Shown: in pieces, positions 1-64,000 of the stretch | How the letters are laid out: every line of letters starts with the position of its first letter | How positions within the stretch are numbered: position 1 is the first letter of the stretch | Assembly (NCBI GenBank): GCA_965224025.1 | Contig: OZ245033.1 | Location: 544,001-608,000, forward strand | Origin: Candidatus Multivorans sp. | GTDB lineage: Bacteria > Acidobacteriota > Thermoanaerobaculia > Multivoradales > Multivoraceae | DNA: 64,000 nt | Direction of reading: 5' to 3' | Program-made: the position numbers and the translations under genes | The notes under the pieces: model-generated | Seen by the model: the letters and a program-made list of their open reading frames with translations, nothing else | Told to the model about the DNA's origin: nothing | The model's database searches: none

Positions 1-146
1 GTTGCCGTCCCTGTCGTAGATGAAGACGCCTTCGGCGCGCCGATCTCGACGTCCATCGGGTGGTAGGAGAACGCATGGCGCCAGTCGCCTTCGGGACGGA
101 GAGTCTGGGACAGAGGGTGCGCTGCGGTCGCGGGAGCGGTTGCCAC
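1..146 (-). pseudogene. 5' part of a class-III (PLP) aminotransferase running off the window edge, with a 1-nt frameshift near position 40
   Basis: Manual translation from GTG146 (AGGA upstream): MATAPATAAHPLSQTLRPEGDWRHAFSYHPMDVEI, then after a frameshift RAEGVFIYDRDGN, the typical class-III aminotransferase N-terminal motif. Confidence 0.45.
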
Positions 147-305
147 GGCGTCGATCCTGTGGACGTGGAGTGAAGGGCGGATCACAGCAACCCGCCGTTT
201 GGCTTCGACACGCTGAGCCACGCGCTCGCCACCCGCCCCCATCGGTTGGTTCCCCTATGCTGCTACCGTTCCGTAGTGTGCATCTTGAAGGCGCACACTA
301 CGGTT

Positions 306-334
306 CCCAGGTGGCGCGGAGCGCGCCACCTGGG
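306..334. repeat. Palindromic REP-like unit, family P (GGTGGCGCG-N3-CGCGCCACC)
   Basis: Perfect hairpin CCCAGGTGGCGCG-GAG-CGCGCCACCTGGG; same core at 3913-3937 and 62635-62659. Confidence 0.75.
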
Positions 335-371
335 TTCCGCTTCCCCGCCGGACCGCCGGTCGGAACGAACA

Positions 372-1889
372 ATGTCCCAACCCACAGGCAGCGAACGGAT
401 GGAACGCATCGTGGCGCTCGCCAAGCGCCGCGGCTTCGTGTTCCCGGCGTCCGAGATCTACGGCGGCATCAACGGGTTCTGGGACTACGGCCCGCTCGGC
501 GTTCAGCTCAAGAACAACCTGCGCGACGCCTGGTGGCGCGACATGGTCGAGAGCCCGCCGATCGGCCCGGACGGCAGTCCGCTGTCCATCGTAGGCATCG
601 ATTCGTCGATCATCCAGAACCCACGGGCATGGGAGGCGAGCGGCCACGTCGGCGGCTTCTCCGACCCGATGGTCGACTGCCGGCAGACCAAGGCCCGCTT
701 CCGGGCGGACCACCTGCACGTGCTGCGGCCGAAGCGCGATCAGGACCCGCCGGCGTACTTCGCCTACCTCGAGGGCGAACCGGCGCCGGCGCTCAGGACG
801 GCGCGCAAGGCGATGCGCGGCCGGCCCACCCTGGACGACTTCGAGTCGCTGCCGCTGGCCGAGCTCGACGCCGCCGAGCGTGACCACGTGTGGGCGCCAG
901 GCGCCTCGGCGCCGGGGACGCTGACCGAGGCCCGGGACTTCAACCTGATGTTCAAGACCTTTGTCGGCGCCGCTTCCGGCGAGGAGAACACCGCCTACCT
1001 GCGGCCCGAGACGGCCCAGGGCATCTTCCTGAACTACAAGGGCGTGCTGGACACGTCGAGGGTGCGGCTTCCCTTCGGCATCGCCCAGATCGGCAAGGCC
1101 TTCCGGAACGAGGTGACGCCGAGGAACTACATCTTCCGCACCCGTGAGTTCGAGCAGATGGAGATGGAGTGGTTCTGCCACCCGTCCGAGGCCAAGCTCT
1201 GGTTCGAGTTCTGGACCCAGGCGCGGATGGACTGGTGGAGCGGCCTGGGCCTGGCCGGCGACCGGCTGCGCCTGCGCCGCCACGAAGCGTCCGAACTGGC
1301 CCACTACGCCCAGACCGGCGAGGGCACCTTCGACGTCGAGTACCAGTACCCGTTCACCGAGCCGGGTTTCGGCGAGCTCGAGGGAGTGGCCCACCGCGGC
1401 AGCTTCGACCTGGAGCAGCACCAGCAGTGGAGCGGCGTCAACCTCACGACCTTCGATCAGCAGACGCGCGAGCGCTTCGTGCCCCACGTGATCGAACCCG
1501 CCGCCGGCCTGACCCGGGGCGTGCTGGCGCTGCTTTGCGAGGCGTACACCGTCGACGAGAGCCGGCCCTCGTCCGAACTCATGCGTTTCCCGCACCGCTT
1601 GGCGCCGATTCACGCCGGCGTCTTCCCCTTGGTGAACAAGGGCGGAATGCCCGAGATCGCGGAGGCGCTCTACCTGGAACTTCGCCGCTACTACCGCATC
1701 CAGTACGACGCGAAGCAGTCGATCGGCAAACGCTACGCGCGAATGGACGAGGCCGGCACTCCCTGTTGCTTCACCATCGACGGCCAGACACTCGATGACC
1801 AGACGGTAACCGTCCGCGACCGCGACACCGGCGCCCAGGAGCGAATCGCGTTGGACGCCGCGTCACGGTACCTGCACGACCGTCCCTAG
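372..1889 (+). CDS. glyQS: Glycine--tRNA ligase (homodimeric alpha2 type)
   Basis: Motifs RRGFVFPASEIYGG, DYGPLG, LRPETAQG, GKAFRNE, REFEQME, IEPAAG, SIGKRYARMDEAGTP; ATG at 372. Confidence 0.96.
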   Translation: MSQPTGSERMERIVALAKRRGFVFPASEIYGGINGFWDYGPLGVQLKNNLRDAWWRDMVESPPIGPDGSPLSIVGIDSSIIQNPRAWEASGHVGGFSDPMVDCRQTKARFRADHLHVLRPKRDQDPPAYFAYLEGEPAPALRTARKAMRGRPTLDDFESLPLAELDAAERDHVWAPGASAPGTLTEARDFNLMFKTFVGAASGEENTAYLRPETAQGIFLNYKGVLDTSRVRLPFGIAQIGKAFRNEVTPRNYIFRTREFEQMEMEWFCHPSEAKLWFEFWTQARMDWWSGLGLAGDRLRLRRHEASELAHYAQTGEGTFDVEYQYPFTEPGFGELEGVAHRGSFDLEQHQQWSGVNLTTFDQQTRERFVPHVIEPAAGLTRGVLALLCEAYTVDESRPSSELMRFPHRLAPIHAGVFPLVNKGGMPEIAEALYLELRRYYRIQYDAKQSIGKRYARMDEAGTPCCFTIDGQTLDDQTVTVRDRDTGAQERIALDAASRYLHDRP

Positions 1890-1976
1890 AGCCGCGCCAT
1901 CCTGGCGCGGCCGGGCGCCGCGACCGGTCCACGTTGTCGTGTACGGGGGGCGGCTCTCGGGTCGGTGGAAGCGGAG

Positions 1977-2170
1977 CGGAGGAGGTCCGTTGGAAGGATC
2001 CTGGAAGGCTCACCCGGAGACAACCGAGCGAGTTGGAAGATCCGAGCAGGAGGCTGAACCGGCAAGTAGTGGCGCAGGCGAACGGCTGGAACAAGCGTCG
2101 TTAGTACGCGGCCGCGCCGCCGGTCGGCTCTCGGGTTACTGGCAGGACTGTTGGTGAGGGACCTCCTCCG
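1977..2170 (+). ncRNA. Candidate structured non-coding RNA (long irregular rod, GGA-rich)
   Basis: 12-bp perfect terminal inverted repeat CGGAGGAGGTCC/GGACCTCCTCCG with nested pairings TCCTG/CAGGA, ACCCG-AGA/TCT-CGGGT and ACCG/CGGT; no credible ORF. Confidence 0.4.
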
Positions 2171-2191
2171 GTGTGTTCCACTCTTCTCGGG

Positions 2192-2235
2192 ACGACGCTT
2201 GCAGTCCCGACACACAGGGGTCAAGCAAGCGTCGT
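2192..2235. other. Strong hairpin (possible terminator or part of the upstream RNA)
   Basis: ACGACGCTTGC...GCAAGCGTCGT, 11-bp perfect stem. Confidence 0.5.
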
Positions 2236-2470
2236 GCCAGAACGGTCAAGCGGCCGCTAGGAGGTCTGTTCCGCCGCGGCCTTCTGGGCCGTGCGCCGCG
2301 GGGTGCGCCGCCGGTCGAGGCGGCTGTGACCTCGATCGGCGGAGGACATGCTTGGCTTGAACGAAGGTAGCGGAATGGGGTTCGGAGAAGCGCCGTGCCA
2401 GGCGCTGCACGCCTCCAAGCCGCCCTAGCGCTGACGGGCAGAACTACCGGAGGCCGGCGCTTCGCGCCGG

Positions 2471-2504
2471 ATGCGGGCAGGATGCCCGCGTTCCCAGGTC
2501 AGAT
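2471..2504 (+). repeat. REP-like unit, family R (hairpin followed by G(C/T)NCCCAG)
   Basis: GCGGGCA-GGA-TGCCCGC-GTTCCCAGGTCAGAT; nearly identical to the tandem copies at 28219-28282. Confidence 0.8.
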
Positions 2505-2540
2505 CCTTCTTCCGCGCAGTGTCTTAGTAAGGTTCCAAGC

Positions 2541-2978
2541 ATGACCGCCGCCGACCACCAAGGCCTAAGCGGCCTTCACAAGACCTTCTACCGCATCGTG
2601 CAGTGCATCCCCGAGGGCCGTGTCGCCACCTACGGCCAGATCGCCGATCTCGCCGAACGTCCCCGCAATGCCCGGCAGGTCGGCAATGCCCTTGCCCGAC
2701 TAGGAGTTTGCGCCGCGGAACGCGGCGAAGCGAGTTCTGAGACGCAAGGTCATGGTGAGGACGGGATGGGTCGAAAGTCCGAGTCTGCGAGGCGTTTCGG
2801 GGCGGGGGACGACAGCGTGCCCTGGCACCGGGTGGTCAACGCCCGCGGCGAGGTCAGCGAACGCGGTCTCGACCCTCTGGAGAGCGTGGACCGGCAGCGC
2901 TTTTTCCTCAAAGAGGAGGGCATCGTGTTCGATCGGTGCGGCCGCATTGATCTGGACCGTTTCGGGTGGGCGCCATGA
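2541..2978 (+). CDS. atl: Alkyltransferase-like protein (MGMT family, YbaZ/Atl) carrying an in-frame repeat insertion
   Basis: IPEGRVATYGQIA, ARQVG, PWHRVVN (Trp in place of the catalytic Cys), LKEEGIVF...IDL; extra ~33 aa between LARL and PWHRV. Confidence 0.88.
   Translation: MTAADHQGLSGLHKTFYRIVQCIPEGRVATYGQIADLAERPRNARQVGNALARLGVCAAERGEASSETQGHGEDGMGRKSESARRFGAGDDSVPWHRVVNARGEVSERGLDPLESVDRQRFFLKEEGIVFDRCGRIDLDRFGWAP
2700..2804 (+). repeat. ~105-bp structured repeat, family L, copy A (inside atl, in frame)
   Basis: Aligns over its length with 8691-8801 and 26571-26679 (AGGAG..TGCGYCGCRGRACGCRRCGAAG..AGTYCT..GACGCA..GTGAGG..GGG..TGGG..AAA). Confidence 0.75.
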
Positions 2979-3907
2979 TCGCGCGGCGCCGACCGCGCCC
3001 GCCGGCTCTCCTTGCTTTGATCGGCATCGCCGCCGTTTTCGGCTGCGCCGGTTCGCCGGAGGAGTCGACGCGGGCCGTGACTTCGGAGCCGGCCTCTTCG
3101 ACCGCGCCCGAACCGGCGCCCCAACCCCCGCCCGAGGGCATGGTGCACGTACCCGCCGGCGCCGTGCCCCGCTCCGGAGGGGAACGCGAGGTCGCTGGCT
3201 TCGACCTGGACGCCTACGAGGTCACGAACCGGGACTTCGCCGCATTCGTCGACGCGACCGGCTTCGTCACCGAGGCCGAGCGTTGGGGCTGGTCCCTCGT
3301 CTTCCACCCCGAAGAGACGGCGAACCCCGAACTAGAGCAACGGCTGGTGGAAACACCTTGGTGGCTGGGCGTCAACGGCGCCGACTGGCGACATCCCCGC
3401 GGCCACGGCGCCGAGGCCGAGCCAGATCTCCCGGTCGTGCACGTCAGTTGGGGAGACGCCGTCGCATTCTGCGCCTGGCGCGGTAAGCGGCTGCCGACCG
3501 AGGCCGAATGGGACCTCGCAGCGGCAGCCGGCAACGACGGCGCCGGTCACGCCCACTACCCCTGGGGCGACGAACCCGCCCCCGAGGGCGAATGGGTGGC
3601 AAACGTGTGGCAGGGAGACGACTTCCCGAATCGAGATGAGGCCGCGGATGGGCACGCCTACCTGGCGCCGGTCGGCTCCTATCCCTCGAACGCGCTTGGC
3701 GCCTTCGACCTCGGCGGCAACGTGTGGGAGTGGGTAGACGACTGGTACCTGCCCGGCGGCGCCGGCGGCCACAAGGTCCTCAAGGGTGGCTCCTGGCTCT
3801 GCGCCGCGAGCTACTGCGAGGGCTACCGCAACGCGAACCGCAACCACTCGCTTCCCGACTCAGGTCTCGACAACACCGGCTTCCGCTGCGCCCGCAACCT
3901 GCGCTGA
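2975..3907 (+). CDS. Formylglycine-generating enzyme family (SUMF1/sulfatase-modifying factor) lipoprotein
   Basis: Lipobox-like VFGC; YEVTN, PVVHVSWGDAVAFC, RLPTEAEW, GNVWEW, KGGSWLCAASYC, GFRC; ATGA overlap with atl. Confidence 0.92.
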   Translation: MIARRRPRPPALLALIGIAAVFGCAGSPEESTRAVTSEPASSTAPEPAPQPPPEGMVHVPAGAVPRSGGEREVAGFDLDAYEVTNRDFAAFVDATGFVTEAERWGWSLVFHPEETANPELEQRLVETPWWLGVNGADWRHPRGHGAEAEPDLPVVHVSWGDAVAFCAWRGKRLPTEAEWDLAAAAGNDGAGHAHYPWGDEPAPEGEWVANVWQGDDFPNRDEAADGHAYLAPVGSYPSNALGAFDLGGNVWEWVDDWYLPGGAGGHKVLKGGSWLCAASYCEGYRNANRNHSLPDSGLDNTGFRCARNLR

Positions 3908-3912
3908 GATCC

Positions 3913-3937
3913 CGGGTGGCGCGGCCCGCGCCACCCG
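3913..3937. repeat. Palindromic REP-like unit, family P (may act as terminator)
   Basis: CGGGTGGCGCG-GCC-CGCGCCACCCG immediately after the stop codon. Confidence 0.75.
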
Positions 3938-4283
3938 CGAACCACTCCGGGCGCGAGTCTGCGGGCGCGCGGATGGAGCCCAGCGACCATCAGGCGGCCG
4001 ACTTGCCCCGCCCATAAAGTCCTGTCCTACAGGCATTTGTGGGCAGACTTGCGCCCGCTTCGCCGGGCTCCGGACTACGCATTTCAACGAATATTCAGGA
4101 ATTCATGAAACTTCCAACAATTCAAGCACGGTTCGAAAAGAAAAACTGTTGAAGTGCCGATCAATTCGTGCTACCGTCCGCAAACCTATTCTTTCGTAGT
4201 GGACGAGCCAACGTCCATTCGCCGCGATTCCGCAAATCGAGTACCCCGCGGAGGGGTCGACGACTTCAAGAGGGAGAACCGAA

Positions 4284-5387
<1,104 letters not shown>

Positions 5388-5393
5388 AGTCGA

Positions 5394-5422
5394 CCCGCGA
5401 CCGCCCTCCGGGTGGCCGCGGG
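5394..5422. terminator. Hairpin between convergent genes
   Basis: CCCGCGACCGCCC-TCC-GGGTGGCCGCGGG. Confidence 0.5.
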
Positions 5423-6097
5423 CTACGGTTCCCTGGACTCCGTAGCCCGCGCCATCCGCTTCAACTGCTCGGCGAACTCGCCGAGCACTTCAGCGGCGAT
5501 GTCGATCTGCGTCTGGGCCTCGTCCCATTCACTCTGTTCGATCGCCTCCCGCACTCCCGGCAGCGTCTTCACGCCGTAGCCGGTGTAGAGACCGGGCGAA
5601 TACAGGTGGTGCCGGAACCAGGGACGGCCCGGCAGACCGTGGGCTCGCGTCAATAGCCTTTCGCTGCCCAGGATGAGTTCGTCGAGTTCTTCCTGCGCGG
5701 CCTCTTCGCCGTTCCGAGCCGCCGATGCCAGCGACTCGTCGGCAGACCCGGCCGCGCGCACGAGCCGATCGTGCGCGTTCCTGAGCGGTGCGAAGTTCAG
5801 ATACGGGGCCGGCGCTTGAGCTTCCGGCTCCACGAAGGGCCGGGTCGGATCCGCCGCCAACCGGAAGGCCCCGCTCCGCACCAATTCGCCCTCCCGTTCC
5901 AGCTGCGTCCGTTCGTTCGCGGCAAGCTCGACGACCTCGTCGATGTAGCGGCCGACAGTCGCCGCGGTGGCGCCGAACTCGGCACCGAAGCCACGGTCAG
6001 GCCGAGGGCCAGCAGCGGAGCGACGGCACCCGGAATGCCGGCCAGAATGCCGGCGTACCTGTACCTTTCTCGGCGGAGCTCTGAAGCAGACGTCTCA
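5423..6097 (-). pseudogene. Internally deleted M28 peptidase (glutamate carboxypeptidase II / TfR dimerisation domain): signal-peptide-like segment joined to the C-terminal ~185 aa
   Basis: GLPGRPWFRHHLYSPGLYTGYGVKTLPGVREAIEQ is the TfR-dimer C-terminus; the frame extends to EFGATAATVGRY (~5980); just upstream, in another frame, is a hydrophobic GILAGIPGAVAPLLALGLTVASV; PA and catalytic domains are absent. Confidence 0.7.
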
Positions 6098-6099
6098 TC

Positions 6100-6957
6100 T
6101 CATACCCCCCGATCCGCCGCCGCCAGCACTGTGTTCCGCAGCAGCATCGCCACGGTGGTGGGCCCCACGCCGCCGAGACGCGGGGTGATCCAGCTCGCCA
6201 CCTCGCCGACCGACTCGTCGACGTCGGGCAGAAGCTTCCTCCCCTCCCAACTGATGCCGCCGCTGACCACGACCGCGCCGGGCTTGATCATCTCCGGCTG
6301 AACGAATCGCGGCACGCCCAGGGCCGCGACCACGATGTCGGCCCGGCGTGTGAAGGGCGCCACGTCCCGGGCGCCGGTATGCACGACGGTGACTACGGCG
6401 TTCGCCCCCGGCTGCTTCAGGGTCAGCAGCAGGGACAGCGGGCGTCCGAGGGTCGGCCCCCGGCCCAGGACCACGACCTCGCGACCGCCGATGTCGATGC
6501 CGTAGTGGACGAGCATCGCCTGGATTCCGGCCGGCGTGCAGGGCACCGGCCCGCGCTCCTGGAGCACCAGCTTGCCCAGGTTGGCCGGGTGCAGGCCGTC
6601 GGCGTCCTTCTTCGGATCCATGCGCGCCAGGGCCTCGTTGAAGTCGAAACCGGCGGGGACCGGGTGCTGGATGATGTAGGCGTCGACTTCCGGGTCCGCG
6701 TTGAAGCGGTTGACGGCGGCGAGCAGTGCGGTCTGGCCGGCGTCCTCCGGTATCTCTGCGTTGAACGACGCGATCCCGACCTCCTCGCAGGTCTCGTGCT
6801 TCTTGCGGACGTAGCCGCTGGACGCCGCGTCGTCGCCGACCAGGATCGTGCCCAGACCGGGGCGAATGCCGGCCGCGTGAAGTTCTTCGACCCGCTCCGC
6901 GACTTCGGCGAGTACCGCCTCGGCGACCGGTTGGCCTGCAAGCAATTGAGCTGTCAT
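6100..6957 (-). CDS. folD: Bifunctional methylenetetrahydrofolate dehydrogenase/cyclohydrolase
   Basis: PGLGTILVGDD, YVRKK, KDADGLHP, PCTPAGI, ITPRLGGVGPTT. Confidence 0.93.
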   Translation of the reverse strand: MTAQLLAGQPVAEAVLAEVAERVEELHAAGIRPGLGTILVGDDAASSGYVRKKHETCEEVGIASFNAEIPEDAGQTALLAAVNRFNADPEVDAYIIQHPVPAGFDFNEALARMDPKKDADGLHPANLGKLVLQERGPVPCTPAGIQAMLVHYGIDIGGREVVVLGRGPTLGRPLSLLLTLKQPGANAVVTVVHTGARDVAPFTRRADIVVAALGVPRFVQPEMIKPGAVVVSGGISWEGRKLLPDVDESVGEVASWITPRLGGVGPTTVAMLLRNTVLAAADRGV

Positions 6958-6983
6958 TCGTGGATCTCCGTGGCGGCGGGCGG

Positions 6984-7376
6984 TCAATCCCCGGGGTGTT
7001 CGTGCGAGTGGTCGTGGCGATGATGGTCGTGGCGGTCGTGGTGATGATCGTGACCATGCGGCCGTTCGGCGAGCCGGCGGGTCAGGTCGTCGATCTCCGG
7101 CGCCGCGACGAGTCCCGCCGCCTCAAGCGCGTCCTCGAACGCCTCCCGCCAGCGTTGCCAGTAGTTCCATGTCTCCCCGCCTGCCCGCTCCTCCCAGGCG
7201 GCTATCCGCGCGATCAAACGCTGCCTGAAGGCTTCCCAGTCCAGGCGCCCGGTCTCGACCAGGGTCATCGTCAGGCCGAACAACCGGCTCTCCCAGGGCT
7301 CATTGAAGGCGAGCTCTCCGTTCTCACGAGGCGGCGCGGCCGCACCGTCCTCATCCAGCCGGACCGGGAGGCTCAT
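6984..7376 (-). CDS. Nitrile hydratase accessory protein with His-rich tail
   Basis: PPRENGELAFNEPWESRLFG, YWQRWREAFE; C-terminal HGHDHHHDRHDHHRHDHSH; downstream of nthA. Confidence 0.88.
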   Translation of the reverse strand: MSLPVRLDEDGAAAPPRENGELAFNEPWESRLFGLTMTLVETGRLDWEAFRQRLIARIAAWEERAGGETWNYWQRWREAFEDALEAAGLVAAPEIDDLTRRLAERPHGHDHHHDRHDHHRHDHSHEHPGD

Positions 7377-7401
7377 CGAAAGTCCAGCAAGAGCGTCCTG
7401 G

Positions 7402-8055
7402 TCAGAGACGCTCGACGCCGATCATCGAGTCGCGCGTCACCAGGGCGGCCAGTTCGTCCGGTTCGAGACCGTCGCTCGCCGGCGGCCGCTGCGGCAGGAC
7501 CATGTAGCGCACCTCGGCGCTCGAGTCCCAGACCCGCACCTCGACTTCGAGCGGCAGGTCGAGCCCCAGTTCCGCCAGCAGCCGGCGGGGTTCGCGCACG
7601 GCCCGCGAGCGGTACGCCGGCGACTTGTACCAGGCGGGCGGCAGCCCGAGCACAGCCCACGGATAGCAGGAGCACAAGGTGCAGACGACCAGGTTGTGGA
7701 CGGTGTCCGTGTTCTCCTTGACCACGAGGCGGGCGACGTGACCGTCCATCCTGTCGCCGAAGCCCAGTTCGCGAACCGCCGGCATGCCGTCATCGAGCAA
7801 CCGCGCCCTGAAGGCGGAGTCCGTCCACGCGCGCGCCACCGCCTGGGCGCCGCGCAACGGCCCAACGTCCTGCTCGTACCTCTCGACCAGGGCGTCGACC
7901 GCGGCGGACTCGACCAGACCCTTCTCCACCAGCAGAGCCTCGAGCGCCTCGGTACGAAGTGCCATCCGCGCCCCCGATGACGGGGGCGCGGACTGTGTCG
8001 CGGTTGGCGCGGGAGCGCGCCAACCGGGTTCGGGACTCGCGGCTTCAGACGTCAT
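7402..8055 (-). CDS. nthA: Nitrile hydratase alpha subunit (cobalt type)
   Basis: VVCTLCSCYPW metal motif (Thr/Tyr indicates Co type), WYKSPAYRSR, WDSSAEVRY; ATGA overlap with nthB. Confidence 0.96.
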   Translation of the reverse strand: MTSEAASPEPGWRAPAPTATQSAPPSSGARMALRTEALEALLVEKGLVESAAVDALVERYEQDVGPLRGAQAVARAWTDSAFRARLLDDGMPAVRELGFGDRMDGHVARLVVKENTDTVHNLVVCTLCSCYPWAVLGLPPAWYKSPAYRSRAVREPRRLLAELGLDLPLEVEVRVWDSSAEVRYMVLPQRPPASDGLEPDELAALVTRDSMIGVERL

Positions 8056-8645
8056 TGCATCGCCTCCAGGTATGGCTCGAACAGGTCGATGTAGACCGTG
8101 GCGCCGGCTTCCGCCTCCTCGCCCCAGAGTTCGGCGCCATCGAACGCGACGGTGTAGAGGTGCCGCGGCGACTCGCCGCGCCCGTTGGCGTTCGTGTCGG
8201 GGTAGACGCACGCCGGATGCACGTCGGCGACCACGCCGCGACGGTTCCGCGCGTAGCCCGGCAGGCGCGTATGACCCTCGGGATGCCGGTTCCACGTGCG
8301 AACGGGGTCGCCGACCGCGTAGAGCGGCTCGTGGTCGACCTCCCTCACCACGGAACCTCCGTCGTCGGGTGACTCCGGCTGCAGGCCATCGGCCAGACGT
8401 TCCCGAGCGAGGGTCTCCAGCGCGTAGAGCCAGCGCCCGTAGTAGCCATCGGAGAGGTAGCGGTCGGCCGGCATCCGCTCGATCGCATGCCGGAAGGCGT
8501 CGATGTTCGCGAGTCCGGCGCTCATCGCGTACCCGGCCATCGCACAGACCCGGCCCTGCCATGCTTCGGGGAACAGAGCGTCGTCCGGACGGCGATCCAC
8601 GGGGCCGAAGCCGTGCATTCCGCCCATGTCGTGGATTCCGTTCAT
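8052..8645 (-). CDS. nthB: Nitrile hydratase beta subunit
   Basis: MNGIHDMGGMHGFG, YYGRW, HTRLPGYAR, IDLFEPYLE. Confidence 0.95.
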   Translation of the reverse strand: MNGIHDMGGMHGFGPVDRRPDDALFPEAWQGRVCAMAGYAMSAGLANIDAFRHAIERMPADRYLSDGYYGRWLYALETLARERLADGLQPESPDDGGSVVREVDHEPLYAVGDPVRTWNRHPEGHTRLPGYARNRRGVVADVHPACVYPDTNANGRGESPRHLYTVAFDGAELWGEEAEAGATVYIDLFEPYLEAMQ

Positions 8646-8690
8646 GTCCTGACGAGTGCCGGAGCGCTACCTCCAGCGGCGGCGAGTCTA

Positions 8691-8801
8691 CAAGGAGGCT
8701 GCGTCGCAGAACGCAACGAAGTAAGTTCTCCTGACGCAGCGTCCTTGTGAGGTGGGGGCTGGGACCAAACTCCGAGCCTGCGAGGCTTTTGGAGGCGCTA
8801 G
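8691..8801 (+). repeat. ~105-bp structured repeat, family L, copy B (divergent intergenic region)
   Basis: Homologous to 2700-2804 and 26571-26679; hairpin TGCGTC..AGAAC/GTTCT..GACGCA; ends GGCGCTAG. Confidence 0.75.
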
Positions 8802-8811
8802 TCTCAGAACA

Positions 8812-10221
8812 ATGAACACCGCAGCCCCACGCCCCGGCGGGGCGCCGCTCCCGCACGCCGAGGACTATCCGTTCCTGGGCCGGGGAAAGGCGCCACTGGA
8901 GGTGGTGGCCGCCGAGGGCTGCCACATGATCACGCCCTCGGGTCGCCGGATCCTCGACGCCGCCGGAGGCGCCATCGTCTCGAACATCGGACACGGACGG
9001 CGGGAAGTAGCGGAGGCCTACGGACGGGCCGCGGCAGCGACCGACTACATCGTGCCTCCCTTCGCGACCCCGGCGCGAGCGGAACTGGTCCACCGCATGC
9101 GGACCCGCTGGCTGCCGGGCGACATCAACCGCGTCCTGTTCGCGAGCGGCGGTTCCGAAGCGATGGATCTGGCCATCCGGTTCGCCCGCCAGCACCACCT
9201 GTCGGCCGGGCGTCCCGAGCGCTGGCGGGTGTTCGGGCGCGAGCTCTCCTACCACGGCGCCACGATGGCGACGCTGGCGGTCGGCGGACACAAGGGCCGC
9301 CGGGCCGGCTTCGAGCACTGGCTGGTCGACGAGCAGACCGACCAGCCACGGCCGCCCGCGCACTACTGCATGCGCTGTCCGATGGGGAAGACGTTTCCCT
9401 CGTGCGACATCGCCTGCGCCGACGAGGTCGAGCGGGTGTTCGAGCAGATCGGCCCGGAGGAGATCGCGGCCTTCGTCGTCGAGCCCATCGTCGGTTCAAA
9501 CGCCGGGGCGCTCGTGCCCCCCGGCGACTACCTGGAACGGGTCGCCCGGATCTGCCGGCGGCACGGCGTCCTCCTGATCGCCGACGAAGTGATGACCGGC
9601 TACGGCCGGACCGGCCGCAAGTTCGGCGTCGACCACTGGGACGTCGTCCCCGACATCCTGGTCGGCGGCAAGGGACTGACCGGCGGCTACGCGCCCCTCG
9701 TCGCGATCTGCGCCCGGGACGAGGTCACGGAGCCGATCAGGGACGCGGGCGACTCGGTCATGTTCTTCACCTACGGCGCCCACTCCCCCGCCTGCGCCGC
9801 GGCCAGCGAGGTGCTGCGCATCCTCGAGGAAGAGGAACTCGTCGAACGGGCCGCCACGGTCGGCGCGGAGCTCGGCGAGCGCCTGCGGGAGACCTTCGCC
9901 GATCATCCCCACGTCGCCGAGGTCCGCGGCCGCGGCCTGCTCTACGGCATCGAGATCGTCCAGGATCGCGAGACGCTCGAACCGTTCCCCGCCGACCTCG
10001 CGCTGGTCAACGCCGTCGTGGCGGCCGGCCTGTCGATGGACGTCTTCTTCTACCCCGGCGGCAACGACCCGGCCCGCGACGTCGTCTGCCTGGGCCCGCC
10101 GTTCATCCTCGGCGACGAGGAGATCGAGAAGATCGTCACCGTGCTGCCGAAGGCGATCGACAGCGCGATCGCCCGCAAGGGGCCTGCGCCGTCGCTCCTG
10201 GGGCCGCCGGAGCGGGACTGA
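8812..10221 (+). CDS. Class-III PLP-dependent aminotransferase
   Basis: ILDAAGG, ASGGSEAMD, SYHG, EPIVG, IADEVMTGYGRTG, GKGLTGGY, EVRGRGLL. Confidence 0.93.
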   Translation: MNTAAPRPGGAPLPHAEDYPFLGRGKAPLEVVAAEGCHMITPSGRRILDAAGGAIVSNIGHGRREVAEAYGRAAAATDYIVPPFATPARAELVHRMRTRWLPGDINRVLFASGGSEAMDLAIRFARQHHLSAGRPERWRVFGRELSYHGATMATLAVGGHKGRRAGFEHWLVDEQTDQPRPPAHYCMRCPMGKTFPSCDIACADEVERVFEQIGPEEIAAFVVEPIVGSNAGALVPPGDYLERVARICRRHGVLLIADEVMTGYGRTGRKFGVDHWDVVPDILVGGKGLTGGYAPLVAICARDEVTEPIRDAGDSVMFFTYGAHSPACAAASEVLRILEEEELVERAATVGAELGERLRETFADHPHVAEVRGRGLLYGIEIVQDRETLEPFPADLALVNAVVAAGLSMDVFFYPGGNDPARDVVCLGPPFILGDEEIEKIVTVLPKAIDSAIARKGPAPSLLGPPERD

Positions 10222-10223
10222 CC

Positions 10224-12413
10224 ATGAGCATCGAGAGCCGCTTCGATGTGCCCCTGATCGCCGAGATGGCTCTGCGCGAGAAGCAGATCCAGCAGGTCTA
10301 TCGGCCGATCATCGCCGTCCACAAGTGGTTCGCTCGCCGGCCCGGGACCCTGTTCCGTGGCCTCCTGCTATCCGAGTTCGTAGACGAACCTCTGCGCGAG
10401 TCCTTCTACCGGTCTCACGACTTGCCGGGCCTCCGCGTGGCCGACCCGTTCATGGGCGGCGGCATCCCGCTCATCGAAGCCAACCGGATCGGCTGCGACA
10501 TCGAGGGACTTGACATCAACGCAATGGCCGCGTGGATTGTCCGGGAGGAGATCGCCTCCATCGATCTCACGGCCTATCAGGAGGCCGCCAGCGCTTTGAG
10601 GAGCGTCCTCGATGCCCGCGTAGGTCACTACTACCGGACTGCCTGCCCTCTCTACGGAGACTCGGAGGTTCCGGTCAAGAACTTCCTCTGGGTGAAGACG
10701 CTGACGTGTCGAGGCTGCGACCACTCGATCGACCTGTTTCCCGGCTTCGTCCTTGCCAGGGACAGCCGTCACCCGACCAACGTTCTGATCTGTCCCGAGT
10801 GCGGCGACCTCAACGACGCCGCCGACCTAGCAAGGCCCGGCGGCTGTACGTCCTGTTCCGCGGAACTGCGTGTCGCCGGACCGGCAGGCCGTGGCCGCTG
10901 CGATTGCCCCAACTGCGGCCACTCCAACACCTATCCGGACACGCCGTCCCGTCCGCCGGCCCACCGGCTGTTCGCGATCGAGTACCACAACCCCAAGCGC
11001 CGGCCCCACCACAAGGGGCGGTTTTTAAAGAAACCTGACGCCCAGGACCTGGCGCGTGCCCGGGATGCGTCCGAGGAGTGGCGCGGACTGGCGCCGCGCT
11101 TCGTGCCGGACACCGAGGTTCCCGCCGGCGACGAGAGCGACCGGCTACGCCGCTGGGGCTACGGCCGCTACCGCGACATGTCCAATCCGCGGCAACTGCT
11201 GGGTCTGGAGTTGAGCTGCCGGCTGATTGCGGCTGCATCGGATGCTCGCATCCGGCAAGCGCTCGCAACGAACCTGTCCGACCTGCTGCGCTACCAGAAC
11301 ATGCTCTGTCGCTACGACTCCAAGAGCCTGAAGGCCTTGGACGTCTTTTCGGTCCATGGATTCCCGGTGGGACTGGTGCAGTGCGAGCCCAACCTTCTCG
11401 GGATTCCGAGATCGAACGGCGGCAACGTGGGCTCCGGGGGCTGGTCGAACATCACCAGCAAGTACCTTGAGGCGAAGCGATTCTGCGAGGCGCCCTTCGA
11501 GGTGAGACAGGTCGGGTCGCGCCGGCGTCGCGTTCCGATTCAGGGCGAACGCATCGGTGCGGAAGCCAACGGCCGCAGCCGGGCCGTGCAGCTACGCCGC
11601 GCGGACGCCACCTCCACTGACTTCGAGCCGGGCACTCTGGATGCGGTGCTGACGGACCCACCCTACTTCGGCAACGTGCAGTACGCGGAGCTCATGGACT
11701 ACTGCTTCGCCTGGCTGCAACGCCTTGCCACCACTGACGACGAGGGCTTCAACCGCGCCTCCACACGCTCGAGCCGAGAGTTGACGGGCAATGCGACCGA
11801 GGCCAGGGGGCTGTCCCATTTCGCGGAAGGTCTGTCTGCCGCCTGGACTCGCGTAGCCGACGCGCTGAAGCCAGGCGCACCTCTGGCTTTCACGTTCCAT
11901 CACAATCGAGTCAAGGCCTACAGTGCCGTAGGCGTCGCGATCCTCGACCCCGGCTTCGTCTGCACCGCAGCGCTTCCCTGCCCAGCGGAGATGAGCGGCT
12001 CGATACACATTCACGGCACGACCTCATCCATCGTAGACACCGTGTTTGTTTGCAGACCCCCGGGGACGGCACTCTCACATGAGTCCCCCAACTCTGAGGA
12101 AGACCTCTCGACGCTCATCGCCAAGGAGCGGTCCCAGTTGCGAGCGGCCGGCTGGAAGGCCACCTACGGTGACATCCGATGCATGCTCCTCGGCCACCTG
12201 ACTCGCCTCGCCGTCAATGAACTGCACGCCCAGTGGAACAGGTCCCTGCCGACGGAACGTCGGCTCGGACTGGTCGAAGAAGTACTGAGGCGGTTCGGAA
12301 ACCCGGACGACCTTGCCCGACGCCTCGCGGAAGCGCCGTTGCCGGAACAGCCCGCGACCCGGTCTCCCAGCGAGGCTGCCCCTGAGGTAGAGCAAGTTGC
12401 CATTCCCTTTTGA
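10224..12413 (+). CDS. DUF1156-like amino (N6A/N4C) DNA methyltransferase with Zn ribbons
   Basis: HKWFARRPGTLFR, SAM motif DPFMGGG, catalytic TDPPYF, several CxxC pairs; ATG 10224 (the upstream part of the 1003-aa ORF is shadow). Confidence 0.88.
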   Translation: MSIESRFDVPLIAEMALREKQIQQVYRPIIAVHKWFARRPGTLFRGLLLSEFVDEPLRESFYRSHDLPGLRVADPFMGGGIPLIEANRIGCDIEGLDINAMAAWIVREEIASIDLTAYQEAASALRSVLDARVGHYYRTACPLYGDSEVPVKNFLWVKTLTCRGCDHSIDLFPGFVLARDSRHPTNVLICPECGDLNDAADLARPGGCTSCSAELRVAGPAGRGRCDCPNCGHSNTYPDTPSRPPAHRLFAIEYHNPKRRPHHKGRFLKKPDAQDLARARDASEEWRGLAPRFVPDTEVPAGDESDRLRRWGYGRYRDMSNPRQLLGLELSCRLIAAASDARIRQALATNLSDLLRYQNMLCRYDSKSLKALDVFSVHGFPVGLVQCEPNLLGIPRSNGGNVGSGGWSNITSKYLEAKRFCEAPFEVRQVGSRRRRVPIQGERIGAEANGRSRAVQLRRADATSTDFEPGTLDAVLTDPPYFGNVQYAELMDYCFAWLQRLATTDDEGFNRASTRSSRELTGNATEARGLSHFAEGLSAAWTRVADALKPGAPLAFTFHHNRVKAYSAVGVAILDPGFVCTAALPCPAEMSGSIHIHGTTSSIVDTVFVCRPPGTALSHESPNSEEDLSTLIAKERSQLRAAGWKATYGDIRCMLLGHLTRLAVNELHAQWNRSLPTERRLGLVEEVLRRFGNPDDLARRLAEAPLPEQPATRSPSEAAPEVEQVAIPF

Positions 12414-13437
12414 GGTCCCCTTCGACGAGGTCGCGACGGACCTCGATCGCTTCGTCGACGCCGTGTTCGGGGCTCTCGAATCCGAGTTTCTCGTCATGCC
12501 GCGAGGCGACGGCTTCGTCGACTTCCCGACGTTCGAGGCTGGCTACGAGCGGCTCAAGCGCGAAACGTCCGGCTTTCGCGATGTGACGCCGGAACACGTA
12601 GCGGAGGCCGTCCTCGACGAACCGATCTCTCTGATCGTTCTTCGCTGCATGCTGGGCTTCACTCCGCCCGAATGGGCCTACCTCGCCACCCGGTACACCG
12701 GCATCGACGTACCCCAAGGCGCCGCGCGAACACTGGATCGCGGAATCCGTACCGATCCGGAACGTCCGCTTCCACGCAATGGCGGCCTCACGGAACAGAG
12801 AGTGAGAGCGCTGGTCATGGTCGCCTGCGAACACCTCGCCAGAGGCGCTCCAACCGTGTCCGCTGACCGACTTCATCGGCTCGACAAGGCCGACACGGCG
12901 GACGGGCTACCAAGCCTTCGAACGATCGCGACGCTCGGCGCCCCCTACTCCGTACTCCTGTACGAGCGGTTTCTGGGCCGCCCATTCGCCGGACACCGAG
13001 ACTCCGTCAGCGAGATCGTCGGCAACCTCGTCGAGAACGCCATCGAGCATGAACTGGAGCGGGCAGAGATCAGCTTCCGGAAGACGAAGCGGGCCGAGAG
13101 AATCCCCGGCTTCGACCAGGCACCGGACTTCATCGTGCCCAGCGAACTCAATCCCCAGGTCGTCATCGAGGCCAAGCTCAGCGAGGATGATGGAACTGCA
13201 CGAGACAAGATCACCAGGGTCCAGCACCTGAGCGAACTGAGTCTGCGAAGCCGACCCGCCGACCGCCCACGGTTCGAGGTCGTCGCTTGTATCGCTGGCC
13301 GCGGTTTCGGCATTCGCCGAGAGGACATGAAGAAACTCATCATCGCTGCCCGGGGGAGGGTGTTCACGCTGCAGAACATCTCGGAGCTGGTCAAGCACAC
13401 GCGACTCAAGGAGTTCCGCTCCCAGCCCCGACGTTGA
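12397..13437 (+). CDS. PD-(D/E)XK restriction endonuclease, probable partner of the methyltransferase
   Basis: APDFIVP...VVIEAKLSEDDGTARDK; overlaps the MTase stop. Confidence 0.75.
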   Translation: MPFPFEVPFDEVATDLDRFVDAVFGALESEFLVMPRGDGFVDFPTFEAGYERLKRETSGFRDVTPEHVAEAVLDEPISLIVLRCMLGFTPPEWAYLATRYTGIDVPQGAARTLDRGIRTDPERPLPRNGGLTEQRVRALVMVACEHLARGAPTVSADRLHRLDKADTADGLPSLRTIATLGAPYSVLLYERFLGRPFAGHRDSVSEIVGNLVENAIEHELERAEISFRKTKRAERIPGFDQAPDFIVPSELNPQVVIEAKLSEDDGTARDKITRVQHLSELSLRSRPADRPRFEVVACIAGRGFGIRREDMKKLIIAARGRVFTLQNISELVKHTRLKEFRSQPRR

Positions 13438-14082
13438 TTTCAACGACGAATGGTCTGCTCAGGCACTGTCGCAAACTCGGCCACTGAAGCTCCTTGGCAC
13501 GTTCAGCCCTACTAGCCTAGGACCCGATGGCGCCTCGGCGACACGACCGACACAGCGGCCCCGCACCGGCCGCGCCACCAGGACTGGTCTGAATGGCGGA
13601 ACGCGGCCGCATCGAAACGACGAAGACCGGGAACGGCAACGGCGCACAGACCATCCTCGTTGCGCCGACCCAGAAACTGGTGAACGAGATCGTCGAACCC
13701 ATGCTGAAGCGGCTGGCGTCCCAGGCCGACCCGAGAGTGGTCGCCCTGCTCAGACAACCCCTTGGCAGAATCCTGTCCGACCTCGACAGCTCCGACAGGC
13801 ACGTCGCGGGGCTTGCACTGGAAGCTCTGGCATTCAAGCTCATGCGCCTGCTCGACATGGACTACATCGCCACCCGCCTGCGCGCCGCACAGACTGGCGG
13901 CGCCGAAGTGTGGATCTGGTCTTCCAGAGCACGCGCCTCGTCTTCACTCGCTGGCAGATCCAGTGCAAGAACGCCGCTCGGATGTCGATCGACGATGTGG
14001 CCAGGGAAGTCGGCCTGACGCACCTCCTGAAGAGCAACGCCGTCGTCGTCGTGACGACAGGGACAGTGGAAGCTGAAGCGCG

Positions 14083-15634
14083 AGTCTTGTCCAATCCTGA
14101 AGTGAGCCTGAGCGGGTCGGCCCAGTGAAGGCAAAGCCGGTCGGTTCCGGTCTGGTTTCTGGAGCGGCAGACGGAGCGTCAGCGGAGTCTGCCGCCTAAG
14201 GTTACGCCCGTGTGTTGGGCAGTTGTCGCCGATTGCGAGGCCGGCGCTGGTGTTGTTGTCCATGGTAGGCCTTCAGGCGCTGCGGCGGCTGGAGGGGTTG
14301 GTTTCCCGCAGGATGAGTTCGAAGAGTCTGGCACGCGCTTTCTTGAGGGCGGTCGCGGCGTCGAGGTCACTCGTGGCGTCGGCCTTCCGTTCGAGGTCGG
14401 CGATGGTGACGCCGGGCTTCAGGTGCTCCTGGACGTTGGGGAGTGACTTGAGCCGGTCAAGCGGTGTCATCACATCTTCGTAGCGGTAGCGCTTCCTGGT
14501 CTTGCCCTTTCTGTCGGTGACTTCGCTGGCAAACAGGCACGGTCGGTGGAAGTTGAGGTAGGGGGTGAGCACGTCGCGTGAGAAGGCGTTGACCTCGCGG
14601 GCAAAGGTCCTCGGGATGTGGCCGTAGCCGAACTGGCGGCGGATCACGTTGCCGTTCTTGCTCTCGACCAGGGCGTTGTCGTTGCTGCGCCGGGGGCGGG
14701 ACTTGGTGAACTCGGCGACGTGCAGTTCGTTCAGCATCTTGGCGACCCGGTGGTTGACGTACTCGGAGCCGTTGTCGGCGTGGAAGCCCAGGACCTTGAA
14801 GGGGCAGGACTCGATGAGTTGCTCGAGCACCGGCACAAGACAGCGCTCCGAAATGGCCCGCACCGTCGCCACGTGCTCCCACTGCGTCACCTCGTCCACG
14901 AGATTGACGTGGTACACGCCCTTCTCGCCGTCCCGCTCCCCCTGATGCACCGTGTCGACGCGCAGGAAGCCCGGTCGGCCCTCCGGCCGGGGCTTGCGGC
15001 GGTCGCCGATCGACACCGTCGTCGCGCGCGTCTTCCGGACCGTCGTGCGCCGGCGCCGGTAGGCGTCGTCCTTGCGCAGGTTGTAGAAGTGGCCGTGCGA
15101 GATGTAGGCCAGACGCGCGAAGCGCTCATCGCCGTACTTCTCGTACTGGCGGCGCATCACCGCCCGGGTGCTGTGGCCACACGCTTGATCAAGGGTCTCG
15201 TCAACCTCGGCCAGAACGCCGATGTCGGCCTTCGTGCAGCGGCGCTCGAAGGCGTGCCGCGGCGGACCCCGACGATCGACGATACGGCCCGTCTCCCGGT
15301 ACTGTCGAATCAGGCGGGCAATCTGGGCTCTTGAGAACCCGGTCGCCTTGGCCAGGTACGACCTGACTGTGCCCTTGTCCGCCCTGCCGAGCGACAGATA
15401 GCGGAACTGGACCAGCGACCGGCGGCAGAACTGGTACGCCGACCGCCGGTCCGTATGCCGGAAGATCGCGTCCCCTCCCGAGGACACGAACTCCCGAACC
15501 TGCTCGATGCTTTGAAGACGCTGGGTCTGGAACGACACGATCATCCTCCGATCGTTTCCCATCCCCGACCTTCAGGCTCACTTCTCGTTGGATCCGCACT
15601 CCCCCTTCAGGCTCACTTCTCATTGGACAGCGCT
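14083..15634 (-). mobile_element. IS element (IS481/ISNCY-like DDE integrase) with 5-bp target duplication GCGCG
   Basis: Terminal IRs AG..TGTCCAAT..AAGTGAGCCTGA / TCAGGCTCACTT..ATTGGACA..CT; GCGCG at 14078-14082 and 15635-15639; second internal IR copy at 15571-15593. Confidence 0.85.
14273..15562 (-). CDS. DDE transposase/integrase (rve fold)
   Basis: GFLRVDTVHQG, VDEVTQW, FHADNGSEY, NDNALVESKN. Confidence 0.92.
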   Translation of the reverse strand: MGNDRRMIVSFQTQRLQSIEQVREFVSSGGDAIFRHTDRRSAYQFCRRSLVQFRYLSLGRADKGTVRSYLAKATGFSRAQIARLIRQYRETGRIVDRRGPPRHAFERRCTKADIGVLAEVDETLDQACGHSTRAVMRRQYEKYGDERFARLAYISHGHFYNLRKDDAYRRRRTTVRKTRATTVSIGDRRKPRPEGRPGFLRVDTVHQGERDGEKGVYHVNLVDEVTQWEHVATVRAISERCLVPVLEQLIESCPFKVLGFHADNGSEYVNHRVAKMLNELHVAEFTKSRPRRSNDNALVESKNGNVIRRQFGYGHIPRTFAREVNAFSRDVLTPYLNFHRPCLFASEVTDRKGKTRKRYRYEDVMTPLDRLKSLPNVQEHLKPGVTIADLERKADATSDLDAATALKKARARLFELILRETNPSSRRSA

Positions 15635-15870
15635 GCGCGTCGCTACGCCAACGAGGTCATGGTAAACTCCAGCTTGGCCATCGTCCTGATCGACGGCGCG
15701 GATCTGAAGACCATCGCCGATAGCCCGACCTGCATCGCCCGTATCTTCGAACGCGAAACGCGCCATGCGATGGAGCTCAAGAAGCTGGAGATCGAAGGAA
15801 CGTGACCGGACAGGGACTTTCGCGGCATGCTTCTGGTCAGGGGGACGCATCGTCGGTTCCTGGTCGTGGC

Positions 15871-18333
15871 ATGAAGCTCTGTAGGAAGGGCGCTCTGGCG
15901 TTGCTCCTGCTAGCGGCTGCGCCCGTATCGCAAGGAATAGCCAAGCCCCTGCAACAACAGTCGCCGGCACCGCTGGCCGATGCGTGCAACGGATGGCTCT
16001 TTCTCGACTCTGATTTCCTCACCTTTGAGCAGGGGGAACAGTTCTGGAAGGAGGCTACTGCGGAGACGATCCGTGCCTGTCTTGGCGCTGACTTGATGGC
16101 GCGGGACGAGGACGGCAGAACCGCTCTTCATCATCTTTCCCGGCATGGCAATGTCGAGGCGGTGAAGGAGCTGCTGGCAGCGGGTGCCGACCCGAACGCT
16201 CCTGGTAGTACCTTCTGTCTCGCGCCGCTGCACCTTGTGAAGACCCCGGCCTTGGTGGAGGTGCTGGTCGCCGCCGGCGCCGACCCAAATGGGCGGACGA
16301 CATGCGGTACCTGGATGCGTAGCGCCACGCCCCTGCACCGGGCAGCCGGACGCGGCGACCCGGAGACAGTCAAGGCGTTGATCGCAGCCGGAGCCGACCC
16401 CAATGCCGTGAGAAGCGATGGCAACACACCCCTGCACGAGGCAGCCGAAAGCGGCAACTCGGAGGCAGTCAAGACGTTGATTGCCGCGGGCGCAGACCCC
16501 AAGGCCGTCAGCAGCGACGGCAACACACCCCTGCACAGCGCAACCGCTCGTTGGGTCGAAGGCGATGTCTCGGAGGCAGTGAAGGCGCTGATCGCAGCCG
16601 GCGTCGATGTGAACGCGGTGAACGACGATGGCCACACAGCGCTGCTATCGAGACGCTTTGCCCGTGATGACGAGTCCGCCAAGCTGTTGATTGCAGCCGG
16701 CGCGGACCCGAGGTCGCGACCCGCAGACTGGACAGAGCTGCACCGCGTGGCCGCATGGGGCAACTCGGCATTGGCAAAGGCGCTCGTCGCCGCGGGCGCT
16801 GACATGTCAGTTCGGGACGAGATTGGTCGCTCGGCCCTCCACATCGCAGCAGGATACGGAAACATCGATACCCTGAAGGAGCTTGTTGCCCTCGGTGCAG
16901 ATCCGAATGCACGGACCAACGCCGAGCTTACGCCCCTTCACTACACCGAAGATCCAGAGTCAGCGCAAGCACTGATCACGGCTGGCGCGGTCCCGAATGC
17001 ACGGGACCGGCACGGCCAGACGCCCCTGCACGACCTGCTCGGCCTCCCGTGGTACAAGACCAAGGACGCGGTCTCCGATTATCCGGCGTTGGTGAAGGTG
17101 CTACTCGACGCCGGAGCGAATCCGAATGTACGCGACTCTTTGAGTCCTTCTACGCCTCTTCATGAGGCTGCCGAGTCGGAACACTCTGAACTGGTGGAGG
17201 TAGTGAGAATGCTGCTTGCCGCTGGCGCGGACCTGAACGAGCGAAGCGGTCTCGGCTACACCCCTCTTGATCTTGCTGCCCACTCCGGTCATCCGGAGTC
17301 GACGCGCGCACTCATCGCCGCGGGTGCAGACCCTGAGGCGCGCAACGACGGCGGCCGGACGCCCCTTCACCGGGCTGCGGCAGGCGGTAACACGGAGTCG
17401 ATCCGAGTGCTGATCGACGCTGGTGCCGCCGTAGATGCCCGGACCACGTGGGGTGTCACGCCTCTCCATAGAGCTGCTCGAATCTGGGGCTCGGGTGACT
17501 ATTTGGGCTCGGTTCAGGTGCTGATCGCCGCCGGTGCCGACCCGAATGCGCGCGACGGGTACGAAGGCAGCACGCCTCTCCATGTTGCCGCCGGTGGAGC
17601 TCACTGGGAGAACGCAGAGATAGTCCACGCCCTGATCGCTGCCGGCACCGACCCGAATACGCGGGACGGCTCGGGGAACACTCCCCTGCATGCGGCTGTC
17701 GGACGGAACAACGAGGCAACGGTAGCGACACTCATGGCAGGGGGCGCCGATCCGAACGCTCGGAACGAGGCCGGAGAAAGCCCCCTGATTGCCGCTGTTC
17801 GCCAGGACAAGGGGCGGGCGGCATACGCTCTTTTAGGCGCTGGCGCGACCCCGAACGCGACGGACTCATCGGGTAACGGGCCGCTCCACCTTGCCTCGGC
17901 GCTGCGCGGCGTCGAGTGGGTCCGTTTGCTGGTCGCTGCTGGCGCCGACCCGGACTCACCCGTAGCGGGCGGCACCACGCCCTTGCACCTCGCTGCCTGG
18001 GCTGGCAAGGCGGAGTCGGTCGCGACCCTGCTTGCCGCTGGCGCTGATCCCAACTCCCGAACCGACAACGACGATACGCCCTTGCATGCCTGGGCGAGAT
18101 CCGACCTCTTCCATGAAGCCCCGAGCCTCGGAACAGGCTCCGTCCCAGGATTGCTGCTGAATGCCGGCGCGGATGCTCGAGCGAAGACCACGAGCGGAAA
18201 AACCCCGTGGGACATCCTGCAGCAAAGCCCTCATCTGGACCGCGTCGAAGGGTCGGACGCCTACTGGCTTCTCAACGACGCACGCTTCAGGGCACCGGCT
18301 GGTGGCGAGGTCGAAGAGTCGGATCAGCCATAG
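15871..18333 (+). CDS. Secreted ankyrin-repeat protein (~20 repeats)
   Basis: Signal peptide MKLCRKGALALLLLAAAPVSQG; ~21 TPLH-like/AGADPNA repeats. Confidence 0.93.
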   Translation: MKLCRKGALALLLLAAAPVSQGIAKPLQQQSPAPLADACNGWLFLDSDFLTFEQGEQFWKEATAETIRACLGADLMARDEDGRTALHHLSRHGNVEAVKELLAAGADPNAPGSTFCLAPLHLVKTPALVEVLVAAGADPNGRTTCGTWMRSATPLHRAAGRGDPETVKALIAAGADPNAVRSDGNTPLHEAAESGNSEAVKTLIAAGADPKAVSSDGNTPLHSATARWVEGDVSEAVKALIAAGVDVNAVNDDGHTALLSRRFARDDESAKLLIAAGADPRSRPADWTELHRVAAWGNSALAKALVAAGADMSVRDEIGRSALHIAAGYGNIDTLKELVALGADPNARTNAELTPLHYTEDPESAQALITAGAVPNARDRHGQTPLHDLLGLPWYKTKDAVSDYPALVKVLLDAGANPNVRDSLSPSTPLHEAAESEHSELVEVVRMLLAAGADLNERSGLGYTPLDLAAHSGHPESTRALIAAGADPEARNDGGRTPLHRAAAGGNTESIRVLIDAGAAVDARTTWGVTPLHRAARIWGSGDYLGSVQVLIAAGADPNARDGYEGSTPLHVAAGGAHWENAEIVHALIAAGTDPNTRDGSGNTPLHAAVGRNNEATVATLMAGGADPNARNEAGESPLIAAVRQDKGRAAYALLGAGATPNATDSSGNGPLHLASALRGVEWVRLLVAAGADPDSPVAGGTTPLHLAAWAGKAESVATLLAAGADPNSRTDNDDTPLHAWARSDLFHEAPSLGTGSVPGLLLNAGADARAKTTSGKTPWDILQQSPHLDRVEGSDAYWLLNDARFRAPAGGEVEESDQP

Positions 18334-18462
18334 ACCTGGCGGACCGGGCCAGGGCCTCTGGGGATGCAATCAACGAAGAATCTCGCTCGAGAAGGCGGTC
18401 CTGGCTCGCCGGAGCGCGGGATGTTGTGTAAGTCAGATCCTTCCATCAGGAAAGGGGATTCA

Positions 18463-18708
18463 ATGAGAGCAAGAGAGCTGGCGAAGGAGCTCCACCGTAT
18501 GTACGAGGCCGGTCGTGGAAGGGACCTAATGGTAACCATGATTCACTTGTTCGGAATCAAGTATGCCGACGAGATCGAGGTATGTGGCGCTACACCAGCC
18601 GAGCTGTGCCGTATGGCCGGGCTGCGGGAGTCCTACAACGCTGAAGTGTCGAAGGGACGCCGCCTTGCCGGCTTCGTGGAGCTCAAGCCTCGGGCGGCAC
18701 GACTGTGA
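18463..18708 (+). CDS. Small HTH-like protein
   Basis: IHLFGIKYADEI...SYNAEVSKGRRLA; strong RBS AGGAAAGGGG. Confidence 0.7.
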   Translation: MRARELAKELHRMYEAGRGRDLMVTMIHLFGIKYADEIEVCGATPAELCRMAGLRESYNAEVSKGRRLAGFVELKPRAARL

Positions 18709-18835
18709 TCGTGAACATTGACATGACTGAGCGCCAGGCTTGAGTAGCTCTCGCCGATTTCAAGCGCGATCCGTTCATCCTCACCGGGCTTCAACGAGCG
18801 TGGACGGTACCAGGCCGTGGGAGTCGCTCGCGAAG

Positions 18836-19360
18836 TCATGACAAAGCTGCGTCCGTCACCCGGCTGACTCGATAGCCCGCAGGCAAACTCCTGTTCCAGG
18901 AGTTCGCGTTGAAGACGTTGCAAGCCGCCACCGGGAAACGCAACCAATCTGTGCTCGTAGGCACGTCAACCGGCAATTTCCTCCGCAACGCGTCTGCTCG
19001 CGACAGCAAATCGGCCTCAGTCAGTTGCTCCAAGCCGACGAGAACCCAATAGTGAATCGGCTTCTTCACTCTGCCAAGGGCCCACTGGTACGGGAAGGAG
19101 TCCCTGTACTTCTGGACCAAGTCTTGATCTAGCTCGTCCGATCTGAAGCGCGCCGCCCACCTCTGCCGTTCTCTCGAAGCTGCACGCGGATCGTCCGGGT
19201 CCTTCACTTCGAGGAACAGCGTCCGGTCCTCGCACTCAACAACAAAGTCCACCGCCTTCATGCAGTGACTCAGCCAGTGAGACGCCGGGTCGTCGAACTT
19301 CGGGACCTTGGCAGAGCTCGGCAACGCGATGCGGAGGTCGCCCTCCTGCAGCCGTATCAC
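18836..19360 (-). CDS. Hypothetical PD-(D/E)XK-like protein, partner of the AAA ATPase
   Basis: MKAVDFVVE...LFLEVKDPD; GTG 19360 with AAGGA upstream. Confidence 0.65.
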   Translation of the reverse strand: MIRLQEGDLRIALPSSAKVPKFDDPASHWLSHCMKAVDFVVECEDRTLFLEVKDPDDPRAASRERQRWAARFRSDELDQDLVQKYRDSFPYQWALGRVKKPIHYWVLVGLEQLTEADLLSRADALRRKLPVDVPTSTDWLRFPVAACNVFNANSWNRSLPAGYRVSRVTDAALS

Positions 19361-19652
19361 TGCGGGTCCTTCGGCGGTCGCGCCTCTGTACCTCGACCAG
19401 GCAGCGAGAACTGCCACGCCGGCGCTTCACGAGACGGCCTAGAGCGCGGCCAGAGGGGAGGAAAACGCGGATCAGCTTCTCGGCGAAGGAAATGCCCGTC
19501 GTGCTGACGTCGCAGGCGGCATACGCGACCTTCATCAGGTGGGTCTTGCCGGTGCCGTTGGCGCCGATGATGGCGTTGATGCCCGGTGCCGGAGCGAACT
19601 CGAGCTCGTCAAAGGCCGTGAAGCGCTGCAGTCTGAGCTTCGTGAGCGGCAT
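19361..19652 (-). pseudogene. Truncated ABC/AAA_21-type ATPase (only the N-terminal ~90 aa)
   Basis: LRLQRFTAF...GINAIIGANGTGKTHLMK (Walker A); no signature or Walker B motif before the next gene. Confidence 0.75.
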
Positions 19653-19805
19653 GACCCGGGCACTGTACCCAAGCTATGGTCGCCCCAAGCGGAGGCGGGC
19701 CTCATCGCCCCGCGAGTTCGGTCAGCACCGCGAGAGCGCGAGTACTGGGGGTTCTCCTGTTCCGAATCAACGCTACTACCGACCAGACGACTCCCGCCGC
19801 AGCCC

Positions 19806-21446
19806 TCAGTAGCTGGAGATGCCAATCTCCTTCTCGGTGATGAACTCGAGCAGGGCCGGGGTCCCGGACTCGGTCACCTCGATGCCGCGGCGGATGGCCG
19901 GCACGATCTCCGCAGGGTCGGTGACCCGTTCGCCGTAGCCGCCGAAGGCCTTGGCCATGTCGGCGTAGTGGCCGGAGATGTCGGTGCTGCGGTACTTCTC
20001 GGTCGCGACCTGCATGATCGGCAGTTCGATCGCCATCGAGAAGTTGTTGAGCAGGATCGAGAGGATCGGCAGGCGCTCCCGCACCGCGGTCTCGAAGTCC
20101 ATGCCGGTGAAGCCGATCGCGGCGTCGCCCCAGACGTTGATGCACAGCTTGTCCGGCTGGGCGAGCTTCGCGCCCATCGCCAGACCGAGACCGTAGCCGA
20201 GCTGCGTCGTCTTGCCCCAGCCGATGTAGGAGAGCGGCATCGTGCTGCGCCAGAAGGGCGAGATCTGGTCCCGCGGCGAGCCGGCGTCGTGGGTGATGAT
20301 CACGTTGTCGCGGTCGACGGTGTGCATCAGGTCCCAGAGCACGCGGTAGGGCGACAGCGGCGCCGAGTCGGAGGTCAGCTTGGGCATCCACTCGTCGAGC
20401 CAGCCGGAGCGGATTCGCTCGATCTCGGCCGGCACCGAGTCGGCGCGCGAGGCCGCGTGCGGCAGCGACTGCCCTTCCAGCTCCGCGATCAGGGCGGAGA
20501 GAGTGAGCTTCGCGTCGCCCGCCACGACGCAGTCCGAGGCGACGTTCTTGTTCAGGTCCACCGGATCGAGCGTCGCGTGTACGTACTTCGCCTGCGGGTA
20601 CTTGCCGAAGTAGAGGCCGAAGGCGGTGGTCGTGAAGCTGCAGCCGATGCCGAAGATCACGTCGGCCGCGCCCAGGAACTCGTGCACCGTCTTCGGCACC
20701 GAACGGCCGCCGGACCCGAGCGCCAGGGGATGGTCCTCGTTGAACGAACTCTTGCCGCCAAGACTGGTCGTCACCGGGGCGTTCAGCAGTTCGGCCAGAT
20801 GGCGCAGTTCGTCCCAGGCCTCCGCGTAGTGGACCCCCTGCCCGGCATAGATCACGGGCCGCTCCGCGGCCGCCAGCATCGCCGCCGCCTCGCGCACCAG
20901 GTCGGGATCGGGACCTACCCGCACTCTCCCGTTGGGCCGAGGACCCAGGTCGTCCGGAACATCCTCGCCGAAGACGTCGGCCGGCACCTCGATCATCACC
21001 GGACCTGGACTCCCCGAACGCAACTGGCTGAAGGCCCGGCGCATCACCTCGGGCATCGCCTTGCCCATGGAGAGCGGCTCGCACCACTTCGTCACGTGCT
21101 GGAAGTTCGCCACGGCGTTGAAGTTCGGCGCCACGTGCATGGCACGGCGGCTGTAGCCCATCGGCAACACGAGGATCGGCGCCGATTCGCCGTAGGCCTG
21201 GGCAACGCCGCCGAAGGCGTTCTCCGTCCCGGGGCCACTCTGCATCGTGAAGACGCCGAGCTGCCGGCCTGAACTCAGCCGGCTCACGGCGTCGGCCATG
21301 TGCAGACCGATGCGCTCCTGGCGCACGATCACGGTGCGGATGTCCGCCACCGCCGCGGCCTCGATGATCGGGTTCACGGGGTAGGCGAGAATGAACTCGA
21401 CGCCCTCCCGCTTGAGGTACTCGGCGACGCCCTGGGCAACCTTCAC
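19806..21446 (-). CDS. Thiamine-pyrophosphate enzyme (acetolactate synthase-like)
   Basis: RQERIGLHMAD, SGPGTEN, WGDAAIGFTGMD...LNN TPP motif. Confidence 0.9.
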   Translation of the reverse strand: MKVAQGVAEYLKREGVEFILAYPVNPIIEAAAVADIRTVIVRQERIGLHMADAVSRLSSGRQLGVFTMQSGPGTENAFGGVAQAYGESAPILVLPMGYSRRAMHVAPNFNAVANFQHVTKWCEPLSMGKAMPEVMRRAFSQLRSGSPGPVMIEVPADVFGEDVPDDLGPRPNGRVRVGPDPDLVREAAAMLAAAERPVIYAGQGVHYAEAWDELRHLAELLNAPVTTSLGGKSSFNEDHPLALGSGGRSVPKTVHEFLGAADVIFGIGCSFTTTAFGLYFGKYPQAKYVHATLDPVDLNKNVASDCVVAGDAKLTLSALIAELEGQSLPHAASRADSVPAEIERIRSGWLDEWMPKLTSDSAPLSPYRVLWDLMHTVDRDNVIITHDAGSPRDQISPFWRSTMPLSYIGWGKTTQLGYGLGLAMGAKLAQPDKLCINVWGDAAIGFTGMDFETAVRERLPILSILLNNFSMAIELPIMQVATEKYRSTDISGHYADMAKAFGGYGERVTDPAEIVPAIRRGIEVTESGTPALLEFITEKEIGISSY

Positions 21447-21466
21447 GCTGGAACTCCTGGGATTCT

Positions 21467-21490
21467 GGGAGGGGGGGAGAGGGGGGGGGG
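21467..21490. repeat. G-rich / poly-G tract in a divergent promoter
   Basis: GGGA-G7-AGA-G10 followed by C-TACGAT (-10-like). Confidence 0.6.
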
Positions 21491-21553
21491 CTACGATACC
21501 CGGAACCGGCGCCGTACCAGAAGCCGGGCGACACTTCAGAGAGGATCCGCCAG

Positions 21554-22640
21554 ATGACGATTGCAGCGATCTTGATGGCGCTCGGCCTGGCCTTCGCGAT
21601 CACGCCGAACCCGGCGACCCTGTCCGGGCCCATCACGGGCGGAGAACGGGGCACCCCGTTCAACGCCGTGAACGTGACGGATCGCGGCTACCTGACGGAG
21701 GAGTACTTCCTCGAGGGCGAAGCGACCGCGTACGAGTTGGTCGACGGTACGCATTCAGCGGACGGCCAGTGGAAGACCCGGGCGTCCGCCGACAAGGCGG
21801 ACTTCAAGACACGCATGCTGGTGGTTCGGCCCGAAGACCCGTCGGCATTCAACGGCACGGTCGTCGTGTTCTGGCTGAACGTCACCGCCGGCTTCGAGCT
21901 GGGTTCCGCGGGCGGCGAATCCCTGCGCGGCCATGCCTGGGTGGGCGTATCCGCGCAGAAGGTGGGTATCGACGGCTTTCCCCAGAATCCCGGGGGATTG
22001 AAGGCGTGGGATCCAAAGCGCTACGGCTCGCTCGTCCACCCCGGGGACGCCTACTCCTACGACATCTTCACGCAGGTCGCCGCCGCCATCGGGCCGGAAT
22101 GCGACCGGCAAGGTCTGGACCCCATGGGCGGTCTGCAGGTCGAGCGCCTGATCGCGGCGGGCGCTTCCCAGTCCGCCGCGCTTGCGCACCTACATCAACG
22201 GCGCACACCCGCTGGCAAGAGTGTTTGACGGTTTTCTGCCGTACATCGACTTCGGCGCCATCGTGCCGTTCGCGTCCGAGCCTGGCGGCGGACGCCGGGG
22301 CGCAGTCTCGCGTCGATCCGGGCGGACCTGGATGTCCCGGTCATCGTCGTGAATTCGGAAACCGAGTTGACCAGCTACGACCCGGTACGCGAGCCGGATT
22401 CGGCCCGGTTCCGGCTCCGGGAGGTGCCGGGGACCTCGCACGTATCCGTGGCGAGACCGGAGGAACGAACCGTCGCCGGCGCCAACTGGCTGTCCTACTC
22501 CCCGGTGTACGAGGCCGCGATCAGACATCCGCACCGATGGATCAGGGACGGCGTCGAACCACCGAGCATGCCGCGCGTAGAAATGAAGGCCGGAGACCCC
22601 CGGCCCGAGGTCGTCCGAGAAGAACTGTGCGGAAGGTTCG
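21554..22640 (+). pseudogene. Secreted alpha/beta-hydrolase-domain protein, frameshifted and 3'-truncated
   Basis: YLTEEYFLEG, TRMLVVRP..FNGTVVVFWLNVT, GASQSA; LRTYING, IRADLDVPV..SETE and EVPGTSH continue in other frames. Confidence 0.75.
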
Positions 22641-22644
22641 CGAT

Positions 22645-22718
22645 TGGCTGGGAGGCAGGGATTCGAACCCCGATTCTACGGTCCAGAGCCGCATGTCCTA
22701 CCGTTAGACGACCTCCCA
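22645..22718 (-). tRNA. tRNA-Gln (CTG)
   Basis: TGGGAGG...CT-CTG-GA...GGTTCGAATCC...CCTCCCAGCCA. Confidence 0.95.
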
Positions 22719-22811
22719 GCAGTAGCGGCGGCCAGCCCGGCAGTCTAGGAGCTTGCGGCCCAGAACGCAACGGAGTCCGGCGCGTTCGCCGGCGGTGAGT
22801 AGACTGCGCGA

Positions 22812-23414
22812 ATGTCGAACTCGGGAGGCTCGGCGGTGCGCAACGCCATCATCGGGGCAACACTCATCGCGCTGATCGCCGCACTCGCCGCAGCCGTGCA
22901 ACTCAGGAAGGCGGATGCCCGGCCGGCGCTCGACGGCATGGTGGAGCCGTCCTACGCCGCCGAAGGCGACCTGATGCGCCCGGAGGGCTACCGTACCTGG
23001 GTGTTCGTGGGGGCCTCGCTCGGCCTGAGCTACATCGAAGGCACCGAGCGTGAAGGCCCCGGCACGTTCACCAACGTCTACATCCAGCCGGAGGCCTACC
23101 GCTACTTCATGGAGACCGGCGAGTTCCCCGAGAAGACCATGCTCCCCATGGACGTGTTTCGGCCCGGCTCCCGCGAATCGATCAACCAGGCGGGGTACTT
23201 CGAGAAGGACTTCCTGGGGATGGAGGTCGCGGTGAAGGACAGCGAGCGGTACCCCGAGGGCTGGGCCTACCTCAGCTTCCGCGACCGGGCCGGAGGTTTG
23301 AAGGCTGCGGCGTCGGCCTTCCCGAAGGACCGGTGCTTCGACTGCCACGCGGAGCATGGTGCGACGGACAATGTGTTCACACAGTTCTATCCAGTGTTGC
23401 AGCGGGGGGAGTAG
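22812..23414 (+). CDS. Cytochrome P460 / cytochrome c'-beta family protein
   Basis: Signal peptide; RPEGYRTWVFVG, FTNVYIQP, GEFPEKT, EVAVKD, C-terminal CFDCH, FTQFYPVL. Confidence 0.88.
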   Translation: MSNSGGSAVRNAIIGATLIALIAALAAAVQLRKADARPALDGMVEPSYAAEGDLMRPEGYRTWVFVGASLGLSYIEGTEREGPGTFTNVYIQPEAYRYFMETGEFPEKTMLPMDVFRPGSRESINQAGYFEKDFLGMEVAVKDSERYPEGWAYLSFRDRAGGLKAAASAFPKDRCFDCHAEHGATDNVFTQFYPVLQRGE

Positions 23415-23523
23415 GCGGGCCCCGGCGTTCGCGGAGAGCCCCGGTTTCTCGACACCTGACGCGAGTGTCCGTAGAGGCCCAGGCTGGACCTATGTCATCG
23501 CCGGCAGGGCATAGTCGCTTCCC

Positions 23524-23900
23524 ATGGTGAAGTGGTGGCTACCGGCGAAAGCCGAGGCGCGCACAATCGTTGAGGCCATGCTCGAGTTGGACTCCGCGGC
23601 ACGCGAAGTGTCGCTCGCCTATCTTCCTCGTCTCCGTACGCTGGAGGTGGACGGCACGGCGGAGGAGGCCTTGGGCGAACTCGATAGCGCTGTGACCGCA
23701 CTGCAGCGTGCGACGAGCAAGCTGGAGACAGCAGCGTACCGAGCCGAAGATGCCGAACCAGACGATCCCGACCTGCCTAGATGGCCACATGTCAAACCAA
23801 AGCTGATCAGGGTCTTGGAACGTGCCGAGCACCGTTTGGAAGCCGCAATCGACGCTTGTCGCGACGTCGCTCTCGCTGGTCCGAGAAGCCATCGGGGACG
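23524..23900 (+). CDS. Hypothetical helical protein, 3' end probably fused to unrelated remnant DNA
   Basis: Protein-like amphipathic composition for ~120 aa, then read-through into the remnant below; end approximate. Confidence 0.35.
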
Positions 23901-23929
23901 CCGATCCATCGTCAGCGGTCGTTCAAGGC

Positions 23930-24289
23930 TACCGGGGAGCACGCGGTCGCAACCAGATTCGACATCTACGAGCGCCAGAACCTCGGGCTTCTCACCCGAG
24001 GGCCTTCTCGACCCCGAGCCGTACCGCGTGGACTATCGGATAGACGGCCGGCTGGATACACCGCTGTTCCTCTACGGCGTGCCGATCGCGACAAGGCGCG
24101 CTTGACCACCATCATGCTGTCCCACTTCCACCGTCACGACATCCAGTCGAGTCCATCCTCGTCTTCTCGGACCAGGCGGAGATTCCCCGTCTCGATCTGG
24201 CACGGCTCTCCGATGTGGGCGGAGAGATGATCTCCTCGTTGGAATCGACCGCCGATCTGGAGCGGAAGCTGCTGAAGCGCGTCGCCTGA
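23930..24289 (+). pseudogene. C-terminal remnant of a DUF1828-like protein with several frameshifts
   Basis: Stitched frames read YRVDYRIDG..PLFLYGVP / RDKARLTTIMLSHFHRH / ESILVFSDQAEIPRLDLARLSDVGGEMISSL; family name from recollection. Confidence 0.5.
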
Positions 24290-24333
24290 ACCCGCGCCTC
24301 GCTCGTTCGATGAGCACGAGCGCCCCGAAATCG

Positions 24334-24618
24334 TCAGAGGATCTGTGCTTCATGGAGCACTTGCTCCCTCAGGGCCGGATGCAGGCTTCGCTCGGTTACC
24401 ACTGCGACACGCCGACCCAGAAGATCCTGTACGTCCATAAGGAGCGCCTCGACCGCCAGACCGGTGCGACCCGGTGGCAAAGTGACCAGCAGATCGACGT
24501 CACTCGCCTCATCAGCGTCTCCGCGGGCCATCGAGCCGAAGATGCGGACATCGCGAAGGCCGTGTCGCTCAGCGAGGGCTCGGATCTCGGCTCGGTGGTA
24601 CTCGATCAGGGCGTGCAT
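24334..24618 (-). CDS. Minimal nucleotidyltransferase (MntA-type antitoxin), no HEPN partner seen
   Basis: RIFGSMARGD..SDVDLLV, LLGRRVAVVTE. Confidence 0.88.
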   Translation of the reverse strand: MHALIEYHRAEIRALAERHGLRDVRIFGSMARGDADEASDVDLLVTLPPGRTGLAVEALLMDVQDLLGRRVAVVTERSLHPALREQVLHEAQIL

Positions 24619-24909
24619 TGACGTTGCCCGCAGTCGCTCCAGCATGGCCCAATCTCGAGGATCTTCGAGAACCCGGCCTTCAACTCGGCCACCGGAAGCG
24701 CTCTCATGGACCGGACTCTGCCGAGTACGGTGTCAGGTGGTCAAGTCGGCGTGTTCGGGAACCGGCAGACAGGCCGCGCGACTGACTCCCGCAGCAGGCG
24801 CCAAGCTGCACACGCGCTAGCGGCTGGAAGCCCGAAGCCTACAAGACGACGACGACCGCAGCCGACCACGCGCGTCCACGGCTAGATGTTGTCGCCTCGG
24901 CCTACTTCG

Positions 24910-25128
24910 TCATCGACGAGGACGGTCAGAAGCGGCGGATAAGACGTGAAGAACACGACTCATTTCTGCGAGCAGATGTAGAGCGGCAGCCGGCGGGAGT
25001 TCTCGCTTCTCAACCAGACGCTGGTTCGGTGAAATGAATGTCAGGAGCACGTTGCCGGCGTCGGTGTCGTCAACGTGAATCTGCTCCGGTCCGACAATCG
25101 GGTTGTCGGTGATGGTCGGGCTGGTCAT
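24910..25128 (-). CDS. Small hypothetical protein
   Basis: 72-aa ATG ORF with protein-like composition in the island next to tRNA-Ser. Confidence 0.45.
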   Translation of the reverse strand: MTSPTITDNPIVGPEQIHVDDTDAGNVLLTFISPNQRLVEKRELPPAAALHLLAEMSRVLHVLSAASDRPRR

Positions 25129-25155
25129 TGTTGCTCGTGTCAGCCTTGTGGTTGG

Positions 25156-25287
25156 TCAGTCGTCATCGTCGAGCAGATCGTGTCTGAGATTCCAGACTTC
25201 GCTACCCACCCATTCGATCCGGTTGCCGAGCCTGCGCCACGCGACCAGTAGGACGACTAGGATTACGAGGCAGAGGAAGATGGTCAC
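25156..25287 (-). CDS. 43-aa single-pass membrane peptide (not in ORF track)
   Basis: GTG start; MTIFLCLVILVVLLVAWRRLGNRIEWVGSEVWNLRHDLLDDDD; GTGA overlap with the upstream ORF. Confidence 0.5.
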   Translation of the reverse strand: MTIFLCLVILVVLLVAWRRLGNRIEWVGSEVWNLRHDLLDDDD

Positions 25288-25486
25288 TCGCGCTTCCCGC
25301 TCTTCATGCGCTCGACCCACCGTTCGGCGCGGTCAGCGGCGCTCAGGGCGCGCAGCAGCCAACTGAATGGCTTCGGCGTTAGGCACGTGAGCCACGCCTT
25401 CTCGCGGCGTCCGTGGGACGAAGCGATGGACATCGCCAGCATAGACAAGCGCAAACCCCTATTGTTCAACCACTTACCAACTTCGT

Positions 25487-25579
<93 letters not shown>

Positions 25580-25719
25580 CGAGCGGCGGAGTGTAGCAGC
25601 GGGCCGCAGTGGCTGGGCGCGGGCGGGAATCGGGTTGCGGGCTTCCCCTCCGCTCCATCCGGCACGGGATTCGCTAGGTCCCTGCTTGAGGCGGAATGAA
25701 CCCGCCCGAGGAGGAAGAT

Positions 25720-25821
25720 GTGACTGACACTCGCGGCATCGAGCGGAACCTGTACGAGATCGCCCGTCAGCTGGCGGCGCTTCGGGCGGTGCTGGAGCGG
25801 ATTGAGCGGAGACTTCGGTAG
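25720..25821 (+). CDS. 33-aa coiled-coil microprotein (not in ORF track)
   Basis: GAGGAGGA RBS + GTG; MTDTRGIERNLYEIARQLAALRAVLERIERRLR with an unbroken a/d heptad pattern. Confidence 0.6.
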   Translation: MTDTRGIERNLYEIARQLAALRAVLERIERRLR

Positions 25822-25845
25822 GGGCCGGTTCGTTGCCCCAGGGTC

Positions 25846-26106
25846 GTCGCCGCTTCGCGGCGCGTTCTCTGGCCGCCTTCGGCGGCAGCGGACCAGAAGG
25901 TCCGCGCACCGAGAGAATGACCTTTCCCGGAGCGAGAGTCTCTACTGCAGACTCACCGCTTGCAGTGACGCCGTGAGGGCTGCAGAACAGAAGCGCGCCC
26001 GCGCCGACGCCGTATCTCTGGGTGCGCGGACCCTCTGGTCCGCTCAGGGGCGAAGCCGCGGAGCGGCGCAGCCCGAAAGACGCAGCCGCCGGCCGGAGGC
26101 CGGCGA
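25846..26106. repeat. Two back-to-back REP-like composites, family R
   Basis: GCGGACCAGAAGGTCCGCGCACCGAGAGA (25888-25916) and CGTATCTCTGGGTGCGCGGACCCTCTGGTCCGC (26011-26043); match 60531-60709. Confidence 0.8.
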
Positions 26107-26129
26107 CCTTTGCTGAGACCGCCCTGACG

Positions 26130-26540
26130 TCAGACCCGCGCCGCCACGTCGACTCGGGCCTGCGCCGTGTCCACGCGGTCCTTGAGTCCGGCCTGGTCCT
26201 CGAAGCTGGCGCGGTCGTACTCGGCAGCCAGCTCGTCGCGCTCGGTCGCGGCCGCGGCGGCGTCGATGTCCTCGGCAGGCTCCGCGGTCTCGGTGAGCAC
26301 CGCCACGGTGTCGTCGGCGACTTCGCAGAAACCCGGCGCCACCGCGACGAAGCGGCGTGGACCGCCGGCCGACGGCTGGTAGCTCAGTTCACCCGGCCGC
26401 AGCGTGCTGATCAACGCCGTGTGCCCGGGCAGGATGCCCATGTCGCCCTTGCGACCGGGCAGGCCGACGTCCGAGCACTCGACTTCGAGCAGCTTCTCGG
26501 CGTGGGTCACCAGGATGAGGTTCAAGCCGGCCACGTTCAT
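26130..26540 (-). CDS. atpC: ATP synthase F1 epsilon subunit
   Basis: LPGRKGDMGILPGHTALISTLRPG, GFCEVADD; position after atpD. Confidence 0.92.
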   Translation of the reverse strand: MNVAGLNLILVTHAEKLLEVECSDVGLPGRKGDMGILPGHTALISTLRPGELSYQPSAGGPRRFVAVAPGFCEVADDTVAVLTETAEPAEDIDAAAAATERDELAAEYDRASFEDQAGLKDRVDTAQARVDVAARV

Positions 26541-26570
26541 TCGCTCCGCTGGTTCCGCTTCCAGGCCGTC

Positions 26571-28202
<1,632 letters not shown>

Positions 28203-28218
28203 CTATGTCCTGCTCCCG

Positions 28219-28282
28219 GATGCGGGCAGGGATGCCCGCGTGCCCAGGTCAGATGCGGTCAGGGATGCCCGCGTTCCCAGGT
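28219..28282 (+). repeat. Tandem 33-bp REP-like units, family R
   Basis: GATGCGG(G/T)CAGGGATGCCCGCGT(G/T)CCCAGGT twice. Confidence 0.8.
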
Positions 28283-28302
28283 TGTGTGTGCCTCTCTCGT
28301 CT

Positions 28303-29193
28303 CTATCCCTCAAGGGCGTTCGCGCCGGAGACCACTTCGATCAACTCGGTCGTGATCTCGGCCTGGCGCGAGCGGTTGTATTGCAGGGTCAGCGTGTCGA
28401 TCAGTTCGCCGGCGTTCTTCGTCGCACTGTCCATCGCCGTCATCCGGGCCGCGTGCTCGGCAGCCTGCGACTCGAGCAGCACGCGGTAGATCTGGAAGGT
28501 CACGAAGCGCGGCAGCAGGTCGTTCAGAATCTCGGCCTCGGACGGCTCGCACAGGTAGTCGCGATGGTCACCGTCTGAAGCGCTGCCCTCTTCTCCGACC
28601 ACGTGCTCCCGTGCGATGGGCAGCAGGCGTTCCCAGCTCACCCGCTGGCTCAGCACGGAGATGAACTCGTTGTAGACCGCGTAGACCGCGTCGTACTCGC
28701 CGTCGGAGAAGGCCTTGGAGACCTCGGCCGCCAGCTCCTGGGCGGTGCCGTAGTTCAGGTCGCGGAACAGGCCGCGGCGGACGCCGCGCATCGGGCTGCC
28801 GCGGTGCGTGAAGAAGTCGGCGCCGCGGTTGCCCAGGGCGAGAATCTCGCCGCCGCCATTCAGCGTGGCCATTTCCTGCTCGGCCCGGCGCTGGACGTGG
28901 GCGTTGAACGCGCCGCAAAGGCCCTTGTCGCCCGTGACCACCATGACCAGGGTCTTGCCCGAGCCGGCCTCGCCGCCCGCCGGCGTCAGCAGCGGATGCT
29001 CCACCTCGCTCGCCGACACGGCGGCGAGATGCTCCGTCACCTTGCGCAGTTCCAGGGCGTACGGACGCGTGGCGAGGATCTGGTCCTGCGCGCGACGCAG
29101 CTTCGCCGCGGCGACCATCTTCATCGCCTTGGTGATCTGCTGCGTGTTCTTCACCGACCGGATGCGCCGGCGAAGATCGATCAGGCTCGCCAT
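28303..29193 (-). CDS. atpG: ATP synthase F1 gamma subunit
   Basis: ITKAMKMVAAAK, DKGLCGAFN, RQAEITTELIEV. Confidence 0.98.
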   Translation of the reverse strand: MASLIDLRRRIRSVKNTQQITKAMKMVAAAKLRRAQDQILATRPYALELRKVTEHLAAVSASEVEHPLLTPAGGEAGSGKTLVMVVTGDKGLCGAFNAHVQRRAEQEMATLNGGGEILALGNRGADFFTHRGSPMRGVRRGLFRDLNYGTAQELAAEVSKAFSDGEYDAVYAVYNEFISVLSQRVSWERLLPIAREHVVGEEGSASDGDHRDYLCEPSEAEILNDLLPRFVTFQIYRVLLESQAAEHAARMTAMDSATKNAGELIDTLTLQYNRSRQAEITTELIEVVSGANALEG

Positions 29194-29229
29194 CGTTCGG
29201 GACTACCCAAAAAAACGTCTTTGCCGGTC

Positions 29230-30768
<1,539 letters not shown>

Positions 30769-30865
30769 GTTCTCTCTACTCCCTTGGGATGCGCCCCGGG
30801 CTTCGGAGCGTCTCGAAGTCCTGACTGTCGCTAGGCGGCAGCCCCGGAGTTTGGCGACTCCGCCG

Positions 30866-31414
30866 TCAACCTGGATTCCCCTCTGTCAACCTGGACTCGA
30901 GCGCGGCCAACTGGCCCCGAACGGTCGCGTCGTAGCGGTAACTGCCGAACTGCGCCACGAAGCCGCCGATCAGACTCGGATCGACCTGCGCTTCCAACCG
31001 CACCTCGGCGCCGGAGAGCCGCTCGAGGGCTCCCTGGAGCCGCGCCTGCTGATCGGCATCGAGCTCCTCGGCCGCGGTCACGGTGGCGCTGACCACGCCG
31101 CGGGCGCGGTCGAGCAGCTCGTCGATCGCCTCGAGGATCGCCGGCAGGTGCACCAGGCGGTAGTTGTCGAGCAGCAGCCGGAGCAGCCGCCGCGTCAACT
31201 GCCCGGCTTCCAGCATGTCGGCGATCTCGTCGACCACCTCCCGCTTCGTCGCCGGCGGCACGCCCGGGTTCGAGGCCATGCGGCCCAACCGCGGCACGGC
31301 GCGCATCGCGTCCGCGAGGGCGGCCAGTTCGTCACGGGTGGCCTGGGCCACGTCGAGCGAACCGGCGGCGCCCATCAGCGCCTGCGCGTAGGGCCTCGCG
31401 TACCGGTAGATCAT
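30866..31414 (-). CDS. atpH: ATP synthase F1 delta subunit
   Basis: [25 protein letters not shown]; ATGA overlap with atpF. Confidence 0.93.
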
Positions 31415-32034
31415 CGCGCGTCCGCTCCGGATGACGTCTCGTCGGCGCGGCTCTCCAGGCTGAGCAGTCCGCGATCGAGGATGCGCCGGCGCGCGGCCGA
31501 ATCGACCTCCCGCTCCAGGCGGGCCGTCGCCAGTGAAGTCGCGAGTCGCGCCGCGTGCTGCGCGAGCTCGACCCGAGCCCGCGCCGCGCGGCTCCGGATC
31601 TCGGCGCGGGTCTGTTCCATCATCCGCTCGCGCTCGCGCTCGGCCAGCGCGACGATCTCCTGTGCCTCGCGCTCGCCCTGCCGCTCCGCGCGCTCGACGG
31701 CCTGCGCGACCTCCGCCTCCAGCGCGGCGAGTTGACCGGCGAGGCCTTCGCGCAACTCCTCGGCGTCGGCCCGCTGACGGCGGGCGGTCATCAGGCTGTC
31801 GCGGATCTGGATGCGGCGATTCTCGAGCGCGGCCGCGGCCTTGGGCCAGATCAGGTAGCCGAGCCCGCCGAAGAACACGAGCATGTTGAACCAGGAGAAG
31901 ATCCACCGCGGCAGGCCCAGGAAGTGAGTCGCTTCGCCGTGGCCGCCGACTTCGGCGCCCAACGCCGCGGCCGCGCCGGCGAACAGCGTCCAGAGCAACA
32001 CCGCGGACAGCGTCCTGGCGGCCACCGGCTTCAC
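31411..32034 (-). CDS. atpF: ATP synthase F0 b subunit
   Basis: N-terminal TM segments (WFNMLVFFGGL) followed by a charged coiled coil; GTGA overlap. Confidence 0.88.
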   Translation of the reverse strand: MKPVAARTLSAVLLWTLFAGAAAALGAEVGGHGEATHFLGLPRWIFSWFNMLVFFGGLGYLIWPKAAAALENRRIQIRDSLMTARRQRADAEELREGLAGQLAALEAEVAQAVERAERQGEREAQEIVALAERERERMMEQTRAEIRSRAARARVELAQHAARLATSLATARLEREVDSAARRRILDRGLLSLESRADETSSGADAR

Positions 32035-32453
32035 GACGGCGCTCCCATCAGCTTCGCAGTCATCTCCGCGGCGAGGCGCTCGGCACGGACCTCGAGGGTC
32101 CGGCGCTGTTCGGCCGTCTCCGCGTCCAGCGAGGCGATCGCCTGCTGGAGCTCCGCGTCCGCCTCCTGCCGCGCCTCGGCGACCATCCGTTCGCGCGCCT
32201 GCTGCGCCTCGCGCCGCATCTCGTCGCGGCGGGTGGCCGCCTCGACCCGCGCTTCCTTCAGCGTCTCCCGCTGCTTCTCGATCCTCGCCTCGACTTCCGC
32301 CTGGGCCCGGTCGAACGTCTCCTGCGCGGTCACGATCTCGCTGTCCCGCTCCCGAAGCATCTTCATGACCGGCCCGATGAGGAAGATCCGCACCACCACA
32401 TAGGTGGCCCAGAAGATCGCCATGATGACCAGGAGGCTGGCGTCGAAGTCCAC
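32031..32453 (-). CDS. ATP synthase F0 b' subunit
   Basis: MDFDASLLVIMAIF TM segment, then P..K..RER and a coiled coil. Confidence 0.88.
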   Translation of the reverse strand: MDFDASLLVIMAIFWATYVVVRIFLIGPVMKMLRERDSEIVTAQETFDRAQAEVEARIEKQRETLKEARVEAATRRDEMRREAQQARERMVAEARQEADAELQQAIASLDAETAEQRRTLEVRAERLAAEMTAKLMGAPS

Positions 32454-32748
32454 AGCTACTCGTCCCGCAGTCGTCCGGGTCTGTTTCTCTCGGGCTTAGT
32501 GTTCCGGCGTTGATCCGGCTCGTCGTTCCGGGTCTTCGGGTTCCTGCGGAGCCGGTTCCTTCGGGCGGCTCGATACGCGAGCGCAGACCCCTACCAAGGG
32601 CTGCCAACCTCTCTCGCCCAGAGCCCGAAAGCGGCGGTAACGTAACACGGCTGCCAGGGGTGGTCAACGGCCGCGGCAAGCGACGGAAGCCGGGCGCCCA
32701 AGTGCCGGGAGCGGCGGCGGATGTGGCCCTGAATGGCACCGCGGATTT

Positions 32749-33270
32749 CTACTCCAGTCGAAGACGTCCGCGGAGATTCTCGACTGCAGTGGAAACTCTG
32801 GTAACCGGCCAAGCGGCCTGTACTCGCGATTCGACGGCCGAGCCTTCTTCCGGCAGCGACGCGAAACCCAAGGCGGCGGCGTTCTCTCGAACACGGCGGT
32901 CGAAGGAGAGGATCCGCGCATCGGGTCTCAGACTTCGAACGACCAGGGCCGTCGCCAGGTGAATCGCGTCGAGCGCTCGCACCGGTTCGCACGGAAACGA
33001 GCGACGGGAGCGGTGAACGACTTCGGCGTCGATAGCGTGAAGCGTCCAGTGGGCGCAAGCCGTATCGACGAGCGCCTGCAGGAGTAACGACTGGCTAGCG
33101 GTGATGCGTCCCGCTTCGACCGCGCGCCGAAAGGTCCGATCACACTCGATGAGGGTCAGGTCGGAAGTATGAACCGCATCGGCCTCCGCGAGGCGAGATC
33201 GGGCCGTATGGCCGCGCTCCTCCTCAAGCAGCCAGGCCGTAACGGCGCTCGTCTCCACATACAGGTTCAC
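32749..33270 (-). CDS. vapC: VapC-like PIN-domain toxin
   Basis: LYVETSAV, LIE, RALDAIHLATA, SFDRR. Confidence 0.88.
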   Translation of the reverse strand: MNLYVETSAVTAWLLEEERGHTARSRLAEADAVHTSDLTLIECDRTFRRAVEAGRITASQSLLLQALVDTACAHWTLHAIDAEVVHRSRRSFPCEPVRALDAIHLATALVVRSLRPDARILSFDRRVRENAAALGFASLPEEGSAVESRVQAAWPVTRVSTAVENLRGRLRLE

Positions 33271-33557
33271 CGCTCACCCCGCACCTCGTCCAACAGTTCC
33301 TGTACCACCTCGGAGGGCAGCCGGCACGGCGACTCGGGGTAGATATCCGGCCGATTCGGAGCACCCAGGCGAACGGCGCCCGAACGTGCCCGCTCTCGAA
33401 GTCCGGCCAAGGCCTGGTCTTCCGCCACATGCGTGGGCGGCCCGAGCTCGGCCACGATGCGGCCCCGGTGTGTAACTCCCACGCGCTCCCCTCGTTCCAC
33501 CATGCGGAGGTAAGCGCTCAGGTGATTCTTGATCTCCCGAACACCCGATGTCTTCAT
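33267..33557 (-). CDS. Phd/YefM-type antitoxin
   Basis: GVREIKNHLSAYLRMVERGE..VTHRGRIVAEL; GTGA overlap with the toxin. Confidence 0.88.
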   Translation of the reverse strand: MKTSGVREIKNHLSAYLRMVERGERVGVTHRGRIVAELGPPTHVAEDQALAGLRERARSGAVRLGAPNRPDIYPESPCRLPSEVVQELLDEVRGER

Positions 33558-33647
33558 CGCATGTCGAATGTAGACACATGCAGCCACAATGTCAACATGG
33601 TCAACCTGGTCGAAACCGGAATCTGGCGCAGCGAACGCCTTGCTCCC

Positions 33648-34448
33648 TCAGTACGCGGGCGAGACGGGGCACACGACGACAACCGTCGCGTTGTCCTGCC
33701 AGGGAGTCGCCCGCTGCTCGATCCGCCCGAGGATCGCCTCGGCGATCCGCGACGCCCCCGCTGCTCGGTACTGGCCGCAGGTCGCTGCGACCTCCTCATC
33801 GGACAGCGTCTCGATGCCGTCGCTTGCGAGAACGACGGTGTCGCCCGCAGCCAGGTCCCGTTCGCCCTCGGCCGCCTCGCCGAGCGGCAGGCCCATCACG
33901 GCGCTGGTGATCGCGGCCCGATCAGGATGAAGAGCGGCGCGCAGCGCGCTGATCTCGCGGCGTGCGGCCCGGGCGTCGAGTTCGCGGCCGTAGGTGTGGA
34001 GCGGATTGACGCGCTCCAGCTCGCCGCCGCGCCAGTGGAGGATGTGCGAATCGCCGATGCTGAGCCAGCGGACGCGGTCCTCGAAGAACAGGGCGGCCAC
34101 CAGGGTGGACCCCATGCCCTGAAGCGACGGGTCGGCCTCCATGGCTGTCCTCACTGCCTGGTTCGCGTGGGCTAGCGCGGGGCGCAAGCACTCGGCCAGA
34201 GGCTTCGTGATCAGCGGGTAGCTGCCGACGAAGTTCCGGATCGTGATCCGGCTCGCCTGGTCGCCTGCCGGCAGGCCCCCCATGCCGTCGGCGACCGCCG
34301 CGAGCAGCGGCGCCTCGCCGGTTGCGTCGTCCGACACGACATGGACGCTCCAGGAGTCTTCCTGGCGCTTGCGCGCGCCGATCATGCTGGCCGCCGCGAA
34401 GTGGCGGCCTTCGATCATGCGTTCCGGAGGTTGAACGCTGGAAGGCAT
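33648..34448 (-). CDS. PP2C-family Ser/Thr protein phosphatase
   Basis: RKRQED, VADGMGG, GSTL, IGDS, LASDG, QDNATVVV. Confidence 0.92.
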   Translation of the reverse strand: MPSSVQPPERMIEGRHFAAASMIGARKRQEDSWSVHVVSDDATGEAPLLAAVADGMGGLPAGDQASRITIRNFVGSYPLITKPLAECLRPALAHANQAVRTAMEADPSLQGMGSTLVAALFFEDRVRWLSIGDSHILHWRGGELERVNPLHTYGRELDARAARREISALRAALHPDRAAITSAVMGLPLGEAAEGERDLAAGDTVVLASDGIETLSDEEVAATCGQYRAAGASRIAEAILGRIEQRATPWQDNATVVVVCPVSPAY

Positions 34449-34538
34449 GTAGCTTCCGGAAGCTAGCGCAGACGCGGTCGCCGCTTCTCGGCAGGCCGAT
34501 GGGGCGCCGGCGCACCGACACTCGGCTAGCCTGACTTC

Positions 34539-35420
34539 ATGGTCCGCCTGGAATGCGTCCCCAACATCAGCGAGGGGCGGCGCGGAGACGTAGTCGACGC
34601 CTGCGTGCGGGCCGCGTCGATGCCCGGCGTGCGAGTTCTCGACGTGTCCTCGGACCCGGACCACAACCGGACCGTGCTGACCCTGCTGGGCGAGGCCGAC
34701 GAGCTCGTGGCGGCCGTCGAGGGCCTTGCGGTCACGGCGACCGAGTGCATCGACGTTGCCGGTCACCAAGGCGTTCATCCCTTTCTCGGAGCCCTGGATG
34801 TCGTGCCGTTCGTGCCGCTGGAAAACGACGCGATGCCGGCGGCGATCGAGGCCGCGCATCGCGCGGGGGACGCGATCGCAGGGCTTGGTCTGCCCGTGTT
34901 CCTCTACGGCGAGGCCGCCTCGGCGCCGGCGCGAGCCGCCCTTGCCGACCATCGGCGCGGCGGCTTGGCGTGCCTTGCGGAGCGGATGGCGAGCGGCGAG
35001 TGGCAGCCGGATTGCGGTCCGAACCGGCTTCACCCAGCCGGCGGCGCGGTGTGCGTCGGCGCGCGGGCGCCCCTGGTGGCCTTCAACCTGCTGCTCGACA
35101 CGGACCAGGTCGCCGCGGCGAAGCGGATTGCGTCGGCGCTGCGCGAGTCCGGCGACGGTCCGCCGGGCGTGCGCGCCCTCGGCTTCTTTCTCGAAGGCCG
35201 TGGACGGGCCCAGGTCAGCGTCAACCTGACGGACTGCGACCGGACGTCGTTGCTCGACGTGGTCCACCGGGCGGACGAACTGGCGGCTGCTGCCGGCGTC
35301 CGGGTCGTCGAGACGGAGTTGATCGGGCTGGCGCCGCGCCGTGTGGTGCCGCAGAGCGGCGCAGCGGCGCTGCGGCTACCCGGGCTCTCTGCGCGGCAGA
35401 TCATCGAGACTCACTTCTAG
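34539..35420 (+). CDS. ftcD: Glutamate formiminotransferase
   Basis: ECVPNISEGR, DPDHNRTV, HQGVHP..GALDVVPF, VGAR..LVAFN. Confidence 0.92.
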   Translation: MVRLECVPNISEGRRGDVVDACVRAASMPGVRVLDVSSDPDHNRTVLTLLGEADELVAAVEGLAVTATECIDVAGHQGVHPFLGALDVVPFVPLENDAMPAAIEAAHRAGDAIAGLGLPVFLYGEAASAPARAALADHRRGGLACLAERMASGEWQPDCGPNRLHPAGGAVCVGARAPLVAFNLLLDTDQVAAAKRIASALRESGDGPPGVRALGFFLEGRGRAQVSVNLTDCDRTSLLDVVHRADELAAAAGVRVVETELIGLAPRRVVPQSGAAALRLPGLSARQIIETHF

Positions 35421-36797
35421 CCGCCCCGGCATGCCGTCGAACGATCCGGACGACATCGTGACCAGGACGTCGCCGGGCCGGGCTTCCGCCAGGGCCTTCT
35501 CAAGAAGCACATCGTTCGATTCGCAGGCCGTCGCCTCGGCCCCGAGTGACCCGATGTCCGCCGCCAACTTCTCCGGGTCGAAGCCATCCTCGCCCAGGCG
35601 CACGCGGTGGAACACTGGGGCCAGAAACACGCGGTCGGCCGACGCCAGCGCGGCCGCGAGATCGGCGGCGAACTGACGGCGGCCCGCGCTCAGGCTCCGC
35701 GGCTCGAACAGGGCGACCAGCCGGCGGCCGGGGAACCGCTGGCGGAGTGCCGAGAGCGACGCCGCGATCTCCGACGCATGGTGAGCGAAGTCGTCGATGA
35801 CGACCACGCCCTCGGTCTCCCCAACGACTTCGAGCCGGCGCTTCACGCCGCGGAACGTGGCCAGGGCCTCCAGCACGGCCTTGGGATCCAGACCGTCGGC
35901 CCGTGCCGCGATCCAGACCGCGGTCGCGTTCGCGGCGTTGTGTTCGCCCCAGACGCCGAGTTCGATCCGCTGGCGGTCGCCCGCCTCTTCCAGCTCGAAC
36001 GAGATGCCGTTCTCGCCGCTCTGGACCGGACCGGCGAGCCGCACGTCGGCCGCCCCATCGCCGGAAGTCCCGGCGCCGTAGGTCACGACGCGGCACTGGC
36101 TCGCGCCAGCCACTCGCTCGACAGTCGGGTAGTCGGCGCAGGCGATGAGAAGCCCGGCGGGCGGCAACCGCTCGACCAGTCCGAGAAAGGCCCGTTCCAA
36201 CCCTTCGAAGTCGGGATAGAGGTCGACATGGTCGTGCTCCAGGCTGGTCAGGATCACGGCCTCCGGCCGGTAGTGCCAGAACTTCGGGCCGCGATCGAAG
36301 TAGGAGGCGTTGTACTCGTCGCCCTCGATCGCGAAGCGCGGTCCGCCGCCGAGCGCGAATCCGGCCGGCAGGCCGATCGGCGCGCCGCCGACGAGATAGC
36401 CGGGATCGGCGCCGGCGCGGGAGTAGACCCAGGCCGCCATCGCGGTGGTCGTCGTCTTGCCGTGGCTGCCGGCGATGACCAGCGGCCGCCGGTCCCGGAG
36501 CACGAACCGGTCGAGCGCTTCGGGCATCGACAGCCGCGGCAGGCCGAGTTCTTCGGTCGCCACCGCCTCTGGGTTGGTGCGCGGGACCGCGTTGCCGACG
36601 ATCACCAGGTCCGGCCGCGGCGAAAGATGGGCCGGGTCGTAGCCGACCAGGGGTTCGATGCCGGCATCGGCCAGCAGTTCGCTGGTCGGCGGATAGAGCG
36701 GCCCGTCCGAGCCGCGCACCTGGTGGCCAAGTTCCCGCAGCAGGCAGGCGAGCGGCGCCATGCCGGTGCCCCCGATCGCGATCAGGTGGATGTCCAA
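35376..36797 (-). CDS. mpl: Murein peptide ligase (Mpl/MurC family)
   Basis: IAIGGTGM, AGSHGKTTT, EGDEY, DHVD, DDFAHH, FEPRS. Confidence 0.9.
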   Translation of the reverse strand: MDIHLIAIGGTGMAPLACLLRELGHQVRGSDGPLYPPTSELLADAGIEPLVGYDPAHLSPRPDLVIVGNAVPRTNPEAVATEELGLPRLSMPEALDRFVLRDRRPLVIAGSHGKTTTTAMAAWVYSRAGADPGYLVGGAPIGLPAGFALGGGPRFAIEGDEYNASYFDRGPKFWHYRPEAVILTSLEHDHVDLYPDFEGLERAFLGLVERLPPAGLLIACADYPTVERVAGASQCRVVTYGAGTSGDGAADVRLAGPVQSGENGISFELEEAGDRQRIELGVWGEHNAANATAVWIAARADGLDPKAVLEALATFRGVKRRLEVVGETEGVVVIDDFAHHASEIAASLSALRQRFPGRRLVALFEPRSLSAGRRQFAADLAAALASADRVFLAPVFHRVRLGEDGFDPEKLAADIGSLGAEATACESNDVLLEKALAEARPGDVLVTMSSGSFDGMPGRLEVSLDDLPRREPG

Positions 36798-36799
36798 GG

Positions 36800-37642
36800 C
36801 TACGAGCGAGGAGGTCGACCCCAGAGACTGGCCTCGTCCCGGGTCGCGGCCGGCCCTCGCCGGCGGCGTTTCAGGGCGTCGTCCACCTCAACCAGCCGTT
36901 CCGAGAGGGTGCTCCGCTGCAGTTCCGTCAGATCGGCGATCCCCGCGAGGGCGAGATCGAGCAGGCCGTCGAACTCCGGCCGCGTGAACACCCGGCCCTC
37001 CGCGGTGCCCTGCACCTCGATCAGGCTGCCGTCGCCGGTCGCCACCACGTTCAGGTCGACCTGGGCGTCCCGATCCTCGACGTACTCGAGATCGAGCAGC
37101 AGTTCGTCCTCACAGATGCCGACCGACACCGCGGCCACGGAGTGAACCAGCGGCCACTTCTTCAGATCGCCCTCGAGCAGCATCTTCGCGAGCGCCGCGA
37201 CGACGGCGACGTAGGCGCCGGTGATCGACGCCGTCCGGGTGCCGCCGTCGGCCTGGATCACGTCGCAGTCGACGGCGATCGTGACTTCCGGGAGCTTGCG
37301 CAGGTTGACCGCGGACCTGAGCGAACGGCCGATCAGGCGCTGGATCTCCGATGTGCGGCCCGAAGGCCGGCCGCGCGACACTTCCCGCCTCGAGCGGGTC
37401 AGCGTCGCGCGCGGCAACATCGCGTACTCAGCGGTCAGCCACCCCTGGCCCTTGCCGACCAGGAAGGGCGGTACCCGGCGCTCGACGCTGGCGGAACAAA
37501 GCACCCTGGTGTCGCCGCACTCCACCAGCGCGGACCCCTCGGCGAACTTCATCGCGTCCAGCTCGATCGACACCGGGCGCAGGGCCGAGGCCGACCGCCC
37601 GCCGCTGCGTACGAAGCCGCCTGATCGTTCTGCTCCAGTCAC
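36800..37642 (-). CDS. rph: Ribonuclease PH
   Basis: [37 protein letters not shown]; GTGA overlap with murI. Confidence 0.96.
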
Positions 37643-38469
37643 CGTACTACCTCCTGAGGTTGCATCTCGGCCTGGTTCACGTCGATCCACTCCAGGGCGA
37701 CGGGTTCGCCGAGAATCCGCTCCGCGAGTCTCGCAAAGCGGGAACCCGCGTCGGTGGCGAAGAGTCTCACACTTGGCTTGTGCGGCGCACACCCACGGCG
37801 CCAGCCAGCCCGCCGAAGCCGCTGCTCCACCGCCAGGCTCGTCGATTCAGCCGAGTCCACGAGGGTCACGCCCGGCCCGCAGGCCCGCGCCAGCACGCCG
37901 CGCAGCAACGGGTAGTGGGTGCAGCCGAGGAGCAGGATGTCGATCTCCGCTTCGAGCAGCGGTTCGAGGTAGCGGGCGACGATCCGTTCCGTGATCTCGT
38001 CGTCCTCCCAGCCCTCCTCGACCAGGGGCACGAGCAGCGGGCAGGCCTGCTGACTCACCCGCAGCTCCGGGTTCAGCCGCCGGATCGCGTGCTCGTACGC
38101 GCCCGACCGGACGGTCGACTCGGTGGCGATCACGCCGACGTGCCGGCCCGCAACCGCCACCGCGGCCGACGCTCCCGGCTCCAGCACGCCCCAGTGCGGG
38201 GTCCGCACGTCCAGGTCCTCGAGCGCCATCGCCGAGGCCGTGTTGCAGGCGACGACGAGAGCGTCGACTCCGTTCCGCTCCAGGAAGTCCACGTTGGCCT
38301 GCGAGTAGCGAAGCACCGTACGCCGCGACTTCGTGCCGTAGGGCAGGCGCGCTGTATCGCCGAGGTAGAGGATCGAAGCGGCGGGCAGGCGCCTTCGCAG
38401 CGCGGCGACCACGGTGAGGCCGCCGACGCCCGAGTCGAAGACGCCGATCAGGGGCTCGGAACCGGACAC
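37639..38469 (-). CDS. murI: Glutamate racemase
   Basis: [27 protein letters not shown]. Confidence 0.96.
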
Positions 38470-38471
38470 GG

Positions 38472-39146
38472 TCAGATGCCGCCCGCCGGCGCCGCGTTCC
38501 GGGACAGGTCGGCCATCAGGGGACGGGCCGTGTCGACGTGACCGGCGAAGGTCGGCCGCTGCTCGCCGTTCCACATCAGCACCACCCGATCCACCCCCAG
38601 GTTGTTCGCGGTCAGACTGTTCACGAGACTGTAGACGGCGAGGAGTTCCTCGGTCAGTCCCATCGCCGGCCGTTCCAGACCCACCGCCGACCGGCCCGTT
38701 GTGCCGGCGGCCCCAGTTCTGGAAGCGACCTCGACGGTCGTCAGGTCGACATAGGCCACGCCGTCGAGCAGTTCCACCGCCAGGAGCCGGACCCCGGCCG
38801 GTAGAGCCGGCAACAACTCTTCGTTGGGCTCAGGCGGCTCGCCGGCGTCATCCGCATCGCCGGAGACCGTGACCACGGCCCCGGCCTCGCCTGGACCCGC
38901 GATCAGTGCTTCGACGATGACGGCAGCCGTTTCCTCCACGCTGTCCGCGGCCCGGATCGGCCGCTGGTCGCAGCGAAGCAACCCAAGGGCACTCGGGAAG
39001 CACAGCGTGGCCAGGAAGGCCTCGCCCGGAGCCACGAGTTCCACTTCGCCGTCGCCATCGCCGTCCCCGTTCCGGCCCGAGCCGCCGCAACCGGCCAGCA
39101 GCATCAGGACAACAACCGAACAGAGGCCCGCTCGCGCGGGAATCAT
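38472..39146 (-). CDS. GerMN-domain lipoprotein
   Basis: Lipobox LAGC; LIAGP, VAYVDL, ELLAVYSLVNSL, FAGHVD. Confidence 0.85.
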   Translation of the reverse strand: MIPARAGLCSVVVLMLLAGCGGSGRNGDGDGDGEVELVAPGEAFLATLCFPSALGLLRCDQRPIRAADSVEETAAVIVEALIAGPGEAGAVVTVSGDADDAGEPPEPNEELLPALPAGVRLLAVELLDGVAYVDLTTVEVASRTGAAGTTGRSAVGLERPAMGLTEELLAVYSLVNSLTANNLGVDRVVLMWNGEQRPTFAGHVDTARPLMADLSRNAAPAGGI

Positions 39147-41017
39147 GATCCCGCCCCGTCGGCGGCAGCCTCGGCGGTGCCCGCGGCGACGCCACGGTAG
39201 AGGCGGATCGCCCGCCCGATCGCCTCGATCAACTCCCGGCGGTACGACTCGTCGAGCAGCGGCGTTGCTTCCTCGTCACGGCCCAGAGAACCGAGTTCGA
39301 TCAGGACCGCAGGCATCGAAGCGCCGGTCAGCACGCGCAGCGGGGCGCGACCGACACGGCGGTTCGGCTGCTCGAGTGCGTCGCTGACATGGCTCTGAAT
39401 CAGCCGTGCCAGGAGTCCGCTTCGTTCGAGCTGACCGTCCTGCACCCGCTCCCACAGTTCAAGCACCGGGACGGCGACCGGGATCTCCTGCTCGTCGTCT
39501 GCCATCCGAGCGCCCGCGGACGGGCGCTCGGACTGGTTCGCGTCTTGCTCGTTCCCTCGCAAGCCGGGTTCCATCTCGTCGCCCGGATCGTCGAACGCGT
39601 CCTCCTCGAAAGCGTCCGGGTCGAGATTCTCTTCTCCAACCGGCTTGCCCCACTCGCCATCCTCGATCGGCTCTTCGGCCGTCTCGAAGAGTGCCGGCGG
39701 CGGATCGAGGACGTAGGTCTGAAACCCGTCGTCCGAAGCCCACGCGGAGCCCGGACTCACGTGCAGCGACAGAAACAGATCGGCCCTGCGCTGGTTCGCC
39801 ACCGCGGTCCGGTTCTCGAGCGTCACGTCGCTGTCATCGGTTCGGGTCAGCACGACCCGCGCTCCCAGGCTGTTCGTCAGGTGCGATCTCAGTTCCCGCG
39901 CGATCGTAAGAACCAGGTCCTTCTCGGTGACGCCGGAGGCGGCCGACACGCCCGTGTCCGCGCCGCCGTGGCCCGGGTCGAGGACGATGCGGAACTCTCC
40001 CGTTTCTTCGTCGCGCCGGGACAGCGCGCGCGGCGTGCGTCCCATCCGGTCCCGAGTGATGTCCATGACGAGTTGAACCCGAGGCGGACGTCCGAGGATG
40101 TACGGCTCCGATGCCTCCGCCCGCGGCGCCAGACCGATGTCGATCGAGCGTTCGCGCACTTCCAGCCAGCGCACCAGAGGATCGTTCAGCCGGACGCGCG
40201 GCCGCGGCGCCATGACGCTGCTCAGAAGTCGGAGCCGCACGCCTCCACGGTACTCATCGACGCGGTAGCGGGGCCGGCCCGAGAACGTCACGACCAGCGT
40301 CGTCGCGCCAAGATCGTGGACGCGGTCCACTTCGACCGCGAGCCGGCGTTCGCCGGTCTTCGAAACCTCCAGAATCCCGCGTCTGCGATCGAAGTCGAAC
40401 CGGAATCCCTGCTCTGCCGGATAGGCCCGGGCCAGCGCGTCGACCGGCACGTACAGGTGCCGCGGCGGCAGCTCGATGGGCGGCAGTTCGGGCGCCGGCT
40501 CATCGGCGTCTGCCCCTTCGGAACCGGCGTCCACGTCGTCGTCGGAATCGTCCTTCGGGCGCAGGTGCTCGGGAAGCTCCGGCTCGGGCTCGAGCCACGG
40601 CTTGATCGACAGGGTGTGCATCTCGCCGTCCACCAGGACGACCCTGCCCAACGGCCCAAGCACCACCTCGCGACCGGCGACGCGCAGCGTGTGCGCCTCG
40701 CCCAGGGGACCGATCTCCAGCTCGCCTCCCAGCACCTCCACCACCGGCGCAAGGGCGACCAGGGGGCCGAACGAGGATTCCGCCCAGGGCAGCGGCGCGC
40801 GCTGCCGGCCTACTGCAATGGTCCCCTCGTCCCGCGAGAGAATCTGCGTCTCGGGCTCGTCGTCGGCCTGCGCCCAGGCCGCTTCAAGCGGCACGAGCGC
40901 CAAGGCGCCTACGAGCAGTCCACGTTGAAGCGCCGAAACGCTTCGCCGCTTCGCGGCGTCGCGCCTGATGCGGACCAGAAGATCCGCGCACGCAGAGACA
41001 CGCCGTTGCCGAGCCAC
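39143..41017 (-). CDS. N-acetylmuramoyl-L-alanine amidase (Amidase_3)
   Basis: VLDPGHGG, EKDL, LTRTDD, FLSLH, PAVLIELG; N-terminal signal and acidic insertions. Confidence 0.9.
   Translation of the reverse strand: MARQRRVSACADLLVRIRRDAAKRRSVSALQRGLLVGALALVPLEAAWAQADDEPETQILSRDEGTIAVGRQRAPLPWAESSFGPLVALAPVVEVLGGELEIGPLGEAHTLRVAGREVVLGPLGRVVLVDGEMHTLSIKPWLEPEPELPEHLRPKDDSDDDVDAGSEGADADEPAPELPPIELPPRHLYVPVDALARAYPAEQGFRFDFDRRRGILEVSKTGERRLAVEVDRVHDLGATTLVVTFSGRPRYRVDEYRGGVRLRLLSSVMAPRPRVRLNDPLVRWLEVRERSIDIGLAPRAEASEPYILGRPPRVQLVMDITRDRMGRTPRALSRRDEETGEFRIVLDPGHGGADTGVSAASGVTEKDLVLTIARELRSHLTNSLGARVVLTRTDDSDVTLENRTAVANQRRADLFLSLHVSPGSAWASDDGFQTYVLDPPPALFETAEEPIEDGEWGKPVGEENLDPDAFEEDAFDDPGDEMEPGLRGNEQDANQSERPSAGARMADDEQEIPVAVPVLELWERVQDGQLERSGLLARLIQSHVSDALEQPNRRVGRAPLRVLTGASMPAVLIELGSLGRDEEATPLLDESYRRELIEAIGRAIRLYRGVAAGTAEAAADGAGS
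40944..41002 (+). repeat. REP-like composite, family R, overlapping the amidase 5' coding region
   Basis: CGCCGCTTCGCGGC..TGATGCGGACCAGAAGATCCGCGCACGCAGAGA aligns with 60651-60709. Confidence 0.7.
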
Positions 41018-41118
41018 TACGGCAACCTAACACCACGGCCCGAAGGTCTGATTCCGGGCCCGTTGAACCGAACCACCTACGCGGCGCTGTGTTATCTTTC
41101 GCGGCCCTGCGCACGCGT

Positions 41119-41194
41119 GGCCCGTTCGTCTAGGGGTCTAGGACGCTGGCCTCTCACGCCAGTAACACGGGTTCGAATCCCGTACGGGCTACCA
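41119..41194 (+). tRNA. tRNA-Glu (CTC)
   Basis: GGCCCGT...CT-CTC-AC...GGTTCGAATCC...ACGGGCTACCA. Confidence 0.95.
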
Positions 41195-41247
41195 ACGCGC
41201 CGTCAGGCGCGTTTGCAGCCCGTACGGGATTGCGGCGGCCTCGGCGG

Positions 41248-42150
41248 TCAGGGCACCTCAGGAGAAGCACTCTCGACGGCAACGTGGGTGTCGGGATTCG
41301 GGTCTTGATTGGGGTCGACCAGATGACCGGCCGGGAAGCTGACCGAGACCGCCGGGGCGGACGTATCGAGGCACAGAAGGTGGTTGTTGTCTCCGTCCCC
41401 CAGGTCCGCGAGCGCTGCCGGAACGATCTCGTCGCTGGAGCCGTCCGGACGCTCCACGGTCACGCGATAGAGAGCGCGCTCCGCGTCGCCGAGTTCGCCG
41501 CCATTCGGCAGTCGTACGCCACCGGCCCAGGTCGCCCGGACCACCTGCAGGACGCCATCCGGACAGCGGGATCCCCGGCCCTCGGTTGACCATCCGTCCT
41601 CCGGTACCACCTCTGCCAGCACGAGAGAGGGTCCGGCATCGAGCGGCGTGACCTGCGTCTGTGTTCCGCGGAAGTTCACCTGTTCACCCGTGACTCCATC
41701 CGAGAACAGATCGCCGACAACGAGTACCTTCATCGGCGGGTCGTTGGCCGCGTCGCCGAACTCACCGATGAGGAGCACGGTCCTGAGTTCACCTGGATCC
41801 CTGGCCGGCCCGAGGGTGGAGCAGATCGGGCTGCGTTCAGCCCCGGACCGCGTGACAATCCGGAAGTCCTCGGGCTGCAGGGTTTCCGCGTCAACGGTAT
41901 GAGACAGCACGACCGGCATACCGTCCTGCCCGGCCGCACCCTGGCAGATGCGATTTGCCCCGACCCGCAGACCGTTGTCCAACCCAAAGAACGCCGACAG
42001 CGGGCGCGCCGTCTGGCCGTTCGCGGCCTGCGCGACAGGCATCACCGCTGGCCCGGGCCGTGACTCATGCGAACCAGCCGAACTGAACGAAGCCGGAGCC
42101 AGGCACAACGCTGCCAAGCCCACTGCGACAACGTAGAAAAGCCCCTTCAT
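41248..42150 (-). CDS. Secreted hypothetical protein
   Basis: Signal peptide MKGLFYVVAVGLAAL; SAFFGLDN, GQDGMPVV, ELRTVLLIGE; protein-like composition. Confidence 0.7.
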   Translation of the reverse strand: MKGLFYVVAVGLAALCLAPASFSSAGSHESRPGPAVMPVAQAANGQTARPLSAFFGLDNGLRVGANRICQGAAGQDGMPVVLSHTVDAETLQPEDFRIVTRSGAERSPICSTLGPARDPGELRTVLLIGEFGDAANDPPMKVLVVGDLFSDGVTGEQVNFRGTQTQVTPLDAGPSLVLAEVVPEDGWSTEGRGSRCPDGVLQVVRATWAGGVRLPNGGELGDAERALYRVTVERPDGSSDEIVPAALADLGDGDNNHLLCLDTSAPAVSVSFPAGHLVDPNQDPNPDTHVAVESASPEVP

Positions 42151-42158
42151 ACGCAGTC

Positions 42159-43079
42159 TCAGGGCTTTCTCGACGCGGCACCTACGCTCGACTCGGGCAG
42201 AGTCGGCACGGTCATCGGGCCGCAGTGCCGGGCTGCCGCCGCCTCCTTGTGCTTGTGCAACATCCACCAGCTTTCGGGATGATCGCTCGGCTGGAGGAGC
42301 TTTGCGATTTCGCGCAAGCTGGGATAGCGCACGATGTTGAGGCGCGTCCAGTGAGCGTCGGCAGAGTTGAGGGCGGCGGGCACTTCGGCGGTGATGATGA
42401 GCTCACGGGGCAAGTCCGCCAGCGGGCCACCGCCCTGGTAGCGCCGGTAGGCCTCGATGCCGGTCGATCCGGGGTACGAGCCGTCGCCGTATTGTGCCTG
42501 CTCGCGAAGCTCGAGGTGGTTCATGATGTAGATCATCGTGTCGTTGGGGTCGTCCGGGCGTGACTGCCGCGTCGCTCTGATTGCCAGGGGCACGGCCACG
42601 ACAGCGTGATCCCTCGCCACTGCCGCCTCTCGATGGACGTACGCCGCCTCCAGCAACCCGCTGCCCTCGACTTTCTCCCACGCCCGCCAGCTCGGATAGT
42701 GCTTCACCACGACGATGTCCCAGTCGCAGGGGGGCCAGTGAACGTCGGGGCGTTTTCTGTTGCCACCTCTCAAGACGCTGTTGACGAGCAGGGTCTTGAC
42801 ACCGGCCTCCTCTTCGACCGGGGCGAGGGTGGAGAGATAGGCCTGGTAGGCGCCTGCCGGAGTCTTCAGAGCGCCTAACGCTGCCCCCTCCGGGTAGGCG
42901 ACGCTCTCTCGCAGCTTCACGTCCTCCAGGCGGAGGAAGGCCTCGTCGCCGTGATGCTCGACCAGACGCGCGCCCAGCTCGGTCCGGGGTGCGTCTTGCG
43001 CCGCGGCACCGCCAACGGCGGCTGCAGAAGCGAGCACTCCTGCAACCATCGCAGCCATCAACAAAGATCGGCGGTCCAT
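42159..43079 (-). CDS. Exported protein with two DUF1330-like domains
   Basis: MDRRSLL signal; two repeats of G..AY..Y / W....V.YPS / HREAA-HKEAA. Confidence 0.65.
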   Translation of the reverse strand: MDRRSLLMAAMVAGVLASAAAVGGAAAQDAPRTELGARLVEHHGDEAFLRLEDVKLRESVAYPEGAALGALKTPAGAYQAYLSTLAPVEEEAGVKTLLVNSVLRGGNRKRPDVHWPPCDWDIVVVKHYPSWRAWEKVEGSGLLEAAYVHREAAVARDHAVVAVPLAIRATRQSRPDDPNDTMIYIMNHLELREQAQYGDGSYPGSTGIEAYRRYQGGGPLADLPRELIITAEVPAALNSADAHWTRLNIVRYPSLREIAKLLQPSDHPESWWMLHKHKEAAAARHCGPMTVPTLPESSVGAASRKP

Positions 43080-44106
43080 TTTCGACTCCTGAGTCAAATG
43101 GTCTTAGGCCAAACGGGATCGTATCCGGAACAACGGCCATCAGCGTCGGCATCACGTCGAAATAGTTGAGCAGCGCCGAGATCGAGCCACCGCCACTCAC
43201 CCCGCCAGCGGGCCAACGAGCCGCCGCCGCGACCCGGATGCCGCCTTCGAAGACACTGCCGCGCACTGGGACCTTCACCTCCGTGAAATCAAAGGCGTCG
43301 GTCGAGCGTTGTACCTGCAGCGCAGAGCGAGAGGAGCCCCATCGGTGATCTGGAAGTGGAACGCCTTGCTACTCGTGGCCTCAGTCGCAGTTCCGGGAGC
43401 GACCGCCCAGGAGGACGGCGGATCCCAGCCGGCCCCAGTGGATCGCTTCGAGGAAGAGATCCTGGTCATGGGGAAGCCCCCTGGGCCGCCCCTTTGGAAG
43501 GTCACCAAGGGTGACCACGTCCTGTGGATCCTGGGCTATCCAGAATGGGTGCCGGACGATCTTCTCTGGCAGTCGGACCTCGTCGAATCCGTGCTGGCCC
43601 GCTCCAGCGAGTACCTTACGTCCCCAGACGTGCGCGTAACGACGTCGAACCCGGTGAAGATCAGGCGGGCACTCAAGCAGTACAGGCGCACACGACGAAT
43701 CCCGGACCGCGGAACCCTGGAGTACCTGCTGCCAGAGGACCCGTACCAGCTCTTCTTGGAGACCAGACGAGAATACGCGCCGAAGCGAGACGATCTCGAG
43801 AGCTTGCGGCCTAGCGTCGCGGCCAAGGAACTCTTCGACTCCGCGGCCGAATCCGCAGGCCTGGAGCCGGGCCGCTCGATTCATCGAGCAATCGAGAAGA
43901 GAGCCAGGAAGCACAACGTCAAGGAGGTGCCAACGGTACTGTCCGAGCGCTACAAGGATTCGAATCTCCTCGATTCGATGCAGGAAATGTCGGCCGGTGC
44001 GGAGCAGAGCTGTCTGCAGGCACGTCTTCAAGGGCTCGATGCCCAACTCAAGGTGCACACGCGTCTTGCAACTGCCTGGGCAGAAGGCGGTCTAGCCTCG
44101 CTTAGA

Positions 44107-46073
44107 CCGAAGTTCTGAGCTTCAAGTCGTGAAATCGCCTGTAGTGGTGGGCGTTTTCAGTTGTTCGGCGGTGTCTTGTACTGGGTACGTCGGCTTCAGG
44201 GGCGGATGCCGAGTAGTTTGAAGGCTTCGTTCTGGAGTGGAGTGGGCCGTGCGAGGACGTCGGCTGTGGAGTCGGCGTCGCCGTGCATCCGCACCCGGTT
44301 TCGGGTCAGCGTGGCCAGGTCGGCGAGCAAGGTCTGGAAGCTGTGGACGGGGAGTCCGTCGGGGGTCCTCCGGGAGTTGGCCTTGGCCATTGCCTCGGGC
44401 GACCTGCGCGCGGGATCGACTGGCGACTCGCGTTGGTCGTCGCGGCGTTGGTCGTCGAAGAGGATGGGCGCCAGGGTCCGGCGCATGTGCCACTCGACGT
44501 AGTAGGCGAGCATGCAGAGGAAGACGTGGGCGCGCACCCTCGAGGCCGGGCGATGGTGGACGGGGCGCACTTTGAGGTCGACGCTCTTGAAGGAGCGGAA
44601 GGCGCGTTCGACGCGGCTGAGGCTCTTGTAGGCGCGGACCGCATCGGCTGCCGGCAGTTCGTTTTCGGGGACGTTGGTGCGGATGACGTAGAAGCCGTCG
44701 AGAGCGGCTTCCTCGGCGATGCGCGCCTCGTTGCGGCGGTATTGGAAGCCGTCCTCTTCGATCTCGACCTCGAAGTGCTTGCCGACCTTGTAGGCGCCCC
44801 GGGCGCGGTCCGCGCGCACGGCGATGGCGTCCTTGCCGCGCAGGGGGTTCTTCTTGCGCCGCGTCGCCGCAACGACGGCGTCGAGCTTGCGCTCGGTGGC
44901 TTCGAGAAGCTCCTGGCGCTTGCGGCCGCGTTCCTCCGCCAGAAGCGGGTTCCGGCACACCACGAGGCGCTCCTTCGGGTACAGCTCCGGGACCCTGATC
45001 TCGGCCATCTTCCGCTGGTCGAAGAGCGACAGTTGCAGGTGGCCTTCCTGGGCCAGCGTCCTGATCGCCGGCGCGCGCAGGGCGCTGATCCAGGACAGGC
45101 CCGCGGGGTCGAGGTCCTCGCGGATGCGCGCGTCGGTGATCAGGCCCCGGTCTGAGATCATCACGATCCTCTCCAGCGAGAAGCGGTCGCGGAGCTTCTG
45201 CACCTGGGCGTTCAGGGTCGTCGGATCGGCCGTGTTGCCCTCGAATACCTCGACCGCGACCGGGCATCCGTCCCGGCTGCAGAGCAAGCCGAAGACGATC
45301 TGGACCTTGCCTCTCTTCTTGTCCCTGGAGTAGCCGTGCCTGGCCAGCGTGCACTTCCTGCCCTCAAAGTAGACCGAGGTCACGTCGCAGAGCACCAGCG
45401 AGCCGTCTTCCAGATGCCGCCGGGCAAGAGTCCGCTCGATGCGCGGCTGTCTTTCGAGCAGCCAGTCCATGGCGCCGTAGAGTTCGTCGGCCGAGGCCTC
45501 CTGCACGCCGAGTTCCTCGCCGAGGGTGTGGCTCATGGTCTCGCTTGCGAGTCCGCGGGCGGTGGCGAGCTTGGATCGCGGCTCGAGGATGCGGGCCGCG
45601 ATCATGGCCAGCGCCAGCGCCCGCTCGCGCGAGGGCCGTCGATCGAGGAGCCGTTCGAGGCCGAGGCTTCGGGCCGCGCCGAGGACGGCGGCGACGTGGC
45701 CGTGCGGTCTGGCGCGCAGGATCTCGAAGGCTGCCTCGAGCGAAGGCAGGGCGACTCCTCCCTTGAGCAGGGTTCTGAGTCCTTCGACGAGTTGGTCGGG
45801 CCACTTGGAGAGGTTGGCGAGAGTGCGTTTCTTGACCTTTCCGTCCTGTCGGTAGGACTCTCTCAGCAGGACGGCTGGTGGTGAGTTTCGGTTGGGTACC
45901 CGTTCGATGTACATGGCTTCTCATTGTAGACGAAACCATTCAGAATGTCTACATGCCACGAGATCATTACATGGCTACGAATGGCGGAAAACAGGGGCGG
46001 CCCAACACCCGAAAACCCAAGCACTGCAACGCCTCTCGACGACGAGGAGGCCCCAGGAGCCTCAGAACTTCGG
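44107..46073 (-). mobile_element. IS1634-family element, 13-bp IRs, 6-bp TSD CTTAGA
   Basis: CCGAAGTTCTGAG (44107-44119) / CTCAGAACTTCGG (46061-46073); CTTAGA at 44101-44106 and 46074-46079. Confidence 0.93.
44196..45914 (-). CDS. IS1634-family DDE transposase
   Basis: LLRESYR, DVTSVYFEG, GYSRD, SDRG, YKSLSRVERAFR. Confidence 0.94.
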   Translation of the reverse strand: MYIERVPNRNSPPAVLLRESYRQDGKVKKRTLANLSKWPDQLVEGLRTLLKGGVALPSLEAAFEILRARPHGHVAAVLGAARSLGLERLLDRRPSRERALALAMIAARILEPRSKLATARGLASETMSHTLGEELGVQEASADELYGAMDWLLERQPRIERTLARRHLEDGSLVLCDVTSVYFEGRKCTLARHGYSRDKKRGKVQIVFGLLCSRDGCPVAVEVFEGNTADPTTLNAQVQKLRDRFSLERIVMISDRGLITDARIREDLDPAGLSWISALRAPAIRTLAQEGHLQLSLFDQRKMAEIRVPELYPKERLVVCRNPLLAEERGRKRQELLEATERKLDAVVAATRRKKNPLRGKDAIAVRADRARGAYKVGKHFEVEIEEDGFQYRRNEARIAEEAALDGFYVIRTNVPENELPAADAVRAYKSLSRVERAFRSFKSVDLKVRPVHHRPASRVRAHVFLCMLAYYVEWHMRRTLAPILFDDQRRDDQRESPVDPARRSPEAMAKANSRRTPDGLPVHSFQTLLADLATLTRNRVRMHGDADSTADVLARPTPLQNEAFKLLGIRP

Positions 46074-46339
46074 CTTAGAGCCCATCCAGGCGATTCGGCC
46101 ACAGAGGCCTGCGATCCGAGGCGACTCGCCCTCCACCCGGAGGAGCTGAGCCAGATGGAGTCGCGGAGCTGGGCGCTCTGGCTCGAGAACGCCGATCGGG
46201 CGTTGAGCAACAACGACTCCACTTTCGCCATCCTGCCTCTCAGGGACCTGCTCCGGCCCGACGGACTCCTGTCGCGGCTCCGAGAGAGAGGCTATGACGT
46301 CCTGGAGCCGGACGAAATCCCTCCAGAGCGGCAGGAAGG

Positions 46340-47026
46340 CTAAGCCCTCAGATCGATGGGCTCCTGCTTCACGATCTTCCGGCAGATCGTGAGGCAAGGC
46401 TGAAAGCTGTCCCGCCCCGTCAAGCGCTCGACGAGCCCGGCCACTCCGGGCCACCGCGACGCGTCGAGCGGCCCGGCGACGAGCTCGAGCTGAGCGAGCT
46501 GACACGCGAGCGAGATATCCGCGATCGTGAGCGCGTCTCCAACCAGGAACGGCCCGTCGCCGATTTCGCCCTCGAGATAGTCGAGGCGCCGTGGAAGCCG
46601 CTCCGCATACGTCTTCCTGGCCGTGTCTACATCGGGCTCCTTGCCCATGAAGCGGTTGAACTGGATCGGGCGGAAGATCCCGAGGCCGAGCACAACCGCC
46701 AGCTCCGTGTCGCAATACTCCTCCAGCCAGACCGCGCGGCCGCGTTCGTAGGGGTCCGCCGGATAGAACGCGGGCTCCGGGAACTTCTGCTCGATGTAGG
46801 CGCAGATCGCGGACGAATCGGGGATCGTGCCGGGCGGGCCTTCCTCGCCGACATCCGTATCGCGCAACACCGGAATGCGACGCGCCGGACTGATCTCCTT
46901 GAACCACTCCGGCATCGGCATGATGTTGACGCTCTCGAGTTCGAAGGGCGCCCCCTTCTCACGCAGCAGGGCATCCGCCTTTCGAACGAAGGGAGAGAGG
47001 GGGGCTCCGTAGAGGATGAGGCTCAT
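46340..47026 (-). CDS. Glutathione S-transferase
   Basis: SPFVRK, SP..RIPVL, DSSAI, FLVGDALTIADI. Confidence 0.92.
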   Translation of the reverse strand: MSLILYGAPLSPFVRKADALLREKGAPFELESVNIMPMPEWFKEISPARRIPVLRDTDVGEEGPPGTIPDSSAICAYIEQKFPEPAFYPADPYERGRAVWLEEYCDTELAVVLGLGIFRPIQFNRFMGKEPDVDTARKTYAERLPRRLDYLEGEIGDGPFLVGDALTIADISLACQLAQLELVAGPLDASRWPGVAGLVERLTGRDSFQPCLTICRKIVKQEPIDLRA

Positions 47027-47045
47027 CTTGACTCTGATTTAGCGG

Positions 47046-48239
47046 CTACCGACCCGGCATCACCAGCGGTTCGATCGGCGCCTTGAGCACGACCGTCTCT
47101 TCCTTCGGCACGTAGCAGACCGTCTCGCTGCAGGCCTGGTAGACCACGTTGACCGGAATCTCGATCGAGGTCGGCTTGTCCCTGATCGGCCAGTCGAGAA
47201 TCTCGGAGCCGAGGGCGATTGGAATGGCAACGTCGGTCGTGCCGGCGTCGTACACGTTGAGAGCCACGCCGAGTTCCGGGAACTCGCGCTCAGCGGTCGG
47301 CGGGTAGACCGGCTCGCCTGTCCTCACCCCCTTTGTCGGCGCGACGGTCGCCGTCGATGCGATGAAGCCGTCGGGCAGGGGGTCGGCGTAGATGTGGTAG
47401 CCGTCGGCGACCTCGAACCGCACGTGGAGGGTGCTCGAGTACTCGAACTTGAGCGCCTCGTCGGCGAGGAAGACGGACACCTCGACGTGCTCGTCGCCCA
47501 GTTCGGCGGCCGGCACCTCGTGCTTGGCGAGGATGCGTCCGATCGCGCTGTCGCGAATCGTCCCGGCCGAAGTGCGCGTCGCGTAGTGGCGGTGGAAGAA
47601 CTTCTCGGACACCCGGCCGTCACGGTCGACGACGTAGACGCCGGGGAAGGGAATGCCGTAGAACCCCCGCTCCGTGGCGCGGTTGAACACGTCCGCGTCG
47701 GGGTCGATCGTCGTGTTCAGGATGCCGAAGCGCTTGATTACCGCGGAGTCGTAGTCGGAAAGCAGGTCATAGGTGATGGCCTGCTGCTCGGCGAAGGCCT
47801 TCAGGTGCTCCTGTGAGTCGTAGCTGACGCCGTATACCTTGATGCCCTCGGCGTCGAAGAGCGAGATGTTCTCTTGCAGCTCGACCAGCTGCGTGCGGCA
47901 GTACGGTCACCAGACGGCGGAGCGATAGAAGACGACGATCGCCTTCGAGTCGCCCCGATGCGCATGGAAGTCGACGGCTTCGCCGTTCTGGTTCGGCAGC
48001 TCGAACTCGGGCAGGCGCTCGCCGATGGCGGGACCGGTCGGGAACTCATGTTCCGCCGGATAGCGCCGGCCCGGGTGGCTCGCCGGCACCGGCACCGTGA
48101 TGCCGAGATCGTCCTTCCGCGCTTCGGGCGCCAGGTTCTCGTGCGCTGCTTTCACCTTCTTCTCTCCCTCCTCGGCGAACGCCGGGACGGCCAGGAACAT
48201 CGGGACAAGGGCGAGCAAGGCAAGTCGGACTCTCTTCAT
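47046..48239 (-). CDS. Exported selenoprotein: AhpC/TSA (peroxiredoxin-like) domain with UxxC plus C-terminal DsbD-N-like domain
   Basis: VFYRSAVW-TGA(47907-47909)-PYCRTQLVELQ continues in frame into ORF 47046..47690; VSYD, LLSD, YQACSETVC. Confidence 0.85.
47876..47906 (-). promoter_or_regulatory. Bacterial SECIS-like hairpin
   Basis: GCAGCT-GGTCG-AGCTGC with a G-containing apical loop starting 20 nt after the UGA. Confidence 0.7.
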
Positions 48240-48342
48240 GAGTCGAACGCTCCCTCTGACTGTGGTTTCGCGTATGGGGATTCGCGGTCAGCGACGGTAA
48301 CAGTTGATGCCCCTGAGCATCAACGGGCACTCGAGCTCGAGC

Positions 48343-48822
48343 TCAGGCGCCGCCGGTCTGGACCACGGCGTAGTTGACCTGCCCTTCCAGGCCGGCGGCC
48401 CGATGGTGGTGGATCGCCTGATACTCCTCTGACTGAGACATCTGGATCAGCGCCATGGGGTTGGGATACTCGACAAGCGCGACACGGTCCCAGTCGCCCC
48501 CGCCGATGAGACACACCCTGGCTTCGCCGGAGAAGATCAGCCGGGCGCCGATCTTCCGGAGGATCAGCCCTACCTCTCGGCCGTACTCGTTGTAGTGCTC
48601 GCGCCCCCCGTCGGGCTTGAACTTCAGCAGGTTCACCATCACGATCGGCTCGTCGGGCAAAGCCAGGAAGGCCTGGGCCTGCTCCGGGGTCGGCCCCATC
48701 GCGTTGATCTCGTGGGCTCGGGCTGCCCCGGTGCTTCCGAGTAACGAAGTCGCGACCGCGGCGCCGGTGGCCAGGCCGGTCGTCTTGAGTACGTCGCGGC
48801 GTGAGGTGCTGGAATCGGTCAT
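48343..48822 (-). CDS. DUF1330-family protein with Tat signal
   Basis: SRRDVLK; IVMVNLLKFK, WDRVALVEYP, YQAIHHHRAAGL. Confidence 0.8.
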   Translation of the reverse strand: MTDSSTSRRDVLKTTGLATGAAVATSLLGSTGAARAHEINAMGPTPEQAQAFLALPDEPIVMVNLLKFKPDGGREHYNEYGREVGLILRKIGARLIFSGEARVCLIGGGDWDRVALVEYPNPMALIQMSQSEEYQAIHHHRAAGLEGQVNYAVVQTGGA

Positions 48823-49232
48823 CTGCGTTCCTCCTCCTTGGGGTGTTTCTGCCTAGTATCGCGAGCGCTAGGCTACCCCTTCGGTACCACCGTGAAGGAA
48901 GAGATCATGGGGCAACGCGCCGACATGACCCGACGCGGCCTGGTCACTCTCGGGCTCGCGATTGCCCGCGGATAGCGTCCCAGATCTCGTGCTGCTTCGC
49001 TCCTGAGAACGCTTCCTGCACGGCTTGGGCGAGCCCGGGGTGTCACGAGTGATCCCTGCCCGCTTCTCCCTGCTCGATCGGCTGGCTTCAATCTCGGACT
49101 CGGCCCGCCTGCTACGGTTCGAGAAAATGGAGAACGTCGAAGCCGCGAACCAGCGCGCCGCAAAGTCGAAGCAGCGCCGCGATCAGCTGACCTATCGGGC
49201 GCTCTTCGACCTGCCTTCCAAATCGTCCGAAC

Positions 49233-49589
49233 ATGAAACTGCCGAACGTTGACCAGGCGACCGTCGATGAATCGAAGGTGGTCGAATACCTGCTCTCTAC
49301 AAGCCACCCTGAGGGTCAAAGCAAGGCGGCGTTCTTCTCGATGTTCGGGTTCCGCGCGCATCGCTGGAAGACACTCGCACGGGCGCTGCGCGACCACGGG
49401 GCCGCCGGCGAGGTCACCGATGTGTCCGGGTCGCACTACGGCACGAGGTACAACGTGGACGGCCTTATCGAGACCCCAAACGGCCGTAAACCCCGAGTGC
49501 GAACCGTCTGGATCGTTGACAGCGAACGAGGTGCTCCGCGCCTCGTGACCGCCTATCCGTTGAGGAGACGAAATGCTCGCAGAACATGA
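49233..49589 (+). CDS. DUF6883-like protein
   Basis: KVVEYLL..HPEGQSKA.FF..GF, RTVWIVD..PRLVTAYP. Confidence 0.75.
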   Translation: MKLPNVDQATVDESKVVEYLLSTSHPEGQSKAAFFSMFGFRAHRWKTLARALRDHGAAGEVTDVSGSHYGTRYNVDGLIETPNGRKPRVRTVWIVDSERGAPRLVTAYPLRRRNARRT

Positions 49590-49806
49590 CCGGATCGTGC
49601 TCACGGAGGACCTTCGGAATGGCCGCCTGAAGGACGGAGATGTCGGCACGATCGTGCACGTTCACCGTGACGGCGAAGCCTTTGAGGTGGAGTTCCTGGC
49701 CCTGGACGGCAACACCGCCGGGGTGGCGACCGTGCCGGCATCGAGGCTCCGTCCCGTGACGGCTACCGACCTCACCCATGCGCGAGTGTTGAAGAAGGTC
49801 GGCTGA
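49573..49806 (+). CDS. DUF4926 protein
   Basis: EHDRIVLTEDL..GDVGTIVHV..FEVEF..DG.T; GAGGAG RBS. Confidence 0.82.
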   Translation: MLAEHDRIVLTEDLRNGRLKDGDVGTIVHVHRDGEAFEVEFLALDGNTAGVATVPASRLRPVTATDLTHARVLKKVG

Positions 49807-49821
49807 CTGCGGCGCAGACCC

Positions 49822-50979
49822 CTACCGTGACAAATGCCGGTCGAAGAAGCGCACGATCACCTCGTGCACTTCGTCCGACTCGGGCAGGCGCGGGTTGAAC
49901 GCGAAGGTCGCGTGCCCGAGGCCTTCCCACACGTGCAGGTCGGCCTCGACGCCCAAGCTGACCAGCTTGTTGTGGCTGGCCAGAACCCCACCGAGGGCGA
50001 AGTCGCGGGTGCCGCTGATCAAGAGCGCTGGCGGGAAGCGGGCGAGCAGGTCGTCGTGGTCGCCGGGCGCGACGACGGGGTCGCCGGCCTCCACGCCCCG
50101 GAAGTAGCCGCTCGGCTGGGGCGGCTCCGCCGGCTCGACAGGCCGCGGGAAGCCGCCTAACGCGGACACCAGGAAGGCGCTTTCGCTGCGGCCCATCTTG
50201 AAGACGCCGGGGGTGCCGCCGTCGGTCGTCGGTATCCCGGCGCAGAACAGGCCAATCGCGCCCGGCAGCGGCAGGTCGTGCTCAAGAATGTACGCGACCG
50301 TTTGCGCCGTGAGCATCGCGCCTGCCGAGCAGCCGTAGATGCCGATGCTGGAGGCCTCGTAGTCTTCGAGCATCGCCCGGTAGACCGCGATGACGTCTTC
50401 GACGCCGGCCGGATGGGTGGCCTCCGGCGCCATCCGGTAGTCGGGGCTGATCACCTTGAAGCCGCCGATGTCGGCGACCTGCATCGCCTCGGTATGGCTG
50501 AAGTAGCGGGCGCCGACCCGGAAGCCGCCGCCGTGAATGCTGATCAGCAGCCGGCCCTCGTTCTCTTCGGCGACGCCCCGCTCGGGGACGAACACCTCGG
50601 TGTAGACATCCGCGATCGTCTCCGCGGTGATCGCCACCGGGTGCTTGGCGAGGGTGTCCCTGTAGATCGCCGTCTCGTAGTACTCCTCCGCAACGCACTG
50701 GCGCGCGGCGCGAATCGCCTCTGGATCGTCGGCCACGTCGTTCAGGTTCGCGCAGCCCTCGGAGAAGGTGCCGAACGCCGGTCCGTAGACATCGCGAAAG
50801 TGCTTCATCGCCGCCCGCGACTCCTCGCTGAAGTAGGAGGTCTCCGGCAGGTCGAACGCCGGGACGTGGACCGTGCCGTCGGCTTCCACGCGCGGTCGCT
50901 CGTCCTGGGCGGCCGATTCCGAGCAGGACAGGGCGCCCACGGCAAGGGCGGCGGCGATCAGGCCGAGTTGAGTGCGCAT
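49822..50979 (-). CDS. HSL-family esterase/lipase (alpha/beta hydrolase), exported
   Basis: HGGGF, DYRMAPE, GCSAG, GTRD, EGLGH. Confidence 0.9.
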   Translation of the reverse strand: MRTQLGLIAAALAVGALSCSESAAQDERPRVEADGTVHVPAFDLPETSYFSEESRAAMKHFRDVYGPAFGTFSEGCANLNDVADDPEAIRAARQCVAEEYYETAIYRDTLAKHPVAITAETIADVYTEVFVPERGVAEENEGRLLISIHGGGFRVGARYFSHTEAMQVADIGGFKVISPDYRMAPEATHPAGVEDVIAVYRAMLEDYEASSIGIYGCSAGAMLTAQTVAYILEHDLPLPGAIGLFCAGIPTTDGGTPGVFKMGRSESAFLVSALGGFPRPVEPAEPPQPSGYFRGVEAGDPVVAPGDHDDLLARFPPALLISGTRDFALGGVLASHNKLVSLGVEADLHVWEGLGHATFAFNPRLPESDEVHEVIVRFFDRHLSR

Positions 50980-51001
50980 GACGGAGAGTCTAGGGGCTTG
51001 C

Positions 51002-52228
51002 TCAAGGTTCCTGGGTCAGAAACCACGGCAGGACCCTGAAGCCCTTCAGGTCGAAGCTGCCGGCTCCGCCGTGAACCAGAACGCCGCCCCGGTTGGGATT
51101 CGTTGGAATCGAGGTCCACCATTCGAGGGCTGCAACGGCGTCCGCGGCCACGGTGCGGCCCGACTTGACTTCGATCGGAATCAGGCGATCGCCGGCATCG
51201 AGAAGAACATCGATCTCGTGCCCGGCGGCATCTCGCCAGAAGAACAGCGGCGAATCGCGGCGCGTCGCCGAGAACGCCTTGACGAGCTCCGCTACGACGA
51301 AGGACTCGAAGATCGGACCGCGCAGCGGATGGCTCTCGAGCGTCACGCCGTCCCGAATCCCAAGCAGGTAGCAGATAAGGCCCGTATCGAGGAAGTGCAG
51401 CCGTGGACGCTTGCGGAGGCGTTTTCGATAGTTGGCGTGATGGGGAGGAAGCGCGGTAGCCAGGTAGCCGATTTCAAGCGCGTTGAACCAGCGGCGAACG
51501 GTCTGCTGCGTCACGCCGACGTCGCCAGCCAGGCCGCTCAGGTTGAGTTCGGACGCCGTACGAGCAGCCGCCAGCCGCATGAACGTCTCGAACTGCCGCA
51601 GATCGAGCACCTGCGTCACTTCGCGCAGGTCGCGCTCGACGTAGGTACGGAAGTAGTCGGCCAACCACTCGCCGGCCGGGACGCCGCGGTCGTGGATCGG
51701 CGGAAAGAAGCCCGTGACCAGGGTGTCCCAGAGCGCATCCTCGGCCAGCGGCCTGGCCGCGGATGCGTTCGTCCCGCTGTCGCCGTCGGCCGGACGATCC
51801 AGGCTCAGCGGTTCGAGCGCCGGCAGGCCGCGCAACTCCGCCAGCGAGAACGGGTGCAGGACGAGCAACGCCGTCCTGCCCGCCAGCGTCTGCGAAACCG
51901 ACCTGAGAAGGAGGATGTTCTGCGATCCGGTCACGATGAACCGGCCCGCGCGAAGGTCGTCATCGACGAGGCCCTGTACGTAGGAAAGCAGCTCGGGCGC
52001 TCGCTGGATCTCATCGAGGATCATGCGGTCCGCCTGAGCCAGGAAGGCGCGCGGATCCGCGAGGGCCCGCGCGCGCACGTCCGGTGATTCAAGCGACATG
52101 TAGGCGTGTTCGGGGAAGACGGCTCGCACCAAGGTCGTCTTCCCCGACTGCCGCGGCCCGGTCAGCGTCACGACGGGATAGTCCTCCGCGGCGCGTTTCA
52201 ACGCGGGCGTAATGTGTCGGGAGATCAT
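51002..52228 (-). CDS. AAA+ ATPase with DUF4143 domain
   Basis: GPRQSGKTT, ILDEIQR, TGS, DTGL, EIDVLL..IEVKSG. Confidence 0.9.
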   Translation of the reverse strand: MISRHITPALKRAAEDYPVVTLTGPRQSGKTTLVRAVFPEHAYMSLESPDVRARALADPRAFLAQADRMILDEIQRAPELLSYVQGLVDDDLRAGRFIVTGSQNILLLRSVSQTLAGRTALLVLHPFSLAELRGLPALEPLSLDRPADGDSGTNASAARPLAEDALWDTLVTGFFPPIHDRGVPAGEWLADYFRTYVERDLREVTQVLDLRQFETFMRLAAARTASELNLSGLAGDVGVTQQTVRRWFNALEIGYLATALPPHHANYRKRLRKRPRLHFLDTGLICYLLGIRDGVTLESHPLRGPIFESFVVAELVKAFSATRRDSPLFFWRDAAGHEIDVLLDAGDRLIPIEVKSGRTVAADAVAALEWWTSIPTNPNRGGVLVHGGAGSFDLKGFRVLPWFLTQEP

Positions 52229-52369
52229 GGGGCAGGAGAAGTCTGCTTCGCTGTGCTGTTCATGTCAAGTCGGTGATCGCATCATCGAAATGACACGGCC
52301 GCGCGGCGCCCCCGAAACGACCACGGAGGCGTCCTGCCCTCTTGCCGTCCTGCCCTCTTGCCGTAGCTG

Positions 52370-54244
52370 CTATAGCTTCAGCCGCTCCTCCACCGCGCGC
52401 CAGGCGGCATCGATCGCGCCCTGAACGTAGGCCAGGGCCTCCGCGTCCGAGTTCGCGATGCTGACGCGGCCGAACGGCTTCCGCCCCAGCTCGTGGGGCG
52501 CTTCCCCCGCCGGCCAGGCCGGGTCGTAGAGGTCCATGTAGCCGTAGGCGTAGCCGTGGGGCCAGCGGTTGACGGTGATCGCTTCGACGTCCCGGTCGGC
52601 GTTGAAGCCGAAGTCGCCGAACATCGATGTGAGCTGGCCTTCGACCTGCGTCTCGAACGTCGAGAAGGGCGTATCGAACAGCCTGCGGCGGCCCATGCGA
52701 TAGAGATCCCTCCCGGTCCGGCGCCCATCGTTCTCCGGCGCCGGCGCGTTCCCCAGGAAGACGACGAGCGGCCCGTCGGGATCGTCCGTGGCGCCGTAGT
52801 CACCCAGCGTCACCGGGGGCGCCACCGACACCAGACCGAAGTCGCTGCCGGGACACAGGAACACCGAAGCGCCGGACCCACGCACGGACCGACCGTTGCG
52901 AAGAAGCACGTTCACCCAGGCGAACGGCACCTTCGAGCCGTACTCCAGTTGCTCTCTCTGCGCCTCCGGCAACTCGGGGCAGAGGTGCGGGATCATGCTG
53001 TTGTAGCAGGCGAGGATGCAGTGACGGGAACGCACGCGAAAGGCACGCCCACCAGTCACGTAGGACACCTCGACCGCGTCGCTTCCGGAGTGTTCGACCT
53101 TCACCGCCGTGCTGTTCAGGCGAATCCGAACGGCTGAGTCCTCGCGGTCGAGGGCGGAGTAGTCGAAGCGCGCGGTGACGATGTCCTGCATCGAGCTGCC
53201 AGGTGCTATGGCCGGGACCAGCTTGCGCACGAACAGCCTCGCCACGGACGCGTTGCCATCGGGGAACATGGGGTACCGCGGGGCCGGGTACTGGCTCGGC
53301 TCGTAGGGGCCGGCGGGTTGGCCGGTCAGGGGGTTCGGTCCGGCGACTCCGGTCAGAACCGCCTCCCTCACGGAGACGCTCTCGATGCCAACGCCGAAGA
53401 GCGCCCTGAGCATCGGCGCGAACACCCTTGCCGCGGCCCGCGAGAGGCCGACCCGGTTCGACAGGAAGGTCGCGTAGCTCGTGCTCCGCACGTACTCCAA
53501 CCTCTCCTCGGACGAGAGGCCTTCCAGGAAGTCCCTCTCGCCGCCGGCGAGCTCCCTGAGCTTCCGCGTGTCCCGCTCGGACAGGCCCAGGTCGTCGATG
53601 AGACCCGCCGAGTCTTCCGCGCCGCTCCAGGCCTTGGACCAGTGGCCCACGACGAGCCGACGACGGCCGTACTCCTCCGCGCTGAGGTGGATGCCAGACG
53701 GCGCGCCGGAGTTGGAGAGTAGATAGTCGGGATGCACGGCCTTCTCGAGCTTCTCGAAGTCGACGCCGATCTCTTCGAGCAGTCCATGAGCCCGCGGACT
53801 CATGTAGTCCTGTTCGAGGTTGATGCTTCCACCGAAGCCAAGCAGCATCCGGCCGCCGGCGTGGAACTCGTTGCGCTTGGCGTGCCCGCCGAAGTCGTCG
53901 TGATTGTCGAGAACCAGGATCCTCGCGTCGTCGCCGGCGTGTTTCCGGTAGAGATACGCGGCAGCGAGACCGCTGATTCCTCCGCCCACGACCACGAGGT
54001 CGTACTCCTCGTCCAGGGCGTCGTACCGGTCGGGCCGCTCGCCGCGCCAGGCCAGGGCATGGGCCGCCTCGTAGGAACCCTCGTGACTGCCGCGCATGCC
54101 CGTCAGGGTCGGCGGATAGTAGTCGGGCGCGGCGTCCGAGAGCTGAGCCGCCGCCAGCAGCTCTCGAGGAGAAAGCGTCCCTCCCGCGACGACGGAGAGG
54201 GCGACGCCGTTCAGGAAGTCCCGCCGGGAGATGGTCGGCCGCAT
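52370..54244 (-). CDS. Tat-exported FAD oxidoreductase (spermidine dehydrogenase-like)
   Basis: SRRDFLNG, YYPPTLTGMRGSH, VVGGGISG, DNHDDFGGHAKRNEF, VNRWPHGY. Confidence 0.88.
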   Translation of the reverse strand: MRPTISRRDFLNGVALSVVAGGTLSPRELLAAAQLSDAAPDYYPPTLTGMRGSHEGSYEAAHALAWRGERPDRYDALDEEYDLVVVGGGISGLAAAYLYRKHAGDDARILVLDNHDDFGGHAKRNEFHAGGRMLLGFGGSINLEQDYMSPRAHGLLEEIGVDFEKLEKAVHPDYLLSNSGAPSGIHLSAEEYGRRRLVVGHWSKAWSGAEDSAGLIDDLGLSERDTRKLRELAGGERDFLEGLSSEERLEYVRSTSYATFLSNRVGLSRAAARVFAPMLRALFGVGIESVSVREAVLTGVAGPNPLTGQPAGPYEPSQYPAPRYPMFPDGNASVARLFVRKLVPAIAPGSSMQDIVTARFDYSALDREDSAVRIRLNSTAVKVEHSGSDAVEVSYVTGGRAFRVRSRHCILACYNSMIPHLCPELPEAQREQLEYGSKVPFAWVNVLLRNGRSVRGSGASVFLCPGSDFGLVSVAPPVTLGDYGATDDPDGPLVVFLGNAPAPENDGRRTGRDLYRMGRRRLFDTPFSTFETQVEGQLTSMFGDFGFNADRDVEAITVNRWPHGYAYGYMDLYDPAWPAGEAPHELGRKPFGRVSIANSDAEALAYVQGAIDAAWRAVEERLKL

Positions 54245-54249
54245 GCCGC

Positions 54250-54696
54250 TCAGTTGCCCTCAGACGCAAGCCACGCCTCGGTCTCGACGACGATCAGCTC
54301 GCGATAGTCGCCCCGCATCTCCCAGGTACCCATGAAGCCCTTGGGCACGAGAAAGGTGTCGCCCGCCTTGTAGGTCGCCTTGTCCCCGTCGACGTGAGTC
54401 AGCGTGACTTCCCCGTCCAGCACCAACACGAACTCGTCATACGGGAACGGAAACGGGATATCCAGGAGAGCCGGCGCCGCGGCGTAGATGGCCACGACCA
54501 CTTCCCCTTGATGGAGGATGCTCTGCCAATGCTCGCTCTTGCCCTCCAGGACCAACTCGGCCGGGAACGGCTCCGCGCTCTCGAGCTGGGCCCGAAGCAA
54601 CTTCCCCGCGTCGAGCGGAAGGATCTCGGGAGCGGCAAACGCCTGCGAGGGCGACAGGATGCACAGCAGGACGGCGAATCGACAGAACACCTTCAT
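54250..54696 (-). CDS. Exported cupin-domain protein
   Basis: Signal peptide; PYDEFVLVLDG, AGDTFLVPKGFMGTW. Confidence 0.8.
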   Translation of the reverse strand: MKVFCRFAVLLCILSPSQAFAAPEILPLDAGKLLRAQLESAEPFPAELVLEGKSEHWQSILHQGEVVVAIYAAAPALLDIPFPFPYDEFVLVLDGEVTLTHVDGDKATYKAGDTFLVPKGFMGTWEMRGDYRELIVVETEAWLASEGN

Positions 54697-54780
54697 CAGG
54701 GAGCCTCCAGGTGTGCGCCTGAGCGCAGCGGGAGAATTGTCTGGCGTCAACAAAGGACGACGCACGATATCCAAACCGCG

Positions 54781-54850
54781 GAGCCGGCCTTGCGGCCGGC
54801 GCGTCTACCTGGCCGCCCACGGCGGCAGTCGGCGAGGACGCCGGCGCACC
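54781..54850 (+). repeat. REP-like cluster forming the IS110 target
   Basis: Hairpins GCCGGCC/GGCCGGC and GTCGGCG-AGGA-CGCCGGC followed by GCA-CC; the CAG tail of family R lies on the far side of the IS. Confidence 0.7.
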
Positions 54851-54864
54851 TGTACCTTTCCGGG

Positions 54865-55140
54865 ATGCATTCTGGCGTGTCGTTGAGAGAGGTGGAATGG
54901 ACCAGTAGCCGGACCGGCAGCTTCCGCAGCCGAGACCGCCGGTCGGTTGCGTCTCCGGCCTGCCGGAGTCACTGAAGGAAAGTCGGCAAGCAGCCAGGAG
55001 CGACCACCGGCGTACTGTGCTTCGAGCACCTGGCTGGGACCCGTGCCCTGGCTGCTTTGCCGCGTTGGACGCCCAGTGGAGAGTCAGTGCCTTAGAGCAC
55101 CAGTACAGGTACGGGCAGGCAACGCGGCATGCCGACCAGG
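54865..55140 (+). ncRNA. IS110 bridge RNA (5' hairpin, target-binding loop, donor-binding loop)
   Basis: 10-bp stems AGCAGCCAGG/CCTGGCTGCT and TGCCGCGTTG/CAACGCGGCA enclose guides matching target and donor; 5' and 3' ends approximate. Confidence 0.85.
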
Positions 55141-55171
55141 CAACACTACCGCAAGGGAGAAGGAGGACGAG

Positions 55172-56424
55172 ATGATCAGGACGTGGTTCGCCGGCGTGGA
55201 CTGGGGGTCCGAAACCCACCATGTGTGTTTGCTGGATCGGGACGGCAAGGTGAGGGGGGAGCGGGCGTTCGACCACAGCGGCAAGGGACTTGCCGCCATG
55301 GCCGACTGGCTCCTTGGACATACCCGACCGACGTCTCCGGACGAGATCGGCGTCGCCATCGAGGTGCCGCACGGACCGGTGGTCGAGACTCTCCTGGAGC
55401 GGGGCTTCGCCGTGCATTCGATCAACCCCAAGCAGCTCGACCGCTTCAGGGACCGCTTCTCCGTCGCCGGCGCCAAGGATGACCGCCGCGATGCACGGGC
55501 GCTCGCCGCCGCGCTTCGCACCGACCCCGAGTGCCTGAACCGCGTGCAACCATCCGATGCAGCCATCGTGATGCTGCGCGAGGTGTCCCGCGGCCGCAAG
55601 CAGTTGGTCGGCCAGAAGAACCGCCTGGAGAACCAGGTCCGCGACCAGCTCTGGCGCTACTACCCGCAGTTTCTCGCCGTGGTCAAGAACGAGGTGTCGG
55701 CGCCCTTCGCGCTGGCCTTGTGGCGACTGGCGCCGACCCCCGGCAAGGCTCGACGGCTGCGCGAAGCCACGCTCGCCAAACTGCTCAAGGAACACCGCAT
55801 CCGGCGCCTGACCTCCGCCCAACTGCGCGATCAACTGCGGGCCGAGCCGATCGCCGTTTCCCCGGACACCGTTAAGGCCGCCGTCGAACACATAGGACTC
55901 CTCCGGCCGGTGCTCGACACCGTCTGCCGCCAACTCGCCGACGCCGACAAGCGGCTGGAGCGGATGACCCGCGCACTCGAGGCCCCGGCCCAACGGGAAA
56001 ACGACGACGACTCCCCTAAGCCGAGCGACGCCGCCATCCTCAGGTCGCTGCCCGGACTCGGCAAGGTCGGCCTCGCCACCCTGCTCTCCGAGGCCGATCA
56101 AAGCCTGGGCCGCAGAGACCACGAGGCACTGCGTTGCCTCTGCGGAGTGGCGCCGGTGACCGTCAAGTCCGGCAAGAAGCTCATCGTCATGCGACGACTC
56201 GCCGCCAACGAACACCTCAGCGACGCCGTCTATCACTGGGGACGAGTCGCCATCCAGCATGACCCGATCAGCCGCGCCAAGTACGACGCCATGAAAGCCC
56301 AGGGAAAAACGCACGGACGCGCCATCAGACAACTCGTCGACCGACTCCTCGGCGTCGCCTGCGCCATGCTCCGAGGCCGACTCTCTTCGACCCCAACAAG
56401 CGATGCCATGCCCAGGTCGCATGA
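55172..56424 (+). CDS. IS110 DEDD recombinase (1-nt frameshift near 56380 removes the native stop)
   Basis: FAGVDWG, VAIE, AKDDRRDA, LPGLG, VKSG; alternative frame gives LFDPNKRCHAQVA-TGA(56422); AAGGAGG RBS. Confidence 0.9.
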
Positions 56425-56566
56425 CCTCCCTGACCCGCAGCAGCCTCCCCAAAACACACTTGCTAAAGGGTGGAGAGTCCCAGTACGGCCCGTCGACGTT
56501 TGTCTGACGCACAACAGCCGCTCGATAGAGATAGCCTCGTTCATTCAAAACCGAAGGAGAACTCCC

Positions 56567-57481
56567 ATGAGCCATCGAGTCGTTCGTCTCTCCGGATCCC
56601 TGGGCGCCGAGGTCCACGATCTGCCGCTGGCCGAGGTCGGCCCCGACGAGGCCGCGACGATCCGGGCGTTGCTGCTGGACCACCAGGTCCTGTTCTTTCC
56701 CGACCAGCACCTGACCGTGGAGCAGCACGTGAAGTTCGGGCAGCACTTCGGCGAGCTCGAAGGGCACCCGCACCTGAACAACCCGTTCCTCGACCACCCC
56801 GAGGTGTTCGAGCTGGTGGCGACCCGCGGTGGCGTCGCCGACGAGTGGCACAGCGACATCAGCTTCCAGGAGAGCCCGTCGGTGATGGCGATCCTGAACA
56901 TGGTCAAATGCCCCGAGGTCGGCGGCGACACGATGTGGGCGAACATGTACAAGGCGTACGAGGAGCTGTCGCCGCCACTGCAGGAACTCTGCGAGGGCCT
57001 GACCGCGCTCCACGACGCGACCCCGCACGGCAAGCCGGAGAGGATGACGATCCACCCGGTAGTCCGGGTGCACCCGGAGACCGGCCGCAAGTCGCTGTTC
57101 GTCAACGAGCACTTCACCCGCCGCATCGTCGAGCTCAGCCACGAGGAGAGCGACCACCTGCTCGGCTACCTGACCCGCTGGGCGACGAAGACGCGCTTCA
57201 CCGTCCGCTACCGCTGGCAGCAGGGCACCCTCGCCATGTGGGACAACCGCTGCACCCAACACTTCGTGCTGAACGACTTCGACGAGGAGCGGATCATCCA
57301 GCGGGTCACCGTGATGGGCGACGAGGTCGAGGGAGCGAGCGAGCCCCGCTGGGCGCCCTACGTGCGCGCCCGGCACGCCGGCGCCACCAGCCGCTACGAC
57401 CGGCAGCTCAACAAGTACCTCAAGCGCACCGTCCAGTCGCTTGAGTCGAACGCAAAGAAGGAAGTCGCGCTGGAGATGTAG
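56567..57481 (+). CDS. TauD/TfdA-family alpha-ketoglutarate dioxygenase
   Basis: LGAEV, WHSD, GGDTMWA, HPVVRVHPETGRK, WDNRCTQH; own AAGGAG RBS. Confidence 0.93.
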   Translation: MSHRVVRLSGSLGAEVHDLPLAEVGPDEAATIRALLLDHQVLFFPDQHLTVEQHVKFGQHFGELEGHPHLNNPFLDHPEVFELVATRGGVADEWHSDISFQESPSVMAILNMVKCPEVGGDTMWANMYKAYEELSPPLQELCEGLTALHDATPHGKPERMTIHPVVRVHPETGRKSLFVNEHFTRRIVELSHEESDHLLGYLTRWATKTRFTVRYRWQQGTLAMWDNRCTQHFVLNDFDEERIIQRVTVMGDEVEGASEPRWAPYVRARHAGATSRYDRQLNKYLKRTVQSLESNAKKEVALEM

Positions 57482-57484
57482 GGC

Positions 57485-58546
57485 GTGCGAGCACTCACCG
57501 CCCTGCTTCTCACCGTTGCCTTCGGCCCGGGCCTGGCGCAGGGCCAGCCCGCCGAACAGTGCACCCCCGAAGGCGCAAGCACCCAAATGCCGCGCAGCGC
57601 CAGCGCTTACGCGGCGATGTGCGAGCCCCACCTGGGCGTGGCGCCGACCGTCGACTGCAGCCAGGGCGCGCGCATCCGCATCCGGCAGGATGGCCAGGAA
57701 ATCTTCGAGGACCCGGGGCTCCACGCCTGCGACGACGGCAGCCTCCAGATCGGCGACTGCATGCCGGGCTCGAGCCTTCAGCGCCACGAGGGCAGGAACG
57801 CCGACGGCACCCCGCGTCCCGAGGTCGTCTGGGTGAGCTTCTGCCGCCACGACGGGCGGGACGATGTCTTCAACGTCGACATCGGCGACTCGGTCCAGAT
57901 GATCGGCTACAACGTCGAAACCGGCGCCACCTGCTTCTTCGAGTCAGGCGACAACAGCCCCTGGACCCACATCGGCGAGAACAACCGGCTGCTCGGCGTA
58001 TTGCCGAGTCCCGACGACCCGGAGTTCGACGACGCGTACGTCCCTGCTGGAGCCATCCAGTGCGTCCGCTGCCACCAGGCGGACCCGTTCATCCACAACC
58101 CCTGGATCAAGTCGGCGCGACTTCCCGAGAATCCGCGCCAGCCCGTCGTCCCGGTCCTTCCCGGTCCGAACCCGCCCTACTACGTCGTCGGCGCTCCGAC
58201 CTGGGACATGCGGACGATCCACATCGAGGGCAACGGTTGTCTCGGCTGCCACCGGGCCGGCATGGAGACGCTGGAGGAGTTCACCGGTGACTTCTGGGAC
58301 CCCAACGAGCACATGCCGCCCCACGATCCGGGCTCACTGACCGCGGACCTCGAGGCGCTCCAGCAGTGCTGGACCGACGGCCCGGAGAACACTCCCGGCT
58401 GCGAGTGGGTCGTTCCACCGGCCGGCGAGTGCAGCGGCGGCGGCGTGGGGCCGGACTATCCCCACGCGGCCAAGGGCTTCAATCGCGGTCCCAAGAGTAG
58501 GGGGCACGGCTCGGGCAAGCGCTGGATGAAGCAGGAAGAGAAGTAG
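57485..58546 (+). CDS. Secreted Cys-rich putative di-heme c protein
   Basis: Signal peptide; CVRCH and CLGCH; HMPP near the C-terminus. Confidence 0.7.
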   Translation: MRALTALLLTVAFGPGLAQGQPAEQCTPEGASTQMPRSASAYAAMCEPHLGVAPTVDCSQGARIRIRQDGQEIFEDPGLHACDDGSLQIGDCMPGSSLQRHEGRNADGTPRPEVVWVSFCRHDGRDDVFNVDIGDSVQMIGYNVETGATCFFESGDNSPWTHIGENNRLLGVLPSPDDPEFDDAYVPAGAIQCVRCHQADPFIHNPWIKSARLPENPRQPVVPVLPGPNPPYYVVGAPTWDMRTIHIEGNGCLGCHRAGMETLEEFTGDFWDPNEHMPPHDPGSLTADLEALQQCWTDGPENTPGCEWVVPPAGECSGGGVGPDYPHAAKGFNRGPKSRGHGSGKRWMKQEEK

Positions 58547-58568
58547 CGGCCGGTCTGGCGGGAGCCGG

Positions 58569-59571
58569 TCAGGACGAGGAGCCAGCGAAGTCGCCGACGC
58601 CAGCGCGCAGGCGAGCGCCCGCCCCGGCTGTCCGGGCGCCTCCGCCCACCGGGCCGCGACGTGCCCGTCCGGCCGCACGAGCAGAGCGCCCGACTCGGTG
58701 ACACCCAGCAAGACTCGGATCTGATCCGGGTCCCTGGGGCTGATCGGCGCGTGGGCCAGCAGGGACGATCCGAGTTCGTCGACGTGCGCCCGCCAGGCGC
58801 CCGGGTCGACGGTCACCAGGACGAACCCGGTGCCGACGAGGTCGAGACTGCTGCGTCCGTCGGTCAACCACAGGTGCGGGAAGCGATGGCCCGGCCGGCC
58901 AGTGGGCACGTAGTCGATCACGGGATCGGGCGGCCGCGGCGCTGGCGCGCCGTCGGGGACCATCGCGGGACCGCCGTAGGCGTAGCCGAGTTCAAGGCCG
59001 GCGAAGTTGCCGTAGCGCACCGCGGCGCGCACGGCGTCCGCCGGCGAGAGTCCGCCCGCGTGGTTGCCGGTGGCGGCGGCCGACACGCCGCCCACGAGTC
59101 GCGAGTTGTCGAGCGAGCGAGCGGTGTTCTCGACCGCCACCGGTCGCCGCTCGACCTCGTAGGTGTCGTGAAGCGACGGCGAGGCAACGCCGCGGAGCAC
59201 CAACGCGAGCTTCCAGGCCAGGTTGTCGATGTCCTGCAGCCCGGTGTTCATCCCGAAGCCGCCGGTGGAGGCATCTGATGCGCGGCGTCCCCGGCCAGGA
59301 ACACGCGGCCTCGCCGAAAGTGCTTCGACACGGTGGCGTACATGGTCCAGTAGTTGAACGACAGGATGTCGAGCTCGGGGACGCTGCCGGCCACCGCCTC
59401 GCGGATCCAGTTCGCGCACCACGCCGGGTCGACCTTCGCTCGCTCCCGATCCGTGCCGCCGAAGGGAATCTGGCTGAGCCACCGTCGCCGGCCGTCGGGG
59501 ACAACGGCCGACCTGATCGCTCGGCGCGACCAACTGCTGGGCGCCGGCGCACCCAGTGTGCGTAGATGTCG
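58569..59571 (-). pseudogene. C-terminal half of a FAD-dependent aromatic monooxygenase, frameshifted
   Basis: GRVFLAGDAAH / GGFGMNTGLQDIDNLAWKL, YEVERRPVA, PGHRFPHLWL, LVRPDGHVA; N-terminal GxGxxG domain missing. Confidence 0.8.
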
Positions 59572-59760
59572 TTACTCGTCCTCGCCGTCGTCACCAGGGA
59601 CGTACCAGATCGGCGACGACCACGCCCGCTCCTGGATCGTGGCCGGCAGGCCGGGCTTCGGCGCTACTCCCGCCCGGATCGCGTCCCACGTCGACCAGCG
59701 ACAGGTCGGGTTCCGCAGGACGCGCACGTAGTAGAAGGCGCGCTGGTGATCAGGGTCGGC
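59572..59760 (-). pseudogene. C-terminal remnant of a DUF3604 protein
   Basis: [26 protein letters not shown]...[17 protein letters not shown] at 59572-59574. Confidence 0.75.
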
Positions 59761-60383
59761 ATCAGGACCCCGGCGGTGGCGTGGAGCACGACGGCCCGCT
59801 CGGTGACCACCGCGAGGTAGTCGAGCATGCCGATGCCTGCTTCGGCCAGATCAGCCGAGAACGTCTCGCCGCCGAGACCGCCCTGGACGCCGACCAGCAC
59901 CGGCGTCCCGGCGGCGCCGAAAGTGACGGACGTGGACTGGACCATCATGCCGAGCATCACCGCGGCGGCAGCCGGGAAGCCGAGCGCGACCAGAAACGGC
60001 ACCGTGACCGCCGCCGACGTCCCGAACCCGGCGGCCCCCTCGATGCAGGAGCCGAAGAGCCAGCAGACGATGACCACCTGGACCCGCCGGTCGTCGCTCA
60101 GCCCGTGAAACGAGCGCCTGATCGCGTCGACGCCGCCGGAGCGCTCCAGCGTGTGCAGGAGCAGGATCGCGCCGAAGATGATGAACAGCAGGTCGAAGGT
60201 CAGGAACAGGCCCTGGATCGACGCCCCGGCGATGCGGGCGATCGGCATCTCCCAGATCAGGAGCGCGACCAGAACGGCCGCGGCGTATGCCGCCGGCATG
60301 GCCCGCCGGGCCGGCACCCGGAAGCCGATCAGCAGGATCGCGCCCAGCGCGATCGGGAACAGGGTGAGCAGGGCTGTGGTCAA
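59745..60383 (-). pseudogene. lctP: N-terminal ~210 aa of an L-lactate permease
   Basis: IIFGAILLLHTL.SG, DRRVQVVIVCWLFG..IEGAAGFG, FGAAGTP; abruptly joins the DUF3604 remnant. Confidence 0.8.
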
Positions 60384-60530
60384 AGGCCGAACCTCATCCG
60401 CATCGGCTCTCCTTCTCGAGTTGGGAAGTGTTCATGTTGGCCGCGCACTTGGGAGTGCGGACGTGTTGCCCACATCCGCCCGCAGCGAGGTCTTTTGGAG
60501 GTTGCGTAGAGAGTGGTAGCGACGGCACAC

Positions 60531-60709
60531 CGTATCTCTGGGTGCGCGGACCTTCTGGTCCGCTGCCGCCGAAGGCGGCCAGGAGAACGCGTCGGCCGGA
60601 GGCCGGCTCCACTATGGCGGGAGCGCCCGTTGGCAAGAACAGCTCGTGCGCGCCGCTTCGCGGCAGCGCACTTGATGCGGGCCAGAAGGCCCGCGCACCC
60701 AGAGATACG
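60531..60709. repeat. REPIN-like inverted pair, family R
   Basis: CGTATCTCTGGGTGCGCGGACCTTCTGGTCCGC ... GCGGGCCAGAAGGCCCGCGCACCCAGAGATACG. Confidence 0.82.
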
Positions 60710-60802
60710 GCGTCGGTGCACCGTGTCGCTCTACGCAGTTGCTGGGTAGCGGCGAGCCCAAGGTCGACTCACGTATACCGTCGTCTAGTGTAGAGATCCA
60801 AC

Positions 60803-61813
60803 ATGCGAACGAACGCCCGATTGCTCTGTCGCACCGATGGTCTCGCTTGCTTCCTGACCGCCGCCCTCGCCCTCTCCGCTTCCACCCTCGTCGCCCAACA
60901 CCTCACCTGGCAGGAACTCCCGGACATGCCCGCCGGAAAGTGGGAAGCCGCGACCACCGTGATCGACGGCAAGTTCTACCTGTTCGCCGGCTACGAGGGC
61001 CCGGTCCGGTCGAGCAAGCGCGTCGACGTCTTCGATCCGGCGGACGGTAGCTGGACGCGGATCCAGGACATGCCGAGCGCCGTCACCCACCTGAACGCGG
61101 TCTTGGACGGCCGCACCGTGTGGTTCGCCGGCGGCTTCAAGGACGGCTACAAGGGCCACGCGATCGCAGAGGTCTGGAGCTACGACCTGGACCTGGACCG
61201 CTACGCGGCGGCGCCGTTGCTGCCCGAGCCGCGGGCCGGAGGCGGTCTGGCGCTCGTCGGCCGCAAGCTGCACTACTTCGGCGGTCTGAAGGCGGACCGG
61301 GAAACCGACGCCGGGGACCACTGGGTCCTCGACCTGGACGAGTGGGCTTCAGGCGCGGCGACCTGGCGGAGCGCGGCGCCGATGCCCGACCCGCGCAACC
61401 AGTTCTCGGCCGTCGCCGTCGGCAGCCGCATCTACGCGATCGGCGGCCAGTACAACCACGACAGCCAGCAGCTCGACCAGGCCCGGGTGGACATCTACGA
61501 CGCCGCCGCCGACTCCTGGAGCCGCGGCCCCGATCTGCCCAGGGGCCACTCCCACGGCGAGGCCGGCACCTTCGTCCACGAGGGCCGGATCGTCATGGTG
61601 GGCGGCCACACGACACCCGCCGGCGGCACGAAGTCGATCGACCCGGACATCCTGGTGCTGGAGCCCGGCGGCGACTGGGAACTCCTCGGCAAGCTGCCGA
61701 TGCCGCTGTCGTCTCCCGCAGCCACGATCATCGACGGCCGGCTCTACGCCGCCGGCGGCTCGGCCACGGGCCGCGGCGCGCAGGCAAAAATGTGGGTGGC
61801 TGATCTTCCTTGA
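60803..61813 (+). CDS. Secreted kelch-repeat beta-propeller protein
   Basis: Signal peptide; six repeats of G.xY..GG...YD....W...MP. Confidence 0.9.
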   Translation: MRTNARLLCRTDGLACFLTAALALSASTLVAQHLTWQELPDMPAGKWEAATTVIDGKFYLFAGYEGPVRSSKRVDVFDPADGSWTRIQDMPSAVTHLNAVLDGRTVWFAGGFKDGYKGHAIAEVWSYDLDLDRYAAAPLLPEPRAGGGLALVGRKLHYFGGLKADRETDAGDHWVLDLDEWASGAATWRSAAPMPDPRNQFSAVAVGSRIYAIGGQYNHDSQQLDQARVDIYDAAADSWSRGPDLPRGHSHGEAGTFVHEGRIVMVGGHTTPAGGTKSIDPDILVLEPGGDWELLGKLPMPLSSPAATIIDGRLYAAGGSATGRGAQAKMWVADLP

Positions 61814-61823
61814 AGGGTGGTGC

Positions 61824-62225
61824 TTAGTGTGTTTCGAGCACCATCGACCCAACGCGCCCGATTTCTCGATAGTGGGCGTCGAAGGTCAGCACTGTCGCTC
61901 CGAACCGGACCGCGGTGGCGGCGATCCAGATGTCGTTCGTGGGTAGGGGACGACCCGCCGCTCGCAGTTCCGAGACGATCTCACCGTAGATGCGGGCGAC
62001 TTCCTCGTCGACGGCCAGGACTTGCACGACGGGCTGACGTAGAAACTCGGTGAGATCGCCGAGGTTCTGATCGAACCGGGTTCCGGCGCGAAACCCCGCG
62101 TGCAACTCGCCAACGACGATGCTCGGAACGCCTATCCAGCGCGCCCGGTCGATCTGCTCGATGACCCGCGTTTCGCCGCGGCGGAAGTTGCTGTAGGCCG
62201 AGGTGTCGACACAGAGCCCCGTCAC
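61824..62225 (-). CDS. vapC: VapC PIN toxin
   Basis: VDTSAYS, VVGEL, PLPTNDIWIAATA, TFDAHY. Confidence 0.9.
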   Translation of the reverse strand: MTGLCVDTSAYSNFRRGETRVIEQIDRARWIGVPSIVVGELHAGFRAGTRFDQNLGDLTEFLRQPVVQVLAVDEEVARIYGEIVSELRAAGRPLPTNDIWIAATAVRFGATVLTFDAHYREIGRVGSMVLETH

Positions 62226-62473
62226 CTCCAGAGTTCCTCGTCGATCTCCCGGAAGGGCCGAACGGCTTCTTCGAACTCGCTGAACTCGTCCTCCGTCCAT
62301 GTACCGGCCAGGCGGCGGAGTCCGTTGCTCCGTTCCGCCTTCTCCGAGACTCCGAGCGCCTCCTGCATCAGGGCAAGTACGGTCCGGTTGAGAGAGAGGC
62401 CGCGCCTGCTCTTTTCCTCCTGAAGGGCCTCTGCGAGGTCCGGCGACACGTTGCGTATGGTCATCGTCTTCAT
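62222..62473 (-). CDS. Ribbon-helix-helix antitoxin (FitA/VapB-like)
   Basis: MTIRNV..L...SLN, LAGTW, IDEELW; GTGA overlap with the toxin. Confidence 0.85.
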   Translation of the reverse strand: MKTMTIRNVSPDLAEALQEEKSRRGLSLNRTVLALMQEALGVSEKAERSNGLRRLAGTWTEDEFSEFEEAVRPFREIDEELWR

Positions 62474-62634
62474 CGGGCTTGCTCCGGGTGCTTGCACTAG
62501 CAAGGAGTCTATGCAGTCGCCCTAGTGACTGCAAGATGCCTCGTTGCAGTAGAGAGGCTTCGAAGCACTGCTGCGTCTCCCAGGGTGCGCGGGTGTCATC
62601 CATGCACCCGAGGACGCGCGCACGGACTGGTTCA

Positions 62635-62659
62635 CGGGTGGCGCGGATCGCGCCACCCG
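62635..62659. repeat. Palindromic REP-like unit, family P
   Basis: CGGGTGGCGCG-GAT-CGCGCCACCCG. Confidence 0.75.
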
Positions 62660-62683
62660 GGCTCTGGCCTGCATCCGACGCGG

Positions 62684-64000
62684 CTACTCCGCTTCCAGTG
62701 CCCGACGGGGGTCGGCGCGGCCGGCCCGGCGGGCGGGAAGGAACGAGGCCATCACCGCGATCACCAGGAGCACGAGCGCCGCCACTGCGAACGCCAGCGG
62801 ATCGCGGGGAGTCCGGTCGTCAAAGAGCAGCGGCTCGATGAACTTGCCCGCCCAGAGCGCGGCGAGTGCACCGGCGACGACACCAGCCGCCGCCAGCGAG
62901 AAACCGCGCGTCAGCACCATGCGCAGAAGGTCGGACGCCTTGGCACCGAGCGCACGCCGGATGCCGAACTCCAACTCGCGTTGACGGACCCCGAACGCGA
63001 TGACGGCATAGAGCCCGATGGCGGAGAGCAGTACTGCCAGCACGGCGGAGGCGCCGAACAGACGCATTCCGATCCTCCACCTGTGGACCCGCGACGCGAA
63101 CTCGGCGGAGAGGCTTCGAACGCTGTCGCGCGGCAGATCCGGGAACAGCTCCGCGAGGACTCGGAGCGCCGGCTGAACCAGCGGCGTTGGGTCGCCCCGG
63201 GTCCGGACGAGCAGCGTTCTGAGTTCGCTCGTGAACCTCGCTGCCTGGGTATCCAACAGCACCTTCGATAGCGGCAGGTAGTAGACGGGATCCCGATCGC
63301 TGTCGAGCAGACCGAACTCGAGCGCGGCTTCCACGACGCCGACGACCGTGGTGCAGACGCTTTCTTCGCTGTCCAGGTAGAGGCATCGACCGAGGGCGCT
63401 CTCGGCGGGCCATACCCTGCCGGCGAATGTCGTGTTGACCACCGCAACCCGTTCGGTTCCCTCCCGGTCCCACTCGGTGAAGCCGCGGCCCTCTCGAATC
63501 TGCAGGCTCGCCACGCTGAAGAAGTTCGGCGAGACACCGTTCTCGTAGGGACTGAAGGCGAGCGGCAAGCTGTCGCGCCCCTCGACACGCAACCCGCCCG
63601 TTCCCGCCGCCATGAACAGCGGCGAATTCGTCCCCTGGGCTACATCGAGGACGCCAGGCAGCGTGCGGAGCCGCGCCTCCATCATGTCGACCGCGGGCTC
63701 GTTGAGCGGATCGTTGGACTCCGCCTCGTGCAGCATCACCGTGAGGAGATTCTCTCTTTCGTAGCCGATGTCCACTACGCGGGCGGCTTGAAAGGAGCGG
63801 TAGAAGATGGCCGCGCCGACAAGCAGGGCCAGGCAGAGCGCGGTCTGGGCGACGATCAAGCCGCTACGGACCGGCGAACCGAGCGCGGAAGCGCCGCGGC
63901 CGCCATCGAGCCGCTCGATCGCTCGACCCCGCGCCGCGTAGAGCGCCGGGACCAGCGCCGCGCCCAGTCCGATCACGAGCGCCGTGGCGGCGGTGAAGCC
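62684..64000 (-). CDS. ADOP/MacB-FtsX ABC permease (3' part; runs off the window edge)
   Basis: LIVAQTALCLALLVGA, EFGIRRALGA, PARRAGRADP. Confidence 0.9.
   Translation of the reverse strand, partial: GFTAATALVIGLGAALVPALYAARGRAIERLDGGRGASALGSPVRSGLIVAQTALCLALLVGAAIFYRSFQAARVVDIGYERENLLTVMLHEAESNDPLNEPAVDMMEARLRTLPGVLDVAQGTNSPLFMAAGTGGLRVEGRDSLPLAFSPYENGVSPNFFSVASLQIREGRGFTEWDREGTERVAVVNTTFAGRVWPAESALGRCLYLDSEESVCTTVVGVVEAALEFGLLDSDRDPVYYLPLSKVLLDTQAARFTSELRTLLVRTRGDPTPLVQPALRVLAELFPDLPRDSVRSLSAEFASRVHRWRIGMRLFGASAVLAVLLSAIGLYAVIAFGVRQRELEFGIRRALGAKASDLLRMVLTRGFSLAAAGVVAGALAALWAGKFIEPLLFDDRTPRDPLAFAVAALVLLVIAVMASFLPARRAGRADPRRALEAE

Follow-up and report, generated by a model that had tools for sequence, protein, structure and literature searches.

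Positions 54849-56480 of the window, the whole 64-kb stretch of DNA that was analysed, very probably hold a copy of an insertion sequence of the IS110 family (IS110 group) whose movement depends on IS621-type RNA-guided recombination. Its left end carries a predicted bridge RNA, whose two-loop, IS621-type reading had been proposed in an earlier note on this DNA and is upheld, at the level of sequence, by covariation of its structure and by covariation of its guides with the flanks. The element is a further member of a type of system known from 2024 onwards, of which thousands of orthologues have been predicted; the NCBI family name is already 'RNA-guided transposase', so its novelty had been overrated in that note. 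The most interesting detail is the CC core of the clade to which the element belongs. The parts of the element and its target (window coordinates, strand) are:

54780-54848, plus strand: REP-like triple-hairpin repeat that makes up the left flank and ends in the 8-nt left target, CCGGCGCA (54841-54848)
54849-54850, plus strand: left CC core (crossover dinucleotide), common to 15/15 left ends, with divergence upstream of the target motif; left junction CCGGCGCA-CC-TGTAC
54851-55171, plus strand: left non-coding end (LE), encoding the predicted bridge RNA; 321 nt here, 400 nt in most copies
54853-54858, plus strand: putative -10-like hexamer TACCTT, usable only once the ends are joined
54908-54914, plus strand: scar of a 79-nt deletion relative to 13/15 left ends (alignment)
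55172-56424, plus strand: gene for the IS110-family DEDD/Ser recombinase, broken by a 1-nt deletion after 56379
56460-56465, plus strand: putative -35-like hexamer TTGCTA in the right end
56470-56480, plus strand: right end (left donor GTGGAGAGT) with the right CC core (56479-56480), the same in 15/15 right ends, with divergence past CAG[T/C]; right junction GTGGAGAGT-CC-CAGT
56481-56484, plus strand: right target CAGT
59544-59557, plus strand: unoccupied target site CCGGCGCACCCAGT in the same window (1 match; 0 in 100 shuffles)

Fourteen full-length copies of the element and two truncated ones, 97-100% identical and with identical junctions, are present in the host genome, together with at least two small fragments; a tblastn search of this genome with the recombinase of an intact sister copy (P0001, E < 1e-5) returned no second, diverged IS110 paralogue. 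Boundaries were fixed from the 14 full-length copies and 43 empty sites, all in this one genome. Those proposed earlier recur identically in the other genomic copies, and a base-for-base check found every motif that had been named in its place. The CC core, likewise proposed for both junctions, is present in all copies and occurs as a single CC in the 43 empty sites; it is unambiguous, because the two junctions have different bases on each side of CC and an empty site has just one CC. The layout is that of the IS110 group, with a long non-coding left end (230-240 nt in Vicinamibacterales relatives), a short right end (54 nt from the original stop, 56424, to the core) and no terminal inverted repeats, with CC found singly in the empty site and at each junction of the element.

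The element inserts at the 3' foot of a REP-like hairpin, the target starting in the 3' arm and the core lying 3 nt beyond the foot. Some 20 other genomic places resemble window positions 54780-54850 at 77-90% identity, with matches that stop at the core, and the repeat folds as DNA with z = -2.7. The 43 empty sites of the host genome match CCGGCG[CT]ACCCAG[CT], where 0.29 would be expected for one 14-mer. Right flanks of the copies (n = 15) were CAGT in nine, CAGC in four and CGGT in two. The host genome is 67.6% G+C and rich in CCGGCG-type hairpins.

Protein analyses were run on P0001 (417 aa), the window copy being frameshifted. P0001 matched PF01548 (1.5e-32) and PF02371 (1.1e-12), both above the Pfam cut-offs, and scored 174 bits with the equivalog NF033542, 'IS110 family RNA-guided transposase', whose cut-off is 140. 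Its best sequence match in the PDB was IS621 (2e-11 with a single sequence in phmmer, 1.2e-18 with a profile), and with an AlphaFold model of pLDDT 82 the top 10 Foldseek matches were all chains of IS621 or ISCro4 synaptic complexes (E ~1e-12, TM 0.65-0.67). D10, E64, D104, D107 and the Ser of KSGK (S333) align to the catalytic residues of IS621, and 30 homologues share all five without exception. Relative to IS621, the loop that follows the catalytic Glu lacks 3 residues when single sequences are aligned; the profile alignment is ungapped after this Glu, but misplaces it. Because the two alignments disagree, we keep the apparently shortened loop only as a lead.

The window copy itself is degraded, having lost 79 nt from the long 5' hairpin and shifted frame near the C terminus of the recombinase; guides and ends remain undamaged. 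The deletion removes one of the two arms of this hairpin as well as two small hairpins, and left-end folding falls to z = -1.4 in the window, against -7.4 in an intact left end; the contig of one public run (X6) carries 81 additional letters at the scar. The frameshift costs the recombinase its last ~15 residues, the shifted frame running open to 57481 past the original stop at 56422-56424. The suggestion that the window copy is itself a candidate recombinase thus has to be given up, with the frame shifted after 56379 and 79 nt of the left end gone; ten sister copies keep an intact 417-aa frame, and the window copy could at best be moved in trans by them. The 'long 5' hairpin' described for the element exists in intact left ends, but it is a separable module of ~135 nt, lying before the bridge RNA, that also occurs in IS21-family elements, and it is partly deleted here.

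Such damage raises the question of whether the copies are a fossil family, relics of a past burst whose RNA and recombinase no longer work in the host genome. Four of the 14 full-length copies are frameshifted and two have left-end deletions, to which the truncated copies and fragments may be added, and contigs of 4 of the 23 public runs (X1, X3, X4 and X6) held neither a right-end-to-left-end joint nor one that skips the element, a result that is uninformative either way as these short-read contigs are interrupted by the repeat. (Contigs of X1 and X4 did contain the window's own left junction.) Against this stand the ten intact frames, the 97-100% identity of the copies, guides and ends that are undamaged in all of them, and related genomes with up to 18 near-identical copies. 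Occupancy of target sites points the same way: sites that match the guides perfectly (..CGTA-CC-CAGC) were occupied in 4 of 5 cases and wobble-matched sites (..CGCA-CC-CAGT) in 9 of 47 (Fisher p = 0.011), a preference for perfect matches that speaks against relics. We therefore consider a fossil family improbable and favour an element that has moved by RNA-guided recombination.

The predicted RNA of the left end consists of two stem-loops with large internal loops inside one enclosing stem, and these stems are kept by compensatory changes among 23 homologues. Its parts and guides in the window copy are:

54982-54988, plus strand: 5' arm of the outer stem, GTCGGCA; pairs with 55130-55136 and encloses both loops
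54989-55056, plus strand: target-binding stem-loop (loop 1), with basal stem 54989-54998/55047-55056 and 55000-55001/55045-55046, an internal loop and a GTGCT/AGCAC hairpin (55017-55029)
55007-55016, plus strand: left target guide CCGGCGUAC, then U; in the sense of left target plus core, and so pairs with the bottom strand; as DNA, 55007-55015 reads CCGGCGTAC
55033-55038, plus strand: right target guide GCUGGG, reverse complement of core plus CAGC
55039-55040, plus strand: target-loop handshake guide AC, complementary to the GT directly before the core at the right end
55058-55129, plus strand: donor-binding stem-loop (loop 2), with basal stem 55058-55067/55120-55129, inner stem 55071-55073/55114-55116 and a GTGC/GCAC hairpin (55087-55100)
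55076-55085, plus strand: left donor guide GUGGAGAGUC (donor loop GTGGAGAGTC), equal to the right end plus first core base
55103-55109, plus strand: right donor guide GUACAGG, exact reverse complement of CC plus TGTAC of the left end
55110-55113, plus strand: donor-loop handshake guide UA(CG), complementary to the (CG)TA directly before the core in T-variant targets

In the 23-sequence alignment 90.9% of cells were paired and 15 of 41 pairs had changed on both sides, values reached by 0 of 500 shuffles, while slid controls gave at most 42% paired cells. The stem of the target loop (helix 2) was 99.3% paired, with compensatory change in 7 of its 12 pairs; within the donor stem-loop (helices 4-6), helix 4 had 4 such pairs. 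The enclosing outer stem, which had been read from the window alone, stands: its five central pairs occur in 20-22 of the 23 sequences and two positions show change on both sides. The 165-nt core of the RNA folds with z = -3.5 (0 of 200 shuffles fold as well). In a search of Rfam 15 with E up to 1, neither the left end of the window copy nor an intact one gave a family above noise; the miRNA, CRISPR-repeat and sRNA models that came up in this search were noise, far under their gathering scores.

Both donor guides agree exactly with the element's own ends in the window, over 10 and 7 bases, as had been claimed. Within the 64-kb window the 10-mer GTGGAGAGTC has exactly two occurrences, 55076-55085 and 56470-56479 (0.22 expected; 2 of 100 shuffles reach 2). 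Agreement between donor guide and TGTAC was found in 91 of 91 parsed elements, a count that is not independent since the parsing pattern demanded these motifs.

The target guides fit their own flanks less tightly. The left guide equals its own flank at 8 of 9 bases and T-variant sites at 9 of 9, so that the match read earlier fails at a single base, where the guide has T (55013) and the flank C (54846); as RNA this base would form a U.G wobble with the bottom strand. The right guide GCTGGG, read as reverse complement, fits CC plus CAGC exactly, but with the window's own CC plus CAGT it gives a G.T wobble; four other copies occupy exact ...CGTA-CC-CAGC sites. This guide covaries with its flank in homologues, being for example ACCGGG with CGGT and AAAAGG with TTTT. 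In the host genome the T and C variants of guide and flank at target position 6 are not tightly linked: T sites hold 2 of 5 copies with a U guide and 2 of 10 with a C guide, the latter of which would pair with a C.A mismatch.

We examined 95 Acidobacteriota elements, of which 91 could be parsed (L016, L058 and L065 failed in the target loop and L088 in the donor loop); 13 of the 91 had no right end in reach and were left out of two-flank counts. Among the parsed elements loop 1 was variable in its guides (26 distinct target loops) and loop 2 nearly constant. That guides should covary with flanks in homologues, the test set in the earlier note, was what we found: over 46 distinct guide/flank combinations cognate pairs scored 12.3 of 14 and pairs between classes 6.9, and a score of at least 12 was reached by 85% of the former and 0.6% of the latter. 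The cognate score rose to 13.0 of 14 once wobble was allowed. Flank classes were clustered coarsely (Hamming distance up to 3), which merged some of them and therefore makes the test conservative. At least eight target specificities are covered by this covariation; the right-side fit was poor in 3 of the 46 combinations (L071, L075 and L087).

Handshake guides obey the published rule (PMC11208158) at their first position. The target-loop handshake was AC in 24 and AU in 2 of the 26 distinct target loops, the donor having GT in all; of 21 distinct combinations, 20 pair the first base of the donor-loop handshake with target position 7 and 9 pair its second base with position 6. The 4-nt handshake that had been read in loop 2 thus exceeds what covaries, and only its first base is reliable.

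It could be argued that the left-end repeats act as DNA, as subterminal sites for recombinase binding, with the hairpins a gene-regulating leader and no guide RNA involved; internal copies of the element's ends do resemble protein-binding subterminal repeats, and the 23 public-run rows with sequence are all contigs, with no RNA run among them. Loop 1, however, matches the flanking host DNA and not the element, and shifts with the insertion site over the specificities counted above. The compensatory stem changes include G.U-compatible ones, as expected of RNA, where guide and DNA disagree an RNA guide could mostly still pair by wobble (hence the rise from 12.3 to 13.0), and the homologous IS621 has been proven to be RNA-guided in the accounts of PMC11208160 and PMC11208158. 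We regard sites acting as DNA as very improbable, and a guide RNA as the better reading. Chance matches beside a REP element, for which the G+C content and hairpins of this genome and the z of only -1.4 for the whole window left end might speak, are already refuted by the structure and guide covariation over 23 and 46 independent comparisons, with the exact 10-mer found only twice in 64 kb and the folding of the RNA core (z = -3.5) against them as well.

A promoter formed at the circle junction had also been proposed. The hexamers TTGCTA and TACCTT are where they had been placed and would stand 17 nt apart after end joining, and TTGnnn-17 nt-TACCnT was found in 23 of 23 distinct homologous junctions, the sequence upstream of TTG being unconserved. 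In the window's junction the boxes agree with the sigma-70 consensus at 7 of 12 positions, under the scan threshold of 9, and conservation of TACC may have another cause, given its overlap with donor recognition bases. The sigma-70 scan gave no promoter-like sites in the linear element.

We infer transcription, circle formation, RNA-protein binding and catalysis by analogy with the IS621 mechanism as set out in PMC11208160 and PMC11208158. The element would be excised as a circle, with right and left ends joined over a single CC. Joining would set TTGCTA of the right end 17 nt from TACCTT of the left end, from which the left end would be transcribed and fold into a bridge RNA with two internal loops within one enclosing stem. 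Loop 1 would pair with both strands of the target CCGGCG[C/T]A-CC-CAG[C/T], and loop 2 with both strands of the circle junction GTGGAGAGT-CC-TGTAC. The DEDD/Ser recombinase would swap strands at CC, and after top-strand exchange the two bases past each right guide would pair with the other DNA in a handshake.

This scheme and its parts resemble those of IS621 of E. coli (Durrant et al. 2024, PMC11208160; Hiraizumi et al. 2024, PMC11208158; PDB 8wt6-8wt9) in the following respects. Both have a DEDD RuvC-like domain and a Tnp domain with a catalytic Ser, and both carry the RNA in the left end upstream of the gene, target loop before donor loop. In both, the 5' guides are in top-strand sense and the 3' guides complementary, the core lies inside all four pairings, and two-base handshake guides follow the right guides. 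A -35 box in the right end and a -10 box in the left end, united only in the circle, are likewise shared (the boxes here being putative), as is insertion into REP-type repeats with a target of ~14 bp. Compared with IS621 as described there, the recombinase is ~90 residues longer (417 versus 326 aa) and 18-20% identical by structural alignment, short of the closeness of the IS621 subgroup; the core is CC, and not CT; an outer stem encloses both loops; and the left end has 400 nt, where the IS621 RNA has 177 nt.

ISCro4, or IS622 (Perry et al., 10.1101/2025.05.14.653916; PDB 9t56), shares the fold (Foldseek E ~1e-11), the RNA plan and handshake guides, and differs in its CT core, its enterobacterial host and its having been engineered for human cells. 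ISPpu10 of P. putida (10.64898/2026.03.19.712850) also inserts in REP sequences that form stem-loops, and we count as likenesses its promoter across the circle junction (putative boxes here) and its action in trans; it has a CT core. In the present element the 3' arm of the hairpin contains the start of the target, and the core follows 3 nt after the foot. The seekRNA elements of the IS1111 group (Siddiquee et al. 2024, PMC11187229) are RNA-guided DEDD transposases of the same superfamily. They differ in having the RNA downstream of the gene and long subterminal inverted repeats; in the present element the RNA is upstream of the gene, and repeats of that kind were not seen.

CC occurs in all host-genome copies, and the CT core with its nearly invariant second T, the mark of the IS621 subgroup, was not found. 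Among homologous elements CC plus TGTAC stands at the left end in 76 of 76 parsed, as it had to in a search pattern that required CCTGTAC and left other cores unparseable; 0 of 95 elements failed at this left-end step. CC is thus present in every parseable element, across recombinases 56-100% identical. For IS621 and its relatives, PMC11208158 describes the second T of the core as 'almost invariant' and read by the main chain of G63. We found no publication that describes an IS110 element with a CC core, and the supplementary tables of PMC11208160, with their thousands of predicted orthologues, may contain the clade; the seekRNA paper (PMC11187229) gives nothing on core composition.

Bridge recombinases are under development as programmable tools for DNA insertion, inversion and excision. 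In the work presented in PMC11208160 and the ISCro4 preprint (10.1101/2025.05.14.653916) only targets with an NT core are open to them (CT, GT, AT and TT having been tested). A natural, active-looking clade with a CC core would enlarge the set of addressable sites and offer a comparison for how the enzyme reads the core. The clade also amounts to a clean natural experiment in reprogramming, with its eight or more target specificities on one nearly constant scaffold, in which wobble use and handshake behaviour are visible directly in the genomes.

We tentatively suggest, as a possibility, that this Acidobacteriota clade combines recombinases whose preference for a CC core, with C in place of the T read by IS621-type enzymes, is encoded in the protein with a bridge RNA closed by its outer stem into a three-way junction. 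The CC preference may stem from the apparently shortened and differently built loop that follows the catalytic Glu (E64-V-P-H-G-P). As a separate suggestion, put forward just as tentatively, the ~135-nt hairpin may act as a portable RNA/DNA module, moving between the unrelated IS110 and IS21 families and serving a need common to both, such as insulation from outside transcription or binding of a host factor.

In its host genome the element is an ordinary REP-targeting insertion sequence, placed between two divergent genes.

The IS110-family element at 54849-56480 carries a predicted bridge RNA in the left end, upstream of the recombinase gene, and the junctions, four guide segments, two small hairpins, three stems and two promoter-like hexamers that the earlier note had read there all lie where it placed them. 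The host genome (G000; 5.14 Mb, 67.6% G+C), which contains the window, holds 14 full-length and 2 truncated copies of the element besides a few fragments, all 97–100% identical. Across all aligned left ends from this genome the sequence is ...GCCGGCG[C/T]A-CC-TGTACCTTTC, and similarity stops upstream of the target motif; across all right ends it is ...GTGGAGAGT-CC-C[A/G]G[T/C], and similarity stops beyond that point. Both alignments give the other genomic copies the same boundaries. The shared core (the crossover dinucleotide) is exactly CC, because the bases adjoining CC differ between the left and right junctions. Unoccupied sites of the form CCGGCG[CT]ACCCAG[CT], each with a single CC, number 43 in the host genome (0.29 expected for one such 14-mer), and most are located at the 3' foot of a GCCGGCG...CGCCGGC hairpin. 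On its left the element is bordered by a 70-nt REP-like triple hairpin that occurs about 20 times in the genome.

Features of the window around the insertion, which lies between divergently transcribed cupin and TauD genes
54250-54696, reverse strand: cupin gene
54780-54850: REP-like repeat of ~70 nt, three GC-rich hairpins, the 3' foot of the last being the element's target
55172 (ATG) to 56422-56424 (original stop): recombinase gene, with a 1-nt deletion after 56379
56567 (ATG): TauD-family dioxygenase gene (PF02668, 1.2e-58)
59544-59557: unoccupied target site matching CCGGCG[CT]ACCCAG[CT]

To follow the guides beyond this site, 95 elements were examined (15 from the host genome and 80 from other genomes), and the 91 that proved parsable contained 26 distinct target loops. 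Across these 91, the guides of loop 1, the target loop, vary with the insertion site.

Loop-1 guides (left / right) and the flanks of the corresponding elements
GGGGUC-CC / GAAAAGG: flanks GGGGTC-CC-TTTTC
GCGAUC-CC / CAAAUGG: flanks GCGATC-CC-ATTTG
GUGGACG-C / GGGGAGG: flanks GTGGACG-CC-TCCCC
UUCGUC-CC / GGGAGGG: flanks TTCGTC-CC-CTCCC
CCGCGCA-CC / ACCGGG: flanks CCGCGCA-CC-CGGT

Covariation of guides and flanks in homologues was a test set beforehand. Among the 46 distinct guide–flank combinations with both flanks present, cognate pairs scored 12.3 of 14, compared with 6.9 between flank classes (13.0 compared with 8.5 when wobble pairs were counted), and a score of at least 12 was reached by 85% of cognate pairs and 0.6% of pairs between classes. 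The interpretation as an IS621-type bridge RNA is supported. The fit on the right side was poor in three of the 46 combinations (L071, L075 and L087). At two of these loci, L071 and L075, TGTAC.. comes after the right end and CC, resembling the left end of the element itself and not the site programmed by loop 1; insertion into a donor-like or half-matched site could explain this, as could a leftover tandem copy. Loop 2, the donor loop, is near-constant and matches the ends everywhere, although its motifs were required by the parsing pattern, so this count is not independent.

The two bases after each right guide were compared with the handshake-guide rule given in the accessible text of PMC11208158. 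Of the bases that follow the right donor guide, the first pairs with the last left-target base in 20 of 21 combinations (U-A, G-C or C-G), and the second forms a pair in just 9 of 21. The right target guide is followed by AC, or by AU in two lineages, and in every lineage these two bases pair with the terminal GT of the right end. Within the host genome the left guide is itself polymorphic, with U in 5 of 15 left ends, the window's included, and C in 10, as is the target, with T in 4 of 15 and CAGC on the right each time. Given U·G wobble, the U guide can pair with both target variants. There is no tight linkage between guide and site variants, as would be expected of an RNA acting in trans, and occupancy is higher at perfectly matched sites (4/5) than at wobble-matched ones (9/47; p = 0.011).

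The 165-nt core of the RNA (54976-55140) adopts the proposed shape (z = −3.5), with none of 200 shuffles folding as well. Pairs of a hand-written structure were counted in an alignment of 23 sequences, namely this core and the left ends of 22 homologues found in MAGs of Candidatus Multivorans, Thermoanaerobaculia and Vicinamibacterales and in one Azospirillum genome; 500 shuffles and slid controls served for comparison. Overall, 90.9% of cells were paired and 15 of 41 pairs showed changes on both sides; no shuffle reached the observed values, and slid controls were at most 42% paired. The additional enclosing stem proposed in the earlier note was borne out, its five central pairs holding in 20–22 of the 23 sequences with two compensatory positions. 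An RNAalifold alternative, pairing the 5' arm of this stem with an invariant GCC beside stem 1, showed no covariation and clashed with the covarying base of stem 2. Elsewhere in the genome, an orphan fragment of ~200 nt (G000:C1:4322373-4322573, reverse strand; C1 is the contig) corresponds to the bridge-RNA portion of a left end, without ends or recombinase, between two unrelated genes, and its right donor guide is altered to GTGCAGG.

The window copy had been put forward as a candidate programmable recombinase; it is instead a decaying copy, with a frameshifted gene and 79 nt missing from its left end. The frameshift removes the last ~15 residues (..TLFDPNKRCHAQVA), and the shifted frame continues to 57481, stop-free by chance, crossing the right end and entering the adjacent TauD-family gene in frame. 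The resulting 770 stop-free codons (55172-57481) would be expected to be called as one fused protein; a 623-aa protein is listed for one copy in this genome. Ten copies retain an intact gene of 417 aa, two others share the frameshift of the window copy, and one full-length copy carries an early insertion of 2 bp. The missing 79 nt are present in 13 of 15 left ends, and in another copy 91 nt were deleted independently at this position. An intact left end of 386 nt folds (z = −7.4) into a ~200-nt hairpin that encloses two small ones, with the bridge module after it; in the window one arm of the long hairpin is gone (z = −1.4).

We used the intact 417-aa recombinase (P0001) of a sister copy for protein comparisons; one intact sister copy lies at L003:1365-3080. 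It matches PF01548 and PF02371, as well as the NCBIfam model NF033542, 'IS110 family RNA-guided transposase' (174 bits, cut-off 140), and its only solved relatives by sequence are IS621 and ISCro4. The ten best Foldseek matches of its AlphaFold model (mean pLDDT 82.3) are IS621/ISCro4 synaptic-complex chains (E ~1e-12, target TM 0.65–0.67, 18–20% identity). Ranked after these are TIGR-Tas proteins and Nop5/Nop56/58, in agreement with the evolutionary link proposed in the titles and abstracts of 10.1101/2024.06.21.599552 and PMC12045711. D10, E64, D104, D107 and the Ser of KSGK align to the catalytic residues of IS621, and D10, E64, D104, D107 and S333 are invariant in 30 homologues. The family is large, since 7,735 of 8,000 candidates scored were relatives.

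The element is a new member of a known system. Its novelty as a system type was not upheld: bridge RNAs were described in 2024, are predicted in 85.7% of catalogued IS110s according to the available text of PMC11208160, and are reflected in the 'RNA-guided' of the NCBI model name. What may be new is the core, which is CC in every own copy and every parsed homologue but CT in the characterised elements IS621, ISCro4/IS622 and ISPpu10, as far as the accessible sources describe them. The search pattern for left ends itself contained CC, so elements with a different core would have escaped parsing. In the excerpts available, the second T of the IS621-type core is "almost invariant" and read by the G63 main chain (PMC11208158), and the core changes tested all retained T (PMC11208160). 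A single-sequence alignment makes the loop after the catalytic Glu three residues shorter here than in IS621, a difference with which a profile alignment disagrees. Outside the supplementary ortholog tables of predicted elements, we found no paper describing a CC-core IS110. In eleven homologous elements (L045, L047-L049, L051, L053, L066, L067, L069, L072 and L089) the left end and bridge RNA are normal, but no right end is recognisable within ~1.5 kb after the gene; these may be expanded, cargo-carrying elements (compare preprint 10.64898/2026.08.14.744561).

Right ends were located by their last 11 bases alone in 78 of the 91 parsed elements, giving 23 distinct junctions. In every one, TTG[A/C]nn occupies a constant position in the right end and would lie 17 nt from the TACCnT of the left end once the two are joined; the sequence upstream of TTG is not conserved. 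This layout fits the box placement in the accessible text on IS621, where the −35 box lies in the right end just outside the 22-bp donor (PMC11208160). A scan of the linear element found no promoter-like site. The public sequencing runs that contain this DNA are short-read contigs, interrupted at the repeat. A promoter rebuilt across the circle junction is plausible on these sequence features, and only plausible, because the window's hexamers match 7 of 12 consensus positions and the TAC of the left hexamer also belongs to the donor recognition sequence.

The long 5' hairpin of the earlier note is a separable module: its core of ~135 nt, a long stem enclosing two GGGAAAC..GTTTTCC hairpins, also lies directly downstream of istB (PF01695, 2.6e-77) in IS21-family elements of the host genome. 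It had no match in Rfam.

Occurrences of the ~135-nt module
L003:1417-1530: IS110 left end of the intact sister copy
L093:2076-2207
G000:C1:2474161-2474292
G000:C1:4048787-4048915
G000:C1:1301954-1302035

Judged from sequence, the module looks exchangeable between unrelated insertion sequences. Vicinamibacterales homologues have left ends of 230–240 nt without it, and in relatives it stands beside IstB, or upstream of an IS110 recombinase just 55% identical to P0001, with the module itself ~90% identical.

Follow-up and report, generated by a model that had tools for sequence, protein, structure and literature searches.

The window analysed here, a 64,000-nt stretch (C1:544001-608000) of a 5.14-Mb genome with 67.6% GC in three contigs, contains an IS110 open frame flanked by a minus-strand cupin gene and a TauD-family dioxygenase gene. 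The IS110-family element occupies 54851..56480 on the plus strand (1630 bp, with one CC core counted at the right end), its boundaries having been set by aligning 14 copies and its differences read against copy c743, and is a decayed version of a 1710-bp element. The left flank reads GTCGGCG (54828-34), AGGA, CGCCGGC (54839-45), GCA and CC (54849-50), followed from 54851 by TGTACCTTTC / TGTACC..., while at the right boundary GGTGGAGAGT-CC (56479-80) is followed by CAGT (56481-84). As a preliminary description of this DNA had stated, removal of the IS restores a hairpin and its tail, which can be read directly at 54828-54850 / 56481-84: excising 54851-56480 in silico rebuilds a 7-bp hairpin with a GCACCCAG tail. 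The sequence to the left is the left portion of a composite REP-like element of about 73 nt (54778..54850, plus strand) with the terminal hairpin GTCGGCG/AGGA/CGCCGGC. It includes the left target CCGGCGCA (54841-48) and the core CC (54849-50), both on the plus strand, and the right target CAGT (56481..56484, plus strand) is the remainder of the repeat tail. A whole-genome blastn search located this ~73-nt composite element at about 20 further loci that have no IS.

The recombinase gene (55172..56424, plus strand) encodes a DEDD RuvC-like domain and a Tnp domain, as determined using Pfam and the frames of all copies. Matches to DEDD_Tnp_IS110 (PF01548; 1.5e-32, 113 bits) and Transposase_20 (PF02371; 1.1e-12, 48.6 bits) both lie above the curated cut-offs, and the protein matches IS621 (8wt6) with E 2e-11. 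In the alignment with IS621 (8wt6), the Asp of GvDwg, the Glu of aiEv, the Asp pair of kdDrrDa and the Ser of kSGkk are identical, with the catalytic residues numbered according to the description in PMC11208158. The 417-aa protein ending LRDRTLFDPNKR…VA is intact in 10 of the 14 copies. One base near the 3' end is missing from the window copy (after 56379), c3855 and c534, replacing the last ~14 residues, and the frame of copy c2020 is shifted near its start. Within the window (55172-57481), the 1-nt deletion leaves the recombinase frame stop-free to the end of the TauD gene, a reading of 844 codons from an upstream TTG.

The gene is preceded by a non-coding left end (54851..55171, plus strand, read from sequence) carrying a -10-like hexamer, TACCTT (54853-58, plus strand), and is followed by a right end (56425..56480, plus strand) with a -35-like TTGCTA (56460-65), the donor left half GGTGGAGAGT (56469-78) and the core CC (56479-80). 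The copy alignment and junction search revealed a CC core on either side of every copy and no long inverted ends. Across the joined ends of a circle (the RE-LE joint), TTGCTA-17 nt-TACCTT is readable. IS110 elements are described in PMC11208160 as rebuilding a promoter over this joint and, by analogy with the IS621 work, the element studied here would pass through a circle intermediate and may use a junction promoter of the same kind. The integrated left end was scanned for sigma-70 sites and terminators, and neither was detected. In four public runs (X1-X4), Logan contigs covering 54600-56700 break at the IS ends and include neither an RE-LE joint nor an empty-site joint; they carry the majority variants, with one more base after 56379 and a complete left-end module at 54911.

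Searching the genome with 54701-56700 by blastn revealed 14 full-length copies, 97.4-100% identical, and four fragments. When the ends of the 14 copies were aligned, similarity began at TGTACC and stopped at GAGTCC, and each copy had a GCCGGC-type hairpin ending GCG[C/T]ACC before it and C[A/G]G[T/C] after it. A genome-wide search for the start of the left end gave 19 hits, comprising two chance matches in unrelated sequence and 17 IS left junctions (14 from the full copies, two from fragments at C1 13635 and C1 5037772, and one from a stub of 14 nt at window 6060, C1 550060), all 17 of which lie directly after a hairpin and GCG[C/T]ACC. The right-end motif gave 26 hits, 15 of them preceded by IS right-end sequence, and at each of these 15 junctions CC is followed by CAGT (9), CAGC (4) or CGGT (2). 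The idea that the element is programmed against a family of host palindromes, put forward in the preliminary description, was upheld by this map, in which all 17 left and all 15 right junctions fall within a hairpin-plus-tail repeat, at the same base and in the same hairpin subfamily, with the consensus …CCGGCG[C/T]A-CC/IS/CC-C[A/G]G[T/C].

The stub in the window (6037..6073, plus strand) comprises a second repeat hairpin (…GCCGGCGTACC) and 14 nt of the IS left end, and looks like the remnant of a deleted copy beside the 3' end of a minus-strand gene. Elsewhere, one IS copy is found in two parts about 15 kb apart across the ends of C1 (13083-13646 and 5044239-5045405); the left part extends to IS position ~620 and the right part begins from ~620, so that the copy was either split by an insertion or rearranged.

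Could the hairpin and tail be the element's own termini, carried along from site to site, rather than a host target? Outside the boundaries adopted here, the copies do have some sequence in common, about 25 nt at the left side and 4 nt at the right. The arms (CGCCGGC or GGCCGGC) and loops (GGGA, AGAA, GGA and, in one case, a ~70-nt insert) nevertheless differ between sites while the IS interior remains 97.4-100% identical, and the outer DNA is unrelated across the 14-copy alignment; the hairpin therefore belongs to the host site and not to the element. In addition, the uninterrupted hairpin with GCACCCAGT occurs without any IS at least 38 times, and a repeat that is empty here (C1 1037723) has an orthologous intergenic spacer that is occupied in a relative with 65% protein identity (L026). 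Taken together, these observations make carried-along termini extremely unlikely, and we treat the hairpin and tail as a host repeat.

This repeat is abundant in the genome. CCGGCG[CT]ACCCAG occurs unoccupied 44 times, against an expectation of 2.7 (iid) or 2.4-2.5 (Markov order 3 and 5), and is thus about 18-fold over-represented, well above chance; GCCGGCGCACCCAGT occurs 35 times against 0.1 expected. There are 434 GCACCCAG octamers, 157 of which have a hairpin with 7-bp arms upstream (at most one mismatch). Their arms fall into subfamilies, GGCCCGC (39), GGTCCGC (33), CGCCGGC (22), GACCCGC (12) and GGCCGGC (10), that differ by changes paired on both arms, as expected of compensatory change. 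Using a crude gene map, made of GC3-filtered ORFs and spanning 64% of the genome, and counting as deep any position more than 150 nt inside an ORF, we found none of the 32 target-subfamily hairpins deep inside ORFs, compared with a genome background of 0.50. For all hairpins with GCACCCAG the figure was 22 of 157, compared with 149 of 277 for tails without a hairpin. On this crude ORF map, then, the repeat family of ~157 hairpin-plus-GCACCCAG copies is mostly extragenic.

Insertions in extragenic repeats should be tolerated, and so the pattern might reflect unspecific insertion in which only copies landing in harmless repeats survived. Survivorship, however, yields neither the same base and orientation at 17 of 17 sites nor the avoidance of sister hairpins that are equally extragenic: every insertion lies in an arm ending CCGGC, a type represented by 32 further hairpins that are unoccupied, and none lies in the 84 hairpins with arms GGCCCGC, GGTCCGC or GACCCGC, each one base off the guide described below. 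We give next to no credence to unspecific insertion as the origin of this pattern, and retain targeting of the repeat. No further IS110 paralogue was detected in this genome by tblastn; here, therefore, the sister subfamilies are not used by a second element.

Several members of the family lie within the window, at the places where the preliminary description had put them. An unoccupied exact target, GCCGGCGCACCCAGT, is at 59543..59557 (plus strand), and a sister-subfamily repeat that the window IS does not use, with arm GGCCCGC and tail GCACCCAG, is at 60677..60702 (plus strand). Related hairpin-plus-tail repeats are found at 25888-25916 (tail GCACCGAG) and 28219-28282 (tails GTGCCCAG / GTTCCCAG). 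The tail motif C[CG]GCGCACCCAG is abundant in five related genomes too, with 130, 151, 325, 31 and 33 occurrences, compared with 9, 5, 5, 8 and 6 for the reversed control. Inverted repeat pairs occur at C1 292777-/292901+ and 2025263-/2025390+. Target hairpins with a long loop, in which a ~70-nt structured insert separates the arms, were observed at C1 229498, 283514, 1605776, 1738960, 2662229 and 2681645, the last of which holds the IS.

In these features the repeats resemble canonical REP, BIME and REPIN elements, which are likewise short, GC-rich imperfect palindromes with a conserved tail, present extragenically in dozens to hundreds of copies, with inverted pairs and compensatory arm variants. 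Unlike the case of canonical REPs, a search for a Y1 transposase/RAYT (PF01797) gave no match in this genome, which is scored 100% complete; the control search hit 6 of 14 named control genomes. Because no RAYT was found, we call the repeats REP-like. The earlier claim of host REP targeting therefore holds as far as a hairpin repeat family is targeted, but not in the sense of canonical REPs.

To characterise the non-coding left end, we aligned the 165 nt upstream of the recombinase gene across 24 distinct variants, drawn from 80 related loci; L066 and L075, which have no anchor, were left out of the 79 rows used, and L056, whose target loop is disrupted, was left out of alignment A1. The consensus fold consists of two units, each with a stem at its base, a large internal loop and a short hairpin at its apex, and 11 of its 33 pairs show compensatory changes. 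When scanned against Rfam, the window left end and a full-length left end matched no family, giving only sub-threshold chance hits. The loops were delimited from the consensus fold and a table of guides and sites, and the labels for left guide (LTG), right guide (RTG) and handshake were assigned by analogy to IS621 as described in PMC11208158.

The first unit, a target-binding loop (54989..55056, plus strand), contains a left target guide CCGGCGUAC (DNA CCGGCGTAC; 55007-15, plus strand) in the same sense as the left flank. An apical hairpin (55017-29, plus strand) separates it from the right target guide GCUG (55033-36), the core-pairing GG (55037-38) and a putative handshake AC (55039-40). 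On this 3' side, GCUGGG is the complement of CC-CAGC, and AC complements the GT that ends the IS right end. The second unit, a donor-binding loop (55059..55128, plus strand), has the corresponding arrangement: a left donor guide GUGGAGAGUC (55076-85, plus strand) in the same sense as the right end, an apical hairpin (55087-100, plus strand), then the right donor guide GUACA (55103-07), the core-pairing GG (55108-09) and a putative handshake UACG (55110-13). Here GUACAGG is the complement of CC-TGTAC, and the UACG that follows is the complement of CGTA in the left target. The donor guides thereby match GGTGGAGAGT-CC at the right end and CC-TGTAC at the left end.

Guides and sites change together. 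Across the 24 variants, both left and right guide segments follow the flanks, as seen by comparison in the guide-site table. A relative with 76% identity that uses the GACCCGC repeat subfamily has guide AACCGCGCAC and site ACCCGCGCACC; guides CAGGGGTCCC / CUGAAAAGG go with sites CAGGGGGTCCC and CCTTTTCA, guide AAGCGGATCC goes with GAAGCGGATCC and CCACTTG, and guide UCCGCGCAC goes with GTCCGCGCACC and CCCGGTT. The donor guide in turn tracks the right end (GGAGAGT versus GGGAAGT versus GGGGAGT). The two-loop fold with its compensatory changes, and this co-variation of guides with insertion sites, bear out the reading of the left end as a bridge RNA.

In light of these data, we consider it highly likely that the window holds a bridge-RNA-guided IS of the IS110 group, whose target loop spells out the 3' arm and tail of a single REP-like hairpin subfamily. 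The target programme would be CCGGCG(U/C)A, the core CC and then CAGC. A recombinase with DEDD and Ser catalytic residues would act together with a two-loop left-end RNA of ~140 nt, one loop of which would pair with the repeat, its left guide with the bottom strand and its right guide with the top strand, while the other would pair with GGTGGAGAGT-CC-TGTAC, the sequence across the joined ends in the excised circle. Strand exchange at the CC core would then fix both the base of the repeat at which the element lies and its orientation there. The assignment of strands, the handshake pairing and a tolerance of wobble pairs are predicted from the work on IS621.

The match between guide and site is not always exact. 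The left guide is polymorphic at its "T" position, which is U in five of the 14 copies and C in nine, while the remaining guide segments are identical in all 14. The U allele, CCGGCGUAC, is carried by the window copy, c743, c534, c297 and c2854; the C allele, CCGGCGCAC, matches the common repeat exactly on the left side. It had been proposed that both loops encode CGTA where the occupied site has CGCA. This is true of the window copy, where the target loop corresponds to CCGGCGTAC and TACG at 55110-13 is the reverse complement, but CGTA is only one of two alleles, and nine of the 14 copies encode CGCA. When the guide of each copy was compared with its own flank, 9 were exact, 3 (including the window copy) had a U:G wobble and 2 (c3855 and c829) had a C·A mismatch, both of these carrying a C guide yet lying in T-type sites. 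For c3855 and c829, either the guide acted in trans, or it changed later, or the position tolerates a mismatch. Measured against the U guide, all deviations in occupied sites are wobble-compatible (T/C at -2, A/G at +2, C/T at +4); the window copy shows two deviations from its own guide, U:G on the left and G:T on the right, in agreement with the wobble-compatible mismatches noted in the preliminary description.

Occupancy differs between site types. The cognate site predicted in the preliminary description, CCGGCGTA-CC-CAGC, which is the perfect 14-mer for the U guide, is occupied 4 times and free only once, compared with 9 occupied sites and 38 free ones of the type CGCA..CAGT (Fisher p = 0.011, with 5 perfect sites only). 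Occupancy is thus ~20% for wobble-type sites versus 4 of 5 for perfect ones.

The single free perfect 14-mer has a mutated arm. Together with the presence of a hairpin at 17 of 17 occupied sites, and with a 2026 preprint in which a target stem-loop is described as adding specificity for ISPpu10 (bioRxiv 10.64898/2026.03.19.712850), this would be in line with a recombinase that reads the shape or sequence of the hairpin unaided, the RNA complementarity being incidental. Such a recombinase does not account for the joint change of guides and sites among relatives with sites of unrelated sequence, nor for the sister hairpin subfamilies, of the same shape and with the same tail, that are never used, and we judge unaided recognition to be very unlikely. 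A structural layer atop RNA guidance is possible. When a requirement for the hairpin was tested (17 sites occupied, 48 free with a hairpin, 9 free without), the comparison was underpowered, giving p = 0.11 overall and p = 0.18 outside ORFs; for ISPpu10, the target of which is laid out in the same way, the 2026 preprint describes a requirement of this kind.

Upstream of the bridge RNA, the left end contains a conserved Y-shaped module of ~100 nt, composed of a closing stem and two near-identical hairpins, the full form of which is found at L001:240-345. Among Thermoanaerobaculia elements the module hardly varies, even where protein identity is down to 65%; the Vicinamibacterales relatives lack it. 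The module is incomplete in c3855 and in the window copy, which retains a remnant (54899..54960, plus strand) and, relative to 12 of the 14 copies, lacks 79 nt after 54910. With its guides and ends intact, its left end truncated and the tail of its recombinase frameshifted, the window copy probably depends on other copies, which could mobilise it through the ends and guides that it retains.

The layout of the element closely follows that of IS621 from E. coli. The two have the same two protein domains, with aligned catalytic residues, and a left-end RNA with target and donor loops, a 2-nt core and handshake bases after the core-pairing bases (as laid out for IS621 in PMC11208158). In IS621, the handshake bases are described as pairing with the other DNA once strands have been exchanged. 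Both insert into REP-type elements, 144 of 173 mapped IS621 insertions being reported in REPs (PMC11208160, PMC11208158). They also share a one-base difference between the encoded guide and the commonest natural site, which for IS621 is given as ATCAGGCCTAC versus ATCGGGCCTAC (PMC11208160, PMC11208158). The differences are nonetheless considerable: the protein is distant in sequence (E 2e-11) and comprises 417 aa where the IS621 chain has 328 residues, the core is CC and not the CT of IS621, the repeat sequence is unrelated, the left end is longer (400 nt) with an extra conserved module, and the host phylum is Acidobacteriota. The word "convergent" in the preliminary description is a fair one, given this distance of the recombinase from IS621 and a repeat unrelated in sequence to the REP targets of E. 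coli and Pseudomonas.

REP-inserting IS110-family elements have also been described in Pseudomonas, Sinorhizobium and Neisseria (PMC1525189, PMC12288879). As in the published descriptions of ISPpu10 and ISPpu9 from Pseudomonas putida, all copies lie in one REP sequence (PMC1525189, PMC12288879), and the targets are extragenic and often form convergent pairs; as described for ISPpu10, the left target makes up the 3' arm of a stem-loop, and the guide does not extend over the 5' arm (bioRxiv 10.64898/2026.03.19.712850). Unlike ISPpu10 and ISPpu9, the window IS has another host phylum and another repeat, and is known from sequence alone. Guide-site co-variation, too, has been reported over thousands of orthologues (PMC11208160). 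Among the matches of a full-text literature search on IS110 and REP sequences in Acidobacteriota, the one listed, PMC6006769, deals with HuH endonucleases and is unrelated. The mechanism is already known from IS621 and ISPpu9/10, and what is new is the member from Acidobacteriota. Since the mechanism itself is established, the value of the locus is comparative: it extends RNA-guided IS110 targeting of REP-type repeats from Pseudomonadota to Acidobacteriota with the same layout, and provides a natural data set on retargeting and mismatch tolerance, with two guide alleles in one genome, wobble versus perfect occupancy, and retargeted relatives.

The related loci come from Ca. Multivorans MAGs, with protein identities of 91-93% and 71-76%, from other Thermoanaerobaculia at 65%, from Vicinamibacterales at 55-59%, and from an Azospirillum and a gammaproteobacterial MAG. 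In the Ca. Multivorans MAGs, the genes beside the IS copies have 87-93% DNA identity to syntenic parts of this genome, which makes a Ca. Multivorans (Acidobacteriota, Thermoanaerobaculia) its most likely source. We tentatively raise a broader proposal, which we think more doubtful than probable: that in Ca. Multivorans and its relatives the IS110 lineage diversifies in step with the superfamily of hairpin repeats, with two guide alleles in one genome, sister species retargeted by one or two guide bases to arms CCCGC and TCCGC, and distant relatives on other repeated DNA; and, as part of the same proposal, that the Y-shaped module, being better conserved than the protein, may be an undescribed accessory domain or regulator of bridge RNAs.

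In one Ca. Multivorans relative (L036), a ~73-nt composite repeat with a related IS (74%) lies between the TauD gene and the next gene; in the counterpart of this region in the window (57472-57680), only 3 nt are found there, with neither repeat nor IS, so the repeats, too, are gained and lost between close genomes. Among the Vicinamibacterales, four copies (L037, L054, L072 and L076, in genomes G006-G009) are inserted into GGGGTCCC/TTTTCA, a motif with 4-14 occurrences in each of the genomes G006-G009 and 0 in the reversed control. It often forms inverted pairs 2.7-3.2 kb apart, which suggests that the pairs are the ends of another mobile element. Finally, seven copies from one Vicinamibacterales genome (L057, L061, L062, L064, L065, L067 and L071) have identical flanks, GCTTTCGTCCC and CCCTCCCCC, so they too sit in repeated sequence.
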